DNA from: a virus
Lineage: Duplodnaviria > Caudoviricetes
DNA length: 64,000 nt
Direction: 5' to 3' (one strand)
Virus record (IMG/VR): IMGVR_UViG_3300030100_000603
Location: 13,132-77,131 of that record
How positions within the stretch are numbered: the stretch's first letter is position 1; the number at the start of each line of letters is the position of its first letter. The notes below the pieces were generated by a model. It worked only from the letters and a program-made list of their open reading frames with translations. It was not told the origin of the DNA and ran no database searches. The translations under genes were made by a program, and so were the position numbers. Below, piece by piece: positions 1-64,000 of the stretch.

Positions 1-1
1 G

Positions 2-793
2 GCGTTTTACTCAGCGAAAGAAGCGGACGATTACGTTGACAACTTGTGGATGATGCTTGACATTGACACGAGTGGTTATCACAGGGAAGAGAAGGTTACA
101 ATCAAGAAGAAGGTACATGCGATTGCAGCCTGTGACCATATCATTGAACTAATCAAGCGCAAGTGTCCTGCGAAAGAGTACCGGCTTTATCTGACAGGGA
201 ATGATACCTACCGACCCCATATCGCTACACTACATAAGTATAAGGGTAATCGTGATGGAATGCGAAAACCTACTTATCTTCAAGATGTGACGGATCATAT
301 CATTGAATTCCATGACGCAACTGTTGTAGACTACATTGAGGCAGATGATACACTCACTGTTGGTCTTACTTGGTGTCGAAAGAAAGGATTACTTGGTGTA
401 GTTGCCAACTTGGATAAGGATATCAAACAGGTAGAAGGATGGCATTACGATTGGGGCAAGGACAAGTACGAATACGTTACTGCCCGAGAAGGTATTCTTC
501 ATACTTACTGTCAGGCGATTGCTGGTGATGCTGTAGACAACTACAAAGGTATCCCCGGAATTGGCATGAAGAAAGCAATGAAATTGATCCAAGATTGCGA
601 GACAGAACGGGAGATGTATGAGACTGCGGTAGAAGCCTATCGAGAGTATTTCGGTGAAGAATACCATTACAAATCATGGGACGGGAAGGACATGGTGAAG
701 ACACCCCAGGAGCTTTTCCTTGAGAACATGAACCTAGCATTCATGCAGAGGAAGAAGGGTGAATTCTACCAGATTCCACATAAGGAGAAGTGA
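2..793 (+). CDS. 5'-3' exonuclease / flap endonuclease (5'-partial)
   Basis: Frame is open from base 2, so the gene starts before the window. Motifs YKGNR, EADD, LDKDIKQ and GDAVDNYKGIPGIGMKKA (helix-3-turn-helix) match phage T5/T7-type 5'-3' exonucleases. Confidence 0.9.
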   Translation, partial: AFYSAKEADDYVDNLWMMLDIDTSGYHREEKVTIKKKVHAIAACDHIIELIKRKCPAKEYRLYLTGNDTYRPHIATLHKYKGNRDGMRKPTYLQDVTDHIIEFHDATVVDYIEADDTLTVGLTWCRKKGLLGVVANLDKDIKQVEGWHYDWGKDKYEYVTAREGILHTYCQAIAGDAVDNYKGIPGIGMKKAMKLIQDCETEREMYETAVEAYREYFGEEYHYKSWDGKDMVKTPQELFLENMNLAFMQRKKGEFYQIPHKEK

Positions 794-1230
794 ATATGGC
801 ACGACGTAAACAAGGGAGATATTTTCGAGAGAAACCTAAAGCATTGAAGGGTACACCCTATGACTCATTCGTTGAAAAGAATCTTCATGAAGGACCATTG
901 AGTGGTTGCCAATTCCATCCAGAGAAGGTGCACTATGTATCGAAGCATACTTACGAACCTGACTTCTCTTATCGGGACAGTGATGGCTTGGAATGGTTGA
1001 TTGAGGCAAAGTCAATCTTTCAGGACGGCAAGGAAGCCGGTAAGTATAAATGGGTCAGAGAGTCTTTACAGGAAGATCAAATCTTGGTATTCTGTCTTGA
1101 GAAACCAGATCAACCTATCTACTGGTCAGCCAAACGAAAGGATGGTACGAAGCAAACGATGGCTGAGTGGTGTGAGCGGAATGGTTTCATGTGGTTTACA
1201 GCAGATACCATCTGGCGAATCTTGAATTAA
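790..1230 (+). CDS. PD-(D/E)XK endonuclease, T7 endonuclease I-like resolvase
   Basis: YDSFVE...YEPDF...LIEAKS...W.E.NGF.W pattern; directly follows the exonuclease. Confidence 0.75.
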   Translation: MNMARRKQGRYFREKPKALKGTPYDSFVEKNLHEGPLSGCQFHPEKVHYVSKHTYEPDFSYRDSDGLEWLIEAKSIFQDGKEAGKYKWVRESLQEDQILVFCLEKPDQPIYWSAKRKDGTKQTMAEWCERNGFMWFTADTIWRILN

Positions 1231-1239
1231 GGGTTGACA

Positions 1240-1506
1240 ATGGGTAATCGACGTTACAAACTAGTTACCAGGTATGGGTTGACAGAAGACGTTTACAACA
1301 GTATACTCAAGGGGCAAGACTACAAATGTAAAATTTGTGGTAAATCCCATACTGAAGATAACAAACTCCATGTCGATCATCATGAAAAATACGGAAGGGA
1401 TTGTATCGCAGGGTTGCTTTGTGGTCTTTGTAATAGTATGATTGCACATGCAAGACACGATAAAGAAACACTGAAAAAAGCTATTGACTACCTGGAGAAT
1501 ATCTGA
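1240..1506 (+). CDS. Endonuclease VII-family (His-Me finger) protein, short
   Basis: YGLTEDVY...CKICG...LHVDHH...GLLCGLCNSMIAH is the Endonuclease_7 signature; ATG at 1240. Confidence 0.8.
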   Translation: MGNRRYKLVTRYGLTEDVYNSILKGQDYKCKICGKSHTEDNKLHVDHHEKYGRDCIAGLLCGLCNSMIAHARHDKETLKKAIDYLENI

Positions 1507-1507
1507 G

Positions 1508-1705
1508 ATGAGTAAAGAAACTATTGTAACTAAAGACACCAGAATTGGTATTTTGGGATGGATGTTTCTAATCTTCATGACACTGAAACTGACAGGTCAT
1601 ATCACATGGTCATGGTGGTTGATTACTGCACCACTTTGGGGGCCGATTCTAGTGGCACTGTTAATCGTCTTTTTCATTTTTATTCTAACATTGGTGTTTG
1701 ATTAA
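1508..1705 (+). CDS. Small membrane protein
   Basis: Hydrophobic; FMTLKLTGHITWSWWLITAPLW is a recurrent phage membrane motif. Confidence 0.7.
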   Translation: MSKETIVTKDTRIGILGWMFLIFMTLKLTGHITWSWWLITAPLWGPILVALLIVFFIFILTLVFD

Positions 1706-1929
1706 TGATTACAGTGAATCAGATGATTGAGATTCTTCAAGAATCCGTAAGAGATGATCCGTCAGTTGGTGAACTACCACTGTATGTTTATGCTGACCAA
1801 GGACAAGTGAACATACAGGCAAGTGAACCATCCTACGCTTTTGTGCATGATTACGATTACTACATTGAAGACTTTGAAGCAGATAAAAGCGAAGAATACC
1901 CTAAAGAAATCATTATTATTGGAGACTGA
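1705..1929 (+). CDS. Hypothetical acidic protein
   Basis: TAATG coupling to the upstream gene; same strand as the operon. Confidence 0.6.
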   Translation: MITVNQMIEILQESVRDDPSVGELPLYVYADQGQVNIQASEPSYAFVHDYDYYIEDFEADKSEEYPKEIIIIGD

Positions 1930-1932
1930 TGC

Positions 1933-2451
1933 ATGAAAGAATTTATTGACAAGACTTACGACTTCAACAAGTACGGCAACACACCTGTAGATGATTCATG
2001 CGACAATCTGAATCAAGCGTTTGGTATCATTCAATCAGAAGTCGAAGAGTTGAGTAGTAACCTGTTCAATTATCGTTACATTGACCAAACTGATTGTGAG
2101 AAGACTAAACGACGACTGAAGGCAGCGATGGCTGATGATGTGTCTGACATTATCGTAACGGCAGTTGGTTTTGCCTATCGAATGGGTCTTGACAAATACC
2201 AAATGGATGCTATACTCCATGTGGTTGCAGACGCAAACCTTGCGAAGTTTCCAGAGACACTTGAGGATGCACTAGCATCAGTAGAGAAATATGAAAACGA
2301 CGACCGATATGAAAATGTTTCGTACACACAAATCGCGGATGATCGTTTTGTGGTACATGGCAGCCCGAAAGGCACGAATGGGTACAAGATTCTGAAGGAC
2401 CATGAATGGACTGACCCTCACAATAAATTGGAGATGATTGTCAATGATTGA
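1933..2451 (+). CDS. MazG-like / all-alpha NTP pyrophosphohydrolase
   Basis: SEVEEL...DDVSDIIVTAVG...VADANLAKF...KILK pattern; located among nucleotide-metabolism genes. Confidence 0.7.
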   Translation: MKEFIDKTYDFNKYGNTPVDDSCDNLNQAFGIIQSEVEELSSNLFNYRYIDQTDCEKTKRRLKAAMADDVSDIIVTAVGFAYRMGLDKYQMDAILHVVADANLAKFPETLEDALASVEKYENDDRYENVSYTQIADDRFVVHGSPKGTNGYKILKDHEWTDPHNKLEMIVND

Positions 2452-3412
2452 AGGAAAGGGCGGTATCAGCGCGAAAATCATCAAGGACAGTATGAGTAGT
2501 GTCAATGGTAAACGAATCACTACTTTTGAACTGGTTTATCCCAGGTTTATTCACGGTGAGTTTATGACGCACCGAATGTTCAGTCGGAACGCTGCATCAT
2601 CTAGGGCAATTCCCATCAAAAAAGTTATCGAAAACATTGATGAGAATACAGCAATGCCTATCCATTGGGGTGCAGCACAAAAGGGAATGCAGGCGGAAAA
2701 TGAATGTAATAACCCTGTAGTTGATTGGTACAGTGACAATGCGTTGAGTCGTGAAGCAATCTGGAATGGTGCGAAAGATAATGCTGTGATGGTTGCTGAG
2801 GAATTCGATAAGGCTGGATATCACAAACAGATTGTCAATCGTCTACTCGAACCATTTCAATTCATCAAGGTGGTGTGTACCGCTACTGAATTTGACAACT
2901 GGTTCTGGCTGCGTGACCATGAGGATGCACAACCTGAAATTGCTGAACTGGCACGATGCATGTCTGTCGCAATGGAACAGTCATTCATTGACATTCTTGA
3001 TCCTGGTCAATGGCATCTTCCTTATGTCTCATCCATGAGCGATGCTGAAGGAAATATTGATTATTACATTGACATGAACGGTGAGACTGTTAGACTGTCA
3101 CTAGATGAAGCACTGAAGGTATCAGCCAGTTGTTGCGCTCAGATTTCATATAGACTTTTGGATAATTCACTTGACAAAGCACTGAAGATTTATGATATGC
3201 TTGTGACATCTGAACCTGTCCATGCGAGTCCGTTTGAACATCAGGCTACGCCAATCAGTTATGACGAGGAATGTAAATACGACAAGACATGGTGGAATGG
3301 TTGGCAAGAAGGTATCACGCACCAAGATAAAGATGGTAACTTCTGGTCAGGGAATTTCAACGGATGGATTCAGTACCGACAACTGATTCCGAACAACGCA
3401 AAAACTGGTTGA
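2438..3412 (+). CDS. thyX: Flavin-dependent thymidylate synthase
   Basis: PRFIHGEFMTHRMFSRNAASSRAIP (ThyX motif), LRDHEDAQPEI, HASPFEHQATP. Confidence 0.92.
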   Translation: MSMIEGKGGISAKIIKDSMSSVNGKRITTFELVYPRFIHGEFMTHRMFSRNAASSRAIPIKKVIENIDENTAMPIHWGAAQKGMQAENECNNPVVDWYSDNALSREAIWNGAKDNAVMVAEEFDKAGYHKQIVNRLLEPFQFIKVVCTATEFDNWFWLRDHEDAQPEIAELARCMSVAMEQSFIDILDPGQWHLPYVSSMSDAEGNIDYYIDMNGETVRLSLDEALKVSASCCAQISYRLLDNSLDKALKIYDMLVTSEPVHASPFEHQATPISYDEECKYDKTWWNGWQEGITHQDKDGNFWSGNFNGWIQYRQLIPNNAKTG

Positions 3413-3438
3413 CACGAGAAGTAATCGTCGGTTAAACT
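3409..3438 (+). promoter_or_regulatory. sigma70-like promoter for nrdJ
   Basis: TTGACA-N18-TAAACT upstream of the AGGAG RBS of the RNR gene. Confidence 0.55.
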
Positions 3439-3518
3439 ATTCTGGTAACATAGAATAAGTAGTGAAGGGGTCGTTAATCGGCCCCACATTTTCAGAAATT
3501 AATAGGAGAGAATATTTA

Positions 3519-5747
3519 ATGGAAAACGTTGGTGTTATTGGTAAAGAAATGATGTCCGAATCTAAGTTCTACACTGGTTATTCTCGCTGGATTGACGAGA
3601 AGAATCGTTATGAAACTTGGGATGAATCAGTTAAGCGTGTAATGGACATGCACCGTGAAATGTTCCAAGAGGTAATGACACCGGAGCTTGAGGAAATGAT
3701 TTCCTTTGCTGAAAAACAATATAAAAAGAAAACGGTTCTTGGGGCACAGCGAGCATTGCAATTTGGTGGACCTCAGATTTTCAAACATATGGCCCGAATG
3801 TTTAACTGTGTTTCTGGTCATGTGAGTCGTCCTGAGTTCTTTCAGGAATGCATGTATCTTCTTCTTTGTGGTTGTGGTGTAGGTTTTAGTGTTCAGAATC
3901 AGCATATTGACCAACTACCTAAACTGAAACAGCGTCACCCGAAACGTTCCAAAGTATTTGTTATTCCTGATAGCATCGAGGGTTGGTCTGATGCTTACGG
4001 TGTGCTTATTTCAAGTTATCTTGAGGAAGATGCACCCTTCCCTGAATATCAAGGTTGCCATGTTGCATTTGATTTCAGTAAGATTCGACCCAAAGGTGCC
4101 TACATCAGTGGTGGGTTCAAGGCACCTGGTCCTGACGGCCTTCAGCAATCTCTGAACAAGTGTGAGAAACTTCTTGAAAATGCTGTAAGTAAGAGCAAGC
4201 AACCTGTAAAATTCAAGTCAATTGATGCTTATGATTTTGTAATGTTTATGGCGGATGCTGTTCTGTCTGGTGGTGTACGTCGTAGTGCTACTATCTGCAT
4301 GTTCAGCAAAGACGATGAAGAAATGCTTAATGCTAAGACTGGTAGCTGGTTCATTGATAACCCGCAACGTGGTCGTTCAAACAATTCAGTGATGCTCAAG
4401 CGAGATGAAGTTACTCGTGAAGAATGGGCTCACATTATGAAAAGTGTTAAGCAAGTTGGTGAACCGGGTTTCATCTTCACAAGTAATCTGGAACATACTT
4501 ATAATCCTTGTGTAGAAATTGGTAAACTTCCAGTAACCATTGACGGTATTCCCGGTTTCCAAGGTTGTAACCTTTGTGAAATTAATGGTTCAGCATGCAA
4601 TACGAAAGAAGATTTCGAAGATGCTTGTAAGGCAGCAGCTATTATTGGTACACTACAGGCAGCATATACTGATTTCCGTTATCTGTCGGATGCTACTAAG
4701 CGAATCTTTGAGCAGGAAGCGTTGATTGGTGTATCTATCACTGGTTGGATGAACAATCCTGAAGTGTTGTTTGACAAACAGAACATGATTGATGGGGCGC
4801 AACTTGTAAGGAAGATTAATCGTGAAGTAGCAGAAATGATCGGTATTAACCCTGCTGCCCGAACTACTTGTGTTAAGCCTTCAGGCAACGCATCTGTTCT
4901 TCTTGGTACTGCATCAGGGATTCATGGTGAACATGCTCCGATGTATTTCCGTAACGTTCAAATGAATGAGCAGGATGAAGTTCTGGAATTGATTCAACGT
5001 GAGAATCCGTCCATGGTTGAAACTTCTGTCTGGTCTAATACGGGTACTGACAAGGTTGTTAGTTTCCCGGTTGTTAGCCCAGAAGGTTCAATCTATAAGG
5101 ACGATCTGCTTGGTGTAAAACAACTTGAATATGTGAAATTGGCACAACAATATTGGGTTGAATACGGTACTGATGTTGATCTTTGTGTTGATCCAGCATT
5201 GCGCCATAACGTATCCAATACCATCACTGTTGATGATTGGGATGAGGTTGAGGAATATATCTATGAGAACCGTGAATGGTTCGCCGGTATTTCCCTTCTG
5301 AGTGCATTTGGTGATAAGGGATACCCCCAAGCACCTTTCACACAGGTATTCACCGCAGAAGATAATTTGAAGCGGTATGGTGATGCTTCCATGTTTGCTT
5401 CTGGATTGATTGTGGATGGTCTTCATGCCTTCAATCAGAACCTTTGGACAGCATGTGACACTGTGAACGGATGGGGTGAAAAACTTGACCCTGAGAAGTC
5501 TTCTGACCTTCTTAAGCGTGATTGGGTACGTCGTGCCAAGAAGTTTGCTGACAACTATTTTGATGGGGATATTATTGAGATGACTAATTGCTTGAAGGAT
5601 TGCTTCAACTTCCATAAATGGAAGACAATTGAACGTCAAATTAAGCCAATCAATTTTGCGAAGCAAATGGAGGAACGTTCGTATACTGAAATTGATACTA
5701 TGGGTGCAATGGCATGTTCTGGTGGGGCATGTGAGATCAACTTTTAA
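3519..5747 (+). CDS. nrdJ: Class II (adenosylcobalamin-dependent) monomeric ribonucleotide reductase
   Basis: YSRW..E..RYETWDESVKRV, GVGFSV, IPDSIEGW, DFSKIRPKGA, VRRSA, SNNSV, GEPG, NPCVEI, GCNL, VKPSG and C-terminal CSGGAC parallel the Lactobacillus RTPR; no NrdB partner nearby. Confidence 0.88.
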   Translation: MENVGVIGKEMMSESKFYTGYSRWIDEKNRYETWDESVKRVMDMHREMFQEVMTPELEEMISFAEKQYKKKTVLGAQRALQFGGPQIFKHMARMFNCVSGHVSRPEFFQECMYLLLCGCGVGFSVQNQHIDQLPKLKQRHPKRSKVFVIPDSIEGWSDAYGVLISSYLEEDAPFPEYQGCHVAFDFSKIRPKGAYISGGFKAPGPDGLQQSLNKCEKLLENAVSKSKQPVKFKSIDAYDFVMFMADAVLSGGVRRSATICMFSKDDEEMLNAKTGSWFIDNPQRGRSNNSVMLKRDEVTREEWAHIMKSVKQVGEPGFIFTSNLEHTYNPCVEIGKLPVTIDGIPGFQGCNLCEINGSACNTKEDFEDACKAAAIIGTLQAAYTDFRYLSDATKRIFEQEALIGVSITGWMNNPEVLFDKQNMIDGAQLVRKINREVAEMIGINPAARTTCVKPSGNASVLLGTASGIHGEHAPMYFRNVQMNEQDEVLELIQRENPSMVETSVWSNTGTDKVVSFPVVSPEGSIYKDDLLGVKQLEYVKLAQQYWVEYGTDVDLCVDPALRHNVSNTITVDDWDEVEEYIYENREWFAGISLLSAFGDKGYPQAPFTQVFTAEDNLKRYGDASMFASGLIVDGLHAFNQNLWTACDTVNGWGEKLDPEKSSDLLKRDWVRRAKKFADNYFDGDIIEMTNCLKDCFNFHKWKTIERQIKPINFAKQMEERSYTEIDTMGAMACSGGACEINF

Positions 5748-6053
5748 ATGACACCATGCGTTAAACTCTGCAACCTTCGCAAAGGGATTTGTGAGGGTTG
5801 TTATAGAACAGTCGATGAAATAATCAAGTGGAAGGATACGGGTATGGAAGATCGAATGAGGATCATGAAACAACTACAGCGTCAGTGGTCAACACATGAT
5901 TGTCCTAGTTGTAACCGACCAACTTACTGTGCGATGAATGATGGTAAATCTTCAAACACTTGCTGGTGTATGACGTTAGAGAAAACGTACAATCCAGATA
6001 TTGATGTTGATAATTGTCTTTGTAGAGAGTGTCTGACTAAGGAGGTCAAATGA
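5748..6053 (+). CDS. Cys-rich protein, DUF1289-like domain fused to a CWC-type domain
   Basis: TPCVKLC....ICEGCYRTVDEIIKW followed by CPSC...C......CWCM...CLCRECL. Confidence 0.7.
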   Translation: MTPCVKLCNLRKGICEGCYRTVDEIIKWKDTGMEDRMRIMKQLQRQWSTHDCPSCNRPTYCAMNDGKSSNTCWCMTLEKTYNPDIDVDNCLCRECLTKEVK

Positions 6054-6382
6054 GCAAACCAACATTTAATCCGTTTGCGGATAAGAGAGATAATGGTGTT
6101 TGGTTAACGATTACAGATGATGACGATGATCAAGAAGACGTAGTAAAGAAGCCAAACCACTACCAACTTCTACCCGACTATGAAGTAAAGGATGTGAATA
6201 AGGCTCTGCTAGATAAGATTCAAGAGAGTGGTTACGATATTACTCTTTATGAGGCAGGTTGGTTCCAGCAATCAATGCAATACTTTCTAAGATTCTACGC
6301 CAAAAATGGCCTAGAGGACTTGGAAAAAGGAATTGAGACAATGCAGTTTGTTGTTGATTCAATGAAAGAACGTAAACTCTAG
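6050..6382 (+). CDS. DUF3310-like protein
   Basis: DVVKKPNHYQ...YFLRFYAKNGLEDLEKG signature. Confidence 0.7.
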   Translation: MSKPTFNPFADKRDNGVWLTITDDDDDQEDVVKKPNHYQLLPDYEVKDVNKALLDKIQESGYDITLYEAGWFQQSMQYFLRFYAKNGLEDLEKGIETMQFVVDSMKERKL

Positions 6383-6386
6383 ACAT

Positions 6387-6427
6387 AAAAATACCCCGTC
6401 CAGTTAATTCTGGCGGGGTTTTATTTT
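6387..6427. terminator. Bidirectional rho-independent terminator
   Basis: ACCCCG(T)CCAG-ttaatt-CTGGCGGGGT hairpin with an A-run before and a T-run after, between convergent operons. Confidence 0.85.
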
Positions 6428-6434
6428 GCCTATA

Positions 6435-6716
6435 TTATTCTTGTGTTTCTTCTTCTTTGTTATTGCTTTCTTCTTGTTTCCAGAAGCGTAATGCACTCAG
6501 TTGATTGTTGCATTGATCCAACGCGGCAGATTGTATTTGTATTACTTCACCGATGGTCGCTTCTGCTGGTTTGTCAGGGTAGCATTCCTCAGTCAAATAA
6601 TCAGGCGGATACTGATAAGAATACACGGTTTCTGTGACTGTTTTCGTGAATGGACACCCGACCAGTAGGGTATATAGGGGTAGGACGAGTAACCACTTTT
6701 TATTGGAAAATTTCAT
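6435..6716 (-). CDS. o-spanin (Rz1-like lipoprotein)
   Basis: Lipobox LLVGC, then PPDYLTEEC.P...LDQCNNQL; overlaps the i-spanin gene. Confidence 0.8.
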   Translation of the reverse strand: MKFSNKKWLLVLPLYTLLVGCPFTKTVTETVYSYQYPPDYLTEECYPDKPAEATIGEVIQIQSAALDQCNNQLSALRFWKQEESNNKEEETQE

Positions 6717-7047
6717 TGAGAACGTCCTCCGGTAGCTTCCGGTCCAGACATTGTTGTAGGTCTTCTTCCGTCTGGCTTAGCATCCTGACCAATCTTTGTT
6801 GTCTTTGTCTTGACTCTTCTTGACCACTCAGGTATTCTTCAATGGTGCGTTCCTGTATCTCAGCACGCTCTTTGAATTCTTCTACTGAGGATTCTAGCTG
6901 AATGATCTTTTCATCTTGACGAATGAGTGATTCTGTCAGGTTCTTATTCTCACTGTACAGGTTGAAGACATACCAACCAGCGCCAGCAATAATGGCGATA
7001 AGAATTACTCCAATAATCATCTTAGGTGTTTTTAGTAGTCCCCACAT
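6700..7047 (-). CDS. i-spanin (Rz-like)
   Basis: One N-terminal TM segment, long coiled coil, C-terminal C....LPEDV; overlaps the lipoprotein gene. Confidence 0.8.
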   Translation of the reverse strand: MWGLLKTPKMIIGVILIAIIAGAGWYVFNLYSENKNLTESLIRQDEKIIQLESSVEEFKERAEIQERTIEEYLSGQEESRQRQQRLVRMLSQTEEDLQQCLDRKLPEDVLNEIFQ

Positions 7048-7052
7048 TGTTG

Positions 7053-7316
7053 TTACCTCTCATCTGGGCGCTCTACACCCTTCACCTTGTCTAAGTAATC
7101 CTGCAAGGAGCTACCGGCGTAGTACGCACTAACAATCCCTGTAGAAATTGTATATGAAAAACTTACGATTACACCCAAGGAAGGAAACACTGTGGGAAAC
7201 ATTATTGCAATTCCAATCCATAGAAACGTTTGAACAATCACCCAAATGAGGGCAATATAGGCATGTCTCCGACGATGTTTCCAATGGGTATACGGATCAG
7301 GATGGGTCATTGTCAT
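7053..7316 (-). CDS. Holin-like two-TM membrane protein
   Basis: Basic N-terminus (KHRRRH), two TM helices, directly upstream of the spanins. Confidence 0.6.
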   Translation of the reverse strand: MTMTHPDPYTHWKHRRRHAYIALIWVIVQTFLWIGIAIMFPTVFPSLGVIVSFSYTISTGIVSAYYAGSSLQDYLDKVKGVERPDER

Positions 7317-7542
7317 TTACATTCTCCCATTCGTCGTTCTTCAACCAGGGGAACTGGTCTGTGAACTTATCTTCTCTTGTCAACGCAAACCAGAACAACC
7401 GAAGATGGTTTATCCTATTTGACTTATCTGCTGGTGGTTGCTTACCCCTGATGAAGATGTGATAGATTACCAGAAAACCAATCAACGAAGGAAGGATCAT
7501 TAGACCAAGTAGTGTGTACAGTAGGATCATCTCATTCACCAA
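7297..7542 (-). CDS. Small membrane protein
   Basis: N-terminal TM segment; coupled to neighbouring genes. Confidence 0.6.
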   Translation of the reverse strand: MVNEMILLYTLLGLMILPSLIGFLVIYHIFIRGKQPPADKSNRINHLRLFWFALTREDKFTDQFPWLKNDEWENVNDNDPS

Positions 7543-8027
7543 AATGGGTCAATTAAATAGTCAATCTTGACGTAATCAACACCAGTGTTGGGGTCATGAA
7601 TCCCTGCTGAACTGTGATGGACATATTCGATTCTCCATACATCATGGAAATCAAGACCAACACCTAACCGGAAATTAGTATCTCCAACAAGAGTATGCCC
7701 AGAGTTAGCTGACACACCAAGTTTAAAATAAGGATCAATCCCATAAATCCCCCACGATGGTTCTGTAATATAAGATACAGAGTACATCACTTCGTTATCT
7801 TGATATCCTCGTTTTGTATCACCAGCTTCCATTAAGGAAACTTCAAAGTCCCAATTGTTATGGATATAACCAACTTCACCAACTTTTAGATGTGAATTGA
7901 TTACTGTCTTACCCACACCAATATGGAACTGATTTTCGGTTGCATTGGCTTTCATGGAATACCCTGCCGCAATCAGCAGGGCAACGAATACTCCAACACC
8001 AATGGCTGTCTTGGATATTTTACGCAT
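7536..8027 (-). CDS. pagL: PagL-like lipid A deacylase / acyloxyacyl hydrolase family outer-membrane beta-barrel
   Basis: Signal peptide MRKISK...KANA, amphipathic strands, C-terminal FRLGVGLDF...EYVHHSSAGIHDPNTGVDY resembling the PagL HxS...PN.G.E motif; start at ATG 8027. Confidence 0.65.
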   Translation of the reverse strand: MRKISKTAIGVGVFVALLIAAGYSMKANATENQFHIGVGKTVINSHLKVGEVGYIHNNWDFEVSLMEAGDTKRGYQDNEVMYSVSYITEPSWGIYGIDPYFKLGVSANSGHTLVGDTNFRLGVGLDFHDVWRIEYVHHSSAGIHDPNTGVDYVKIDYLIDPFW

Positions 8028-8031
8028 GGTA

Positions 8032-8334
8032 TCATGCCTCGATATCTTTAGCCTGTGTGAACAGATCATCAAGCTGTTCATCGGTGAGACCAAGATCATT
8101 AGCCAACGCAAGGACAGTAGGACTATTGCGCTTGAATGTAGTAGCATACTCCCATGCATCTTTAACAGTCTGGTCAGTGTTTGGATCATTCATCAGGGTT
8201 TCCACTTGGTCACGAAGGCCGGCAGAGTTGAGTGCAGCCCGTGCCTGGAAAGCAGATACCTGAGCGAACTCCCTCCAATTAACAAGACGTTCTGCTTCAA
8301 TTTCCTGTTTAGTTTTAAAATTTACATTTGCCAT
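8032..8334 (-). CDS. Tail-fibre assembly-associated protein
   Basis: VSAFQARAAL...WEYATTFKRNSP...LGLTDEQLDDLF is typical of genes downstream of tail fibres. Confidence 0.65.
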   Translation of the reverse strand: MANVNFKTKQEIEAERLVNWREFAQVSAFQARAALNSAGLRDQVETLMNDPNTDQTVKDAWEYATTFKRNSPTVLALANDLGLTDEQLDDLFTQAKDIEA

Positions 8335-8696
8335 TATGCATACTCCTTGCCTTGACGGGTGAGAGCCCATGCTTTACCGGCGAAGTTTTTAGTACGGTCC
8401 ATCTTCACATGGATTTCATCAGGATCATATTCACTGGCATCAAATTCACCAGACTCTTCCCAATGACCGGGACCGACCTGTTGACAAAGCGTAAGTTTCA
8501 GTGTACCATCCACACGTTCAGCATTACGAATAGCAGGGACACCATTCACAGGATCAGCACCAGTGAACTTTGCACCATCGGGCATACCACTAAAGTCGTA
8601 TTCTTCAGTGACACCATCTTTGTGTGCAGTAACGACTTCACCATTGAACTCATAGAAGTCAGGGGATTGACCAGTTGCGAGAATGTTGATTTTCAT
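8334..8696 (-). CDS. Tail-fibre-associated protein
   Basis: YDFSGMPDGA...AERVDGTLKLTL pattern; follows the tail-fibre gene. Confidence 0.55.
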   Translation of the reverse strand: MKINILATGQSPDFYEFNGEVVTAHKDGVTEEYDFSGMPDGAKFTGADPVNGVPAIRNAERVDGTLKLTLCQQVGPGHWEESGEFDASEYDPDEIHVKMDRTKNFAGKAWALTRQGKEYA

Positions 8697-8714
8697 GTGT
8701 GATTACTCCTGAAT

Positions 8715-10445
8715 TTATTTCCACTTACCGAATACGAATACATCGGATTGAATGTTAACTGTAAGGCCCGAAATACCGCCTTCCTGAATCCAAATCCAAT
8801 TTAGATTAACTGATGTTGTATTTTTTCCAGAAACTTTCATAACGATGGCTGAATCAGGATTCGCACTTTGAACACTACCCAAAACAGAATAACCCCCGGT
8901 AAAAGCGATTGGGAAGGTCCAATTTTGAGGTTGGGATGTGCCTGTACCCAAAGATGAATTATAACAAACTTGGGAACCATCTGCGAGCCTTGTCCACCCA
9001 CCATCACTATTACTGCCACTTTCAACAATAGGATCACCACCAACAGAAGGCATCCCGGCAAAGTCAGGCCCACCATTAGAATTAATTGGGTAGCTGTCAA
9101 CCGCATTCCAAGAATCACCATCGTAAATTTTAAGTTTATTGTCAGCAGTTGACCAAAAGAGAGCGCCCACCATAAGAGGGTTGCCGTCGTTATCTAAGCT
9201 GGGGTCAGAACTCTTGCTTCCGAGGTATCTATCATCAAATTGATCATACAGCGCAAATGTGTTACTTTCACTTGTAGCGGCATCATTCGCGCTGTTCGCA
9301 GCATTAGTCTCACTTGTGGAGGCGTTTCCTGCTGAAATGGCGGACTGATTTGCATGGTACTTGGCTGAATAACCAACACCATCCACTGTACTGCCAAGTT
9401 TAGTGGCCCAATCCTCAGAAAGATCAGCACTTGAAGAGGCATTATTTTCACTAGTGGCAGCATTGCTTGCGCTTGTAGCAGCCGCAGAAGCGGAGTTAGC
9501 TGCATTGGTTTCGGATGTAGAAGCAGCACTGGCACTGTTAGCGGCACTAGTTTCACTATCAGCAGCATTACTAGCAGATGTTGCAGCAGCGTTTTCTGAA
9601 CCAAGAGCATTATTAGCAGATGTTGCAGCATTCGCTTCACTGGTTGCAGCATTGTTCTCAGAAGTCTCAGCAGCACTCTCAGACAAGGCAGCAGCAGTAG
9701 CACTGGCATCAGCATTCTGTGCAAATGTATCTGCCTCAGAAGCTTTATTAGAGGCTACGTTGGCGTTGAAGGATGCAGTATCAGCGAAACCACTAGCAGT
9801 TTGAGAGTAGTATTTAGCGGAGTATTCACTACCATCAACCGTATCAGATGTTTTAATTGCCCAATCTTGAGATGTAGAAGCACTAGTTGCTGAACTGGAA
9901 GCAGAGGATGCCGCAGCTTGAGCATGGTACTTGGCAGAGTATTCACTACCATCAACGGTATCACCAAGCTTAATTGCCCAATCTTCTGCCAGTTGGGCAT
10001 TTACCTGAGTCTGTTGAACGGCAGTACTGACCTCACCACCGATTTCCTGTGAAAGACCCCAGACGATAGTACCACTAGCAAAAGTGTCACCAAGAGTAAT
10101 GGTATTTGTACCATCAACAGTGAAGTTGAAGTAACGATAAGCACCACTGCCCTCATCAATGTATACAGAAATACCAGAGGTCTGAACGCTGTTGAATGTT
10201 ACATTTGTTTGATTTGAACCAAGTGTTACTGATTCACTGATTGGTGCCAATGTACCAGCAGTAATCTGAGACTGAAGGTTAGCAATAGCGGTCGCAGCAG
10301 TGGGTACAGGACCGTTATCCGTATTAACAAATGTTTCTTCAGGGCCATTTACAATATTAAACAGAAGATCGGATGCACCCTCCGCTTTTGTTGACGCAGC
10401 ATCGGCCCTGGACGCAGCATCATTCAATACATCAATATATGACAT
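8715..10445 (-). CDS. Tail fibre with Ala/Ser-rich stalk
   Basis: SA/NAATS low-complexity repeats, three DWAxKxxxTVDGxxYSAKY repeats, FDDRYLGSKSSDPSLDNDG motif, C-terminal ESGSN..GGWTRLADGSQVC domain. Confidence 0.8.
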   Translation of the reverse strand: MSYIDVLNDAASRADAASTKAEGASDLLFNIVNGPEETFVNTDNGPVPTAATAIANLQSQITAGTLAPISESVTLGSNQTNVTFNSVQTSGISVYIDEGSGAYRYFNFTVDGTNTITLGDTFASGTIVWGLSQEIGGEVSTAVQQTQVNAQLAEDWAIKLGDTVDGSEYSAKYHAQAAASSASSSATSASTSQDWAIKTSDTVDGSEYSAKYYSQTASGFADTASFNANVASNKASEADTFAQNADASATAAALSESAAETSENNAATSEANAATSANNALGSENAAATSASNAADSETSAANSASAASTSETNAANSASAAATSASNAATSENNASSSADLSEDWATKLGSTVDGVGYSAKYHANQSAISAGNASTSETNAANSANDAATSESNTFALYDQFDDRYLGSKSSDPSLDNDGNPLMVGALFWSTADNKLKIYDGDSWNAVDSYPINSNGGPDFAGMPSVGGDPIVESGSNSDGGWTRLADGSQVCYNSSLGTGTSQPQNWTFPIAFTGGYSVLGSVQSANPDSAIVMKVSGKNTTSVNLNWIWIQEGGISGLTVNIQSDVFVFGKWK

Positions 10446-10449
10446 GGTT

Positions 10450-10770
10450 TCACCTTACTTTAAGTTGGTTTTCCAATTCACTCACACGATCCTCAAGACT
10501 TTCAACTCTTTCATCTTGACGCAACTGATAACGTGTCAAATCTTTTTGAATAACGGAGTATTTACTGTTTATCTGATACATCAAATCTTTTCGCTGGTCA
10601 GAAAGTTCTTGTTCTATATCTTCTTGCCACAACCTTCTTTCTTCTTGATATGTTACGGCGGTGTATGTCTTAGCGAATGAACTGATGAAATATACCCCAA
10701 TCAGGAACAGAGTTAGGACAGCTAGTGCCCTCATTTTATCCCCATGCCTTCTAAATCTGTTCATATCCAC
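10450..10770 (-). CDS. Membrane-anchored coiled-coil protein
   Basis: One N-terminal TM segment followed by a coiled coil. Confidence 0.6.
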   Translation of the reverse strand: MDMNRFRRHGDKMRALAVLTLFLIGVYFISSFAKTYTAVTYQEERRLWQEDIEQELSDQRKDLMYQINSKYSVIQKDLTRYQLRQDERVESLEDRVSELENQLKVR

Positions 10771-10777
10771 CCCTTCG

Positions 10778-11146
10778 TTAATCGTCGGGACTTGTGGGGT
10801 TCCTTCTTACAACGTTATCCCTTACGTATGACCTGAACTCCTTTGTATCTTCCACAAGAATAGTTAATTGTCTGCTGATTTCTCGCTGCTGTGATTCTAG
10901 AGATTGAATTCGTACATCAATGTAGTCCATGACATTTTGAATTTGAGCATCCAAACGTTCTTGTGAAACTGATGTAGACTTCACCTCATAAATCTTATCC
11001 CTATTGTAATCAATCTGGGATTGAAGACCTTTCCCCACGAAGGCCCCAACCCCAAGGAAGATTGTCACAATAATACCACCGACAGCAATTACCCATTGCC
11101 GATTGTGGTCAGCGAGTGCGCTGTTATGTGCCATATCATCCTCCAA
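10778..11146 (-). CDS. Membrane-anchored coiled-coil protein (possible holin/antiholin)
   Basis: One TM segment followed by a coiled coil; lies between the two tail-fibre genes. Confidence 0.55.
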   Translation of the reverse strand: MEDDMAHNSALADHNRQWVIAVGGIIVTIFLGVGAFVGKGLQSQIDYNRDKIYEVKSTSVSQERLDAQIQNVMDYIDVRIQSLESQQREISRQLTILVEDTKEFRSYVRDNVVRRNPTSPDD

Positions 11147-11149
11147 CTA

Positions 11150-12442
11150 TTACGAAGTCCTGTACCAAATAGGTGCAACAAACACAGGATGAATGTTATT
11201 GTGATAACCATTGCCACCACGATTCTGAACATTTACACTGTGAGTATGGTTGTTCTCAAAATCAGTTTGGAAGTTGTGAGTGTGGTAACCTGCGTTATTG
11301 ATATTAAGTCCGTGGCTATGGTTGCCCCTTTCTCGCATGGAGTTATCACCATCAACGTCACCAAAACCCTGATTTGCCCCACCAGCAGCAACACGTAGGG
11401 GACCGCCTTGAGTATCACTGTATACACGAACAGGGTGAGTGTGAGCGCCAGCAGTATTGGTATTACCACTGTGACTGTGAGCACCGGCACCATAAGTAGT
11501 ACCATTGTGTCTGTGTCCACCAGCACCACCAGTAGTAGCAGGGTGATCGTGTGCAGGCATTTCATTGACTGTTAATTGATGGGTATATTCACCCTCAGAA
11601 TTACCAGCAACAAAACTACGGTTAGTACCATTCGGGTCAGTGTAACTACCATCACCAATGATTGAACGACCAGTAACCTTTGTCCAAGTACCGAAACCAA
11701 GACCACCACTACCGATAGAATTACCGGGGTTGGTCGGGCGCATGATGATACTGCCGACAGGGAACAGGATTTGGAATACACCAGAAAGTGATTCGGGAGT
11801 CAACGCTCTATCATCACGAGTACCCTGTGCTGCCTCAGCCTGAGTAGCCAATTCCACAAGACCAGATTGGTCAGTAGTAGCAGTACGGAACTGAAGTGTA
11901 GCAGGAGAAATAGCAGTATTTGTAGATGTACCAGCCGATACCTCAGCCTGAGTAGCCATCTTAACAATACCTTCAGCACTCTGAGTTGCCTTCTTATTAT
12001 GTAGAGTAGAGGCAGTAATTGCTAGATCAGTACGAGTACCTTCGTTTGCTTCATTCTGAGTAGCAAGTTCAACAGTACCCCTCGCCTGAGTAGTAGCCTG
12101 ACGATTACCCTCGTATACTTCCCAGAAGTTCACATTACCAGCAGAAGGGTCTTTGTTAGTATGTGTCTGAATACAACGATAGATTCGATTATCAGTCGCC
12201 TGTACATAAGACTTGAATGCCTGATATTCAGTCATCGCATCCCACTCAGGAATACCCAACTGGTTGTAGTAGGCAAGACCCTGGTGAAGTTTATTCATTG
12301 ACCAGTTTTCATACTGGTAAGGAGGTTTTACCTGTGTCCACCCTGTTTGGATATAAGAGTCTAGGGGCTTCTCAATATCTGTCCCCAATGCAGATGTAGC
12401 CCAAATCGTATTTACCGAATTTGGTTTAGTATATTTTGCCAT
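11150..12442 (-). CDS. Baseplate-attached tail fibre with HxH metal-binding needle
   Basis: N-terminal GW...KPPYQYENW...IPEWD attachment domain, AT..xGxVELAT repeats, FPVGSI collar-like motif, seven HxH motifs at the C-terminus. Confidence 0.85.
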   Translation of the reverse strand: MAKYTKPNSVNTIWATSALGTDIEKPLDSYIQTGWTQVKPPYQYENWSMNKLHQGLAYYNQLGIPEWDAMTEYQAFKSYVQATDNRIYRCIQTHTNKDPSAGNVNFWEVYEGNRQATTQARGTVELATQNEANEGTRTDLAITASTLHNKKATQSAEGIVKMATQAEVSAGTSTNTAISPATLQFRTATTDQSGLVELATQAEAAQGTRDDRALTPESLSGVFQILFPVGSIIMRPTNPGNSIGSGGLGFGTWTKVTGRSIIGDGSYTDPNGTNRSFVAGNSEGEYTHQLTVNEMPAHDHPATTGGAGGHRHNGTTYGAGAHSHSGNTNTAGAHTHPVRVYSDTQGGPLRVAAGGANQGFGDVDGDNSMRERGNHSHGLNINNAGYHTHNFQTDFENNHTHSVNVQNRGGNGYHNNIHPVFVAPIWYRTS

Positions 12443-12458
12443 TTAAACACCCATTTGT

Positions 12459-13190
12459 TTAGAGATTCAGGAAGATGGTATTCGCTGTAGCGTACAGATT
12501 GTTGGATGCAACAACCCATGTCTCAACAGCTTCAAACGTCGGTGTCACCTGTTCATTGATATACTCAATACGAACACCAGCAGGTTTAGGCAGAAGACGG
12601 TCAGCAACCTGAGTTTCATCAAGACCGGGGAATACCGTTTGGTCAGGATCATTCCAATCACGACCAAGACTCAGTGTGAATACAGCAGGTTCATTCTCAT
12701 CCGTACCACCCTCGAAGAATTCCACTCGAACAGGTTCAAAGATGGACTGTACCGCACGAATGATTTCTTCAGGGTTTGTCCCTGCGTTATTCTGTACGAT
12801 TTTGGCTTTAAGGAAGGTCTTGAACAGACCATCAGACAAACCAATTACGCCCGATTCAGGATCAAATAAGGAGTAATAAAGACCACCTTGACCGTTATCG
12901 ACAGAACCAAACGGCTTAGCACCGGGATCATCAGAGAAACCAAAGAAACCAGTAGCAGCAATGTCCACAAGTTCCCTTGGTTGACCAATGATATTACCGA
13001 TGTTATCAAGTTGAACACCAGATGATTCATCAATATCCTTGATTTTCTCAATGTTGATGAAGGTATCTTCTAGTTCTTGGTTACCCTCAAGCCATACAGT
13101 GAGAAGTTGTTCAATGTGTGGTTTGTCTTTAAACTGTTCAGTAACCCTTTCCTTCGCCTGTTCAACGTAATTGATATTGTCAAGATTCAT
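12459..13190 (-). CDS. Baseplate wedge protein (DUF2612-like)
   Basis: GVQLDNIGNIIGQPR...FFGF...LKAKIVQN...LPKPAGV. Confidence 0.8.
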   Translation of the reverse strand: MNLDNINYVEQAKERVTEQFKDKPHIEQLLTVWLEGNQELEDTFINIEKIKDIDESSGVQLDNIGNIIGQPRELVDIAATGFFGFSDDPGAKPFGSVDNGQGGLYYSLFDPESGVIGLSDGLFKTFLKAKIVQNNAGTNPEEIIRAVQSIFEPVRVEFFEGGTDENEPAVFTLSLGRDWNDPDQTVFPGLDETQVADRLLPKPAGVRIEYINEQVTPTFEAVETWVVASNNLYATANTIFLNL

Positions 13191-13201
13191 TTCATCACCT
13201 A

Positions 13202-14632
13202 TTAGTTGACAGTAACGTTGAGGTTACCACGAGTAAAGTTTGCAATCTCATCGTATGCAATAACAATGTTTGAAGTAGCAGCAGGGGAACTAGATGTATC
13301 AATAAACAATGAGTCAATCTGGAAACCATACGCTGCATTGTTGATAGGTGTATACAGACGAGAATAGATTACATCATCACCAACACCATAATTACTTGTG
13401 AAATATGCATCCAAGGTATCAGCAATCAATTCTTCGATGTTACCCGGAACAGTCTGGTTCTCAAAAGCTGATACAGTCACATCAATGTAAATATCAATTG
13501 GTTGTGGACGAGAGAAACTGATATCATGAGGAAGACCCTGTGAATCAATTACACCAATAGTAGTATTACCGAATGATTCAATACCTGCTGGTTTTACCTG
13601 CCAGATAACATCAGCGATTGTACTTGAAGAACCACCAAGGACTACAGCACTGAATGATTTAGCAGGAAGGCCCAATGCGTCAACACCATTCGTCACATTC
13701 TCATAGACGTTAACCTCAGTGACACCTTCTACACCAAGAATGTTACTGAACAACGCATCAATCGTACCACGAGCATTCAACTCTTTTGACTGACTGAAAC
13801 GAAGTCTAAGTTCCTCATCTGTTTCCCTGAATCGACCAGGATTAGCAGCCAGAGGGTTAATGACTTCATCCCAACCAGTAACGGGAGATGCTACAACATT
13901 AAGTGTTTCTGCTGGTTGTTCAACCGGACCTACTACCGTACATTCTGCACTGACAAGTTTTGACACACGTTGGAATGAGAGGTTACCAGTACCCAACACC
14001 ACATCACGACGGAAGAAGATATCAACCCATTCAATATCAATCTGAACATCGTTGATAACTGTTGCGTTGAAATCACTAGAAGTCGTATTGATTTCTGATA
14101 CCAGAGCAGCCGCAATGTCTGCCCTTGTCTCACCAGTACCCGTAGTATGACTGAAGGAATCAGCACCAATAGTAATTGTATATTCGGTAGAATCAACAGC
14201 AGAGATTACTTCAATGACGATGCCTGAGCAATCATCTTCAGTCAGAGCAACGTTCTCAGTAGTCTGAAACCTATTTGCTGTGAAAGTAGAATCTACAAAA
14301 GACTCTTCGGGAATAACAGTATTGTATGCACCAGATGCCAGAAGATCAACAGTGGAAGGTGATGCCTCAAAACGAGTAAGACCCGCATAGGCAACTACCC
14401 GATCAAGTGATACCCCTGTAGCAAGTGATGGATTAAATGAGTTGTATACTGCCTCAGCCAATTCCCAAAGATCAGCTTCAGAGGCAGAGGCAATTCGGAT
14501 AGCGCGACCCAGAACATCATTTTCGGTAGTAGCAGCATTGGTTCCGAAAAAGTTTCTTGCGCTTGTGATTCGGTCGTTGATAACCTCGTTTAGACGTTTG
14601 ATTTCAAGACCGTTAGAAGTCAATCCTGCCAT
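13202..14632 (-). CDS. Baseplate J-like wedge subunit
   Basis: MAGLTSNG, ATGVSLD, GRFRETDEELR.R, KPAGIESFG motifs. Confidence 0.88.
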   Translation of the reverse strand: MAGLTSNGLEIKRLNEVINDRITSARNFFGTNAATTENDVLGRAIRIASASEADLWELAEAVYNSFNPSLATGVSLDRVVAYAGLTRFEASPSTVDLLASGAYNTVIPEESFVDSTFTANRFQTTENVALTEDDCSGIVIEVISAVDSTEYTITIGADSFSHTTGTGETRADIAAALVSEINTTSSDFNATVINDVQIDIEWVDIFFRRDVVLGTGNLSFQRVSKLVSAECTVVGPVEQPAETLNVVASPVTGWDEVINPLAANPGRFRETDEELRLRFSQSKELNARGTIDALFSNILGVEGVTEVNVYENVTNGVDALGLPAKSFSAVVLGGSSSTIADVIWQVKPAGIESFGNTTIGVIDSQGLPHDISFSRPQPIDIYIDVTVSAFENQTVPGNIEELIADTLDAYFTSNYGVGDDVIYSRLYTPINNAAYGFQIDSLFIDTSSSPAATSNIVIAYDEIANFTRGNLNVTVN

Positions 14633-14647
14633 GTGATTACCCTTTGC

Positions 14648-15013
14648 TTAAAGTTCAATTTCAATAGGAATTGGTTCATCATCACTTGTGGAATTAACAA
14701 CAAAAGAAATAGTCATTCGTCTGTTCCGGCTGTCCAGATTGGACTCATATGAACGAAGACTTACTACTTCAGGTTCTTCCGTAATGGCTCTTTGGAAGAT
14801 AATATCAATGGTTTCTTTTGCTGCATTCTTTCCAAGGATTCGTTGATACCAAGGGATACCCAAGTTCTGATCGAGGAACCACTCACCTTGGAAGGTCAAC
14901 AGTTTCACCTTCAAACGTTGAGCGAGTGATTCATCCTCAGTAAGTGTCAACTTGAAATCCCCATTCACCAATTCCAGATCATGTGTGGACGAGTCAAGTC
15001 TAAGATCAGGCAT
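14648..15013 (-). CDS. gp25/W-like baseplate sheath initiator
   Basis: AQRLKVKLLTFQGEWFLD..LGIPW motif; likely start ATG 15013. Confidence 0.78.
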   Translation of the reverse strand: MPDLRLDSSTHDLELVNGDFKLTLTEDESLAQRLKVKLLTFQGEWFLDQNLGIPWYQRILGKNAAKETIDIIFQRAITEEPEVVSLRSYESNLDSRNRRMTISFVVNSTSDDEPIPIEIEL

Positions 15014-15018
15014 ATCTA

Positions 15019-15603
15019 TTAGCTCCACAAATATTCTGTAATTACAAATTGATCCAGAAGTTTATTAGACTTTGATTTATTTTCTTCGGCAGGTAAAACT
15101 TGTAAGTTATACCAAACATGAAGACCGCTTACATTCTTTCCCCGTAATGGGATAATGTGGTCAACCTCGTAAGGTGTACCACTTGTAATTGTCATCTCAC
15201 TTGAGTATTGATATATTCTCTCGATGAGATAATTATTCCTTTCCCCAAGTTCACCTGAAAGTTTTAATGTGCGTTTTTCTTTGTCTAACTTATATCGCAC
15301 ACTATAAAGAAGCACTTTATGCTTATTTTTACTTCTCCATATTCGACCGTTCTCTTTCACCCGATCTTTATTTTCCTGATACCATTTTCTGAAGTAATCT
15401 AAGTTTTCATAATAATATTGCTTAGAATATCCTTTTTCAACTTGTCGTTTTGAAGATTCGTTATCACACATTACACAATAACGATTCTTGGTTCTTCTTT
15501 TATAAATGTGACCATTTTTACATGGTTTGTTTGTGAAATAAAATTCAGAACCTCTTTTCATTGCTTCTGAATAACTTTTCGGTAAATCCTTAAATTCATC
15601 CAT
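15019..15603 (-). mobile_element. Free-standing HNH homing endonuclease
   Basis: N-terminal [11 protein letters not shown]...C..C; C-terminal [30 protein letters not shown]; AT-rich insert in the baseplate operon. Confidence 0.85.
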
Positions 15604-15687
15604 ATTTTATAACCTCTGTCTAGGTTGAAATAAAAAGCACCTAGATGATGAGACAGCATCACCAAGGGAGCTACCCTGTTCGGTGCT
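15604..15687 (-). ncRNA. Candidate structured cis-regulatory RNA, copy 1, 5' of an HNH gene
   Basis: AGCACC/GGTGCT closing stem, AGGG-TAGCT-CCCT and GATG-N6-CATC hairpins, then AACCT/AGGTT hairpin over the RBS; second copy at 35094-35169. Confidence 0.6.
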
Positions 15688-15700
15688 AAAAAGTTACCTA

Positions 15701-16537
15701 TTAGTTCGGGGAAGAAGTAGTACCACCAGAGTCACCATCATGAGTGTGGTTGACGAGTGAAACACCACTAGCAACAACATCACTATCAGAAGTAACATTG
15801 CCTGTAATACTAAAGTCACCAGTAATACTTGCAGTAGAACCACCAGCAGTACCGCTACCAATCATACCAGAGGTATAAGTGAATGTACCCTGAACAAGCA
15901 TATCACCAGTAACAGTGGTACTTGGTGAATCAATAGTAGTGCTACTTGATGCATTGATTTCTGCGGTAGAAGTATTCACAACAGATTCTTGACAGTTCAC
16001 TTCAACCTTGTTTCCTGGTGCATTGATGATTACATCACCACCCTTGGTAAGCCTTACCTCACATTCAGCAGAAGTACCAATGTTATGAGACATTACGGTA
16101 TCATCTGTACTGTGTGACAAGGAACGCTTGGATGGGTTATTCACAGCATCAGGGAAACCAAACAGACCGGGAATCGCCATAGCATCCTTACGAGAAAACT
16201 TGGACAAGTCAGTAGGTCGGTGAGGTTCTTTTACACCCAATTTGAACTGTGAAATAGATCGTTGTGAAAAAATACACAGAACAGTATCACCAACGTTCAC
16301 CGGGAAACTGAACTGTGAAGTAGAACTACCTGGAAAGATAAGTGGAACACTCAACACCACAGGATGAGAAAGTGTCTGGTCATCAGGTTTAACCCTGTCA
16401 ACAAGTAACTGTACATCTACCCTTTGTTCAGGAAGAGAGACAACACTCTGTACAACAGCAGGCATTGCAGTAAACATTTGCCTTGCTGCATTCCCCACGT
16501 ATTGTTTAATTAGTCCTTCAAGTCCGATATTCTCCAT
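15701..16537 (-). CDS. Baseplate central spike (gpV/gp5-like)
   Basis: TAMPAVV, VPLIFP, FPVNVGDTVLCIFSQR; C-terminal SLVNHTH iron-binding apex. Confidence 0.88.
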   Translation of the reverse strand: MENIGLEGLIKQYVGNAARQMFTAMPAVVQSVVSLPEQRVDVQLLVDRVKPDDQTLSHPVVLSVPLIFPGSSTSQFSFPVNVGDTVLCIFSQRSISQFKLGVKEPHRPTDLSKFSRKDAMAIPGLFGFPDAVNNPSKRSLSHSTDDTVMSHNIGTSAECEVRLTKGGDVIINAPGNKVEVNCQESVVNTSTAEINASSSTTIDSPSTTVTGDMLVQGTFTYTSGMIGSGTAGGSTASITGDFSITGNVTSDSDVVASGVSLVNHTHDGDSGGTTSSPN

Positions 16538-16540
16538 TTG

Positions 16541-17452
16541 TTAGACCTCGTTAGCATTCAGTTTGGAGCAATGACAGAGGGCTTCCCATTTATTACCGCG
16601 CCAATCACCAGTATATTCAACACTATTAACCCGAAAGACTCCCTCGATGGAAGAACCTTTAAGGGACACGGCAGACCCAGGTTGAATAAGAGGATTGATT
16701 AATGACCTGAACTTTACACCCTTCTTTCTTGTCGTATCGTCCTTCAGCTTCTTTCCGTCAGCACTAGCGAACGTAGGTTCACCAAGTAAGCCGCTCGATG
16801 GGGAAATAACAAAAGCACGTTGAACAGAGTTGGGTGATTCATATTTGTTCGGATCATTGACGTAAAGACGTTGACCATCAATGCGGTAATTAAAGTCGAA
16901 GTCCCTAGCCATCTCACTGAGAATTGATTTCACATCACCTTCAACCGGATAACCAAAGTCAAAAGGACGATCAATATTGGTACTGTTGAATGAGGCACGA
17001 GTGATGGTGTTGGACTGACCAATCAGAAAGTTGATTACTTGTCGTGGTGTAGTCTTAGCAGGGAAAGTCTTTGAAATGGATGGTTGATATACAAGATAGT
17101 CAGCAGGAACAGCTTGAATTGTTGTACGTCTATCTTCCCTTGAGCTACCATCATCCGTTTCAACCTCAGAAATCATTCCCCTGAAAAGAATCTTGTTGTT
17201 ATTGTTATACCCAACCTTCAGGATGATTGCCATTGAATCTTGCTGAATGTAGTTTATAGAATCTTCTGAAAGATTTACAAGATCAATTTTACAGGTGTTA
17301 CTTTCTTCTTTATTGTCAATATGTTTTTTGATCTTGAAAGTCATCTGCAACCCTGTACTTGCAGCCTCATCCCCAATTATCTGTAAACCCTTTCCAGAGT
17401 TGGGGGAACCAATGATTAGTTCATATGTTCTTCGAAATTGTAAATCTTCCAT
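16541..17452 (-). CDS. Baseplate hub protein
   Basis: Position; L.MTFKIKK...NTCKIDLVNLS, ISPSSGLLGEP, LINPLIQPG, GDWRG..W. Confidence 0.78.
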   Translation of the reverse strand: MEDLQFRRTYELIIGSPNSGKGLQIIGDEAASTGLQMTFKIKKHIDNKEESNTCKIDLVNLSEDSINYIQQDSMAIILKVGYNNNNKILFRGMISEVETDDGSSREDRRTTIQAVPADYLVYQPSISKTFPAKTTPRQVINFLIGQSNTITRASFNSTNIDRPFDFGYPVEGDVKSILSEMARDFDFNYRIDGQRLYVNDPNKYESPNSVQRAFVISPSSGLLGEPTFASADGKKLKDDTTRKKGVKFRSLINPLIQPGSAVSLKGSSIEGVFRVNSVEYTGDWRGNKWEALCHCSKLNANEV

Positions 17453-17455
17453 TGG

Positions 17456-17806
17456 TTATACCCCTTGAATCGTTTCCAATCCCTCACTATCTAAGTAAAT
17501 CAACTGATGGGTTAGATCAAGCCTTCTTGGGTTTGGGATTGATGAATTAGAAAAACTTGCTTCTTCTATTGGTAGAAGTATAAAAGTACCTTCAGGTGAA
17601 ACAAGTGAATACTGACCAAGTAGATCAAATAGTGGAACAAGTTGAATACCCCTGATGATGAATGTTTCCTCAGCATCGGAGATATCCATAAGGTAACCCT
17701 CAGAACGAGAAGAGTAACGAAATGTCAGATTATATTCAGCACCAGACAAGTCAATACTATATGAGTAGTAGGGGTTATTATACAGTGGACATTTTACAAC
17801 AGCCAT
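17456..17806 (-). CDS. Baseplate/tail-tip small protein
   Basis: IDLSGAEYNLTFRY pattern; conserved slot after the tape measure gene in this myovirus type. Confidence 0.6.
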   Translation of the reverse strand: MAVVKCPLYNNPYYSYSIDLSGAEYNLTFRYSSRSEGYLMDISDAEETFIIRGIQLVPLFDLLGQYSLVSPEGTFILLPIEEASFSNSSIPNPRRLDLTHQLIYLDSEGLETIQGV

Positions 17807-17807
17807 G

Positions 17808-18629
17808 TTAATTCCCCCCGTTAACGAATGATGATTGACCAGTTATCAATGCTCCAACTTCCCTTACAATATCACCAGCAACACCACCGGCAATACTCTC
17901 AATTGCCCTCTCATCCCTTTCCCTGTCTGTCTGATCCCCTTGTTCCGTTTTCGCAGCAGCGGAATCAGCAACTTCTTCAGCAGGTTGGGTACTTTGACGA
18001 GAACCACTAATCTGAACATCTACCTCTTTGATTGTGACAAAACGTACTTGTCGGAATGTCAGGTTTGCAATAAATGAATCGCCAGTATCTACTTCTTCTG
18101 TATCTTCTAAACGTTCAAGAATACAGTTTTCAATAAGGCGAGTGGATGCACTCCTACCAGTCGAAGTGTCGTAATCATAGTCAAGAATGGTTACTAATTC
18201 TGACTTATCCCAGGCATCATAAAGCCTGTCTCTTGCAATCTCATGTGTGTACCCACGGAATGGATCAACAGAAATGCTTGAGAAAGAAGGACTACTAATG
18301 AACTGCTGAATACTTCCCGGTAGCTTACTGAGCAGATCAGAAGGGGCATCAATAACTGCCCCATTGACTGGTTGATTGTAAGCACGAGTTACCGCACCCT
18401 CGCTACCAGAAAGAATCTGCGGTGAACGAGTGTACGGATTATGGAAGTCAGCGGCACTAATAATAGCCCTCATGGAAAATACAGGATTCTGTTTTGACAC
18501 ATGATCCGTAATTCGACTTGATGCATCTACAGGATGACTAGAGACACTACTTGAACGGGATTTACTATAAGAAGTAACCGCATCCAAGTACATCACATCA
18601 TCGTTTTCAAACAGTAGAGCTAAAGCCAT
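17808..18629 (-). CDS. Tail tube initiator / baseplate protein
   Basis: LDAV......SSSVSSHPVD...ITDHV; LTFRQVRFV; follows the tape measure gene. Confidence 0.65.
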   Translation of the reverse strand: MALALLFENDDVMYLDAVTSYSKSRSSSVSSHPVDASSRITDHVSKQNPVFSMRAIISAADFHNPYTRSPQILSGSEGAVTRAYNQPVNGAVIDAPSDLLSKLPGSIQQFISSPSFSSISVDPFRGYTHEIARDRLYDAWDKSELVTILDYDYDTSTGRSASTRLIENCILERLEDTEEVDTGDSFIANLTFRQVRFVTIKEVDVQISGSRQSTQPAEEVADSAAAKTEQGDQTDRERDERAIESIAGGVAGDIVREVGALITGQSSFVNGGN

Positions 18630-18641
18630 AATATTTACCTT

Positions 18642-20864
18642 TTACTTTTCAGTTACGGGATCACTTGCACTAGCAGGACGAATAAGTTGTTCGTTGATTA
18701 CCCGAATAACTTCATCCGAAATTTCAGTAGCATTGTTTCCAGTAATATTGAAAGTTGCTGTAAAGTTGTTCTGAGTCGGTGCCCTGTTCAACCAAGAATC
18801 GAAATGGTTAAACCCTCGTTTCGTACTTTCAATTGGTTGAATATCAGGTTTCTCAGCACCAGTCAACATATCCCAACCTTTCGCTAAATCACCCGGAATA
18901 CGTGAAAGTTTATCCATGAATGATGGTTCATCACCACCCAAGTTCATGTCTTTCATTCGTTGACCAACACCGATACCAGTATCAACCATGGGGTTATTGA
19001 TCGCATCAGTTACCAACGCACCAACAGCGAAACCAGCGAGTGCAGTAGAACCCACTGCCAATCCAGCGCCAGCGAGTGCGCCAGAGGTTAGGCCAGTCCT
19101 AGCTGCACCACCACCAGCAGCAGCGGCTCCACCGGCAGCACCACCAGCCGCGACACCACCTTTGATGAGGTTCTTTATGCCACGCAGTCTGGTCAGAACC
19201 GTTAAGAGTACAGCAGCAGCACTACCAAGGGTGATAACCCATTCTTCCCAAGACAGGTTTCCTTCCTCAAGGTATTTGGTAACACCAGAAATCAGGGCAG
19301 GAAGAGCAACAAAGAAGACAAGGAGTTTACGACCCCATTTCCACAAGGAAGCGAAAAGACCAACCCAGAGTTGTAACTTTTCAATATTTCCTTCTGATTC
19401 ATCAACGAACTCACTTACCTTTCGTCCCATGAAACCAAGTGCTTCACCCAATGCACGCAGAGGATAGATCAAGACTTGAGAACTATCACCGAGGAATTTA
19501 AACAACCCTTCGGACGTTTTGAAGAATTCACTGAATACATTAATCAGAATCCTGATATTACGATCAAAACCCGATTCATTGAATACAGCGTTTGCCTTAT
19601 AGAGATTAGTACGGAAACGACCAATTGCCGCACCAGTAGAGTTTACAGCAGCTTCGAGCGCACCACCGGCTTCGGCTGTCTTCAGAAGTTCAGCGGCAAA
19701 TACCGGAAGGAATTCTTCTGATGCAAGCTTACCCTCTTCCATTGCTTTAAACAGTGATTGGGTAGTTGCATCCTGAGTGATACCAAGTTGATGAGCAGCA
19801 CGAGCAGCAGCCTGCATACTACCGGGCAGACGTTCACCAAGCTGGTTCTTCAATTCCTCAGCCATCACGGTGCCCTTGTTCATAATCTGCGTTACAGCAG
19901 TGAACACACCTTGAGTATCAGCAGCGGAGAGGTTAAGTACCCTCGCCTGAGCAGAAACACCTTCAAAGATATCCCTTACACCCTGACCTTCAACTGAAGT
20001 ACCTTTGGCAGCAGCAGCAAGACCAGTAAAGGATTTACCAAGATCACCAACAAATACACCCATCCGATCAGACAGGTTCATCAGGTATTCCATTTCCTTA
20101 CCGGCTTGTTCAACACTCCCTGTAGCAGCCGTTAAACCCTGCTCCATGGCGATGAAGCTCTGGTAAGCCATTACCGATTGAGCAGCAGCGAAACCACCAG
20201 CCAGAGCACCAAGACCAACGTCAGAGTGAAGGGCAGAGATGATACCGTGAGTACCCTTCTGTCTTGGATCAGCACCACCCGCATACGGACCAGTTCTAGC
20301 CTGTCCTGTTCTACCAGCACCAGCAGTTGCGGTCTGCGCGGACTGAATGCGTCGATATTCACGGTAAATACCTTCAAGAATCCGTCTGCGTTCTTCAAGG
20401 GTGATGTTACCTGCCCTGTATTGCCTATTCACGTAAGAAGCGTTTGTACGCAATTCTTTCAACTGGAAGTTGCGCTTATCAAACATCTTCTCAACACGAA
20501 GAAGTTGTTGCTTATTCTTATTATATGCGGCTGTTTCAATCTTGCTGATTTGTTGTGTTACACGCTTCCTTGCTTCACCATATTCTTCAGCGGAAATCCT
20601 ATTCTGAAACATTGCCCCATCAAGACGCCTCAAATCCTTTCTCATCTGCTCAAGTGAAGGTCTTACCTTTGAGTAGTTGGATTTGATTTCCTTAAATAAT
20701 GCGCTCTGCTTCTTTCTGGTCCTGTCAGTAGCACCAGAGATACCTTCCTTAGAATCAATCTTTTTCTTTACAGATTTAAGATCATTCTCGAATGCCTTCA
20801 ACCCGGTTCTATCAACTTTAAAACCGAGGGATGCAAACAATTTTGCAATTGGACTTTCTGCCAT
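18642..20864 (-). CDS. Tail tape measure protein
   Basis: LFASLGFKVD N-terminus; Q..NKGTVMAEELKNQLGERLPG motif; long helical Ala/Gly-rich sequence. Confidence 0.9.
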   Translation of the reverse strand: MAESPIAKLFASLGFKVDRTGLKAFENDLKSVKKKIDSKEGISGATDRTRKKQSALFKEIKSNYSKVRPSLEQMRKDLRRLDGAMFQNRISAEEYGEARKRVTQQISKIETAAYNKNKQQLLRVEKMFDKRNFQLKELRTNASYVNRQYRAGNITLEERRRILEGIYREYRRIQSAQTATAGAGRTGQARTGPYAGGADPRQKGTHGIISALHSDVGLGALAGGFAAAQSVMAYQSFIAMEQGLTAATGSVEQAGKEMEYLMNLSDRMGVFVGDLGKSFTGLAAAAKGTSVEGQGVRDIFEGVSAQARVLNLSAADTQGVFTAVTQIMNKGTVMAEELKNQLGERLPGSMQAAARAAHQLGITQDATTQSLFKAMEEGKLASEEFLPVFAAELLKTAEAGGALEAAVNSTGAAIGRFRTNLYKANAVFNESGFDRNIRILINVFSEFFKTSEGLFKFLGDSSQVLIYPLRALGEALGFMGRKVSEFVDESEGNIEKLQLWVGLFASLWKWGRKLLVFFVALPALISGVTKYLEEGNLSWEEWVITLGSAAAVLLTVLTRLRGIKNLIKGGVAAGGAAGGAAAAGGGAARTGLTSGALAGAGLAVGSTALAGFAVGALVTDAINNPMVDTGIGVGQRMKDMNLGGDEPSFMDKLSRIPGDLAKGWDMLTGAEKPDIQPIESTKRGFNHFDSWLNRAPTQNNFTATFNITGNNATEISDEVIRVINEQLIRPASASDPVTEK

Positions 20865-20869
20865 AATTA

Positions 20870-21173
20870 TTACCTACCATTTAGTTTGTTTTGCTGTTCG
20901 GCATCCTTATGTGCAGCAGATTCTAGGTCTGTTTCAATATCAATAATCTCTATTAGATCGTAAGCATCTTCAACCGAATAATCACGATCTAACTCAATCA
21001 AAGATGCCTTACCCTTTGAAACAATCAGGTATATCTCTGGTTCTATCTGCGAATTCTCTTCGTAATTTCTCCAAACATTCATTGAATGCCGTTGAGCATT
21101 CTGAGAGGAACTATTACCCTCCCCGGCAGATTCGTTTACTTGTCCTCGTCTGTACCGGGGAGTTCGGAAAAAA
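20870..21173 (-). CDS. Tail assembly chaperone, -1 frameshift extension (GT-like)
   Basis: The -1 frame is open from the T6 run (21168-21173) through the 70-aa ORF ending at 20870, just before the tape measure gene. Confidence 0.65.
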
Positions 21174-21507
21174 TGTCTGCGAAGTTGAATTCAATGATTT
21201 CCCAGAGAAGCCGAAACAGTGTGCTGTAGTTTCTACTAAAATACTTATCGTAATCTACAGCATATTTATTTACAGTAGTTTCAGAAAGAAGTTCTTCAAT
21301 AGTTTTATCGTCTAGTTCATCCAGATTTTCCGCTACAACAGACAAAACATCAGCGAATGTTACATTCTCTTGACCACTGTACATTGTCCCGAGAGCAGGA
21401 AGAACGATTTTAGCAACTTTCTTGCCAAGTTTAATCCCCTTCCTGGCACCAAACGAAGTAATGATAAAAGTATCGCCGTTGATCTCTACAGTCTTCTGTT
21501 CACGCAT
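21136..21507 (-). CDS. Tail assembly chaperone (G-like)
   Basis: MREQKTVEINGDTF...GIKLG...LFRLLWEIIEFNF; lies between tube and tape measure genes. Confidence 0.78.
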   Translation of the reverse strand: MREQKTVEINGDTFIITSFGARKGIKLGKKVAKIVLPALGTMYSGQENVTFADVLSVVAENLDELDDKTIEELLSETTVNKYAVDYDKYFSRNYSTLFRLLWEIIEFNFADIFSELPGTDEDK

Positions 21508-21519
21508 ATTACACCCCAC

Positions 21520-22233
21520 TTATTTTAAAAATTTTCCGTATAGATTGATCTTGGAAGGGTAATCCTTCAAGTACTCCTCCAAAGTTTTTTCTAATTTATC
21601 CCTATTATCTTCTTTGTACATAGGGATAAGATTTCCCAAAGAATTAATTTCTCTAACACTTGTTATTCCAAACTCTTCCATTCTAGAGATTGGTGTTGCA
21701 TGGTCAATTTCCCAAACTTCTCCGTAGTTATCCCACGACATTCCATCTAAAAAATTATCCTCCAAGTGTTCTCTAAGCATATCTCGATCATACCCAAGTA
21801 ACTCACAGGTGGGACTATTTTTACTTACACCTAACTCATTCAACGCCCTTCTGAGCATTGACCTGCTAATACGCCTGATTCGATAATTTACATCGTGATT
21901 GTAACGATGTTTGTAGATTTCTCTGGCACGTTTCCTTTTTTGTGGTTTGTAGCTCTCCACCTTGTCCCGATTATTTTCACGCCACTTCTTAAAATAGTCA
22001 GGATTCCTCTCTCTCCATTCTTTCCTAATTTTAAGCATTGAGTCTCTGTTTCTCTGATAATACTCGGCCCGGCTTTCTTTAGAATAATTATTTTCACAGA
22101 CCGAGCACTTACCAGTTGTTGTTCTCCTTTTAGCGATGTGACCATGTTTACATGATACTCCCGTGTAATACCATTTCGAGTTCACGGCTTTCGCCTCTTT
22201 GCGGGAATTAGGCAGATTGTCATATTGTTCCAT
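21520..22233 (-). mobile_element. Free-standing HNH endonuclease
   Basis: YTGVSCKHGH..KRRT..G.C..C; LEDNFLDGMSWDNYG..WEIDHATP; own promoter. Confidence 0.82.
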
Positions 22234-22260
22234 TCCGTTCTCCTTTTGATGTGGAATTCC

Positions 22261-22290
22261 ATCTTACCACAAAACAATGAAACAAGTCAA
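22261..22290 (-). promoter_or_regulatory. sigma70-like promoter for the HNH gene
   Basis: TTGACT-N18-TAAGAT, followed by the AAGGAG RBS. Confidence 0.6.
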
Positions 22291-22296
22291 GTATGA

Positions 22297-22767
22297 TTAA
22301 AAAATATTTAGATTATCCAGAATGTCAAAGGGACTTCTTTCGTTACCACCAACTTCATATGTTGTAATGAATTCAAAGTTGATAGTCCATTCCCGAGGTG
22401 TTGTCGATGCAGCACCGTAGGAAAGATTTGGTGTGGACGCAAGATAAGCATTACCAAATTGAAGAGAAGTCTGACCTCCAACATCACGAATAGTCAGAAG
22501 AAGATGACCCGTCTGATTAACGTCATCCTGATATGCAAGTTCACTCAAAAGATCATTCTGATTGGATGTTTGCATCAGGGAGAATGTAACACTACCAGAA
22601 CGATCCCTTGTTCTAACCCGAGTATGTTTACCCCTAATTCCTCTCACCTGCATGAAGTTGGGACTGTTCTTATTGATATTTATAAATGTCCCATTCGCAA
22701 AATCAGTAATGAGATAATCATTGATACTGAATACAATATCTTTAGGGGAGAATGTTGCTAGTTTCAT
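22297..22767 (-). CDS. Tail tube-like paralog 3
   Basis: TFSPKDI.FSIND..ITDFANGTFI, like the two upstream genes (DUF3277-like). Confidence 0.7.
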   Translation of the reverse strand: MKLATFSPKDIVFSINDYLITDFANGTFININKNSPNFMQVRGIRGKHTRVRTRDRSGSVTFSLMQTSNQNDLLSELAYQDDVNQTGHLLLTIRDVGGQTSLQFGNAYLASTPNLSYGAASTTPREWTINFEFITTYEVGGNERSPFDILDNLNIF

Positions 22768-22768
22768 A

Positions 22769-23278
22769 TTAGATCACCCCAAGATTATTTCCGAATTGAG
22801 AAAGGAGAGAGGCAAGCTGTGCAATCTGAACTTCACCTTCAGATGTACCCACACCGTTACCACCGATACCGAAGACCATTTCAGTACATTTTATTGACCA
22901 AGTTCGGTCTTGGTGGGTATTGGAGTAGGAAGCACTAGGGGGAGATTCAATCCAACAGGAGGCAGCAAAAAAGATTGAGTTTCCTGATGAATCTTTGACG
23001 AATACCGGGAAGGCTGCTGATCGTGTCACATCATCAATCGCAGAAAGGGCATTCAGAACAGTATTGGAAGGACTAGTTTGTGAAAGAGTGATTTCCAACG
23101 TGTAAGTTGCATCAGAGATGTGTGTTCGTTCAACACCACCCGTAGCACCCTTTTGCGTGGAATATAGCGCAGCATCTTTTGTTATACTTACGATTGACCC
23201 AGGTGAGAAACCTGCAATCTCATAAAGAGAAGCAATAGACACTGTTACTTCAGAGGGTGCATATGTCTGAGGTAACAT
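22769..23278 (-). CDS. Tail tube-like paralog 2
   Basis: TYAPSEV.VSI....IAGF..GS; ITLSQTSPSN.VL. Confidence 0.7.
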   Translation of the reverse strand: MLPQTYAPSEVTVSIASLYEIAGFSPGSIVSITKDAALYSTQKGATGGVERTHISDATYTLEITLSQTSPSNTVLNALSAIDDVTRSAAFPVFVKDSSGNSIFFAASCWIESPPSASYSNTHQDRTWSIKCTEMVFGIGGNGVGTSEGEVQIAQLASLLSQFGNNLGVI

Positions 23279-23297
23279 TAGCGTAACCTCCTTTGTT

Positions 23298-23325
23298 CAA
23301 AAGTAAGGGCGGCGTTGCACCGCCC
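23298..23325 (-). terminator. Rho-independent terminator after the major tube gene
   Basis: GGGCGG-N7-CCGCCC followed by TTACTTTT on the minus strand. Confidence 0.7.
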
Positions 23326-23342
23326 AAACATATCAGCCGATG

Positions 23343-23861
23343 TTACTGAGGCTGCCATTGTGCATCAATATTCCCACCAAGAGCTTCATAATTGCTCGCC
23401 TCATCAGGAGTGAATCTGCTATTGCCCCCGATTACATATTGCGGCTTCGGAAGATGAATAGCCCATTCACGACCTTCCAGAGTACCACCACCAGAGAAAC
23501 TAACAGTAGGTTCTGTACCGATATAAGCGCAACGCTCACTCAGAAGAGTAGTACCGGAAGAATCTTTGACGAGAATATTGAAAGTACCATCAAACGTCTG
23601 ACGATCAAGTTGAAGTAGACGATGAAGGATATCATTGGAATGAGAGGTTTGAGAAAGGGAAACAGTCATATTGAACGCACTAACAGGGTTCATCACACGG
23701 TAGGCTTCACCACGAGCACCATAAGACGGGGTAACTCGCTCAGCGAACGGTTCAATAGAAACAAATGTCCCTTCAACAAAGCCGGTGAGCACATGAGTCA
23801 TTTCATCATTGGAAATGATAACGTCAAGTGCATCAGGCGAAAAAGTACCAACGCAAGACAT
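23343..23861 (-). CDS. Major tail tube protein
   Basis: TFSPDALDVII....LTGFVEGTF, GARGEAYR, LSQTSHSNDIL; directly after the sheath gene and followed by a terminator. Confidence 0.8.
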   Translation of the reverse strand: MSCVGTFSPDALDVIISNDEMTHVLTGFVEGTFVSIEPFAERVTPSYGARGEAYRVMNPVSAFNMTVSLSQTSHSNDILHRLLQLDRQTFDGTFNILVKDSSGTTLLSERCAYIGTEPTVSFSGGGTLEGREWAIHLPKPQYVIGGNSRFTPDEASNYEALGGNIDAQWQPQ

Positions 23862-23927
23862 AATGTTTAACTCCTAAATATTTGGAAGAGAGGTTTGGTG
23901 GCCCAATCAAGGACCACCTTATCTGGT

Positions 23928-25235
23928 TTAAATAGTGACGCGACCTTGAATACCAACAAAGTGTACAGCGCCAGCAAGAACACCAGTAAACTGAAACCCT
24001 TCTGCCACACGATTAGCACGCAGGTTAGGATCAAGAGTACGCGGGTTCGGGACAGTAACAGTAAAGCTGTCAAGACCACCAACAGCAACACCTTCCTGAA
24101 GAACTTCACGCATCCGAGATTCAATAATTGCGAAACCAGCAGCAGTATAAGGAATCTTCTCAGCGTTAAACAGGGTCAGAGCAATACGCTCACGCATCCG
24201 AGCCTCAACCCAATCTGCGAAACGAATCACATCAAGGAATTCAGCATTAGTCATGCGACCTTCACGCAGGATATTCCGACCACCAACACGCTCGTAAGTG
24301 TTGTAACCTTTACCGTAATCAAACTGAGTACCTTTCAGGGTAAGAGACTGAGTGGTAGACAGGTTTGAAACAGTAACGCCAGAAACAGTCTTGAACTTCC
24401 AAGTAGTGCTACCGGGGTCTTTCGGTGCCTGAAGACCAACAAATGCAGCTTCAGGATATTCGGTCGGGTCTTCAGCGTAGATAACCATTGTACGAGCAGC
24501 ATCTTTCGCTTGCAGAACACTACCGATATCACCAGTCTCTTGAGCGTCCAGAGCATCACTACCATTATAGGAAGTAATGTACACACGATTCTCAGCTTCG
24601 ACCACATCAGACAATGCTTCAATGTCAGAAGCGGAGTGAGAATACATGGTCACAAAGTAGAAGTCATCATCGGCATCTTTGATGTTGCCATAAGAATCAA
24701 CGATAGATTCAGTATTCTCAGTATCAGTGATTTCAGCACTGTTAGAATAAGTGAAGTCATTCGGGTCTTGGGGAATAACTTGGAAAGTACCATCACTGTT
24801 ATCAATAAAAGTACCGGCTGCACCAGCATTGGTAAACTCTGCTTCCAGAAGATCAACGATGGACTGAGCAGTAGCACCAGTACCAGAAGTAACGGAAACC
24901 AGAGTATCATCAATGGTGATGCTGTAGACTGTAGAATCAATTACTGTACCGATTTCAAAATCAACAGAGGAAGTACCAGTCTTATGATTACCGATCTTCA
25001 TGAAAGTCGGTGAAATCTGTTGACCGAATACACGCAAGGCTGCGATATATTCAGGGTCGGTATCAGAGAAGTCTTCCAGAACGGCATCAGCACTAGTATA
25101 AGTACGGACATATTCGTTGTCAGAGAAGACACCAGTGGTACTACCAATAAAGAGGGGAGTACCGAAACCTTGACGAGTAACACCGCGAGTTTCACGCGAA
25201 ATGTTAATCTCGATAATTTCTTTAAGGTCTGCCAT
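23928..25235 (-). CDS. Tail sheath protein (DUF3383-like)
   Basis: RQGFGTPLFIG, V.EDFSDTDPEYIAA...F.Q, PGSTTWKFKTVSGV, FLDVIRFADWVEARM, GAVHFV.I.G. Confidence 0.92.
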   Translation of the reverse strand: MADLKEIIEINISRETRGVTRQGFGTPLFIGSTTGVFSDNEYVRTYTSADAVLEDFSDTDPEYIAALRVFGQQISPTFMKIGNHKTGTSSVDFEIGTVIDSTVYSITIDDTLVSVTSGTGATAQSIVDLLEAEFTNAGAAGTFIDNSDGTFQVIPQDPNDFTYSNSAEITDTENTESIVDSYGNIKDADDDFYFVTMYSHSASDIEALSDVVEAENRVYITSYNGSDALDAQETGDIGSVLQAKDAARTMVIYAEDPTEYPEAAFVGLQAPKDPGSTTWKFKTVSGVTVSNLSTTQSLTLKGTQFDYGKGYNTYERVGGRNILREGRMTNAEFLDVIRFADWVEARMRERIALTLFNAEKIPYTAAGFAIIESRMREVLQEGVAVGGLDSFTVTVPNPRTLDPNLRANRVAEGFQFTGVLAGAVHFVGIQGRVTI

Positions 25236-25265
25236 GTATTTGCTCCATTAGGTTAGGATTTGGGT

Positions 25266-25811
25266 TTAAGGAGAATAATCACTTGCTGAAACTGTTTCAT
25301 CTTCTGTAAGGATAACATTGCCATCGAGGTCAACATATTCACCCTCATAAGAAACAGTATCAAACCAGTCAACATCACGGACGAATTCATATCCGACCAG
25401 CATGTTAATGTCAAAAGAAGCCTTTTGGATATAACCAGTATCCCTTAGTTCAGGCAACCTTCGAACATTTGTAATATCAAGAATACTGATACAATTAAAT
25501 GTATAAAGTTCTTCTTGGGTTGATTTTAGTTGTAATACTGATTGTGCTTCAAAAGCATTATCATAACAACTATCACCATAGAAACGCAGGGTAGCGGTTA
25601 TGTAATAATCTTGCTGGATTCGTTCTTTGAAATCCGCACCTGACTTGTAACTATTGTACTTGTTTCGATTAACCTTGTTGAATGTCAATAGACCAAATAC
25701 GCCATAATCACCAGTTGGTTCAGGACCACCTTGATGCTCTAGAATGACTGGAATGTTGAAGTAATCATTCATTGTGACCAGGATGGCATCTTCAATGTTC
25801 TGTAGAAACAT
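25266..25811 (-). CDS. Tail terminator / neck protein
   Basis: Position directly upstream of the sheath gene; EPTGDYG...LRFYG pattern. Confidence 0.65.
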   Translation of the reverse strand: MFLQNIEDAILVTMNDYFNIPVILEHQGGPEPTGDYGVFGLLTFNKVNRNKYNSYKSGADFKERIQQDYYITATLRFYGDSCYDNAFEAQSVLQLKSTQEELYTFNCISILDITNVRRLPELRDTGYIQKASFDINMLVGYEFVRDVDWFDTVSYEGEYVDLDGNVILTEDETVSASDYSP

Positions 25812-26581
25812 TAGCTAGTACCTCCTGCACCCTGCTCTTCTCGAACAATTCCAGAAAGAGATCGTTGAATAAAACCTTGACTTAAACCTAGAATCTTAGC
25901 AACTTGCCTTTTTGAAAAACTACTATTTAGATACAGGTTTAATGCTTCTGTTCTTTTCTCATTAATAAGACCTGATTTATCATTCAGGTGAGGGCAGACA
26001 TAATCAAAAATCCCATTCCCATGAAGAATCCATTGTCGAATTGTCCCAGAATGAAAAGTTGAGAATTCTCCCATTTCTGAAATTTGAACACTATCAAGCC
26101 CCCGATAATGATAAAGCAACTTCGCCTGCTTCACTAACTCTGGATCAGCCCAACCGTGTTCGTCTGTCATGCGTGAGCGATACTGGTTTACCCTTTCTCC
26201 ACTCCAAACATCACGAATGCTAACTGATTCTCCATTTTCAATTTTGAAATTAGTAAGAGTTCCACCATCACATTTTCTACCATGAAGATGAATCAAACGT
26301 AGTTCTTCTTCTAAACAATCTTGTTCTGAAGTCGTAGTGTACTCAATACTAACAGAAATCTTGTCACCAGAATGCAGAATCTTATTTATTTTATAAAACT
26401 TATAAGGGTTACTTTTTCTGCTGGACTCTTCACAATGGTCATAGAAATGATGACGCCACCTGTCACCCTTACCTTTCCCCACATAAAATGGAACACCATT
26501 ATGAGAAAGAACATAAACATAGTAAAGACCCCGCAAGTCTTTATCTGAGAAATTCTTTTCAACTTTATCTTCTACACTCAT
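25811..26581 (-). mobile_element. GIY-YIG (LEM-3-like) endonuclease inserted at the 3' end of the head-closure gene
   Basis: YYVYVL....PFYVGKGKGDRW, E..LI..HGR...GGTLTN, C-terminal HTH-like segments; ends in a duplicate of the upstream gene's last 11 aa. Confidence 0.85.
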
Positions 26582-26964
26582 GATGTTCCCCCAGCGCCTT
26601 GTTCCTCTCTGACGCAGATATACTCATTGTGGTTGAGAGGACCCATATGGTAGGATTTCTTACGATGAACCTCGAACAAGAAACCATCAATCAATACCTT
26701 GTCTGGTGTCCGGTCAGTGTATTCTTGAAGTGTAATCAGTTCAGCATTTGACAGAAACAACCTCACATCTTTTGATCGGAATGCTTCATCCAACATGACA
26801 ATTTCATCAGCGCCAGAAGGTTGATCGTGTCCGATGACTTCGAAGGCAGGTTCTTCTGCACCTTCTACCCAACGACCATTCACATAACTACCAGCCGTAA
26901 CCCTGGTGACTGTATACTTTCTTCGCCCCACAAGAGCAAGGGGCATATTTGAGATTCGAGCCAT
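26578..26964 (-). CDS. Head closure / head-tail joining protein
   Basis: VTRVTAGSYVNGRWVEG pattern; position in the neck cluster. Confidence 0.7.
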   Translation of the reverse strand: MARISNMPLALVGRRKYTVTRVTAGSYVNGRWVEGAEEPAFEVIGHDQPSGADEIVMLDEAFRSKDVRLFLSNAELITLQEYTDRTPDKVLIDGFLFEVHRKKSYHMGPLNHNEYICVREEQGAGGTS

Positions 26965-26977
26965 TTACACCCCTCCC

Positions 26978-27442
26978 TTATGTGATTTGATATTCAACAT
27001 TCTGTACAAGTTCACCAGTCCAGACATAAGGCATAGCATGACCTTTGATTGCCTTCGTCACCTTCGAGTTCTGTCTATTCATCGAACCATCCGAGAACCA
27101 GCTAACCATCGTATCAGTATACAATGCTTTAAGGTATTCACCGGACGCTTTATGAACATTGTAAGGATTACCCATGCCGTACACTAGACGCTGCATTTCA
27201 TCCTTAATTTCATACTCAAATGCTTTGTGTGAAGTAATCAATCCAGCAATCATATCACGGAATGCTGGTCTTGGGGGAATCTTGTCAGTACCATCCTCAA
27301 GCATCCAAGCAAGTTCAGCGTAAGACATTTCAGCAGTAGAATGTTCACCACTAAGGAAACCCCACTCAACATGTTTGGATTCCAGCTTGGTCAAATCCTT
27401 TTCAAGATCACGCAGACCGCTTAAATCCAATACAGCTTTCAT
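26978..27442 (-). CDS. Neck / tail-completion protein
   Basis: VEWGF...AELAWMLEDGT..IPPRPAF motif. Confidence 0.7.
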   Translation of the reverse strand: MKAVLDLSGLRDLEKDLTKLESKHVEWGFLSGEHSTAEMSYAELAWMLEDGTDKIPPRPAFRDMIAGLITSHKAFEYEIKDEMQRLVYGMGNPYNVHKASGEYLKALYTDTMVSWFSDGSMNRQNSKVTKAIKGHAMPYVWTGELVQNVEYQIT

Positions 27443-27897
27443 AGGTCACTTTCCCAGTTACCAAAGAATCCATCATTACTGTCAGGAAATACACGACCAT
27501 GACGGAAGTGATATTGGTCAATACTGTCATCTTTCCGGTTGCGATCAATGTCACCTTTATCTACACCACCGAAATAAGGTTTAGCCGGAGAGTTACGACG
27601 AATCTCATTCTCAAGTTCACCGATGGCAAGTTTCAGTGATTCAGCAGAAGGACCATAGACTTCAACTTGACCAGCACGTTCCCTTGAAGGACCACGAAAG
27701 ATTTCTTGAAGACGTTGACGTAGAATCTTCAATGCAACCTTGTTCAGATCATTTTCTGTAGGTGTCCCCTGAATCTGGTTGATAAAGTAGTTCAACTCTT
27801 CATCTTGGTACAAGGCATATTCTTCTACCTTGTCATTCAGTTTAAATCGGAGATATTGCAGGGGAACAGTCAAATCTCCTGTATATGTAAAACTCAT
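27439..27897 (-). CDS. Head-tail adaptor
   Basis: MSFTYTGD....LQYLRFKLND....L.QDEELNYF motif. Confidence 0.75.
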   Translation of the reverse strand: MSFTYTGDLTVPLQYLRFKLNDKVEEYALYQDEELNYFINQIQGTPTENDLNKVALKILRQRLQEIFRGPSRERAGQVEVYGPSAESLKLAIGELENEIRRNSPAKPYFGGVDKGDIDRNRKDDSIDQYHFRHGRVFPDSNDGFFGNWESDL

Positions 27898-27913
27898 TCA
27901 ATATCTCCTGTGA

Positions 27914-28906
27914 TTAAGGTGTGATAATTAATGATTCAGCAAGTGTAAGATCATCACCACGAAGATTTTCTTCAATGTAGATTGCACCATGGAATTCACC
28001 CTCAGCTTCCCATCCATCAGAATCATAACCTAACAGATAAGCACCGTTAGTAATGAATGTACCACTCAGTTGCAATCTTTGGAAAGTAATCTTGTTGTGG
28101 TTTTCCAGCACAGACCAGTTACCATCACGAGTGGTTGGTACAGCAAATACCGGAACCATGGAACCGCCGTCCTTCACTCGTAAGTCTTCGTAAGTAGCAT
28201 TCGCATTAATGGTCGTACTAGATGATCCTTCAAGTGATACGAACAGGAACGATGTATTTGCATCTTGAGCACCAAGAAGAATACTATTGTCCGTCCCTTG
28301 TTCAGTAAAACCAAGGATATATGTTGCTGTAGAACCTGTAATAGCATTAGGTGGTATATTCATGCGGGCAGTACCGCCAACAGGAAATTGCAAGTAATCC
28401 CTACCATTCACCCGCCTATAGATCGGACGACGGGAATTATCAGGTTGTGTCGCATGATTACCATTTGGTGAAATATCACGCATGAATCCTACAGGCTGGT
28501 TATCCATTGTCACAGGGATTGTGGCAGCAGCATCCTGATAAAGATTCTGTTGACCTAACACATACGGTTTCGGAATGTAGGCAAACCCTTCTGGATTCTT
28601 TCGTGTAACAACAGCAAGATCATCATAGAGTGACTTAACAAAACACATGAATGAAATGTCAGTTGCATTCTCTACAACAATCCTTGCGGTTGAACCTGGG
28701 AAAAGTTGAATACCAAACGATCCAGTAGTGGTGAATGTCAATTCTGGATAAGACACCCATTGTTCATTAGGCATCCGAACCTGAACCTTAACATTACCAC
28801 TACCGAAGTCGCCCCATACATAGAGCCTAATGGTTTCTTCTTCCGATGTGATAGGTCCAATTACATTACTTGTGACATTGGAAACATTAGACTCAGAGAT
28901 TTGCAT
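27914..28906 (-). CDS. Putative head appendage: ~90-aa small domain fused to a LamG/lectin-like domain
   Basis: N-terminus paralogous to 30109-30384 and 30406-30699; remainder paralogous to 29305-30093. Confidence 0.6.
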   Translation of the reverse strand: MQISESNVSNVTSNVIGPITSEEETIRLYVWGDFGSGNVKVQVRMPNEQWVSYPELTFTTTGSFGIQLFPGSTARIVVENATDISFMCFVKSLYDDLAVVTRKNPEGFAYIPKPYVLGQQNLYQDAAATIPVTMDNQPVGFMRDISPNGNHATQPDNSRRPIYRRVNGRDYLQFPVGGTARMNIPPNAITGSTATYILGFTEQGTDNSILLGAQDANTSFLFVSLEGSSSTTINANATYEDLRVKDGGSMVPVFAVPTTRDGNWSVLENHNKITFQRLQLSGTFITNGAYLLGYDSDGWEAEGEFHGAIYIEENLRGDDLTLAESLIITP

Positions 28907-28909
28907 GGT

Positions 28910-29308
28910 TTATATCTCCATTTCAACTTGCATAGGCTCAAGACCAAGTTGTGCAATATGATCCTGAGCAGACTCCAACCGATCACCAAGTATTACCGCA
29001 ATCTTATCTGGCGATGCTTCACCTTGATTGATTGACAGTAATACTTGTGCGCGGGTTGCTGCTTCCAAATCCATATTGGGAGAATGATTTGGGGCAGTTA
29101 ATGGTTGTCCAGCCATCTGCGCAAAGATTGGTTTTGCGACAGTAGAGGCGACTGCGTACAGGTTGCCGCTGGCGTCCTGGTAGTGGGCCGTGCCGAAGGT
29201 CTGGTCGTCGGCACTGGATTCCCCGAGACATAGGGCGATCTGGTTGGCGTCGGGGATATGGGATTCGGGGACGGCGATGGTTGCTCTTTGCTGATAGTCG
29301 GTGGTCAT
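28910..29308 (-). CDS. Fibre-associated partner protein
   Basis: ATIAVPE....DANQIALCLG....D..TF...YQDASGNLYAVAS, a motif I recognise from genes following phage fibre genes. Confidence 0.55.
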   Translation of the reverse strand: MTTDYQQRATIAVPESHIPDANQIALCLGESSADDQTFGTAHYQDASGNLYAVASTVAKPIFAQMAGQPLTAPNHSPNMDLEAATRAQVLLSINQGEASPDKIAVILGDRLESAQDHIAQLGLEPMQVEMEI

Positions 29309-30093
29309 AGCGTGACTCCTGCGAGTTTGGCGAGGTAGGCTTCCGTGTCCGATAACACGCTCGAACCGAAACCGCCTTCCCTGTAAGCGATCCCGTATAT
29401 GTTATTGGTAAAGTTGATACTCTTAGTACCACCTGTCGCGCCGATCACCAGTCCGTCCAGCGCAGCCGATCCGACGGAGCCGTCTGACTGGACGCCATCC
29501 ACGCGCAGATATGACTCGCCGGTATTAGCTAATGCTGTAGCAACGGCATTAGTATTCAGCACATATCCACTGTTAGCGATGCCACCGGTACCAACATAGA
29601 AACGTAGCCCAGAAACTGTGGCAATAGAGCCGTCATTATTACCTGTTGCCCCGTCCAGCAAGAACCTTGTGCCCGACGGCTCATTGAACGCTATCGACAA
29701 TCCGTAGGGTTGCGGTAGAAAGAGGGATGCCGCGATCATGTAATCATCTACCCCATCACCTTCCAACCAATGCCGCACTCCATCCGTGCGATACAGCGGG
29801 CGGGCGGCGCTAGTGGACTGGCTGGCGTGGTTGTCATTGCCGCTCACATCCAGCATCAACCCCGCCGGGTCACCGTCCGCCACTACCGGCACCGTCCCGG
29901 CAGCATCCTGATAGAGCACCTGCTGGCCGAGCACCTGGGGCTTCGGGATGTACATGGCCCCGGCCTCGCCGTTGCCGAACAAAGCTTCAATCAACGGTTC
30001 TAGTTCACCGTAAAGAGCACCACCATGATAAACGGCATTCAATGCTTTTGCGAGTGGTGAATAAGCTGGTCTTGAAACACTTCCTGTAATCAT
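29305..30093 (-). CDS. LamG/lectin-like virion protein
   Basis: LYQDAAGTVPV..DGDP.GL..D.SGN.NHA.Q.T...RP.Y......LEGDGVDD; GC-rich. Confidence 0.65.
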   Translation of the reverse strand: MITGSVSRPAYSPLAKALNAVYHGGALYGELEPLIEALFGNGEAGAMYIPKPQVLGQQVLYQDAAGTVPVVADGDPAGLMLDVSGNDNHASQSTSAARPLYRTDGVRHWLEGDGVDDYMIAASLFLPQPYGLSIAFNEPSGTRFLLDGATGNNDGSIATVSGLRFYVGTGGIANSGYVLNTNAVATALANTGESYLRVDGVQSDGSVGSAALDGLVIGATGGTKSINFTNNIYGIAYREGGFGSSVLSDTEAYLAKLAGVTL

Positions 30094-30108
30094 TTATTCA
30101 TCCCCACA

Positions 30109-30384
30109 TTAATCTGTAACATAATAACTAACATCTGTCGCACCAATTACAATCAACCGGACGTTTGCACCAGAAAATACTTTAACCGTTTGTGCAGCCG
30201 GTGATGTAAATAGAAGTTCAGGAAAAGCAGTCCATGTACCATCAGGCATTTGGATTTCAACCTGAATCTCACCGCTACCAAAAGTACCCCAAAGATATAA
30301 GCGAACTTCTTCGCCACCACCTGAACCAATGGGGCCTAATACTGAGCTTGTTTCACTTGTGACATTATATCCTGAAATAGCCAT
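30109..30384 (-). CDS. Small beta-rich virion protein, paralog
   Basis: LGPI...VRLYLWGTFGSGEIQVEIQMPDGTW.AFPELLFT. Confidence 0.65.
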   Translation of the reverse strand: MAISGYNVTSETSSVLGPIGSGGGEEVRLYLWGTFGSGEIQVEIQMPDGTWTAFPELLFTSPAAQTVKVFSGANVRLIVIGATDVSYYVTD

Positions 30385-30405
30385 TAATGACCCCTTGATT
30401 CTTTA

Positions 30406-30699
30406 TCAGTTATCAACAAATACATTCACGGAAGTTGTATCAGTTACAACAACACGAACAACTGCACCATTAAAGAGTGATATTTCCTGTGCGGTATTAC
30501 CTGTGAATGTGAGGTCAGGAAAACTTACCCAACTATCATCGGGCATCCTGACTTCAATCTTTACGTCTCCACCACCAAAATCACCCCACACGAGAAATTT
30601 AATACTCGGAGGATAATAGTCGGTGGATGCTCGCTTACCAATTGGTCCGATGGCAGAACTAGTGTAGCTGCTCTGACCTGTTACATACAAAAGTGACAT
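30406..30699 (-). CDS. Small beta-rich virion protein, paralog
   Basis: IGPI...IKFLVWGDFGGGDVKIEVRMPDDSWVSFPDLTFT. Confidence 0.65.
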   Translation of the reverse strand: MSLLYVTGQSSYTSSAIGPIGKRASTDYYPPSIKFLVWGDFGGGDVKIEVRMPDDSWVSFPDLTFTGNTAQEISLFNGAVVRVVVTDTTSVNVFVDN

Positions 30700-30786
30700 T
30701 GTTAATCATTCTCCCTATTGACTTTCATCATAACCGGGATATTGTGTAAATCCGGGTTCTCTAACTTGGAATGGGTTATGCATATC

Positions 30787-31000
30787 TTAATTACCGTTAG
30801 GTGCAATCGGACCCTCATACACACTCAAGAAGTACAATACTTCACCAGAAACAGAACCATTGTTTATAAATCTAGCCAAGATGGTTGCGTTTGGAGGAAT
30901 GATCTTCTCGAAACCACTCGACGCAAAGGCACCAACTGTTCTGTTACCCGAACCTTCCTGACAAGGTATCCATTGCCCTTCGTTTCCAAAAGTCAGTCAT
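30787..31000 (-). pseudogene. Frameshifted ~70-aa ORF
   Basis: RBS AAAGGAAA and ATG ACT GAC TTT T; removing one T from the T4 run (30988-30991) gives a 70-aa ORF, MTDFGNEGQWIPC...VYEGPIAPNGN*. Confidence 0.45.
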
Positions 31001-31017
31001 AACTGTTTCCTTTACAT

Positions 31018-31058
31018 AATAAAAAAGGCAAGCGGTCGTGGGGGAACCATTGCTTGCC
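31018..31058 (-). terminator. Rho-independent terminator after the capsid operon
   Basis: GGCAAGC...GCTTGCC stem followed by TTTTTT. Confidence 0.7.
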
Positions 31059-31088
31059 AGAAACTAGTAAGACCCCACATTTTAGAAA

Positions 31089-31442
31089 TTAAATATCGGT
31101 AGGCTCATCAGTGTGAGATGTTTGAGGTGAAGGTGTTGCGGGCTTCTTCTTTTTACGACCACGTTTACTAGAAGTAGAAGTGGTGGGGGTAGTAGAAGAA
31201 GTTTCAGTTTTTGCAGAAGTAGATGTACTAAATTCTTCTTTCTTGGCTGGTGTCGAAACCTCTGAAACAGTTTCTTCTTGCTTAATTCGTCCTGCTACAA
31301 AGTGACGAAAAAGAGCTTTTGTCTTACCAACTTTAGTACGGGGAGCGTAAACGTCACCTTCGACATATTTACGCCCACCCTCATGAAAAGTTTTGGTAAC
31401 ACGGAACTGTTTAGAGGGATCAAAGTTCTTATGTAGAGCCAT
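31089..31442 (-). CDS. Hypothetical protein after the capsid gene
   Basis: Intact ORF with RBS; Ser/Thr/Lys-rich tail. Confidence 0.65.
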   Translation of the reverse strand: MALHKNFDPSKQFRVTKTFHEGGRKYVEGDVYAPRTKVGKTKALFRHFVAGRIKQEETVSEVSTPAKKEEFSTSTSAKTETSSTTPTTSTSSKRGRKKKKPATPSPQTSHTDEPTDI

Positions 31443-31460
31443 TTAATCCCTCCTTATTTA

Positions 31461-32465
31461 TCAGCTAGAAGAAATAACTGAATGCCAGTAGGTGCCGAGA
31501 GTATCGGACACAACTTTCATGTCGTAAGAAGTAGCAACCTCAAGGTAAGTACCACCACCTTCACGCATAGTACGCTCTTCACGACGAACAGCAGTACCAC
31601 CAAAGCCAGACAGGTAGTTCCAGCTAAAGATATAGCCGGGAGAAGCTGTCATCAGGCCGGGGCTGGACGGACGATACGCCAGGAACGCTTCGTTCTGGAA
31701 GATGTAGCTCGGAGTAGCAGCAGCACCTTCGTTGGCGGTATTCTCGACGGCATCCAGAACCACAACGCTGTCCACTTCGAACAGGGCGGCAAGGTGCTGA
31801 CGAGACAGACGAGCCGGTTCACTACCAGCGATGTAGATGATACGCTCGATCAGAGCAGGATGCTCGACCAGAACGCTAAACACATCACGAGAGATAGCGA
31901 AGATGTTCGGACGCTGACCATAGTTGGCAACAGCCAGAGCATCAGCGGAAGCACGAACGTCACCAATCGGATCAGAGTTGGTGTAGTCGTCCCACTGAAT
32001 AAACTGAGCGCCAGTCGGGTTGGAAGCAACACCTTGCTTGTCCACAGCCCAAACACCAGTCTTCATGTAGTTGGACTTGAACTGCTTCTCACGATGGATC
32101 AGAGCGTGTTGGGTCAGCATCATTGTGCTGTCACGCAGAAGATCAAACGGAGCAGTGGCGTTAGCCATAGCAGCCGGACCAATGATGGTAGCTTCTTTGT
32201 AAGTCTCGCAGAAGTAAGAGTCTTCCCCTTTACCCCAGCCAGCCAGCGGAGCCGGAGAACCGTCAGCGGTAGCACGCATTTCGGTCTTGTTGAAGTCACC
32301 GCTGTTGTAAGTGACATACTTGCCAGCTTGCAGGTTAACGGGTACAGTCGGGAACATCTGACCAGCAACAAACACGCTCGGATCATTCAGTTGCAGAATC
32401 GAGATGTTAGTGAGGCGCTGGTCCGCATCAAGAATTTGATACTGAGTCGGTTGAGAAATAGGCAT
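31461..32465 (-). CDS. Major capsid protein
   Basis: DQRLTNISI, FPTVPV, REKQF, PIGDV, RPN...I..DVF..L..HP motifs (lambda E-like); strongly optimised codon use. Confidence 0.9.
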   Translation of the reverse strand: MPISQPTQYQILDADQRLTNISILQLNDPSVFVAGQMFPTVPVNLQAGKYVTYNSGDFNKTEMRATADGSPAPLAGWGKGEDSYFCETYKEATIIGPAAMANATAPFDLLRDSTMMLTQHALIHREKQFKSNYMKTGVWAVDKQGVASNPTGAQFIQWDDYTNSDPIGDVRASADALAVANYGQRPNIFAISRDVFSVLVEHPALIERIIYIAGSEPARLSRQHLAALFEVDSVVVLDAVENTANEGAAATPSYIFQNEAFLAYRPSSPGLMTASPGYIFSWNYLSGFGGTAVRREERTMREGGGTYLEVATSYDMKVVSDTLGTYWHSVISSS

Positions 32466-32499
32466 ATCTATTAGCTCCTAATTAAATTAATAAGATGGA

Positions 32500-32880
32500 T
32501 TAACTAGCGGCGTAGCTATCAGCACCGTAGAAGTACATGGTGAAGATTTCGCCTTGAGCGCCAGCTTCAGTGATTGCCTTACCAACCACGATATCGGAAG
32601 TGGTAGCAGTAACGAATTGACCGTTAGCATCCACAGCAATTTCATCACCAGCAGTAACGGAATCACCGGCAGAAGCCTTGGTGACACCCTTCAGGACCAG
32701 ACGAACGGAAATGCCAGCGGGCGCATCAGTATGAACCACGGCATCAATACGGCCACCAGCAGAACCAGCAAGATCAACAGACTCACCAGTAAGGATAGCA
32801 CCCTTGAACAGATCACCAGTGAAATCGCTGGCAGCAATAGCCTGACCGAAATCAACTTGAGAAATAGTGTTATAAGCCAT
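32500..32880 (-). CDS. Capsid decoration / cement protein (DUF2190-like)
   Basis: GV.KASAGDSVTAGDEIAVDANGQFV...VGKAI..AGA.GE; directly upstream of the capsid gene. Confidence 0.8.
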   Translation of the reverse strand: MAYNTISQVDFGQAIAASDFTGDLFKGAILTGESVDLAGSAGGRIDAVVHTDAPAGISVRLVLKGVTKASAGDSVTAGDEIAVDANGQFVTATTSDIVVGKAITEAGAQGEIFTMYFYGADSYAAS

Positions 32881-32927
32881 TATGTATAACTCCTAATTGG
32901 ATTAAAAAGTATTAAATGAAGTACCGA

Positions 32928-34028
32928 TTAGAAGCGGTATTCTTCAGCGAACAGTTCAGGCTGCTCACGCTGGACAATATCCAGAGCCTTCAGATAGTCC
33001 ACGGAATGGGCTTCTTTGGCTTTCTCGATAGCGGCATCCAGCTTGGAACCGGAAGGTTGATCGTCGGTCTTAGCTTTACCGATTTCTTCCAGCATATCAC
33101 CCTTGGTAGCGGTATCACGATAGGCTTCGAAAGCCTTAACGAGAGCTTCACAACCCTCAGTTTCTTCAGCAATACGCAGAGCCTTGGCGAGTTCTTCAGC
33201 CGGATTCTCTTCGGTAACGACCAGGGTATGTTCCTTGGCCTTAGCGAGATAATGCTCTTCCTTACGACGCTCTTCAGCAGCCTTCAGGACAGCAACAGTC
33301 TCGTTCACTTCTTTGAAAGACTTCTCAAGATCGGCCTTTTCCTGCTTAGCTTTTTCAGCATCTTCTTTGGCCTTTTCAAGCTCAGCCAGTTGCTCACGAG
33401 CTTTTTCCAGTTCAATCTCGACTTCGCTCTTCTGGATATCAGCTTCTTTAGTCATTTGAGTTTCCTCTTGTTTAACGTTAGTTTCATCTTCAGTATTTAC
33501 TTCCCCACCTTTCTCTACTGAAGATGAGGAACCTTTAGGGGTTTCCCCCAAAGACTTTTCAACAAAGTATTTTTCATCAAAGCTGTTGAAGTTCTCAATG
33601 AATTCTTCAGCCTGACGGATACGTTCTTCACGACCAGTTTCATCACTATTTGAATCAATGCTGGTTACTTTATCCATATTACTTTGGACCATTTCACGGA
33701 AGGAAGTAATATCGTCTTCCACTTCGTAAATGTCTTCGTAACTGTAACCAAGCATCCCGGCGATAGTTTCAGCAGCGTCAATATCGACGTAAAGATAACG
33801 GGTAAGAAATTCCATCAGCGGAAGTTTCAGGTTGACATTTACAGCCTTTTGAATTTCTTCGTCGGGGGCATGGTCAGTAACACCGTTGGTTGCTTTGGTA
33901 ATCAAAGTGGTATGTTGATTAGCGGCGCCCCCAACGGAAGGTCCAACCAACGCACAATGAGAACCGTTATAATCAAAATCGAATTTTTTAATTCGACGCT
34001 TGGCTTTAACTTCTTGTGGTTTTGTCAT
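32928..34028 (-). CDS. Prohead scaffold / core protein
   Basis: HCALVG..VGGAAN N-terminus, E/K/A-rich coiled coil, ELFAEEY end. Confidence 0.75.
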   Translation of the reverse strand: MTKPQEVKAKRRIKKFDFDYNGSHCALVGPSVGGAANQHTTLITKATNGVTDHAPDEEIQKAVNVNLKLPLMEFLTRYLYVDIDAAETIAGMLGYSYEDIYEVEDDITSFREMVQSNMDKVTSIDSNSDETGREERIRQAEEFIENFNSFDEKYFVEKSLGETPKGSSSSVEKGGEVNTEDETNVKQEETQMTKEADIQKSEVEIELEKAREQLAELEKAKEDAEKAKQEKADLEKSFKEVNETVAVLKAAEERRKEEHYLAKAKEHTLVVTEENPAEELAKALRIAEETEGCEALVKAFEAYRDTATKGDMLEEIGKAKTDDQPSGSKLDAAIEKAKEAHSVDYLKALDIVQREQPELFAEEYRF

Positions 34029-34486
34029 AGGTCTTCCACCTGTCCTCTACACCCAATGCTTACACCGTTTATTTCACCAGACTTAACCATTTCCCAAAGT
34101 TTATCTGATGCCTCATCACCTTCTGGGAAGTGCCACCACTGTAACCATGTACCTTTCTTAATGTGGCGTCCGTCTTCTGTTTTAAAGTCAGACGGTGAAA
34201 TAAAAGACTGCACAATCTTGGCATTTTCTGTTTCAACTTTATGAAACAGGTTTGCTTTCATTGAGTGTTGATTAAAAGAAATACATGCCTTCTCAATCTC
34301 ATCGGCAGTATACGTATCACCATGAGCATCAGTGGTTGAATCACCATCTTGTGGTTCTAACACAACAAACATGGCCATACGTTGTTCTGTATCAACAGCT
34401 TTGGTTACCTCAGTCTCTTGGGAAGATGGTCCACCAAAATGTTTTTCTACCAGTTCTATAATACTTTGTGTAAAGTTTTCAGTCAT
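34025..34486 (-). CDS. XkdF-like prohead serine protease
   Basis: VVLEP....TDAHGD.YTADEIEKA...F...H...IVQSFI...GTWL...W..VKSGEINGVSIG. Confidence 0.82.
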   Translation of the reverse strand: MTENFTQSIIELVEKHFGGPSSQETEVTKAVDTEQRMAMFVVLEPQDGDSTTDAHGDTYTADEIEKACISFNQHSMKANLFHKVETENAKIVQSFISPSDFKTEDGRHIKKGTWLQWWHFPEGDEASDKLWEMVKSGEINGVSIGCRGQVEDL

Positions 34487-34489
34487 GTG

Positions 34490-35092
34490 TCATAACCCCA
34501 AATAGTATTCAGTGAATGGTTCAAACTTATTATGTTTACTATAATTAACCCTAGCCGGTAATATCTGAAGATTCTGTGGTGCATGTAACCCACACACCTT
34601 ATCATTATTTAAAGGAATTATGTGGTCTACATTCACTTTAGTATCCAAGGGGTCATCAGAAACCACACACTGTTCCAGCTTAACTTCGAGCATTTTCGCC
34701 TCTAAGAATATCTCATTAATTTCTTCACTGAATACCGGGTGCGAAGATGCCTTTTTGAGAAACCGTCTTTTACTTTCATTAGCTGCTTTTTGTGCTCTCC
34801 GTGCTGCTAGTTTTTCACCACCAATATCATAAAGCTCTTTGCGATGCTTCTTTACATATTCCGCCCTTTTAACCTTACTTTCAGGAGTATTGCGCCTAGC
34901 CCTTTCTTTGGCATTTCTAGCTTCACGGAATTCATTATCAGACATTGCATCCAAATATTGCAATCTCTTACATTCTACACAAGTACCATTATTAGTGTAT
35001 CTGGGTGAAAAATGTCCATCCCGGCAAGGTTTACCAGTAAAATACTTTTTAGCACCTAATTTTATTGCGTCTTTTCTACTAATAATATCCAT
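34490..35092 (-). mobile_element. Free-standing HNH homing endonuclease
   Basis: SRKDAI..G.KKYFTGKPCRDGH.SPRYT..G.CVEC; VDHIIPL....VCGLHAP.NLQILPA..N.SK.NK. Confidence 0.85.
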
Positions 35093-35093
35093 A

Positions 35094-35169
35094 CAACCCC
35101 CATCTAGGTTAAATAGATGAACCTAGTTTATGAGATGGCATGAACAGGGGAGCTACCCTTTTCGGTTCA
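35094..35169 (-). ncRNA. Candidate structured cis-regulatory RNA, copy 2, 5' of an HNH gene
   Basis: TGAACC/GGTTCA closing stem, GGG-TAGCT-CCC, ATG-N6-CAT, then AACC/GGTT over the RBS; covaries with copy 1. Confidence 0.6.
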
Positions 35170-35174
35170 AACTT

Positions 35175-36008
35175 TTAAACACGCTTTACAATTCTCACAG
35201 ACGAACGACAACTGTGTAACGGTGGGAATGCTGGTGGGTAAGGTCTACCATTTGGAAACACACCACCAATTTCCGCAGTGGTTAAATGCGAAGACAGGCA
35301 AACATCAGTAGTATTACCATCCACCACACTAACCCAAAGCTTAACATACTGTGATGGATCAAGTTGCCCATCATTTACAGCAGCAGTCCACGCGATTTCT
35401 TTTGAGCCTTCAACAACCTCAGTACCAACCAGATTGGCAAACAATCTAATACGCCATTCAACAAGACGATCAATTCGTGATTGAACCTGTCTTTCAATTG
35501 ACGCTTGGGAAGTACCACTTGCTCTCATGGCATCTTCCATATTCAAGATTGTTTGTAAGTGGTTTGGGGTTAAACCGTAATAACGTTTGAATGCATCAAA
35601 CAGTTGTTTATCAGTCCAACCCTTTTCCTGAGCAACCTGTTGAAGTTTTACCCACATTCGTTCATTGGTATCCATGATCTCATCAATGTTATCTTGGAAT
35701 ACTTGCCGAACGAATGCTTGTAGTCGCGGGCTTGTCTGATCGAACAGTATGTCACCGAGGGAGAGTTCACGTTTAGTTCGATCCAAGCCCGTCTGCAAAG
35801 CGGTAGAAGAAATATCGTAAAGGAAGGGCATTACCCTAGAAACTTCAGACCTAAAACGATCCTGCACAGTCTGGAATGATTGCCTTGTAAAGTTTTCGAT
35901 TCGAGGTGCCTGCACAAAGGCCAAAGCCAAAAGTGCAAGCAATTCTTCCTCAACCGAATCTTCAAGTTCATTCTCTTCACTAAAAGGAGAAGGTTCGGCC
36001 ATTGTCAC
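35175..36008 (-). CDS. Head morphogenesis protein (Mu gpF-like)
   Basis: C-terminal K.W..V.DGNT...C...PP.H..CRS. Confidence 0.8.
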   Translation of the reverse strand: MTMAEPSPFSEENELEDSVEEELLALLALAFVQAPRIENFTRQSFQTVQDRFRSEVSRVMPFLYDISSTALQTGLDRTKRELSLGDILFDQTSPRLQAFVRQVFQDNIDEIMDTNERMWVKLQQVAQEKGWTDKQLFDAFKRYYGLTPNHLQTILNMEDAMRASGTSQASIERQVQSRIDRLVEWRIRLFANLVGTEVVEGSKEIAWTAAVNDGQLDPSQYVKLWVSVVDGNTTDVCLSSHLTTAEIGGVFPNGRPYPPAFPPLHSCRSSVRIVKRV

Positions 36009-36015
36009 TCCCCCA

Positions 36016-37470
36016 TTATGTGTCAGGAATTAAGTTGAAAGATTTGGTGAAAGTGTTTTCATTTTCACCCTCACCGTTACCTTCCTCATTAGTCGTTTCA
36101 TCCATTGGATTTTGGACAGAGAACATTTCACTTCGCTGTCTCGCCCTTTGCATTACAGAATCTTCACCAGAGGCTTTAAGTTCATCGAAGCCAGCAAGTC
36201 CACGCAGATCATTCTCAATACCATCATCAGGAGTAATGAAACCAGCCTCAGATGCTTTCTTGAGGAAGTCAGCCAGATCGGGCAGATGTGCTTTCTCGAT
36301 CCCACTGTGAACCATCTTTGGAGTTTTGGTCGGGTCTTTACCGTTCAGTTCGAACAGAAGAGGAATAGCCTTCTCATTGAACTGGTCAGCGATGGTATCC
36401 AAATAACTCTCAATTGCAATCTTGAAGATGTCAGCTTTTGTGGATGCGAGAGAGTAACTACCTACAGACTGACCACCAACCAGAAGAACATCAGCACAAA
36501 TTGATTGCAGGATACGTCGATCATATCTTTCAATCACAGGTCCGGTTTGAACTTGCCTGGCACCAGATGAACTCAAAAGTTCAATATCATAAACCTTGTC
36601 ACCAGTACCAGCTTCACCCCAAACGTTACTTGGGAGCATTACGAACGCCTGTTCATTACGCTTAACCATTGAACCCATGCGTTCAAGATAAGACCTTAAC
36701 GCCTTTTCACTCTCATCAGCATCATCGCGCAAAATCTCGTCTGGAACCCTCAACACAGGGATACCACTAAGATCACGTTCAACACCAATCGCTTCCTGAA
36801 TCTCAATGTTCTTTCTCAGGTAGTACGAACGATACGCTGAACGAAGTACGGAAAGACCGCGAGGGTTATCCTTGTATGCGTTTGTACGGAACAACAGGAA
36901 ACGATCTTCAGGAATCCAAACGTCAATACCGTTGTACGGATCATGCTGACGAATTCTTTCCAGATCACCCCTTGGTGTAATATCCCAATCCTCAATCGTA
37001 TCTTGTGAGCGAATCGGGAACTTGCGCCAACCGTACATACCATCTTGATATTTCGAACGATAACGCTTATCTTTAACTAGACCTTGACGCTTCTTGTAAA
37101 CAATCTCATGGACACTAAAGCCATAAGTAAGAAACGAAAGGATATCTGTGAGGACTTCGCTGAATGGTTTATCAAGATCACCTAGACATTCTTCAACGAA
37201 GCGAGCATCCTCTGCTGCGCTGGCAGGCTTATTCGGACCAGAGTATTCTTCAACTTTCCAACGAGATGAACGGATAAACTGTCGAATGGCGAACAATGCG
37301 CCAGCAATCAACGAATCACTTTCCATCTCTTTAAAAACTTTGACGCAACGGGGCCATTGAAGATCACGAATGATTGTTTCTTCGGAAATGTCTCCGCCGC
37401 TATGTCTCAGCCCTGTACCACCAAGTTCAGCAAGGGTTCTTTTCATTGACGAGTTTTCAGGTGTTGCCAT
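36016..37470 (-). CDS. Portal protein (DUF935-like)
   Basis: ELGGTGL, L.YGFSVHE.VY, DNPRG.S.LR.AY, EAIGVERDL.G.P, G.VGSYSLA; directly after terminase. Confidence 0.9.
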   Translation of the reverse strand: MATPENSSMKRTLAELGGTGLRHSGGDISEETIIRDLQWPRCVKVFKEMESDSLIAGALFAIRQFIRSSRWKVEEYSGPNKPASAAEDARFVEECLGDLDKPFSEVLTDILSFLTYGFSVHEIVYKKRQGLVKDKRYRSKYQDGMYGWRKFPIRSQDTIEDWDITPRGDLERIRQHDPYNGIDVWIPEDRFLLFRTNAYKDNPRGLSVLRSAYRSYYLRKNIEIQEAIGVERDLSGIPVLRVPDEILRDDADESEKALRSYLERMGSMVKRNEQAFVMLPSNVWGEAGTGDKVYDIELLSSSGARQVQTGPVIERYDRRILQSICADVLLVGGQSVGSYSLASTKADIFKIAIESYLDTIADQFNEKAIPLLFELNGKDPTKTPKMVHSGIEKAHLPDLADFLKKASEAGFITPDDGIENDLRGLAGFDELKASGEDSVMQRARQRSEMFSVQNPMDETTNEEGNGEGENENTFTKSFNLIPDT

Positions 37471-37544
37471 ATAAACCCCTTAAATTTGCTGTATTAGACT
37501 TATTGGTGATTGACAAGGAATTATCTTCTTTATTTCTATGCAGT

Positions 37545-37574
37545 AGAATAACAGCATTAGTAATCCCTTGTCAA
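37545..37574 (-). promoter_or_regulatory. sigma70-like promoter upstream of portal
   Basis: TTGACA-N18-TATTCT in the terL-portal gap. Confidence 0.5.
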
Positions 37575-37594
37575 CACTTATTGTAAATATTTCT

Positions 37595-38914
37595 TTACAT
37601 GTTCCAAATATTAGTCCCTTGCATGGCACCCATATTCAATTTGAAGTCAGTTGGTGCGATTTGACCCAATGAAAGATTATTGAAAGCATCACTTGTGGCG
37701 TCACACTGGTCATCGTGTCCAGTACCATCACCAACGAAGTTTTCGAGTTCTTTGCAGTAATCCTCATTCCAGTCGCCACGAACGATCTTGATAAGACCTG
37801 CTTCTGCGGCAGCACTGAATGGTTCAAAACGTTCCAACTTAGATTTAGTCGTCTTACACTTCTTGAATTTGTAACCCACAAGGTTCTTAGCGTGATCCTC
37901 AAAGACAGCCTTACCTGCACCACCAGCATCCAATGGGATACCGACTGTACACTTGGGACCATCTTGTTCAGCCTTCTTACGCATCATTTTCTTTACGCCA
38001 GAAGGACGTTTACGATCACGAATAGAATGCATTACATAATAATACCCGTCTGTTCCCAAGCGAATCTTTACCCCTGCTGTGTAGTCAGGATCAGGATTAA
38101 CCTCGGAAGGTTCGGTTGATGCTGTATCCCATGCACGCATCTCAGCTTTAGGTGGTGGAACATCTTTGATATCGACAAATTCACACCAATCACGATGGAA
38201 ATAACTACCGGCGTTAGCCTTGACATTCCATGAACCGTAGAGCAGTGCTTCACGGTCGATACGTGAGAGTGATTTCAGGTTTGCTTCGTATGCAGGGTCA
38301 ATCTTCTTGTTGTCCTTCACGGTCGCATTGATGAACGTAAAAGACTTGGGCATTGCATCCTTACCCCAAATACTCTCAGCTTCCTCTCTGGAATTGTACC
38401 AGTGAGTATCCTCACCACGACGGACAAACCAACGAAGAACACCACAGCGTTCCTCAATTGGGAAACCTTCGTCGTCAATCCACCAGTCTACAAGTGTTCG
38501 TACCCATCCTTCAGAAGTCGGGTTACAAGTAGCTCGGATATACGGACGGACACCCGTACCAGAACGGTTACGAGAAAGCATGTACCAGAACATCTTTTCA
38601 GTGAAACCAGTCAACTCATCGAAGATAATCAATGGCACCTGTGAACCTTTGTAGTTCTCCAAGTCCTTCTCAAGTTCGATACCAGCAAACTGTACACGAC
38701 TACCGCTGTTCTGGAAGTTCCACTTCATGACACCATCGTAAGATTCAGCGTCGGGAAAGTTATTAAAAATGTTGAATGATTCGTCCCAAGGACCGCCAGG
38801 GTGGCGTAGCTCGGCTTTAGTACGACGGAAGAAAATCGTATAGAAATTCGGTACGTCTTTATGCCTCAGACACTCAAGCAGAAGAGCGAAGGTCTTACCA
38901 CTACCAGCACCTCC
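37595..38914 (-). CDS. terL: Terminase large subunit, exon 2
   Basis: GGAGSGKT (rest of Walker A), IIFDELT (Walker B), RATCNP, AWDTA, HDDQCDA nuclease motifs. Confidence 0.92.
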   Translation of the reverse strand, partial: GGAGSGKTFALLLECLRHKDVPNFYTIFFRRTKAELRHPGGPWDESFNIFNNFPDAESYDGVMKWNFQNSGSRVQFAGIELEKDLENYKGSQVPLIIFDELTGFTEKMFWYMLSRNRSGTGVRPYIRATCNPTSEGWVRTLVDWWIDDEGFPIEERCGVLRWFVRRGEDTHWYNSREEAESIWGKDAMPKSFTFINATVKDNKKIDPAYEANLKSLSRIDREALLYGSWNVKANAGSYFHRDWCEFVDIKDVPPPKAEMRAWDTASTEPSEVNPDPDYTAGVKIRLGTDGYYYVMHSIRDRKRPSGVKKMMRKKAEQDGPKCTVGIPLDAGGAGKAVFEDHAKNLVGYKFKKCKTTKSKLERFEPFSAAAEAGLIKIVRGDWNEDYCKELENFVGDGTGHDDQCDATSDAFNNLSLGQIAPTDFKLNMGAMQGTNIWNM

Positions 38915-39145
38915 CGGTGCATGTTACGATGATCGCTACTCATCTCTCTTGTTTCCAAGAGTGTCGGACTATATCTTATTGGTAATAACCAATCCCCCCG
39001 TTTCGACTCCGCTTGGAGCCTACAATTAGTCTCTGCACGTTCAAAACCCGACACAAAGGCCGGGTTAAGCTTCGCTCAGGATTGCCTTATCTTTCGACTT
39101 AGGTTTCCCTGAATTAGAGGGGTTTTAGTACGGCAGAGGATTTTT
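38915..39145 (-). ncRNA. ORF-less group I intron (IA-type), 231 nt
   Basis: P AATTCAGGGAAAC, Q AATCCTGAGC, R CAGAGACTA, S AAGATATAGTCC; P1 exon GUACGGU with GCCGUAC including the U.G pair; P10 CCUCU with exon-2 GGAGG; P9 CTCTTG-GAAA-CAAGAG; terminal G. Splicing restores YG|GGAGSGKT. Confidence 0.92.
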
Positions 39146-39229
39146 ACCGTACAAACAAATGTCAGCCTGTGTTTCTAGGAACATGGACTGTTTACCAGGC
39201 TGAGGTTCCAACCTTTCATATCTAGCCAT
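39146..39229 (-). CDS. terL: Terminase large subunit, exon 1
   Basis: MARYERLEPQPGKQSMFLETQADICLYG (28 codons), in frame with exon 2 after splicing; spliced protein 467 aa. Confidence 0.9.
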
Positions 39230-39749
39230 AAGAAATCACCTTATCCTTCCTCATATCCCTTGTAAAACCACTAAGGGAAGACAATTTCCTACCAGAAAGA
39301 ATCTCACTGATGTAATCCGACCTTCGGATATCAAGAGATAAATAATCACAAATCTCTTTGCAACTAAATCCACAATGGTACATCTCATACATCTTGTGGA
39401 AGTCCTGATATGTTAGGTTCACAAGAGTCTTGGTTTTCATAAGACCCGTTTTGTACGCATGATGCATATTAAGTGTTCCAGTAACATACTCAAGATTGTC
39501 TTTGGCGTTATTGAGTTTATTCCCGTCGATATGGTTTACTTGGCAACCCTCGGGTTTCTCACCATGAAAACACTCAGCAATGAGAGTGTGAACCCGAACA
39601 CTTCTGCGACGAACACCATCACTGAGAATAATTTCACGATAACCGTCCCATGTGACTTTTCCAGCAAGAACATTACCGCGTTTACCGATTATATCACCAT
39701 TCTCACAGGCAAAATAACCGGGATAGTCTGCAATCTCAACCTTACTCAT
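39222..39749 (-). mobile_element. Free-standing HNH endonuclease (NUMOD4/I-HmuI-like)
   Basis: DYPGY...GDI...DGY..I.L...RVHTLIAECF...VNHIDGNKLNN...NLEYVT..LN..HA; stop lies inside terL exon 1. Confidence 0.88.
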
Positions 39750-40659
39750 CCTTCCTCCCATTGTCAGGCAAGAACACCCCGTTCTCTTCATCGTACTCAC
39801 CAGCTTCACGATCAACTGCTTCCAGTTCATCAGGTTCAGTATAATGGGATTGGAAGTATTTGTCAAGTTCATCTTGTGACTGGTGTGTAACAACCTTGTC
39901 ACCAAGTTCTCTTGAATTACTCGGAAGCGTAACGTGAACAACAGGAAGGGATTGACGTTCTTTCTGTTTTTCCATTGCGAGGGGATCAATCGGCTTTGGT
40001 TTCGCGTAGGAATACGAGGCATAAATTTCCAATGCTTTAAGACGTTGTGCGTTAGTTATTGGTTGCTTCGTATTGAGCTTATTCTCATCACCCTGAGCCC
40101 AGGCAATAAGTTGTTCAGCAGGATTGAAGTTCAGACGTTTGGCGGCACGCTCGACATTCTCCATACGCTTCTTTCGTGCGGCTTTAGCGTTGGCGGATGC
40201 TTTCTTGGCGTATTCTTTGTCCTGAAGGCTGGGGTTACCCTGTGGGCGACCAGTAAGGCGGGATATACATGAGACAGCTTTGAACTTACGGGACCAGTAC
40301 GCTTGATACGTTCGGATCAGCTTATTTGTATCAGGGTCACGTTCACCACTTGGAAGTTTCTCTACAACAAGCCAAGCGTGTTCGGTAGGATGCTTGAACA
40401 GATTACGTCTTTCGAATTGAATACCCTTCTTGAGTTTCCACTTCTCAGCAATCTGTTTGATTGTATCTTCTGGATCAAACTTGAACGGAAGAAGAGAACC
40501 GTCTACAATGTTGGGGTCCATAATATCTTCGTTCCAATACAGACCACTTGTTTCCGAAACACATAGATATTGGACAGGCCAATCACCTTCCGGCCCGAGC
40601 CATTCAATGAAAAAACTATCAATATCTACGTATTCAATGTGTTTATCTTTGTTTGCCAT
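39742..40659 (-). CDS. Possible terminase small subunit
   Basis: Position upstream of terL; basic helical middle (GRP...KKASANAKAARKKR) and acidic tail; no diagnostic motif. Confidence 0.45.
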   Translation of the reverse strand: MANKDKHIEYVDIDSFFIEWLGPEGDWPVQYLCVSETSGLYWNEDIMDPNIVDGSLLPFKFDPEDTIKQIAEKWKLKKGIQFERRNLFKHPTEHAWLVVEKLPSGERDPDTNKLIRTYQAYWSRKFKAVSCISRLTGRPQGNPSLQDKEYAKKASANAKAARKKRMENVERAAKRLNFNPAEQLIAWAQGDENKLNTKQPITNAQRLKALEIYASYSYAKPKPIDPLAMEKQKERQSLPVVHVTLPSNSRELGDKVVTHQSQDELDKYFQSHYTEPDELEAVDREAGEYDEENGVFLPDNGRKDE

Positions 40660-41274
40660 AAATTACACCATGAAAAATAAAAGGGGATAAAACAGGAAAT
40701 GACGGCTTGTTACCGTGATGTTGGGGATACATCAGCACGCAACAAAGAAACCGTCACAGAATAGGGCAGGAGGGGATTAGTTTACTTTTGTTCGTAAAAG
40801 TGTACCGAGAGGTCACTTTGGAGGGAATTTTTAAACCAGTGCATAAGAACCACCAGTAATCCAAGCCAGGAAAAGGACAGGAGACTACCAGTGGTATAAC
40901 CTTACATGACAAATGGCATCATCCAAAGAGAACCAAATGTCACAAGTTGAACGTAATACTGAAGCATAACCAGGAAACTTACTTGATCCATTACTTGATC
41001 TCCTTTTGGGTCGAGGTTTTAGACCCAACCTCTCGCCATTCGGTTTCGCTTTTACGTTTCCAATATGCTTTAACGATTGTACCGGATTTCATAATTATTT
41101 CCTCAACAGTGGGAACTTAAAGACCTTAAAGTATCGTTTAGGCGGATTAACGACATTATATTGATTGACCTTGAAGCTAAATGTGTTCGGACCAATCATC
41201 AAATGCCGGATACCGAATCGAATGTTAATCCAAAGATTACTCATCGCAGGTTACCCTTACCATCGTACTTAAAT

Positions 41275-41988
41275 TCATTCTAAATCCTCCGAAGGTTTAA
41301 TCATTCCATAATATTTAATCTCGGCTTCCTCCCGCAATGAAACCGCAACTAGGTATTCCGTACTTGACCCAAGATGTTTTGTTTCTCCTTCATATTGACA
41401 ATATGCCGAGTAAACAGGCTTACCATCTTTTCTGTAATGAGAGATGTAAACACCTGTACGACTACTAGTATTAGTTTTATGCCTTCTAGTGTTATATGCT
41501 TGAATAACCCGATCTGACCAAATGCAGTTTTCAGGGGCATAATCACCATTAACATCTAATCGTTCAAGGGTATATTGCTCTGGCCTTTCTCCCATGTCAA
41601 AAATAAAATTCCGCAACCCCTTTTCTCCATCCAACCATCTATCACAAACTTTAATTCCTCTCCCACCATAATCCTTATAGGCTATATCCGTCTTAGTGTA
41701 ACATCTGCGAATCATAGACTTATATGATGTGTAAGCCCTCATCTTGGAAAGACGATGGGTTGAAAATTTTTCCCTAACAGTTTTCCGATGAAAACAGCCG
41801 CACGATTTTGTATAGCAAGATTTCCAAGATTCAATCATTACTTCACAAATGTTCCCACAAACACAAGAAAAGAAAGCCTTTCTGCGTAACCTACCAGAAG
41901 GATTGGTGTGTGGACGAGTCTCCATTAAAAAAGTCAACCATGAACCATAAATGGTTTCACCAAACTCATAAGTCTTTTTAGCAGGCAT
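41275..41988 (-). mobile_element. HNH endonuclease with AP2-like C-terminus
   Basis: C.CGN, TKSCGC, YGGRGIKVCDRW, DMGERP..YTLER.DVNGDY.PENC.W, NTSSRTGV. Confidence 0.85.
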
Positions 41989-41989
41989 C

Positions 41990-42675
41990 TTATTCTCTCA
42001 GTTTTCCATTAGAAAAATACTTATTGTCGTAACCGTAGAACTTATCATGTGCCTTCTTGATCTTAGCAAGTGCGTACTCAAGATTCAACAGAGGCATACC
42101 CTTGTCAGAAGCCATCGCGTTATACATCTCGACATAACCACGACAGGTATCATGTTTCTCTTTCAGGTTGCCAAAATAACTAACCGGAATCTGTTTACCA
42201 TTTGCGTCAACAATATAATCCATTATTCCTCATCCTCATAAACTTTATGGGTCGCAAGAAACACAATGTTCTGTACAGGAAATGAAATCACATCAATGTC
42301 TTCTTCCATGTTCTCATTCGGAACAAGTGACAGGAAGTTATCATCAAGGTGAACACTCAGACTTTCAAACTGGAACATTTCCCCACTGGTTACCCGTACT
42401 GAAACATCAATGTGTTTGACCGGACGTTCTTGATTCGCTTGTTCTTCCATGTCTTATTCCTCCATGAGCTTACGTTTGTCTTTCGCAAGTTTATTCAGTT
42501 CGCGGCAAGTAGCTTTTACCTGACGATAAATTTCATCAATGTCCTTAACGGTTACTTCAGGATTTGCAATTGCGTAGTGCTCGATATAATTACCAAGATC
42601 ACTACACTGTTCCTCAAGTAGCTCGATAAGCGGTTGCGCCTGATCTCTCAGTTCGACCATCTGCTGTTCGTTCAT
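41990..42675 (-). CDS. Three small hypothetical genes (41990-42223, 42223-42450, 42454-42675)
   Basis: Tightly packed with RBSs, downstream of a promoter at 42707-42736. Confidence 0.6.
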
Positions 42676-42706
42676 TTCGTTTCCTCTCCCTCTTCGAGTA
42701 TGCAGT

Positions 42707-42736
42707 AGTTTAACAGTATCTAACTAACTATGTCAA
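42707..42736 (-). promoter_or_regulatory. sigma70-like promoter
   Basis: TTGACA-N18-TAAACT. Confidence 0.65.
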
Positions 42737-42750
42737 GTCTTTTTCCATAG

Positions 42751-43029
42751 TCACCACCACCCACCGTCTTTATCAATTTTTACAACGCTATCTAAGTCAA
42801 AAATATCTTCCTCTGGTTGACCAAGATAGACTCGGTACATTTCATCACGAACATACGCATTGTCCCGATCTACAATTTGCTGCTGTTTTGACCTATTTGC
42901 TTCACGGTTACATTCCATACACAACCCGATGCCTTGGTAATAAGCATTAAGAACAATGTCACATGCTTGACATCTTGTGTAAAACCCACTTACCCTACCA
43001 TTCCCAATTCCAGTATACCCCTTAGCCAT
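42751..43029 (-). CDS. Small Zn-ribbon protein
   Basis: RCQACD...LCMECN; start ATG 43029. Confidence 0.6.
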   Translation of the reverse strand: MAKGYTGIGNGRVSGFYTRCQACDIVLNAYYQGIGLCMECNREANRSKQQQIVDRDNAYVRDEMYRVYLGQPEEDIFDLDSVVKIDKDGGWW

Positions 43030-43678
43030 TTTCCACCTCATATATTTCCATAATTGAATCAAATGAATTACTCTTTGATAAATTTTCATCAGCAGGTATA
43101 ATCTGCAAGTTCCAAGGTACATGCAGACCTGTAACATTCTCACCGTTGATCGGTACAATGTGATCGACCTCAACATCATGACCACCTTTTCTCAAATCAC
43201 GAGATTTTTTATAAATCTCTCGTAACTCTTTTCTAAAAAGACCATAAACCTTTTTCTGATCTCTTACCCGAATGTCCCTGTAGTTCCCACCAAGTAAACC
43301 ATAACGTTTTTTCCGCAATTCTTTAATATAGGCTTTTCTTACGTCATCATGATTATAATAATATTTAGTATGTAACTTGCTCGCCTCTTTTACATACTCC
43401 TTGTTCTTCCTGAGAAAACCTGTAGGAATTATTTCCTTTTCGGGTGCTTTGATCCTAGGACCACAAGAAGACTCCCTACCCGTTAAATCTAAACTCTTGG
43501 TAAAATTAAAAACTTCTTCATGGGTAACAGTTGTTTCTAGAGATTCCAAGTAACACTCATTGCAAACAACACCAACAAAATCTAAGTCCTGTTTACACTT
43601 ATTAAATTCCTTGAGTGACCCCTCATAGTAACACCACTCACACTCAGTACCATTCGTCCTCATCATCTTCATCCTCAT
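43022..43678 (-). mobile_element. HNH endonuclease
   Basis: VEVDHIVPINGENVTGLHVPWNLQIIPADENLSKSN. Confidence 0.8.
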
Positions 43679-44033
43679 CGTCCGTATTGATTTCTACACC
43701 CCCAATGTTGAAGTATCCACAATGGTAGTCGATTGTAAAGTCTTCGCTGAAGACAGCAATGTTACCATGTTCCAAACCAGTCTTGTCTTCAACCGCACCA
43801 ACAGGTACAATTCCAATCAAGCCAGCATCAACAGGGTAGTTGTTGTCAAAGTTGTCAAAGTAGATACCATCACCGAATGCGGTGCTACCTACCCAACAGG
43901 TGAACCCCTTGTATTGGAATTCATTATCATCCACCTCATACATCAGGTCAAGAAAACCCATCCAGTTGTCGTCATGGATGACATAGCAGGGATCACCGAT
44001 GTAGTACGTCCCAGCCTTCATTCTGATAGCCAT
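43644..44033 (-). CDS. Conserved phage protein (YIGDPCY family)
   Basis: AGTYYIGDPCYV...TAFGDG.Y...PVDAGLIG; RBS GGAGG before ATG 44033. Confidence 0.7.
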   Translation of the reverse strand: MAIRMKAGTYYIGDPCYVIHDDNWMGFLDLMYEVDDNEFQYKGFTCWVGSTAFGDGIYFDNFDNNYPVDAGLIGIVPVGAVEDKTGLEHGNIAVFSEDFTIDYHCGYFNIGGVEINTDDEDEDDEDEWY

Positions 44034-44159
44034 GTAAACCTCCGTTTCGTTGTTGATGTCTCCACTATAAGCGAGGTTGACCCTCTGTGTCAAGACTTTT
44101 TCTCATCTAAATTTCTTGACAGGTGGGACCAGGGTGGTCTATGCTTCATCCATCGGTCA

Positions 44160-44330
44160 CGACAGAGAAGTTCTTACCTAGAATATTCTTAATATAGATT
44201 ATGTCTAGAATATAATGTCTATAACAAGAATAACATTGATAAGAATATCTAAGATAAGAAATAATCTAGTCTAGATATTCTAGATAAGATATTATAGTAA
44301 TATATATATATTATAATAATATAATTAGGG
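44160..44330. other. Very AT-rich divergent intergenic region, candidate origin
   Basis: Repeated TCTAGA and GATAAGA, 16-bp palindrome TAATATATATATATTA at 44298-44313, flanked by four TTGACA promoters. Confidence 0.5.
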
Positions 44331-44380
44331 TACAACAAGAATGGGCTTCCTGTCAAGGGTTGATACTAGAAAAATTTTTA

Positions 44381-44410
44381 TTGACACGGACAGGAAGGTT
44401 GAGGTATGAT
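44381..44410 (+). promoter_or_regulatory. sigma70-like promoter for the + strand accessory operon
   Basis: TTGACA-N18-TATGAT with an upstream A/T tract. Confidence 0.7.
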
Positions 44411-44439
44411 GACCTTATCACAACAGACAGGAGGACAGG

Positions 44440-44899
44440 ATGAATCATCAACAACAGGAATTCACAAGGCAGTTACAAAAACTTAACAGAATGTACCTTG
44501 ACGAGATGGAACATGTTCTGTTAACCTTATATCATCTTCACAACAATGATGTATTAACCCTTGATGATATTCAAGACATAGGAGAAAGATTTAATCTAGA
44601 TATTGAACTAAAGTATACTAACATTATTGAGACATTACCTGTTGACACTGACGAAGAGGATGACTAAGATGGCTACTGTACACCAAGGAATGAATAACAC
44701 TCTGTTGGGTCGTATCTTGACTGATGAGGAATTCACTGTAAGAATCCACCATGTCACAAAGCTGATTAAACAAGGGTTTCCTGTTAGATATTACCGGGAC
44801 AAGTTTGGGAGGTTGCGCGTGTACCGGAATGGTGAGTGGTGGGTTTTAGATGATCTTGCGAAAGTGGAACCAATTTATGATTGGAGGAAAAATGACTAA
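44440..44899 (+). CDS. Two small hypothetical genes (44440-44667, 44669-44899)
   Basis: GGAGG RBS; coupled. Confidence 0.6.
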
Positions 44900-45542
44900 G
44901 AAAATTGAATATAGATTTGGTGAAAACATTAATCCAGACAGTTTGTTGAGTTATCTTTTTGATGATGTGGAGAAGAAGGGTGAACGACGGGCATTTTTCC
45001 TGTGTGAGTGTGGGAATATTAAATCCATATTTGTTAGTTTAGTGAAAATAGGTAATACAAAAAGTTGCGGTTGCTATCACAAAGAAAAAGTTTCCAGACA
45101 TGGGAATTCTCAAAAAAGATCATATAAAGTATGGAAGGGTATGATATACCGAGGTCAAGGAAGATCAGGAAGAGAATTTTATTTTGACAAAGGGGTGAAA
45201 GTTTGCGATGAATGGTTGCATCCTGAAGATGGGTATGATAACTTTGTATCTGATATGGGTGAACCAAGGGATAATGAAACAATCGAACGCATTGACAGAA
45301 ATGGCAACTATTGCAAAGAGAATTGTAAATGGGCAAAAATATCAGAACAGCTTTACAATAGGGATTCCCCAAGGAACACATCTGGAAAGGTTGGTGTGAG
45401 TTTCCACAAAAAGTCGAAAAAATGGGCTGCCATTATAAATAAAGAAGGGGTAAAGTACAACCTTGGTTACTTTACCAATTATGATGATGCTGTAAAAGCT
45501 AGGCTAAATGCAGAATTGAAATATTATGGGAGGAACTGTTGA
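44892..45542 (+). mobile_element. HNH endonuclease with AP2-like C-terminus
   Basis: FLCECGN, TKSCGC, VKVCDEW, DMGEP...TIERID.NGNY.KENC.W, NTSGKVGVSF...KW.A.I...LGYF. Confidence 0.85.
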
Positions 45543-45796
45543 CATGAGACTGCTGATGTGTTTTATTAAACACTACTGGCTGGAAGTGGTTGGGTTTGGA
45601 ACGTTTTTCTCTGTATACATTGCGAAGGTATTTTTATGAGTAACATTCGGGTATATGTTTATGGGTTTGGTGAGGTTAAGGAATTCCTGCACACCTTCTT
45701 GGATCGAGAAGAGGCAAGGAAGTATTGTCGGACACACAAGAAGCTTTTCCCTGATCGCTTCGACTGCTACCTGATCGGGGATCATCAGTCAAATCT

Positions 45797-47118
45797 TTGG
45801 GAGATTGCATGAGCATTGAAGAAGAACGCGAAGAGATCATGCTGGATATGTTGTACGGGCCGCCCATCATTTACGTCGTGATGGTAACTTATCATGATGA
45901 TTCTACCAGGTGTTTCGTGTTTAGCACTGAAGAGAACATGGTAGCCTTCATTCAGATTGTCGAGGAAACTGGTGAAGAAAACAATGTAGTTAAGTACGCA
46001 TACTTCCAATCGCTGCTTGATCTGATGTATGATTTTGAATATGAAATGTATGGTGTGGAGCATTGATATGAAAACCGATAAAGAAATTGTTGACTCAATC
46101 TACAAACTTCTGTGCCATTCACTGGTGGAAGATGTACCAAGTAAGAAAAAAGAATTTGACGGACCATTCGCTGAGGGGTATATTACCTGCATGGAGACAA
46201 CAGCAAGGTTCTTCCTGAAATACATTGATGAACAACGGGGTGAGTGACATGAAATATCCTGATAAAATTTACCGCAAGCTTGAGATTGTTGAAAAGGAGA
46301 TTCATGGGGAAACATTTTACGGTTGTGTTGAGCATAAATCTTTCTTGGGTTTACGTCGGAAAAAGATGGTGAGAATTCATCAAAATATCTTCAACAAAAA
46401 CCTTGGACATTTTTCTTATGATGGTGTAAGGTGGGTGGACAGTAAGAAATGTGTTGAGGACTGTATTGACACTGTACATAGGGTTGCAGAGTTACGTTTT
46501 AAAAGAAAGGTGACAAAATGACGGATCGTAAAAAGTTCAAGATTATGTATCCAGAAGATTATTGGGATAAGACTAAGGCAGGAAAACCCTATCTACCTAA
46601 CAATGCAATGGTCGTCATGAACGGTGGTGGTGTATTCTTTCAGATTGATGACCCTAATGGATATGACCGATGCATTCGAAAGCTAAGTAGTATTCTACCA
46701 AAGTATGATGTAATCTGGAAATGAGGTGATTAGCTATGGCTGACTTTACCATGTGTAATAACTACGCTTGTCCTGTGAGGGGTTCATGCCACAGATATAT
46801 TGCTATTCCCTCTGGAATGCAATCGTATGGTTGCTTTGTGTGGGATGGGAAATGTGAATACTATATTCCACTTTGGTCTGAGACTGACACGAAAGAGATT
46901 GACAGGGAGAACATGAAATGAAAATCTTCGAAGTGATTGACGATGTGTATACTGTGTATGTCACCCGGTCAGAGAGCAAGGCGGCTCAGTGGTGGGAAAA
47001 CGTAGGGAAAAATGGTTGGATTACTGAATCTGAGATGGACGTGTACCTTGGTACTGACTGGCACCAGCAAAAGATTTGGGAAGACCTAAACGCATTTAAA
47101 GAGGCATATGGTCTATGA
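45797..47118 (+). CDS. Run of small hypothetical genes (45797-46066, ~46068-46247, ~46248-46521, 46518-46724, 46736-46921, 46918-47118)
   Basis: Coupled ATGA/GTGA overlaps; no recognisable family except a small Cys-rich ORF (ADFTMCNN..CP....C.RY). Confidence 0.6.
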
Positions 47119-47784
47119 AAATATCTACTAGAAAAGAAGCTATTGAAAACGGGGATGTGAAATATTTCACAGGAAAACCTTGTAAACGTGGTCATGTCTC
47201 CGAAAGATATACGAGCACATACCAATGTTGCGAATGTCATACTAGAAAGGAAAAATTAATGTATGAAAAAAAAGTGGAAACAAGAAAACCGTAAACATCT
47301 TTCTGAGTATGATAAAAAGTGGAGACAAGAAAATATCGAGCATCATAGAGGGGTGGTTAGGGAGTGGCACAGGAGGAAGTACAAAGAAGATTCTGATTAT
47401 AAAATTGCAAAAACAGTAAGAAATATGTTTGGTAGAATTCTCCAATTAACAAAAGAACAAAAACATGAATCCACATTTTCTGTTTTGGGTTATTCTGTTG
47501 ATGAATTTAAAACCAATATTGAAAGTAAAATGTTGAGTGGTATGACATGGGAGAATCATGGATCAGTATGGCAAATTGACCACATTTATCCTGTGTCCCG
47601 TTATATACGAGATGGGGTTAATGATCCTACTATCATCAATAGGCTTTCAAACTTAATACCAATGTATTCGGAGGACAACTTGAATAAATGGGATAAAACC
47701 TTGGAAGAGTTTCTTGACGAAAACCCTGATCTGTATTATCGTTATGGAAACCATGTTGAACAAAAAAAGGAATATGAGCTATGA
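47115..47784 (+). pseudogene. HNH endonuclease split by a frameshift in an A8 run
   Basis: The N-terminal TRKEAI..G..KYFTGKPCKRGH..ERYT...C.EC frame (from 47115) joins the WQIDHIYPV HNH frame if one A of 47266-47273 is removed. Confidence 0.75.
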
Positions 47785-48372
47785 AAAAACGTTACACCAG
47801 CGACAAGAATCATCACTACCTGACCTTCGGTAAGCACAAGGTAGCTATTATTCGAAAAGATTCTAAGCGCCGAACAAAAGGTGATGAGAAAGAACTGGAC
47901 AGACACATGGATGATGTACTACAATTAAGGAACAGTGAGATCGGACACAAGGTTCACAAAGGGGGGTTAATATGCCAAAGATGATATTTCCTAAACCAGC
48001 AGGACATCATTATGAGAAAACCACATGGGCGTTATCTTTTGCCTGTAGTGTGGTCGCTGTAAGACGAGACATTGATTTCACAGAGATGTACGAATTGGCC
48101 TATACATACGTTGACAATCTGCCAAATCTTGTGAGACAATGCCCAAAGAATGTAGCAGAGGCTTACTTGGAGGGTACACCATGAAGAAAGGCATCATTGA
48201 ATGGGTTACACAGTTTACACCTTTAGTCTTATCTATTATACTTTTGTCTATGGGCGTTGCGCTAATTCATTCGGTAATCGCATCAGGAATAGTTGTAGTT
48301 CTTTACGCAATAGGTTATACTGCATGGGTAGTGGTATTCCTTGCAATCTTGATTGGATCATTCAAAAACTAA
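47781..48372 (+). CDS. Three small hypothetical genes (47781-47984, 47972-48184, ~48181-48372 membrane)
   Basis: Coupled ORFs on the operon strand. Confidence 0.55.
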
Positions 48373-48398
48373 GGGAAAGGACTTGCTAAAGGAGAAGA

Positions 48399-48923
48399 GT
48401 GATGAGCGTCTACGTAATCAGTGATACACACTTTGGTCATGAAAATATGCTGAAGTACAGACCTCAATTTGAGTCAATGGAAGAACACGATTGGGTTATT
48501 GCTCACAATATCATGCATGTTTGTGGAAAGAAGGACACATTGTATATTCTGGGTGATGTTGTTCTTTCATCAGCAGGAAGGCCACACCTTGAGCGTATCG
48601 CCAGTCACGTTGAATACCTTCACATTGTACTTGGTAATCACGACCAGGAACGCAAGGGTTCACCGACGCTGGCTGAGTACAACGAGGTTTGTAAGGGTGT
48701 GTACGGAATGAAGAAGTATAAAAGTGTGTGGTTTACTCATGCACCCATTCATCCGGTAGAACTTCGCGGAAAGTATAACGTACACGGTCATGTACATGAT
48801 AACAGTATTGACGACCCGCGTTATTTTAATGTAAGCTGTGAAGCAATTGGTTACAAACCGATCAATATGGTAGATGTGATTGAACAACTGAAGGAACGAA
48901 ACAATGATGAAGGCATACGTTGA
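48399..48923 (+). CDS. Calcineurin-like metallophosphoesterase
   Basis: VISDTHFGH, LYILGDV, VLGNHD, FTHAP, VHGHVH, NVSCE. Confidence 0.9.
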   Translation: MMSVYVISDTHFGHENMLKYRPQFESMEEHDWVIAHNIMHVCGKKDTLYILGDVVLSSAGRPHLERIASHVEYLHIVLGNHDQERKGSPTLAEYNEVCKGVYGMKKYKSVWFTHAPIHPVELRGKYNVHGHVHDNSIDDPRYFNVSCEAIGYKPINMVDVIEQLKERNNDEGIR

Positions 48924-50927
48924 TCTTGAGGGTAAAATCCCTGCAAAACATGGTGACAGAGTAGCACTGGTCATTTTTGAGGATAGTGAATACCCGTTGA
49001 TTCAGGAAGAGGTATCTAAACGACCGATTTACCGCGATCATCCTTATCCTTGTGTTGAGTTAAACACCCCACAGGAGGGAATGGAACAATGATTAAGACA
49101 TACTACTTCCTCGATGATACATGGTCATTCAGTAATGGTTGTAGCTGTTGTGAACCACTGGAAATGCCATGTTATAATATCGACACAGATGAACACCCTG
49201 ACTTCTCATTGTGGTATGGATCAGCAGCATCATTCGAAGAGTGTTGTGAACAGGTGTTAATGCATGAGGGCATCCTGTCTGAAGATAGCACTATAGACTT
49301 TAGTAGTAAGGCACTGAAGGAACTTCTTGTGAAGAATGATCTAAGGGTGGTGATTATATGATGATGCGATATGTTGTATGGTCAGCAATCGTTGTAATCT
49401 TCTATCTGGTCTTACTTAAAATTGTTGTGGAGAACATCGGATGATATATGCAGACACAGACAGTATTGGTTACCACGAAGACGAGAATGGTATTGTAACA
49501 GTATTCATCAAAGGGTCAACAGATGATAAAGATGATCCAGAAGGGGAGATATTATTTGTTGTACATGAGTTCTGGTTGCCCGCTATCCAAGAAACAATTC
49601 AGGAGATATTGCAGTGATTAAAATTATGCTTGAAATATTATTCAGGGTGTTCTTGTTAATATCAACACCTTTTGCCTTGATGGAAATATTTGTCTATGCA
49701 GTGATTGCATTCTTCAAGGAGTTCCGGTATCGTGTAGTGATTGAATACCGATTCCTTCGGGATCATATGAAGTATGGTATTTGGGCAGATGAGAAGCTTC
49801 GGAAGAAGTACCTTGAAGAAGTCAAGAAATATGGAGGTGAAGAATGAAACTGTTTAAAGTGCTTTCAAATGATGATGCTGTACATGGGTTTCAACTGTTA
49901 CGTACAAAAAACAGGTCACTCATTGATGTATATTGGGTGAAGCTGACGTACACAGAACCGAGGTTTGGAATGACACTGAGCTTTGATGCGGATTCACCTG
50001 TATTCGTGGCCCTGACAATCTGGAAGTTCGACCTGTATATCACACTGTTTGAGAGGCAGATTGACTGATGAAATACTACAAATTTATCTATCCAGATGAG
50101 CAGGGACTACTGGTTGAAGAAGTCCTATCCGAACAGGATATCCTCGATTTCTACTGGGAATATTGGTACGAAAAGATGGTCAGGAAGGGGCTCAGAGATA
50201 AGATCAGTATTCACCATTGCATTGATGACTTTGTTGTAGTAAATTGGGCATGGGAAGTAGACGTAGATGACTACACTGATGAAAGGGAGAAGATAAAATG
50301 ATCTACTGTCCGATGTGTGATGAAGAATGTGACTATATGGATTCAGTGTACAGCATTGAAGATTACCATGACCCATACACAGGAGATACCAGATTTTATG
50401 TGGATGAAACCCCAATGTGTGAAGATTGCATGATGGATTCATATATGGGAGGATGGTCCTACGTCACCTGGGATGAAGCACAAGAGAAACTTGAGAAGAT
50501 CAGGGAGAAGATAAATGGCTTATCGTGATTATATCTGCTGTGCAGAGTGTGGTGTAAAGATTATTTATGATGGGTATAATGATTCCCGAGATGCACTTGA
50601 AGAGATATGGGGTGATCCTGATGCAGCAGATTATACAGTAGAGATGCATTGCCCAGATTGTGTGGGTAATATGAAAAGAGAGATACGAGAATATCGTTAC
50701 AGGCTGGAAAAATTAGAATGTTAACAGGAGGGGTTTGAATGATTATTGAGATTGCACTAGTCGTATCAACACTGACAAACATTGCATTGGGGTATACACT
50801 TTGGAAGGTAGAGAAGAACAACAATAAATTGATTATGGAGAACTTACGACTGATCGGTGAGAGGAATGAGTTGAAGTATGACAAACCCAATACACATCGA
50901 ACTATACAAGATAAAGAAAAACCTTGA
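48904..50927 (+). CDS. Run of small hypothetical genes (48904-49092, 49089-49361, 49441-49617, 49614-49847, 49844-50068, 50068-50301, 50298-50528, 50515-50724, 50739-50927)
   Basis: Tight translational coupling; several CxxC Zn-ribbon proteins. Confidence 0.6.
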
Positions 50928-51063
50928 GAAACAAGTCAATTGCCGAGAACGATACAGGAGAGCAACACATGAACGAGGAAGAAAGGATTCAGGAAGCAAA
51001 CAGTAACTTCTTCAAGTGGTGTACCTGTTATTAGGTGTGTTATAGAAGGTAATGTAGGGAGCA

Positions 51064-51092
51064 TTGACAGGGTTGTTGTGGAGTGGTATAGT
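51064..51092 (+). promoter_or_regulatory. sigma70 promoter for the methyltransferase
   Basis: TTGACA-N17-TATAGT, then GAGGAGG RBS. Confidence 0.75.
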
Positions 51093-51124
51093 TAAGGGAC
51101 ACTGAATAGAGGAGGAAATGGTCA

Positions 51125-51985
51125 ATGAATGTATTAAGTCTTTTTGATGGTATGTCTTGTGGACGTATTGCCCTGGAACGTGCTGGTATTGAAGTAGAGA
51201 ACTACTATTCAAGTGAAATTGATAAATGGGCAATCAAAGTAGCCGACAAGAATTACCCACAAGACGCCAAGAATCGTCTGGGTAGTATTGTCGATTGGGA
51301 TAAATGGGATATTGACTGGGAAACTATTGACCTAGTAATTGGTGGAAGCCCTTGTCAGGGATTTTCAAATGCTGGGAAGAAAAAGGGATTTGATGACCCG
51401 AGAAGTAAACTTTTTTACGATTACGTTGATATCCTTAACCATATCAAAAGTGTTAATCCAAATATTAAATTTCTTTTAGAAAATATCCGAATGAAACAGA
51501 TGGATATTGACACAATCTCTAGGGAACTAAATGTTCAACCTGAGAAAATCAATTCAAAATTCTTTTCTGCTCAAAACCGAGTAAGGTTATACTGGTTTAA
51601 CTGGGAAATGGTCGATTACACAGATAAAGGGGTTGTGTTGAAAGATATCTTACCAGAAGGGTTCGAGATTTATCAAAGAAGAAATGCCGAAAAACCAAAG
51701 AAAAATCAGTTGAAATCACAATGCCTGGCTTCTGGTCAAGGTGGCGATACATCAGATGCAGATGTAGTCGTGTTCAATAGTAATAGTATTGTAAAAACTC
51801 CGTATGGGAGAATTTCCGTTAAAGATAATCCAAATGTTCGATTGTACACAGCAGAAGAATGTGAGAAACTACAAACTATACCAATTGGTTATACAGATAA
51901 TGTAAGTAATCTTCAAAGAAAGAAGATGCTGGGCAATGGATGGACTGTAGATGTGATTGCACATATTTTTGGGGGGTTGAAGTAA
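51125..51985 (+). CDS. C5-cytosine DNA methyltransferase
   Basis: VLSLFDGM (motif I), GGSPCQGFS (IV), LLENI (VI), QNRVRLYW (VIII), LGNGWTVDVIAHI (X). Confidence 0.92.
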   Translation: MNVLSLFDGMSCGRIALERAGIEVENYYSSEIDKWAIKVADKNYPQDAKNRLGSIVDWDKWDIDWETIDLVIGGSPCQGFSNAGKKKGFDDPRSKLFYDYVDILNHIKSVNPNIKFLLENIRMKQMDIDTISRELNVQPEKINSKFFSAQNRVRLYWFNWEMVDYTDKGVVLKDILPEGFEIYQRRNAEKPKKNQLKSQCLASGQGGDTSDADVVVFNSNSIVKTPYGRISVKDNPNVRLYTAEECEKLQTIPIGYTDNVSNLQRKKMLGNGWTVDVIAHIFGGLK

Positions 51986-52173
51986 TGACCTGTGAAACAC
52001 AACGTATCATCGAAGCACAAGATAACTTCTTCAAGTGGTGCATGCAGAATCTACCAGTAGGAAGAGCAGTATCAAGGAAGGACATCGAATCAATCAACAG
52101 GGTAACACATTACAACCTTTTAGACAGAGAAAGACTGTTCGGAAGTAGCCAGTATAGGTGGTATCAGGTATGA
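51985..52173 (+). CDS. Small hypothetical protein
   Basis: TAATG coupling; truncated paralog at 50969-51034. Confidence 0.6.
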   Translation: MTCETQRIIEAQDNFFKWCMQNLPVGRAVSRKDIESINRVTHYNLLDRERLFGSSQYRWYQV

Positions 52174-52724
52174 TTATTGACGAAGAAACAGGGGAGATTT
52201 ATGATTATGAAGTAGTCAAGTATGAACACGCAGAAGAAGCCCAACCACTACTGTTCCTTTGTGATGTGAAATCAATGGATGATATGGATGACTTCATGAA
52301 GGTAATGGTAGACAGAAGGAAGATCAGAGGAAGTAACACTGATGACCTGTTGAGATTCTTTGAGGGATGCTTGAGTAATGAGATACTGGACAAGGAATTC
52401 TTCCATGCAGAGGAAACAATGACAACAACACAGTATCGCATCCTTAGAACCCTCTGTGACATGGTACAGTACAGGAATGTATTCATAACCACACAGGAAG
52501 AACTCTGTAGAAGATTGGGTTGTGTTCAGAATAACCTGAAGAGAAAGTTACGGCAGGTAGAACCATACATCAACACCTACACCAGCAGAGATGGCATAAG
52601 AAGGGGTGAAATCAAAGTAGAAGTCAATCCCAAGTTTGTCTACATCTGTGAGATGGGTTATTACGACATGAGTAGGAATAAGGCGATTGACGAATGGTTT
52701 TACATCAAAATCACGAAAAATTGA
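52170..52724 (+). CDS. Winged-helix protein resembling RepL-type replication proteins
   Basis: IDEETGEI N-terminus; YRNVFITTQEELCRRLG....LKRKL HTH; VNPKFVY. Confidence 0.5.
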   Translation: MIIDEETGEIYDYEVVKYEHAEEAQPLLFLCDVKSMDDMDDFMKVMVDRRKIRGSNTDDLLRFFEGCLSNEILDKEFFHAEETMTTTQYRILRTLCDMVQYRNVFITTQEELCRRLGCVQNNLKRKLRQVEPYINTYTSRDGIRRGEIKVEVNPKFVYICEMGYYDMSRNKAIDEWFYIKITKN

Positions 52725-53250
52725 TGTAAGAATCTTTCTGCAACCCGCATGAACAGGGGAAAGCTATAATTTCCTTTATGAGTAAGGAATGAGATAAGAA
52801 GGTACTCATCTGGTCGGTCTAGTATGGATCATTATGGTCTGTACTATTCCGGCCATTATTTTTGGCATAGTTTTATGGGGGTAGACTAAGGTATAACTGT
52901 TTTAGGTCGGAGTTAATGAAGACCTAACTCCAAACGATGTTATACTATGGTCTATATGATGTATTGTTAACCAATAGTCTAAAGGTTATTGTATAGTTTT
53001 AGTTAATACTATGGTATAACACTGGAAAAACCTCAAAATTTAAAATAAAAAATTTGGATTCAGGTTTTGGGGCCTTTTACAAAACCGACCCCAATGGAAA
53101 AAGGGTACGTTTTTAAAAAATGATTGTCGGTTCTTATTCTGGCCATCCATCCGCCAGCCTACCCTGCTTGAAATCTGGGCAAAAGTCCAATAAATTCTTC
53201 CTATCGCCCGATACTTAGCAGCCTAATAGTACCTGGCCGCATTATTCGAA

Positions 53251-53340
53251 GACTAATCGTTCGCAGCCTAATGTTTATCACCTTAATCATTCACTTGCTA
53301 ACAGTTAACAGTCTAACAATTATCATCCTAACGAATATAT
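53251..53340. repeat. Degenerate 15-bp tandem array, six units
   Basis: YTAAY at 53253, 53268, 53283, 53298, 53313 and 53328. Confidence 0.75.
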
Positions 53341-53826
53341 CGGCATATATGCATATGGGCATATGTTTACATACAAATATTCGCATGAATTAATTAACGT
53401 CACAATATAAGAGGTAGCTAACGCAACCAATCGGACAGTATATTCTAATACAGTAATCAACGCATAGATCATACATAGAAGACTAATGTAATATATCATG
53501 ATATATGGATATGGGTAAGTAATGTAATTGCTTACATTAGGATATTATTACGGTCTAATGTACTCGATGAGAATTTAGGTCAAGCTAATGTAATCGTAGC
53601 TTATACATTGATGAATGATACAGAAATTTATGTATTAGTAGGCGCGTATATGTCTGACAAGTAATATTGGACAATATCACCATAACCTTAATTTAGAACA
53701 TTACGATGTAATCATACACAACGGGACACAATATCAGAACATTACGATGTAATCATATAGGAATGAGATTCATTATCACCAGGGTGGATCATAGTTATGG
53801 CAAAAAGTCAAGCATTAAATACAGAC

Positions 53827-53855
53827 AAAAAAAAAGACCACCTGATAAGGTGGCC
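53827..53855 (-). terminator. Rho-independent terminator ending the early operon
   Basis: GGCCACC-ttatca-GGTGGTC followed by T9 on the minus strand. Confidence 0.85.
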
Positions 53856-53878
53856 GATTACTTATATTGTTTATACTG

Positions 53879-54253
53879 TTAAATCGTTATCCCGTATTGT
53901 TTACTAATAACTACCCTGTCAGCATCATGTACTTTTAAACTGTTATTATCAGCGTAAACAAAAGAATCAAACTTATAGGGATTATATGTCACCTTATGCT
54001 CAAGATTAAAAGTTAGTTCATTTACACTTACAATATGGCCAATGATTCCCGCATGAACATTCTTTTTTCTTTCAGCTAATACCCTTTGCCTTCCTTTCTC
54101 GTTTACCTTGAATGTACAGTCTGTTAGTACAATGTTATCAGCATGGCCGATTACTTTACCGTAATCCGGTTGTGACATTGATTTAATACTGAAAGTTTTC
54201 TTATGCAAGTTAAAGTATATGAATACCCTTTTGCCATAGTTGATAGTCTTCAT
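53879..54253 (-). CDS. Conserved phage protein (YFNLHKK family)
   Basis: RVFIYFNLHKKTFSIK...FKVNE.GRQRVL.E.KKNVHAG. Confidence 0.75.
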   Translation of the reverse strand: MKTINYGKRVFIYFNLHKKTFSIKSMSQPDYGKVIGHADNIVLTDCTFKVNEKGRQRVLAERKKNVHAGIIGHIVSVNELTFNLEHKVTYNPYKFDSFVYADNNSLKVHDADRVVISKQYGITI

Positions 54254-54532
54254 TGTTGATTACCTTTAGTGTTTTGTTGATTGCCTTCCATTGTACGCTT
54301 TAGGTATTCGATATATTCATACATGGTATTTAGTCTCCCCAATAACTGGGTGTAGTTGATACAATGCACCAATCTTGTCCAATTGCTTTTGTAGAATTGA
54401 TGCTGATTTAATGTTGTGGCGTTCTATCATGTGCAATTTATTAGTAACGGGACATTGTACAGTGAAAGTAAACATGGTCTTTTATCCTGTCTGATTTAAG
54501 TTTAGGTAGTGCCATCCGTGGCATGATTCATA

Positions 54533-55267
54533 TTATCCAGCCTTGGCGATGATATCTGCTTTCTTTTTAGCTGTACCATGCGCCCTAAAGCCAATTACAT
54601 AATCACGTTTGCTATCTGCACAAATCCCACAATTACTGCACGTTACCTTGTCGGATTTTTCAGCGGGGCAAGCGACCACCTTTACGCCTTCCACATGTTG
54701 AACGTTCGGCGCGTCAATTGGCAAAAGTGTAACAGTAGGCAATGCATACCGCTTTACAATGTCCACGGCTTCGATTGTATTGTTGGCACTTACGTTGATT
54801 GTAAATCCCCTGCTATTAGAGTTGCCAATTGCCGGAATGTTGGCGTGAGTTAATGCATGGTGCGTATAGGTAAATCCTTTTTTACCCTTGTTCGCCCTGA
54901 TAAGATTATCCAATGCCACGCTATCGAGTGTAATGTTGTCTTCCAGCGTAGGCATATCGCCCGCTTCATTATGCCGCCATAATTGACCCTTGGGGAGCGA
55001 TTTTACGTTATCGCACAATCCGGCCCAATCGGTGATATTTTTACCTGTAGCGTTTTCGTCATTCAATTTGCGCCAGTGGATGGCAGTGTTACCAAATCCG
55101 GCATAACACTTAGGCAGCTTGCCTTGTGTGGTCAAAGTTTCACCATTATCATCCTTATTCAGCGGACAAGTAATGCTGCAAGAATTGGCGCTGGTAGTGG
55201 TCACCGGAATAGGTCCGGTTTTCTTATTGGAAGACTTGCGAACAAAACGGATATTAAGAGTTTTCAT
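54533..55267 (-). CDS. Gp88-like / radical-SAM-like Cys-rich protein
   Basis: S.NKKTG, SCSITCPL...CYA, LWRHNEAGD, FTYTH, GFTINVS, C-terminal CPA......TCSNCGIC...IGF.AHG. Confidence 0.65.
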   Translation of the reverse strand: MKTLNIRFVRKSSNKKTGPIPVTTTSANSCSITCPLNKDDNGETLTTQGKLPKCYAGFGNTAIHWRKLNDENATGKNITDWAGLCDNVKSLPKGQLWRHNEAGDMPTLEDNITLDSVALDNLIRANKGKKGFTYTHHALTHANIPAIGNSNSRGFTINVSANNTIEAVDIVKRYALPTVTLLPIDAPNVQHVEGVKVVACPAEKSDKVTCSNCGICADSKRDYVIGFRAHGTAKKKADIIAKAG

Positions 55268-55323
55268 AATTAATTAACCATTAAAGATTAATGTTTTATG
55301 CCATCCTTGGCATTATATCCTAT

Positions 55324-57380
55324 TTAAAACACTTGAAACAAAACCTTTTCATTATCGTGGTATATCACCATTGTGTTATCCTGCAAATACTCAATAACTT
55401 GTTCGACCACTTCTTCATAATCAATCGGTCCATTATCCTCAATAATATCGATACCGTAATTGGCAATAATGTCGTCAATAGTATCCTCCGTAAAATCACA
55501 ACAAAGGGCGATAACGTCACACTCAATACGCTGTCCAGATGATTCTTCCATTTCTTCAAGATGTTCAAACAATGCCTTTAGACCATCGATAGAAAAGTTA
55601 TCCATACGATCCATCATGCGGAATTGTTCAATAAACATTGTTTCAGTAACGTTAATATGCATTGTATCACCTTTTGCCTTTTGCTATGTGTATGCTGCTA
55701 ATTCTAGCTGCCATCCGTGGCATTGTCCAATACTTTTTATCCGGTATACCATGCTGTAGCTTCGTGGATATCGTCAAATGCTCCACAATATAGGTCTGAT
55801 GCAATGTCGATAATAATGCTTTCTGTGAAACCTCGTTCAAGTAATGTTTCAATTTCACCTTTTGTCAATACCTTATCCCCAAGGTAATATGCAATTGACT
55901 CATGAATGCTGCTGATGTGACGTTCGGTGATTTTCATGATTCTACCCTTTCCTTTTCGTTGGTTGGTATGGGCATTTTAGCGTGATACCCAGCACGAGTC
56001 AAACTTTTATTTTTCAGCATTCATTTTTTTATAGTAGTGTTGGACGATGGATTCCAGCCAGTTAGTGGAATGTAATTCAACCCCCGTCTTTTGTTGAATG
56101 TTGAGCAAGTCGCTGGCGACCAACCAAATTTTACCAGCGCGATCATTAACCAAATCTAATTCGCTGAACATCTGGTATTGAACGGCGAGACTACGGGCGT
56201 TTGCTTTTGAAATTGCCATGATGTTTTACCTTTAGTTGCCTTGCGTTTGATTGATTACCCTATGTCTTGAATTATAGACCATATGGGCAATGCGTCAAGC
56301 GGTCGGACAATAAATTTTCATCTTTTTTTGTCAGCATTCATTAACACCAGGTAATGACAATCATTCTCATCTACCTGGCCATAACTGGTTTTTCCCATTC
56401 TGTCAAGTATTGGGCATTGCCTTGTGTCGCTTGGTAGTAAATCGCACGACATGGCGTCATGCCCTTTTGCAGTGAAAGCGTCCCTAACGATGCCGCTATA
56501 TTCGCATGCAACTAATACCCTCATGGTGGTCACCTGTTATCAATCATCAAAAGAATAACTAACCCAATGGTCAAGCTCAGTTACATGAACTTCTATATAA
56601 TCGCATGGACCATCGGTTTCATCATCAATTAACACTACATCGCCGGATTCATATAGTGTCCCTACTCGCCATATTTCACCGTTATAATATACAGTGTCGC
56701 CATAATTCAATTGATTGAAGTTAGTAATTCGTTTATGAAACATTTTAATGACCCCCATCAAGGATAATCAAAAGGATAATCGCCGCCTTTAGTGCTTCGT
56801 CTTCGTTTTCGTGCACCATGCCGCCAGCATTTTCTCCGTCGTCATAAATCCAGTATTCGCCGCAAGCTGATTTAAACACTGCACCCATATACAGTCCCCA
56901 TGCATCATAAACACATTCATCGTTAGTATTATATTCGTAAGTATGACCGTCGAATTGAATTTTCATGATTGTCACCTTTTGCCGTTTGGTTACCCTATGC
57001 CTTGAATTCTAGTGCCATCCATGGCGCTGGTCAAGGATTTATTTGCCGGAAAAGGCAGTAGTGTTTACTTCAAGGTTTTCCATGGTTTGGAAGAAAAGCA
57101 CGAGTGACCCAATAATGCCGCTTGCGATTGTTGCCGCAATTGTTCCTGATATCCATGCGAAAGTAAAGAAAATCAGAACTGTCAGGCATGCGATAAGGAA
57201 AACGCTGATAGTCATATCAAATACGAATTGCGATTTGTCAAGTTTCCACACTATGGGATCAGCTTGTGTCCGCTTTGCCAGTTTAAGGCATACTGCGAAC
57301 GTTGCGGCATAGTCGTCGCCATCTTGAATGGTCGCGCGAGTCATAGCGTGGGCTTTACGGAAGAGTTCAGAATTAGTCAT
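55324..57380 (-). CDS. Small early genes (55324-55662, 55737-55937, 56007-56219, 56540-56761, 56745-56975, 57039-57380)
   Basis: Acidic ORFs with AAAAGGT-type RBSs, several directly downstream of strong promoters. Confidence 0.65.
56271..56298 (-). promoter_or_regulatory. Strong sigma70 early promoter
   Basis: TTGACG-N16-TATAAT, AT-rich upstream tract, conserved leader TCAAGACATAGGGTAA. Confidence 0.8.
56318..56524 (-). pseudogene. Truncated DNA cytosine methyltransferase-like gene
   Basis: MRVLVACEYSGIVRDAF.AKGHDAMSCDLLP N-terminus; similarity stops there and the HPPC catalytic motif is absent. Confidence 0.7.
56350..56368. promoter_or_regulatory. Fur-box-like site (best of four)
   Basis: GGTAATGACAATCATTCTC matches GATAATGATAATCATTATC at 16/19. 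Other copies at 53759-53777, 57485-57503 and 57698-57716 match at 14/19 (the last scored on the minus strand). Confidence 0.6.
57006..57034 (-). promoter_or_regulatory. sigma70 early promoter with palindromic operator in the spacer
   Basis: TTGACC-N17-TAGAAT; the spacer contains GCGCCATGGATGGCAC. Confidence 0.75.
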
Positions 57381-57418
57381 GGTGGCGTTTCCTTGTGTTC
57401 GTTTACCCTACGCCTTGA

Positions 57419-57446
57419 ATTATAGGCCATAGGGACAAGGCGTCAA
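57419..57446 (-). promoter_or_regulatory. Strong sigma70 early promoter
   Basis: TTGACG-N16-TATAAT, upstream T-tracts, leader TCAAGGCGTAGGGTAA. Confidence 0.8.
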
Positions 57447-57783
57447 GCGATGGGCGAAAAAAATACGAAAAAATTTAGGTCCAGGTGAATGATAATTATT
57501 CGCATCGAGGTGGTGGCGACCATATATAGGATCGCGCGCGTAAATAGCAAAAGCGCCTGGTAATGTCAAGGTGAAAAATCGAGTTTTTTGTGTTGTATTT
57601 TCTGGCGTAGTCTTCTATAATCAAGATACAGGATAAGCGACTAGGTGGGTTGGATTCCCACGAGACAAACGGGGAGAGTGGGCGATTGTTAGGGGATAAG
57701 AATGATTATCATTCAATAAAAACTTCTTGCAATTCTGGGATAATGCGATATAGTGGAAAGAATGCCATAACGGATTTTGAGCA

Positions 57784-57816
57784 CTATCCACAGAGTTACT
57801 AACAGATTTATCCACA
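57784..57816 (+). promoter_or_regulatory. Two DnaA-box-like sites in a 24-bp-period direct repeat
   Basis: TTATCCACA (perfect) at 57808-57816 and CTATCCACA at 57784-57792, both continuing GAGTT. Confidence 0.6.
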
Positions 57817-57849
57817 GAGTTCGGATAACGAACAAAAGGGGGTCCATTA

Positions 57850-57938
57850 GCGTGCACTAAAGTAGTGATAAGCGTGTACTAATATAGGATATTAGGATGC
57901 ACTAAATTAGGTCACGCCATGCACTAATACAGTGAACG
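57850..57938. repeat. Iteron-like array, four units of 22-23 bp
   Basis: TGYACTAA at 57853, 57875, 57898 and 57920. Confidence 0.7.
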
Positions 57939-58141
57939 CCGAAATGAGAATAAGTCGCATTCAGGGAAGAAAATTAGGAATCTCTGTATATAAACCTCCA
58001 CCGATGAAGCTGGCAAACTTAATGTAGCGATGAAGCTGAAATTCTTGATGTGTAGATAAATCTGTCAAACTTGACGTAAAAATATAGGGCCCTCGTCGAA
58101 GCTGTCAAACTGGACCTTGAGAACCCTATTTCTCTATCATT

Positions 58142-58726
58142 TTACCTACCAAAATGCCTTTCTGTATACCCACTAGTACCATCCATCAGGGTATCATTTT
58201 CCCACGATTTTCTAACGCAAATTGCTTCAAAGTAATCCCTTCCTCGGTATAGTACAACATCCTTTCCGTTATCATCCCTGTACCATGCACAAAAGGTAGG
58301 GGTTTTTGATTTCCCACTAAGGTAGAATCTAACACCCCTCGGCTTTTTTCTAAAAGGGTCCGGCTTTTTGTTGCGATTGTTAACTACCCCATCGGCTTTT
58401 CTGAGGTTTTCAATTCTATTATCAGTAGCGTCCCCGTTTATATGGTCAAGGTTTGATCCTGGCCATTCTTTATGGTAGAGAAGCCAAGCGATATGATGTG
58501 CCAGATACTTAACTATCTTTTCACTGTCATATGCATAAACAATCCTGTTGACATAACGCTTCATGTCATTAAGATAATCAGCCCTCTTTCCTGCCTTCCT
58601 ACTATTCCATGCTTCAACTGAATGTTTATATCCATCAGGTAAATCTTCCTGACCTATTTCCTTATGATAAATAGCGCCAGACTCATAATCATATTCAAAG
58701 TATTTGGAGATATATTTGTAATCCAT
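58142..58726 (-). mobile_element. HNH endonuclease with AP2-like C-terminus
   Basis: YFEYDYESG.I...AHHIAW.LYHKEWP...LDHINGD.TDNRIENLR...VN.RN; GRDYFEAICVRKSWE. Confidence 0.85.
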
Positions 58727-58802
58727 ATCCTTCCCCTTCAATTCAATACAAAGAAACCGGGACACAAGGCCCCGGCTTATATCAACTATCCCCTATCGCT
58801 TT

Positions 58803-60131
58803 TCAGACAGCTTCTACCTTGAATCCATCGCCAAGCTCTTCGTTAAGGCGAGCGAGTGCGTCATCATAAGCCTGCTGTGCCTTATCCAGTTCACGCTTCG
58901 CACGCTTCACTTCTTCAATGGTATTCATCGGTTGATCCTCTTCTTCTTCATCCTTGTTTACTGGTACGGCAATCCCGTTCACCTTTTCGAAGGCACCAAT
59001 GTCATCATATGCGCCAGGAAGATTATCTTCAGCGTTATTGTAAGCACACGACCCTTCAATCAGTTTGAACATCGGACTGTATGACCTATCATCACGCTCA
59101 AGCTGTACGATACTGCCCGGAGTGAACCAAATTGCCTCTTCGGTCGCCTTGAAGTAGTCACCAACATTCATTCCGGCTTTTTGTGCAGGTGTTGGTTCAT
59201 CAATTTTAGTGACATATTCAAGATCGGCAAATGCGCCAGCAGTACCATCTTCTGAGTTGTTGAAATGACACTTGCCACTAACCAGCTTGAACAAAGGACT
59301 TTCGCTACCATCATCATGCTCAAGTTGGGCAATACTACCATCATCAAAACAAACTGATCCAACAATTCGGACATGATCCCCTACGCTGATGCCTTTACGT
59401 TGTGCGGGTGTCACTTTCTTCTTCTCCGTCAGGCGTAGAACTTCAATAATATCCAACTCTACAGGGTCTTCACCAAATGATCCTTCATCATCCCAATGGG
59501 CAAGACCATCATCTTCCTCATCCCAACCAACTTTCTCCCAAGAGTTGGCGCTATTATAAGACCATTCTGTCTCACCACGATCAGCGCCAGCAATCATGAA
59601 TGCATCGCGGACAAGATTGTATTCCTGCTCATTGTCAATGTCTTTCATGTTGACATAACACCCAGGCTTAATCACGATGTTTTCCATTTCCTTTTCCTCT
59701 TCGTTGACAATTTCGTAAGATGTACCTTCCCATGCCGGATGGAATCCATAATGAGGTTCTTCAATCTGCGACCATCCACCCTCTCCGATTCTTTCCTCTA
59801 CCTCAATGATATCTCCGTCATTCAGAAGGTCTGTACACATATATTCTGCATCGAGAATCCTGAGTTTGGTCACCTTTTTGTCCACTTCTTTGAAGATTTT
59901 CACATCACCGATTCTGATACGTGATGCTCCAATTACTTCATTAAAACCAGTATGATTGTCTGAATATTCAATTCCACAATCATCCTCATTGTCTTTAATT
60001 ACATGGTAAAGGTATGTGACATGACCCTTTGACACATGACCCTCTTCGTGTGTCGGGTACGATGCACCCTCGTGAACCTCGATATAATCGCCAATCTTCA
60101 GTTCCTTGATGGTATCTTTGACCAGTTTCAT
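58803..60131 (-). CDS. Acidic multi-domain protein with tandem SH3-like repeats
   Basis: Two ~72-aa repeats, TPAQ.KG..VGD...F..GSI.QLE.DD.S.SP.FKL..G.C..NN.ED...GA, plus other IGD/DGD modules; coiled-coil tail. Confidence 0.7.
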   Translation of the reverse strand: MKLVKDTIKELKIGDYIEVHEGASYPTHEEGHVSKGHVTYLYHVIKDNEDDCGIEYSDNHTGFNEVIGASRIRIGDVKIFKEVDKKVTKLRILDAEYMCTDLLNDGDIIEVEERIGEGGWSQIEEPHYGFHPAWEGTSYEIVNEEEKEMENIVIKPGCYVNMKDIDNEQEYNLVRDAFMIAGADRGETEWSYNSANSWEKVGWDEEDDGLAHWDDEGSFGEDPVELDIIEVLRLTEKKKVTPAQRKGISVGDHVRIVGSVCFDDGSIAQLEHDDGSESPLFKLVSGKCHFNNSEDGTAGAFADLEYVTKIDEPTPAQKAGMNVGDYFKATEEAIWFTPGSIVQLERDDRSYSPMFKLIEGSCAYNNAEDNLPGAYDDIGAFEKVNGIAVPVNKDEEEEDQPMNTIEEVKRAKRELDKAQQAYDDALARLNEELGDGFKVEAV

Positions 60132-60193
60132 TTTCTACTCTCCCCTTTGGTTGAAAGTGGGGTCAGGTATTTCCCAACCCCATGTCCTACATC

Positions 60194-60463
60194 TTACACG
60201 GTAATGGTCATGCCGTCAATCTTAATTTTCGAAAGAGTTTTCAGGTTGATGAACCGATAACCCTTGACTTTCACATCGTACACTGCTACCAGGTTGCCGA
60301 TGTTGTGAGTCGGACGACCAGTACCCTTCACATACTTCATGACTCCGGTACGGCAATTCATCTTGCGAACGCTACCATCTTTCTTGACGAAGGTTGCGGT
60401 GAAGAAACGACCGTCAGCCTGTTCGATGATGCGACGAATGCGAGCGGTATTGGAGATAGTCAT
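60194..60463 (-). CDS. WYL_2 / SH3-fold phage protein
   Basis: GRFFTATFVKKDGSVRKMNCRTGV...VYDV..KGYR.I.L; start ATG 60463. Confidence 0.7.
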   Translation of the reverse strand: MTISNTARIRRIIEQADGRFFTATFVKKDGSVRKMNCRTGVMKYVKGTGRPTHNIGNLVAVYDVKVKGYRFINLKTLSKIKIDGMTITV

Positions 60464-60498
60464 GGTGTTTCTCTTCCTTTGTGTGTGTGTGTGATTAC

Positions 60499-60526
60499 AG
60501 TATAGCAGATTGTTGTGTGGTGTCAA
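60499..60526 (-). promoter_or_regulatory. sigma70 promoter with GTAATCACACAC leader
   Basis: TTGACA-N16-TATACT. A sister promoter, TTGACA-N17-TAGACT at 60744-60772, has the same leader. Confidence 0.7.
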
Positions 60527-60708
60527 TACCCTTCATCCGAAATTTTAATTGATTCCAGCGCATTCTTCAGAGATACACCACCCTCAAGATAATCAGTGTA
60601 AGCGAGAAGACAGTCTTTCATGCATTCTTCAAAAGTCTGTGAGTCTACAAAATACCCCTCGTAATAATTCTGCATCATTCCATTGACAAACTCTTTGATG
60701 TCATCCAT
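60523..60708 (-). CDS. Small hypothetical protein
   Basis: Directly downstream of the promoter at 60744-60772, with a GGGGG RBS. Confidence 0.6.
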   Translation of the reverse strand: MDDIKEFVNGMMQNYYEGYFVDSQTFEECMKDCLLAYTDYLEGGVSLKNALESIKISDEGY

Positions 60709-60930
60709 CTCTGCCCCCTTCCGTTCTCTCAGTGTGTGATTACAGTCTATACGACACCTTCCTTGGTGTCAACATCTTTTTTCACAAATTCAGATCAATT
60801 TTAATCACAGATGTTACGATGATATACTTGTCTTCACGTTCAACAATACGAGCAGCATCATCTGCACTTTTTGCCTTGACAACCCTGATATACTCAGAGC
60901 CACGAAGCATGTACGACACATGATATGTAT

Positions 60931-61059
60931 TCATTTCCATTTACCCTTTCTGGTGTAACTACCTTTGCCTTTCTTTGGTTTCTCTACACGCTGCCGGTAC
61001 TTGGGAGTACGCAGGTCAGCCCTCACCTTGCTGTGTTTCACCTTCTTGTTTTGGGTCAT
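60931..61059 (-). CDS. arfA: Alternative ribosome-rescue factor A homolog (42 aa; alternative start at 61080)
   Basis: LRTPKYRQRVEKPKKGKGSYTRKGKWK parallels E. coli ArfA [26 protein letters not shown]; the stop overlaps the next ORF's ATG (ATGA). Confidence 0.8.
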   Translation of the reverse strand: MTQNKKVKHSKVRADLRTPKYRQRVEKPKKGKGSYTRKGKWK

Positions 61060-61414
61060 CAGGACCAAACCCCTTTTCATAAATATACCTTTCGTAGTAC
61101 CCCATGTCAAGCTTTTCCCAGACTTCTTCAATGGTTTCTTCTGCCTGATCAATATCTCTGGTCATGGGGTTGACATTCATGTAATGTTCATCATCCTGGT
61201 CATGAAGTTGAGCCCGAATTTCAATACCTTCAGGAAGGTCGAGCCCTGTAGACCTATCAGCAGGATAATACCAAACATTAATGTAGTATTTCTTGTTCCC
61301 GAGGTGGTCACGAATACATTTCTGATATAAAGTATCCGTCATTTCTAATACGCGGTACATATCACTCACATGCTTCTTGTAACCACGGTCAATCAGTTCT
61401 TTCTGAAGACTCAT
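61016..61414 (-). CDS. Hypothetical protein
   Basis: RBS AAGGAG before ATG 61414; LYQKCIRD..GNKKYYINV. Confidence 0.65.
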   Translation of the reverse strand: MSLQKELIDRGYKKHVSDMYRVLEMTDTLYQKCIRDHLGNKKYYINVWYYPADRSTGLDLPEGIEIRAQLHDQDDEHYMNVNPMTRDIDQAEETIEEVWEKLDMGYYERYIYEKGFGPDDPKQEGETQQGEG

Positions 61415-61415
61415 A

Positions 61416-61838
61416 TCAATTCTCCTTGATAACCAGCACATCAGTTACTTTCTTCCGGCGGCCCCAATACTCATCCATTGAGAATACACCACTTTGATCG
61501 ACTACGCAACCACTTTCTACTACCTGTACATGACCAGTCGTGGTAATAATATACTTGACGTTCGGTTGAAGATACCTGCTGAGTTTTTGCAGACTCATCC
61601 CATGAACAGGAATGCGTTGCAGCTTCAGTCCCATGTACTCAACCATCGCCTTGTCACGGATTCTATTGTAAGTACGACCTTTCCAATTACCCTGCATACG
61701 ACGACCACGAACCTTCTCACAAGCCTTCTGGTAGGCTTCAGTGGCTTCCTTGAGGGTCTTGCCCGCTGCTACCGCCATCGCAGTCAGGCCGCAATTGGGA
61801 AGATGACCTTGTGCATCGGGTGGAAGTTGAAGAGCCAT
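61416..61838 (-). CDS. Papain-fold (C39-like) cysteine-peptidase-like protein
   Basis: PNCGLTAMA (Cys), TTGHVQVV (His), VVDQ (Asp); promoter TTGCGC-N17-TACACT at 61877-61905. Confidence 0.5.
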   Translation of the reverse strand: MALQLPPDAQGHLPNCGLTAMAVAAGKTLKEATEAYQKACEKVRGRRMQGNWKGRTYNRIRDKAMVEYMGLKLQRIPVHGMSLQKLSRYLQPNVKYIITTTGHVQVVESGCVVDQSGVFSMDEYWGRRKKVTDVLVIKEN

Positions 61839-61950
61839 GATGTTTTCCTCAGTGCGTTTCCTTAGTAGGTGAGTACAGTGTATCAACCAGAATGAAATGG
61901 CGCAACCCTATTTTCAATAGATTTTCTCAATAAGATTGCGCCAGGTGATA

Positions 61951-63333
61951 TTAATCCTTAATCTCACTACCCTTTACGGTTTTATAAGCTTTGAGGAATA
62001 AAATAACATCTGCCTCAGAACTCCCCGCTTGATAACGTACAAGGTCATTACTCTCTACGTCCATTACCTCAACAGTACCATTCGGCTCAAAAGAAATTGA
62101 TACCTTAAGGTCTTTTGACAGTTCCATAATGTAGTCAAAAATGTCAGCGCCCATATCACATGTACCTATGAAAGTTTTGATCGAAAATCATGTTGCTCGG
62201 GTTTTCCTTTGATACCAACTGCACCCGAACAAACTGACCGTTCTCCGTACAGACAAGATCATATCGCTGAATTACGTCGTCATACGTCCCACGCTTGCCG
62301 TCAGTGAAGATACGTCGCCATGGAAGCTCGTACCACAGGTTCTCCAATGCATCGTCTATCGCCTTGTATGTAGTTTCTGATACCTCAATTGGTTCTTTCA
62401 TATATCATCCCTCAAGAAAGTAGTAGGTTGCTGCCTCTTCTTCACAGTACAGTGCCGTGCTGATACCACTCTTCGCCTTGATATCCCCCTCATCGTTATG
62501 GTCGATAAGACCAGGGTAATTACGCATCTTCTTATACAGAACTACTTCGATTGCATCTCCCCTTGCCATTGAATTATTGGTTGCTTCACGAATTTCAGTT
62601 ACTTCAGCATCCATCACAACAATGAATCCACCACCTTTCTTGCGTTCAATCTCTTCGTTGTTCAGACGAGGATTGTAGTATGTACTGTTGTCTGCAAGAA
62701 AGTGGTCACTCATTGCCTTGCGCCCATGACTGTCGAGTGAATTACTAGGTGCGTGCTGCGGGTGAAACTCTGCGTTGAAAGTAGTCATTTCTTAGTCCTC
62801 ATCGGTTTCAAACATCTCAGGATGTGCTTTCAGCATATCATGTGCATCCCGATTAATCAAGGTAATTTTATCAGTTTTTCCATCAATCAACTGCAACACT
62901 GTCTGGATACCGCCATGCGGTTGTTGAGCATCCGTATACGTCAGTAGTACATTATCAGGTTTCGGACTCGACCGCACCTTTTCAAACGTTTCCTGATAGC
63001 ATTCATTGACAGGTTTCAGGTTGATGAGTACAGACACCAGTTCGTCATCGTCATATACACATAGATAACTGAACATGTCAACAAACATCTTCTGTAGATC
63101 ATAACTCATAGGTTCAACTCCACATCATCTTCGGGTTTAAAGTTATTGTATAGGTTGCGAATTGCAATGTCAACAGCCTTGTTGTGTGCTGTATTCAGTC
63201 CCCAAAAGACCAACCAGACAATCAACCAGGGCCAGAATAGCACAGTGGCTATAAAATGCAAGACATGCCATGTAGATTTCCTGTGCTTCGTATTCAGTTC
63301 ATGTATTGCAGCATCACGTTTCATCTCATTCAC
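61951..63333 (-). CDS. Small hypothetical genes (61951-62154, 62156-62401, 62405-62788, 62792-63109, 63106-63333 membrane)
   Basis: Tightly packed ORFs with RBSs. Confidence 0.6.
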
Positions 63334-63974
63334 CTCCCAATGTGTTCACCGTAAAGATACACCAAATCAGGGTTGCTGTCAAGAAATTCTTCCAAAGTTT
63401 GGTTTGATTTTTCCAAATTATGCTCAGAGTACATTGGAATAAGGTTATCAAGACCATTTATAACTGCCGGGTCTTCAACACCATCTTCAACATACCTTGA
63501 CACAGGATAAATATGATCAATGTGCCAGGACACACCATGGTTCTCCCATGTCATATCTTCAAGCATTTTGTTTTCCATGTCAAACATGAATTCTTCGACA
63601 GAATAATCTAATGTCTCAAAAGTTGATTCGGTCTTGCCTTGTTTTGTCAAACTTAACACACGGGTAACCATATTACGGATTACACGAGATGTTTTACACC
63701 TTTCGTCTGTAGAATAACGGTTCCGGCAGTATTCATTTATCCTTTCACGATTCTCTTGGTAGTATTGTTTCGCATATTCAAGTATTTGTTCACGATTCTC
63801 TTTATAGTATTGTTTCGCATATTCAAGTATTTTATCACGATTCTCTTGATGGTATTGTTTTTTGGACTCAAGTATTTGTTCACGATTCTCTTGGTAGTAT
63901 TGTTTCCTGTACTCTAATACTTTATCGTAATTCTCTTGTTTGTATTTTTTACTTTTTATTAAATCACAAGGCAA
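63330..63974 (-). mobile_element. HNH endonuclease with repeated EY.KQYYQENR.QIL segment
   Basis: MENKMLEDMTWENHGVSWHIDHIYPV...NLIPMY...NLEKSN; close paralog of 47115-47784. Confidence 0.82.
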
Positions 63975-64000
63975 ACACGTCCCATTGACAACATATCTAA

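Follow-up and report, generated by a model that had tools for sequence, protein, structure and literature searches.

The stretch of DNA analysed here (the window) comprises 64,000 nucleotides of a 77-kb IMG/VR phage record (IMGVR_UViG_3300030100_000603, positions 13,132 to 77,131 of that record). It contains a module of structural genes, all on the minus strand, encoding the large terminase, portal, head-morphogenesis protein, prohead protease, baseplate spike and baseplate wedge. This module is interrupted by two small ORFs on the same strand, at 15019-15603 (gene 1, 194 aa) and 34490-35092 (gene 2, 200 aa). Both encoded proteins match phrog_1035, annotated as 'endonuclease VII' (E 1.4e-17 and 7.5e-16, respectively). 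Gene 1 carries a DHIIPL...N...N motif, and the catalytic motif VDHIIPL...NLQ(V/I)LP...N.SK aligns between the two proteins. A Pfam search with both proteins and a PDB sequence search with the HNH protein returned no match. The phrog_1035 matches, together with the D-H...N...N motif, identify both ORFs as free-standing His-Me-finger nucleases of the endonuclease VII / HNH type.

Immediately upstream of each of these genes lies a short leader, at 15604-15687 (copy 1) and 35093-35169 (copy 2), both on the minus strand. The two leaders are about 80% identical and the two proteins 32% identical. A search for the core ACCGAA-N-AGGGTAGCTCCC gave exactly two occurrences in the window, none in 100 shuffles, and likewise two across the whole genome, while a covariance model of the family (R1) found only the two window copies in the genome, with 66.1 bits (copy 1, E 5e-16) and 68.1 bits (copy 2, E 1.3e-16). 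Two further HNH genes of the same phage, at 39222-40022 (phrog_59) and 41275-41988 (phrog_374), both on the minus strand, have no leader, so the element is not used by every nuclease gene of one genome.

The neighbourhood of the first of these leaderless genes holds a group I intron (Rfam, 81 bits; 38945-39173, minus strand). It lies just downstream of the HNH ORF 39222-40022 and just upstream of a minus-strand ORF, 37595-38728, that matches only the C-terminal two thirds of the large terminase (phrog_979, positions 236-610). The terminase gene thus looks split by an intron with an associated homing endonuclease.

Copy 1 extends from the 5′ arm of its closing stem to the base preceding the AUG. 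The 5′ arm of this stem, P1 (AGCACC, 15682-15687), pairs with GGTGCT (15636-15641). It is followed by the conserved core (15664-15681), made up of the junction strand J12 (GAACA, 15677-15681), the P2 hairpin (GGG-UAGCU-CCC, 15666-15676) and the junction strand J23 (UU, 15664-15665), and by the P3 hairpin (GGUGAUG-CUGUCU-CAUCAUC, 15644-15663; loop 15651-15656). A fourth hairpin, P4 (AACCU-AGACAG-AGGUU, 15611-15626; loop 15616-15621), contains the Shine-Dalgarno (SD) sequence GAGG in its 3′ arm (15611-15615) and the end of its loop. All four helices, that is, a three-way junction plus a downstream hairpin, are reproduced by the minimum-free-energy fold of this copy. The P3 loop CUGUCU is complementary to the P4 loop AGACAG, with a computed energy of −6.3 kcal/mol for the loop-loop duplex.

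Copy 2 has the same anatomy. Its P1 5′ arm (UGAACC, 35164-35169) begins 5 nt past the stop codon of the upstream gene and pairs with GGUUCA (35118-35123). The conserved core (35146-35163) consists of J12 GAAAA, P2 GGG-UAGCU-CCC (35148-35158) and J23 CU, and P3 (GUUCAUG-CCAUCU-CAUAAAC, 35126-35145; loop 35133-35138) has one C-A mismatch. In P4 (UAACCU-AGAUGG-GGGUUG, 35094-35111; loop 35100-35105) the SD is formed by the GG of the loop and the 3′ arm. Here the P3 loop CCAUCU matches AGAUGG (computed energies, −6.4 kcal/mol for the loop-loop duplex and −4.8 kcal/mol for P4). In either copy, the hexamer complementary to the P3 loop coincides exactly with the P4 loop.

A preliminary description of this DNA had noted the same element ahead of both HNH genes, compensatory changes in the closing stem (AGCACC/GGTGCT versus TGAACC/GGTTCA), an invariant GGG-TAGCT-CCC hairpin, an ATG-N6-CAT hairpin (P3) and a hairpin hiding the ribosome-binding site (RBS; AACCT/AGGTT and AACC/GGTT). 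All of these are present, the RBS hairpin of copy 2 as TAACCT/GGGTTG. The complementarity of the P3 and P4 loops, the best-supported tertiary feature of the element, was missing from that description.

The leader belongs to a large family. Scanning IMG/VR with the core gave 11 loci as an exact pattern, at least 119 when the pattern was relaxed at two bases, and at least 116 with a free P2 loop. The complete architecture is found in about 90% of the viral matches listed (110 of 122 parsed, by eye and with a simple parser), which represent 89 unique sequences. A covariance model built from 62 sequences of this sample, which was seeded on the conserved core, recovered about 140 sites scoring at least 42 bits among the roughly 185 IMG/VR viral loci listed. 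A second search with the model, over the whole records of 50 contigs, yielded no new variant copies.

Most phages carry one copy and some up to six. A complete 114-kb IMG/VR phage (G012) has six leaders (59528-59600, 62433-62505, 70605-70673, 78276-78346, 80229-80297 and 99060-99127) with differing P2 loops (UAGCU, UCGCU, UUGCU, UUGA).

The cultured Escherichia phage EP_H11 (OP688485.1, 111 kb) contains one canonical copy at 22496-22568, with 81.6 bits. This copy is unannotated in the record and stands upstream of a 303-aa 'hypothetical protein' without Pfam match. A distant blastn search with a family member found the element only in EP_H11 and one uncultured record, a sequence search revealed no close relatives of the EP_H11 copy itself, and a megablast of the window locus against GenBank phages gave no match. 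In bacterial genome contigs a pattern scan produced 14 matches, all chance-like and in GC-rich coding DNA, a result that says little about prophages because the pattern fixed the rarer CC-closing form.

Across the family, the fold is a three-way junction with a variable P1, a near-invariant P2 and a variable P3, accompanied by the fourth hairpin holding the SD. The P1 5′ arm is 4-6 nt long and variable. The junction strands read GAANA (J12), YU, usually CU (J23), and UA (J31). P2 is a 3-bp GGG/CCC stem whose loop is predominantly UAGCU and has a consensus better described as UNGCU, and P3 is a stem of 5-8 bp with a loop of 6-7 nt that opens with C(C/U). A linker of 5-20 nt separates the P1 3′ arm from P4, which lies about 15-25 nt downstream of the junction. 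The SD begins within the P4 loop, whose last two bases are its first GG, and supplies the purines of the 3′ arm; the 5′ arm of P4 is an anti-SD tract of pyrimidines. The downstream strand of the loop-loop pairing ends 7-9 nt ahead of the AUG, and its final two bases open GGAG, GGGG or AGAGG.

A related group of sequences shows a second architecture, GAAUA-P2-GAAAAG, which keeps the GGGUAGCUCCC hairpin (L017, L065 and L103; also L032, L071, L108 and L116). Their P3 loop is likewise complementary to SD-like purines downstream, and they score 22-29 bits with the model. The retention of P2 in this class suggests that this hairpin may be the key module.

The helices covary, in agreement with the earlier proposal of a genuine structured RNA upstream of nuclease genes. 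In a MAFFT-only alignment of the 62 sequences with the pseudoknot written in, all preselected by a parser requiring P1, P3 and a loop match of at least 5, 89.8% of the cells are paired. Column shuffles of the same alignment reach 63.4% (0 of 500 attain the observed value) and partners slid by 1-3 columns at most 49%. Of the 89 unique parsed sequences, for which a 15-base core pattern had been the sole criterion of selection, 76 passed this parser. The covariation score is 0.678 against 0.19 in the control, and changes on both sides are seen in 18 of 22 pairs: 6/6 in P1, 7/7 in P3 and 5/6 in the loop-loop helix, which is 90% paired.

The invariance of P2 in this alignment results solely from the search patterns, in which it was fixed. 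The model also picked up secondary copies in the same contigs, selected independently of the core pattern, and their P2 stems take the forms GGA/UCC, AGG/CCU, GAG/CUC, AGU/ACU, GAGU/ACUC, GCGC/GCGC, GGCU/GGCC and GGU/ACC. Once these copies are included, changes on both sides appear in all 16 pairs of the junction, and pairing in P2 is 100%. The asymmetry between G-U and A-C mismatches, used as a test of the strand, is weak (40 versus 29).

Over 48 distinct loops, the complementarity of the P3 loop to the bases at the SD was compared between cognate and non-cognate pairs. Cognate pairs have a longest Watson-Crick run of 5.96 nt on average, with 94% reaching at least 5 nt, versus 3.38 nt and 9.5% in non-cognate pairs. 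Support for P4 itself is moderate family-wide: 4.71 bp in cognate leaders versus 3.59 bp in chimeras, with at least 5 bp in 60% versus 28%, the chimera control being inflated since a pyrimidine tract faces SD purines in every member. The RBS is thus buried in structure, as had been proposed, with the SD paired both in the P4 stem and in the P3-P4 loop-loop helix.

Four helices, complementary loops, covariation and the placement relative to SD and AUG, found ahead of nuclease genes of unrelated folds, make it probable that the element acts in cis as an mRNA leader, locking the RBS of a promoter-less homing-endonuclease cassette. Judging from the pairing, its effect on translation is most likely repression. 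The 6-7 nt of the P3 loop would pair with the P4 loop as a kissing or pseudoknot interaction, so that the SD would be held twice, in the P4 stem and in the kiss, with the AUG 7-9 nt beyond. This double masking would reduce 30S binding and the number of translation starts, and a potentially harmful nuclease would be kept low even though its gene sits in strongly transcribed late structural operons. Such a module would be portable to any downstream ORF, as only the P3 loop must match the bases beside each ORF's SD. The conserved junction and P2 may serve as a scaffold, or as a recognition site for a factor, that positions P3. One point against the lock is that full-length pairing of a 6-nt loop is sterically demanding.

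The same pairing could conceivably act in the opposite direction, the kiss pulling P4 open or recruiting the ribosome and so raising translation of the nuclease. In ColIb-P9 repZ, a pseudoknot between a hairpin loop and a site next to the RBS activates translation; this pseudoknot is set off when a leader peptide is translated, and an antisense RNA prevents it. By analogy with ColIb-P9/IncB, where a hairpin loop also pairs beside an RBS that lies within a hairpin of its own, and given that the SD is masked already by P4 alone, activation might be imagined here. However, the 3′ strand of the kiss covers the first two G of the SD, so masking is increased rather than relieved, and neither a leader peptide nor an antisense partner is apparent. 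We regard activation as improbable.

The preliminary description had further proposed mutually exclusive ON and OFF folds, in which the P1 3′ arm pairs instead with the anti-RBS strand. The 7-bp pairing on which this rested exists in both window copies, but it is not a property of the family: the P1 3′ arm matches the anti-RBS strand over 2.87 bp in cognate and 2.84 bp in non-cognate combinations. The alternative occurs in the window copies and a few close relatives, in which P1 closes with CC/GG and P4 begins with ACCU, and where the P1 3′ arm mimics the SD. The remainder of the leader and the 40 nt upstream of it were also searched for other sequences that might pair with the P3 loop or the SD segment; cognate and non-cognate values were equal, and no such partner was conserved.

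The genes behind the leaders are diverse. The ORFs following 59 diverse copies match Endonuclease_7, HNH_3, HNH_2, HNH, GIY-YIG, LAGLIDADG, PD-(D/E)XK, T5orf172 and DUF559, so the near-invariant P2 hairpin stands ahead of at least five unrelated nuclease folds. The idea that the element is carried by one homing-endonuclease family is therefore not supported. That the HNH protein regulates its own synthesis through the GGGUAGCUCCC hairpin, as also suggested at first, becomes very unlikely, since the same hairpin precedes EndoVII/HNH, GIY-YIG, LAGLIDADG, PD-(D/E)XK, T5orf172 and DUF559 genes alike.

This diversity is seen even at a single orthologous site. In the window phage (34025-36008, minus strand) and two related phages (L007:903-3063 and L005:2668-4342), the site lies between the head-morphogenesis and protease genes. 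The flanking head-morphogenesis gene of the window phage is 48% identical to that of L007 and 44% to that of L005, and the prohead protease, compared with L007 only, is 38% identical. A near-identical leader is present in all three, from about 10 nt ahead of P1 through the SD, and the ORFs behind it are mutually unrelated, one of EndoVII type, one LAGLIDADG and one HNH of another family. A kept leader with unrelated ORFs points to either a resident socket for nuclease exchange or a 5′ recombination handle of the cassettes.

As the leader marks the 5′ boundary of this exchange, the core could double as a recombination handle beside its RNA role. It is, on the other hand, very improbable that the element is solely a DNA-level signal (a recombination site, promoter or homing target) or a chance similarity. 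The helices preserve pairing and not sequence, the element always has the same orientation with respect to ORF and SD, and core matches are missing from the shuffles. This reading is largely refuted by the covariation.

A plain hairpin, as in T4, would be enough for simple occlusion, and the strict conservation of the junction and P2 therefore suggests an additional function. These parts may act as a structural clamp, as a binding site for a ligand or some universal factor, or as a dimerisation loop. The second of these is a tentative reading in which the junction and the UNGCU hairpin act as a sensor, either an aptamer or a protein or ribosome site, whose occupancy by a small molecule, by the ribosome or another component common to all hosts, or by another copy of the RNA would tighten or loosen the kiss and thereby time nuclease synthesis. 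The core (GAANA, GGG-UNGCU-CCC, YU, UA) hardly varies, in contrast to the free variation of P1, P3 and the kissing loops; it is conserved and covarying in the manner of an aptamer, and none of it is needed by a simple occluding hairpin. Position 4 of J12 and position 1 of J23 are correlated (A or G with C, n=61; C with U, n=6; U with G, n=4) in a non-Watson-Crick pattern of the kind typical of a tertiary pocket, which suggests non-canonical contact within the junction. The GAAUA-P2-GAAAAG architecture, too, retains the P2 hairpin. Against a sensor stand the lack of a conserved mutually exclusive alternative structure in the leader and the 40 nt upstream, the lack of a match to any Rfam aptamer, and the downstream genes, which are nucleases of unrelated folds and belong to no metabolic pathway, arguing against a metabolite logic. 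The nuclease itself is ruled out as a common effector by the same variety of folds.

The third possibility is a narrower form of sensing, in which self-complementary P2 loops would kiss between leaders, of the same or of different nuclease mRNAs, and make translation concentration-dependent. The predominant loop UAGCU holds the palindrome AGCU, and independent variants hold AAUU, UGCA (twice), GGCC and GAUAUC. Palindromes thus occur in about 6 of 11 distinct loop types, compared with an estimated 15% or so for a 4-base palindrome in a loop of 5-6 nt. Other variants are not palindromic (UCGCU, in two lineages, UUGCU, UAGCC, UUGA and UUAGCG), and a 4-bp kiss between 5-nt loops on 3-bp stems would be weak. 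We consider dimerisation unlikely.

The position of the leader relative to upstream genes varies. Some copies start 3-22 nt past the 3′ end of a tRNA gene (L003, L004, L006, L013 and others); 4 of 78 adjoin a tRNA gene within 40 nt, and 11 of 78 have a tRNA gene on the same strand at most 400 nt upstream. Such leaders would ride tRNA-cluster transcripts and would not follow a translated gene. Coupling to an upstream stop codon was rejected as a general mechanism, given distances of 0 to about 100 nt and the copies that follow tRNAs.

The copies directly behind tRNA genes could be taken to favour a role in RNA processing, insulation or termination, with the junction as a nuclease-recognition or transcription-stop element that sets the cassette off from the gene upstream, the SD pairing being incidental. 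A U-rich tract follows the P1 3′ arm in copy 1 (GGUGCUUUUUAUUU) and in about half of the family, and RNase E processes the T4 segB and mobE transcripts (PMC2988022). In the other half, however, ACCAA follows P1, and a scan of the sense strand for intrinsic terminators was negative at both window copies. This explanation, which leaves 48 covarying loop/SD pairs unaccounted for, is improbable in our view.

Only for a few T4 genes, each guarded by a private hairpin, is it understood how phages tolerate many selfish nucleases inside essential operons that are highly expressed. On the preferred reading, as an RBS lock, one conserved, portable RNA module would serve at least five unrelated nuclease folds, across hundreds of uncultured phages as well as one cultured coliphage. 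With six matching loop bases setting its specificity, the module would be a naturally programmable lock on translation, and it may be a new sensor RNA as well. Should the sensor reading be true, the leaders would form a new class of programmable riboregulator, into which nuclease cassettes of any fold plug by matching six loop bases. As the 5′ boundary of nuclease ORF exchange among related phages, the leader also bears on how homing-endonuclease cassettes move. The copy in EP_H11 offers a convenient experimental system, directly testable in E. coli.

Comparison with catalogued RNAs agrees with the preliminary description, in which the element could not be assigned to a known Rfam family. Scans with Rfam 15 covariance models matched no family to the leader: at the gathering threshold the window gave only the group I intron elsewhere, and in an E-value scan the best hit to copy 1 had E 0.29 on the wrong strand, with nothing meaningful in ten diverse members. 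The int-alpA RNA motif (RF02996) is, like the leader, a small candidate structured RNA associated with phages whose function is not known, but its model (gathering score 35.8 bits) had no match in the 77-kb genome at E up to 10 and was absent also from the E-value scans of copy 1 and the ten members. Likeness to hammerhead, boxB and tRNA-arm structures was rejected by eye, as the leader differs from them in junction strands, loop size and stem length. A full-text literature search found no description of the motif, and the family merits an Rfam entry.

Several regulatory RNAs share single features with the leader. In the SAM-II/SAM-V, preQ1-II/III and SAM/SAH riboswitches the SD is hidden in a pseudoknot. 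These have in common with the leader conserved junction nucleotides, covarying helices and an SD within a pseudoknot helix; the leader differs in preceding nuclease rather than metabolic genes and in matching no Rfam model. The repZ/repY system of ColIb-P9 (IncI-alpha/IncB) shares the pairing of a hairpin loop beside an RBS itself in a hairpin, whereas in the leader no leader peptide or antisense RNA is seen and the kiss covers SD bases. The PeSL of T4-type phages, from the 2010 work of Arbiol et al., are reportedly mobile regulatory cassettes that combine an early promoter with a stem-loop and act at the DNA or transcription level. Like the leader, they are short conserved regulatory stem-loop modules bordering shuffled gene cassettes; unlike them, the leader is translational and contains a pseudoknot.

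The closest parallel is found in the T-even phages. I-TevI, I-TevII, I-TevIII, segB and mobE are controlled by RBS-sequestering RNA structures, and seven free-standing endonucleases of T4 are promoter-less cassettes (PMC2988022). RBS sequestration for homing endonucleases is therefore known, while a conserved, portable, pseudoknotted three-way-junction module is not. As in the hairpins of I-TevI, I-TevII, I-TevIII, segB and mobE of Aeh1, a cis RNA pairs the SD of an endonuclease ORF (PMC2988022), and the leader likewise stands directly upstream of homing-endonuclease ORFs with the SD base-paired in a conserved structure. T-even cassettes are also often promoter-less inside phage operons, and the presumed purpose, to limit or delay a risky nuclease, is the same (PMC2988022). 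Each T-even structure is one hairpin specific to its gene, and a late promoter within that hairpin provides the relief (PMC2988022). In the leader, by contrast, a sigma-70-like scan of the sense strand at both window copies detected no internal promoter, with a consensus that may not be this phage's promoter type, and no alternative fold is conserved. What sets the leader apart from these hairpins is a portable conserved three-way junction whose core is near-invariant and which has a loop-loop contact, present in hundreds of phages and ahead of nucleases of at least five folds.

Follow-up and report, generated by a model that had tools for sequence, protein, structure and literature searches.

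The window, by which we mean the whole 64,000-nucleotide stretch of DNA that was analysed from an uncultured 77-kb phage of virulent type, contains a group of sites resembling boxes for the iron-sensing repressor Fur, together with early promoters and origin-like non-coding DNA (Table 1). The candidate RepL-like replication initiator should be taken as a lead only, and the protein gave no Pfam or PHROG match. Its gene adjoins the upstream end of a 1.15-kb non-coding stretch (52725-53878), within which site 1 directly follows two 22-bp repeats. The origin-like DNA holds a perfect DnaA box, TTATCCACA, at 57808, as well as 22-bp repeats at 57846-57940 and 26-bp repeats at 58002-58119, with site 5 between the two arrays. 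An initial sequence-only reading had described the sites as bracketing the early genes; we found that this is not the best account of the anatomy, since sites 3, 4 and 5 surround the non-coding region with the DnaA boxes and iterons. The genes downstream of the boxes comprise small early ORFs and those for DUF7227, an L5 gp82-like protein and HNH. No phage-encoded Fur homolog was found, nor were close relatives of this phage.

Table 1. Features of the box region, in window coordinates
Feature	Position	Strand	Evidence or score
RepL-like winged-helix protein, candidate replication initiator	52158..52724	+	language-model and structure look-alikes
Site 1, Fur-type box AATGAGATTCATTATCACC	53762..53780	-	14/18; weakest of four
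Early promoter, TTGACG-N16-TATAAT, module copy 1	56271..56298	-	promoter scan; 74-nt repeat D1
Site 2, Fur-type box, minus-strand reading GATGAGAATGATTGTCATT	56353..56371	-	15/18; 16/19 at 56350-56368
Early promoter, TTGACG-N16-TATAAT, module copy 2	57419..57446	-	promoter scan
Site 3, Fur-type box	57488..57506	-	15/18
Inferred rightward promoter P1, TTGTAT-N17-TATAAT	57593..57621	+	alignment A1; by eye
Site 4, Fur-type box GATAAGAATGATTATCATT then CAATAAAAAC	57695..57713	+	15/18
Rightward promoter-like P2, TTGCAA-N16-TATAGT	57727..57754	+	promoter scan
Origin-like non-coding DNA	57780..58119		DnaA boxes, 22-bp and 26-bp repeats
Site 5, weak, additional Fur-type box AATGAGAATAAGTCGCATT	57943..57961	+	14/18; profile E 16

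Fur-type sites and their promoters

The sites were scored against the 19-bp consensus GATAATGATAATCATTATC, which is that of gamma-proteobacterial Fur, the host being presumed to have a Fur of this type from ArfA and the hosts of relatives only; site 2 matched at 16 of 19 positions and the other three (53759-53777, 57485-57503 and 57698-57716) at 14 each, reproducing the positions and match counts first reported for the four sites. The register AATGATAATnATTATCATT gave the 18-position scores listed in Table 1 and added the fifth site, and with the 7-1-7 core TGATAATnATTATCA the window's sites reached 12/14. Overlapping sites shifted by 6 bp, which typify strong Fur operators, were absent from the window, in which the shifted registers scored only 7-12/18; its boxes are of middling strength (14-15/18) and single.

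Site 2 is nested in an inverted repeat (56347-56378) made up of CCAGGTA (56347-56353) and TACCTGG (56372-56378), and falls within the 3′ tail of a 71-aa ORF (56318-56533). Because this ORF aligned with only the first ~45 positions of a 247-position DNA-methyltransferase profile, it is a truncated gene, in keeping with the earlier description of one site as lying in a dead gene's tail. Sites 3 and 4 form an 86%-complementary inverted pair (I3), 190 bp apart.

Of the two strong early promoters, that of module copy 1 carries a conserved downstream leader and that of copy 2 serves a 113-aa gene (57039-57380). Site 2 begins 51 bp and site 3 begins 38 bp upstream of the respective -35, as had been claimed. 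Their centres lie ~98 and ~85 bp upstream of the inferred starts, mutually out of helical phase, and an A/T tract intervenes between site 3 and its promoter. Between the end of site 4 and the -35 of P2 there are 13 bp, and the P2 start lies ~57 bp downstream of the site. P2 aims into the DnaA-box/iteron region, opposite to the direction of the neighbouring genes; P1 fell below the scan threshold here and corresponds, in the alignment, to the promoter found before the box in rV5-like phages. By box asymmetry, sites 2, 3 and 4 each face the downstream promoter. No site overlaps the -35 or -10 of the strong early promoters, which makes their repression by Fur in the classical manner unlikely. The -10 of a weak leftward promoter-like sequence, TTGCAA-N16-GATAAT (9/12), falls inside site 4.

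Chance expectation and clustering

Nine sites scoring at least 14/19 were found in the whole window, five of them inside a 4-kb stretch; the fifth in this stretch (56763-56781) is a direct repeat within coding sequence and probably matches by chance. Local Markov-1/3 models predicted 0.33-0.63 such sites in the stretch, compared to 5 observed, and when the local composition was simulated, four sites arose in no more than 0.5% of runs, five in none. In genome-wide simulations, five sites per 4-kb window never arose under Markov-1 and arose in 0.5% under Markov-3. AATGA-N3-TCATT occurred three times in 77 kb, each time in this region, and the matches to TGATAATnATTATCA of at least 12/14 in the 77-kb genome were exactly sites 1-4 (1.3 expected). 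Furthermore, when 755 kb of unrelated phage loci served as an empirical background, ~65 matches per Mb were obtained at a threshold of at least 14/18, corresponding to ~0.3 expected against 5 seen (>15-fold). Both the Markov simulations and the unrelated phage loci place the frequency of the sites above the background.

These results make it most improbable that the sites are a chance outcome of AT-rich non-coding sequence and one local duplication, a reading that we disfavour. What speaks for it is that an unbiased scan of all 5-Nx-5 dyads ranked the Fur-type dyad joint fifth (P 7e-4 uncorrected) and that the dyad count alone was not significant after correction for all dyads, so that significance rests on Fur as a prior hypothesis together with the clustering. 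In addition, the two copies of the promoter module are 77% identical and the CCAGGT flank is common to sites 2 and 3, which are probably paralogous; since they may reflect one duplication, there are fewer independent site events, and sites 1 and 5 are weak. Apart from the simulations and the background, the chance reading has to face the recovery of three of the sites as top matches by a profile of other phages' boxes.

The box in other phages

BLAST matched site 4 to intergenic DNA of rV5-like and other myoviruses, each match being individually near chance (E 0.003-10). We found the box in 263 GenBank phage records, covering rV5-like, phAPEC8-like, Aeromonas and Vibrio myoviruses. The rV5-like/myovirus box, AATGAGAATGATTATCATT, was the most conserved block of the alignment, and in coliphages the phage box matched the Fur consensus at 16-17/18. 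An nhmmer profile of the box (GAGAATGATTATCATTCAA), built from other phages' boxes only, returned as its top three matches in the 77-kb genome site 4 (E 0.0085, plus strand), site 3 (E 0.064, minus) and site 2 (E 0.21, minus). Site 4 is the window's best match to the box kept in rV5-like and other phages; site 1 was missed by the profile in this genome, and site 5 was not significant alone (E 16). A leader-only profile found no match in this genome, and homology of the flanking leader is without statistical support.

In Vequintavirinae, Stephanstirmvirinae and Plateaulakevirus the box belongs to a conserved non-coding module of promoter, leader, box(es), promoter and iterons, for which no described function was found in the literature. 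The window resembles this module in the box sequence followed by an A tract, in a promoter 13-18 bp past the box that is aimed into repeats, and, as regards the leader and promoter on the other side, only in GAGACAAAC 33 nt before the box and an aligned -10. The module has a promoter ~80-100 bp before the box, whereas its counterpart in the window, P1, comes from the alignment; equivalents of P1 and P2 were detected by promoter scan in SSE121 and KB57. The two differ further in that only the box was statistically recovered, the iterons are unrelated in sequence and the DnaA boxes are found in this phage.

Independent instances of the boxes were found in other phages. A second non-coding gap of Av-05 holds extra boxes, three stand in tandem in Vibrio phage 1.121.O, and a jumbo-phage fragment carries box clusters upstream of early promoters. 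In T5, near-perfect Fur-type boxes (9552-9715) lie inside the injection-stop region beside DnaA boxes, one of which they adjoin, and the injection-stop region of S114 contains at least six distinct boxes when the 6-bp-shifted pairs among its 10 matches are merged. Such 6-bp-shifted overlapping boxes occur in T5, S114 and ESCO13.

The position of the box downstream of P1, by ~75-95 nt in the relatives and probably here too, raises the question of whether the palindromes work as RNA hairpins in processing, stability or attenuation, and not as protein-binding DNA. Site 2 does lie in a transcribed mRNA tail within a longer inverted repeat, and the box hairpin was the sole conserved structure kept by RNAalifold. 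However, this hairpin consists of 6 A/U-rich pairs without compensatory changes, and the sequence is conserved while the pairing is not; the hairpin is not followed by a U-tract and matched no Rfam family. Moreover, site 3 and the T5 injection-stop boxes sit before promoters or past terminators, in DNA that is not expected to be transcribed. We therefore consider an RNA function very unlikely.

The boxes could also serve as operators for a dimeric DNA-binding protein of the phage itself, either an early regulator or an origin-binding protein, and merely look like Fur boxes. They are palindromic, they adjoin iterons and the RepL-like gene, the tandem arrays of relatives (~29-bp period) resemble iterons or operators, and no function is known for many of the small early ORFs. 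On the other hand, no DNA-binding domain was detected in the small proteins neighbouring the boxes, the RepL-like protein had no match in Av-05, and no phage protein was co-distributed with the box. Proteome comparison with Av-05 revealed as common proteins only structural, replication and HNH proteins and one 119-aa protein; the latter, the only small non-structural one, was present in 17 records, compared to 263 with the box. A match of 17/18 to the host Fur consensus across T5-like, rV5-like, Aeromonas and Vibrio phages would also be unexpected for a phage protein, and we regard this explanation as unlikely.

Likeness to Fur operators and possible function

The footprinted ent-fep operators of Escherichia coli (fepA-fes, fepD-entS and fepB-entC) scored 13-16/19, 14-15/18 and 11-13/14, and the 26-kb ent-fep stretch gave no false match of at least 14/18 outside the operators. 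The window's sites are like E. coli chromosomal Fur operators in their 19-bp dyad, their 7-1-7 core and their ent-fep-level scores. The best E. coli chromosomal matches of the phage box were the Fur boxes of mntH and sitA: the former, next to an MntR palindrome, is an exact 18-mer match to the phage-family box and the latter is near-identical to it. mntH is a listed Fur site (PMC2189734). Taken with the 16-17/18 of the phage box family, these scores and best matches considerably strengthen the Fur-box identity that the sequence-only reading had proposed. In contrast to the window's single boxes, E. coli operators overlap the -35 or -10 of metal-uptake promoters and often form clusters, in which overlapping sites are offset by 6 bp (PMC2189734). 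Those of the window are placed 13-54 bp before a -35 element or in non-coding DNA without promoters, and they are not followed by any metal-related gene, neither a metal-transport nor a toxin gene having been found downstream.

We also considered a different host protein that recognises a comparable AT-rich dyad, either a Fur-family paralogue such as Zur or a nucleoid protein. Fur-family boxes are mutually alike, and the flanks GAATGA...TCATTC depart consistently from the classical GAT...ATC ends, although this deviation is explained by the Fur box's own 9-1-9 register. Read directly, site 3 scores 11/18 against the Zur consensus and 15/18 against that of Fur. The ARG box requires TGAAT-N4-ATTCA, while the spacing here is 7, and the sites lack the WATCAA of IHF. 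In E. coli, the Fur boxes of mntH and sitA are separate elements from the MntR palindromes beside them, and no MntR-type box was found in the window. Binding by such a protein is thus quite unlikely.

Collectively, these data lead us to favour, with moderate confidence, the reading that the sites are operators of host Fur placed at early promoters and in origin-like DNA. To our knowledge, the only Fur boxes described so far in phage genomes are cargo-gene switches of temperate phages. stx1 on Stx1 phages is a cargo gene of this kind with a Fur box. Another case is sitABCD on lambdoid coliphages, cargo genes with a Fur box on a temperate phage (PMC6969025). The sitABCD and stx1 phages and this phage are alike in carrying a host Fur-type box; their boxes control moron cargo useful to the lysogen, whereas those of the window stand at early promoters and in origin-like DNA and control no iron-related cargo, and signs of lysogeny were absent from the box region. 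The sequence-only reading knew of no described lytic-phage system of this kind, and we likewise found none in the literature on virulent phages.

Upstream Fur boxes that activate or counter silencing are established for Vibrio cholerae ompT (-90), Salmonella hilD (~-200) and E. coli ftnA (PMC3788343). The window's boxes, at about -57, -85 and -98, lie in the same range; Fur action was shown by experiment in those three cases, while here we infer both the binding and the sign of its effect from sequence. Under the Fur reading, the sites would be operator-type targets of the host's repressor, a dimer loaded with Fe2+, and would belong to a box family kept by many virulent gamma-proteobacterial phages in large non-coding, origin-like or injection-stop regions. 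Site 4 would stand before a rightward promoter firing into the DnaA boxes and iterons, with site 3 as its inverted partner upstream of a strong leftward early promoter and site 2 as a duplicate, at the next operon, of the site 3 arrangement; the weaker copies would be site 1, in non-coding DNA beside the RepL-like gene, and site 5, inside the repeat arrays. Fe-Fur bound upstream of the promoters may alter their output. It could be an activator, of class-I type or acting from upstream, as at ompT of V. cholerae, or an anti-silencer that prevents H-NS from covering the AT-rich DNA as it enters, as at ftnA of E. coli, or it could block UP-element contacts. After genome amplification, hundreds of box copies could soak up Fur. 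Either iron gating of early transcription or a Fur decoy is possible.

A preprint on the T5 injection stop signal describes DnaA boxes, direct repeats and palindromes in a large non-coding region, reads the palindromes as possible restriction-type cleavage sites and makes no mention of Fur (10.1101/866236). The T5 region and the window share Fur-type boxes in a large non-coding region with DnaA boxes; the former has been linked to two-step DNA injection, a process that this phage is not known to use. That T5-like and rV5-like coliphages conserve the box has apparently gone unremarked in the literature. A wider reading, which we put forward only tentatively, is that host Fur operators are a common feature of virulent gamma-proteobacterial phages (this orphan phage, T5-like, rV5-like and phAPEC8-like phages, and some myoviruses of Aeromonas and Vibrio), located in non-coding DNA that governs DNA entry, replication start or early transcription, with Fe-Fur serving as a lytic host factor or being titrated, unnoticed even in T5. 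If Fur binds such early and origin-like DNA of virulent phages, the iron state of the host would have a direct input into the lytic programme, or else the phage would disturb the iron regulon of its host. Such a link would matter for phage-host dynamics in infected tissues and iron-limited seas, for phage therapy under nutritional immunity and for the long-unsolved mechanism of the T5 injection-stop region. T5 and rV5-type coliphages carry the box and infect a host with a fully characterised Fur, which makes the question accessible to standard assays in model phages.

The sequence-only reading had further connected the sites with other iron-related features of the phage. The tie of the boxes to the HxH tail proteins is circumstantial, and the RNR, which had been called iron-free, indeed looks B12-dependent, of class II type.

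Clustered Fur-type sites in the early region

The sequence-only reading had described four Fur-box-like sites bracketing the early genes, one agreeing with the 19-bp consensus at 16 positions and three at 14. We confirmed their positions and match counts, together with the inverted repeat that encloses site 2, the truncated methyltransferase ORF beneath that site (a dead gene, whose tail the site occupies) and the 51- and 38-bp gaps from two sites to the two TTGACG-N16-TATAAT promoters. A comparison with background, also suggested in that reading, revealed that such sites are more frequent than Markov models and unrelated phage loci predict. Nine sites of at least 14/19 were found in the whole window, five of them within one 4-kb stretch for which local Markov models predicted 0.33–0.63 sites, and five occurred in no simulation. 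In the register AATGATAATnATTATCATT, the sites scored 14, 15, 15 and 15 of 18, and a fifth site was recognized. Unrelated phage loci totalling 755 kb gave about 65 matches per Mb of at least 14/18, and therefore about 0.3 sites were expected here compared with the five seen. Furthermore, the 7-1-7 core at 12/14 or better was found at exactly the four sites in 77 kb, and all three genome-wide copies of the AATGA-N3-TCATT core dyad fell in this stretch. In an unbiased scan of all dyads the Fur-type dyad ranked only joint fifth. The statistics of an automatic non-coding mask were excluded, as it hid sites beneath spurious ORFs. The clustered Fur-type sites are a real feature of this phage.

A 74-nt repeat of the promoter module with 77% identity, together with a CCAGGT flank common to sites 2 and 3, suggested that these two sites probably descend from one duplication. 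The CCWGG flanks of sites 1–3 were also considered as a larger motif; this was rejected, since a common origin for sites 2 and 3 explains them best.

Real Fur operators, rather than a complete position-weight matrix compiled from curated sites, served for calibration. The enterobactin genes of E. coli K-12 lie in a 26-kb stretch with three intergenic regions known to be under Fur control; these regions scored 13–16/19, 14–15/18 and 11–13/14, and outside them the same stretch held no match of at least 14/18. The phage sites score in this operator range and therefore rate like bona fide Fur operators, by an E. coli yardstick that may not be the host's.

Positions of the features (L-handles are separate comparison loci with their own numbering)
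Feature	Locus	Position	Strand or direction	Remark
Site 1	window	53762-53780	-	
Site 2	window	56353-56371	-	
Site 3	window	57488-57506	-	
Site 4	window	57695-57713	+	
Site 5	window	57943-57961	+	
Early promoter below site 2	window	56271-56298	leftward	TTGACG-N16-TATAAT
Early promoter below site 3	window	57419-57446	leftward	TTGACG-N16-TATAAT
P1, putative promoter	window	57593-57621	rightward	aligned -10 at 57616-57621
P2, promoter-like site	window	57727-57754	rightward	
Small early genes	window	57380-53879	leftward	
Ribonucleotide reductase	window	3462-5747	+	
RepL-like 188-aa protein	window	52158-52724	+	winged helix
Stretch without ORFs	window	52725-53878		1.15 kb, repeat-rich
AGAACATTACGATGTAATCATA	window	53695, 53736		22 bp, twice
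CTAATGTAAT-type motifs	window	53483-53615		several
TGCCAnGGATGGCA palindrome	window	54510, 55299, 55709, 57012		
Early promoters with TGCCAnGGATGGCA in spacer	window	~55701-55729, ~57006-57034	-	
GTGGGTTGGATTCCCAC	window	57647-57663		in putative P1 leader
HNH-domain ORF	L035 (record start) and window	3-230 joined to 63330-63998	-	crosses record ends
Fur-type boxes	L036 (S114)	226-361, 700, 1014		
Fur-type boxes	L039 (T5)	9552, 9656, 9691, 9697		17/18 at 9656; inside injection-stop region, adjoining DnaA box
Extent of Fur-type boxes	L039 (T5)	9552-9715, 231-249		
Fur box	L041 (E. coli 2013C-3342 prophage)	~1503-1521		18/18
Three iteron-like repeats	L024, L025 (rV5-like phages)	1575-1790 in each		~64 bp, after box and P2

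A box shared with other phages

When site 4 was searched against GenBank phages with BLAST, matches were obtained in intergenic DNA of many virulent myoviruses; each was near chance by itself, yet all fell on one conserved element. The box AATGAGAATGATTATCATT is present in a large non-coding gap of Klebsiella phage KB57, E. coli phages Av-05, rV5 and ESCO13 and Salmonella phage SSE121, and also of Erwinia, Pectobacterium and Aeromonas phages. It agrees with the consensus at 15–17 of 18 positions, is found singly or as two or three tandem copies with a spacing of about 29 bp, and is the most conserved alignment block, with 263 records carrying it; Av-05 has a second non-coding gap with three more copies. 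These phages repeat a layout of promoter, ~70-nt leader, box(es), A tract, second co-directional promoter (13–18 bp further along) and iteron-like repeats, the whole being directed against the neighbouring genes. The window appears to follow this order. The putative P1 has an aligned -10, and GACAAAC, a part of GAGACAAAC, precedes the box by 33 nt, the distance also seen in SSE121; site 4, its A tract, P2 and finally DnaA boxes and repeats come after.

As an objective test, a profile made from eight other phages' sequences was run on this genome. The top three matches were site 4 (E 0.0085), site 3 (0.064) and site 2 (0.21), each oriented to its own downstream promoter. The match was through the box alone, and a leader-only profile found nothing in this genome, so that leader homology with rV5-like phages was rejected statistically. 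The box is therefore common to these phages, and the resemblance of the elements around it is only suggestive of homology. A leftward Fur-overlapped promoter of Av-05 (TTGAAT-N18-TAGAAT) was discarded as a general feature, as the scan missed it in SSE121 and KB57. The ~64-bp repeats of the rV5-like phages, with the parts AAAAATTTTTTCGCG ... CAAATACGAT ... CGATCGAGAACC, may be an unannotated origin.

The box also occurs elsewhere. At least six distinct boxes (6-bp-shifted pairs merged) lie beside the annotated injection-stop signal of the T5-like phage S114, a tandem array of three was found in Vibrio phage 1.121.O, a jumbo-phage fragment has box clusters upstream of early promoters, and a lambdoid prophage of E. 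coli 2013C-3342 has a perfect 18/18 Fur box. The prophage box is located in a gap flanked by lysis genes and by DUF1441/terminase genes, away from metal-related cargo. In T5-like injection-stop regions near-perfect boxes cluster beside DnaA boxes, often as 6-bp-shifted pairs, and the T5 dmp gene contains a perfect 7-1-7 core. A preprint on the T5 region catalogues repeats and palindromes with DnaA boxes and does not mention Fur (10.1101/866236). In the literature outside subscription journals, Fur boxes were found on temperate-phage cargo only, such as sitABCD on lambdoid phages (PMC6969025), and none in the early, origin or injection-stop DNA of virulent phages. The pattern extends to model coliphages, which makes the feature well worth examining at the bench.

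Candidate binders and mode of action

Across 5,426 E. coli genomes, the coliphage box was matched best in the promoters of mntH and sitA; the mntH match is identical over an 18-mer and adjoins the MntR palindrome. Both promoters belong to classic metal transporters under Fur-plus-MntR control. The mntH gene appears in a list of Fur sites (PMC2189734), and its dual control is cited elsewhere (PMC3788343). Together with the operator-grade scores and the same box in other phages, these matches strengthen the Fur-box identity first proposed. The ARG box, Zur, IHF and MntR gave no fit on comparison by reading; an RNA element was rejected, there being no Rfam match and the box hairpin being the sole conserved fold.

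The boxes might instead be bound by a phage-encoded protein. About 25 proteins encoded nearby were scanned against Pfam and PHROG without a DNA-binding domain being recognized, which left as a lead only the RepL-like protein; this protein may serve the adjoining non-coding stretch and has no counterpart in Av-05. Comparison of all ORFs with the whole Av-05 genome left only structural and replication proteins, an HNH protein and one 119-aa protein in common, and the latter was found in 17 phage records as against the 263 with the box. It is simpler to suppose a host factor that Enterobacterales, Aeromonas and Vibrio have in common; this phage encodes no Fur homolog.

What is established about the boxes is their sequence and clustering, their similarity to operators, their conservation and their polarity; binding of Fe-Fur to them is moderately likely, judged by a gamma-proteobacterial consensus that may not be the host's. 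By its centre, site 4 is at about -57 relative to P2, and the centres of sites 3 and 2 are at about -85 and -98. Because no box overlaps the -35 or -10 element of the strong early promoters, simple repression of these is unlikely. Fur boxes at such upstream positions activate ompT (at -90) and hilD, and Fur displaces H-NS at ftnA (PMC3788343). By analogy, upstream Fe-Fur could activate the phage promoters in the manner of ompT and hilD, and Fur could keep H-NS off the AT-rich incoming DNA as at ftnA, which would be of advantage to the phage. Titration of Fur by amplified phage genomes is physically plausible.

The phage genome and neighbouring elements

The window makes up bases 13132-77131 of a 77,131-bp IMG/VR virus record that is rated complete. 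Because an HNH-domain ORF spans the record ends, the 77-kb map is circular or circularly permuted as assembled. The phage is contractile-tailed, with genes for sheath, portal, major head, terminase and tape measure protein; its structural proteins are at most ~40–45% identical to GenBank phage counterparts, with ~40% identity to Pseudomonas, Erwinia and Hafnia myoviruses. Megablast and blastn found no DNA-level relative among GenBank phages. No close relative for site conservation was found in IMG/VR (queried with two neighbouring proteins and the promoter-leader pattern) or among metagenome contigs (best match 51% identity), and the sheath-protein relatives (61–76%) were short contigs of the structural region only. 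A PagL-like protein, examined as a host clue, had no match in species genomes. The leftward early genes, most of them without an assigned function, have strong sigma-70-type promoters driving them.

The ribonucleotide reductase has a B12-dependent (class II) insertion domain; no iron-containing small subunit is visible nearby, and a DUF1289/Cys-rich protein follows. The stretch after the RepL-like gene may be a second, RepL-type origin. GTGGGTTGGATTCCCAC resembles a tRNA T-arm, ARAGORN found no tRNA in the window, and the resemblance may be accidental or the trace of a former tRNA. The palindrome TGCCAnGGATGGCA, the genome's most over-represented dyad, lies within the -35/-10 spacer of several leftward early promoters and could mark a phage-specific promoter class or an early shut-off operator.
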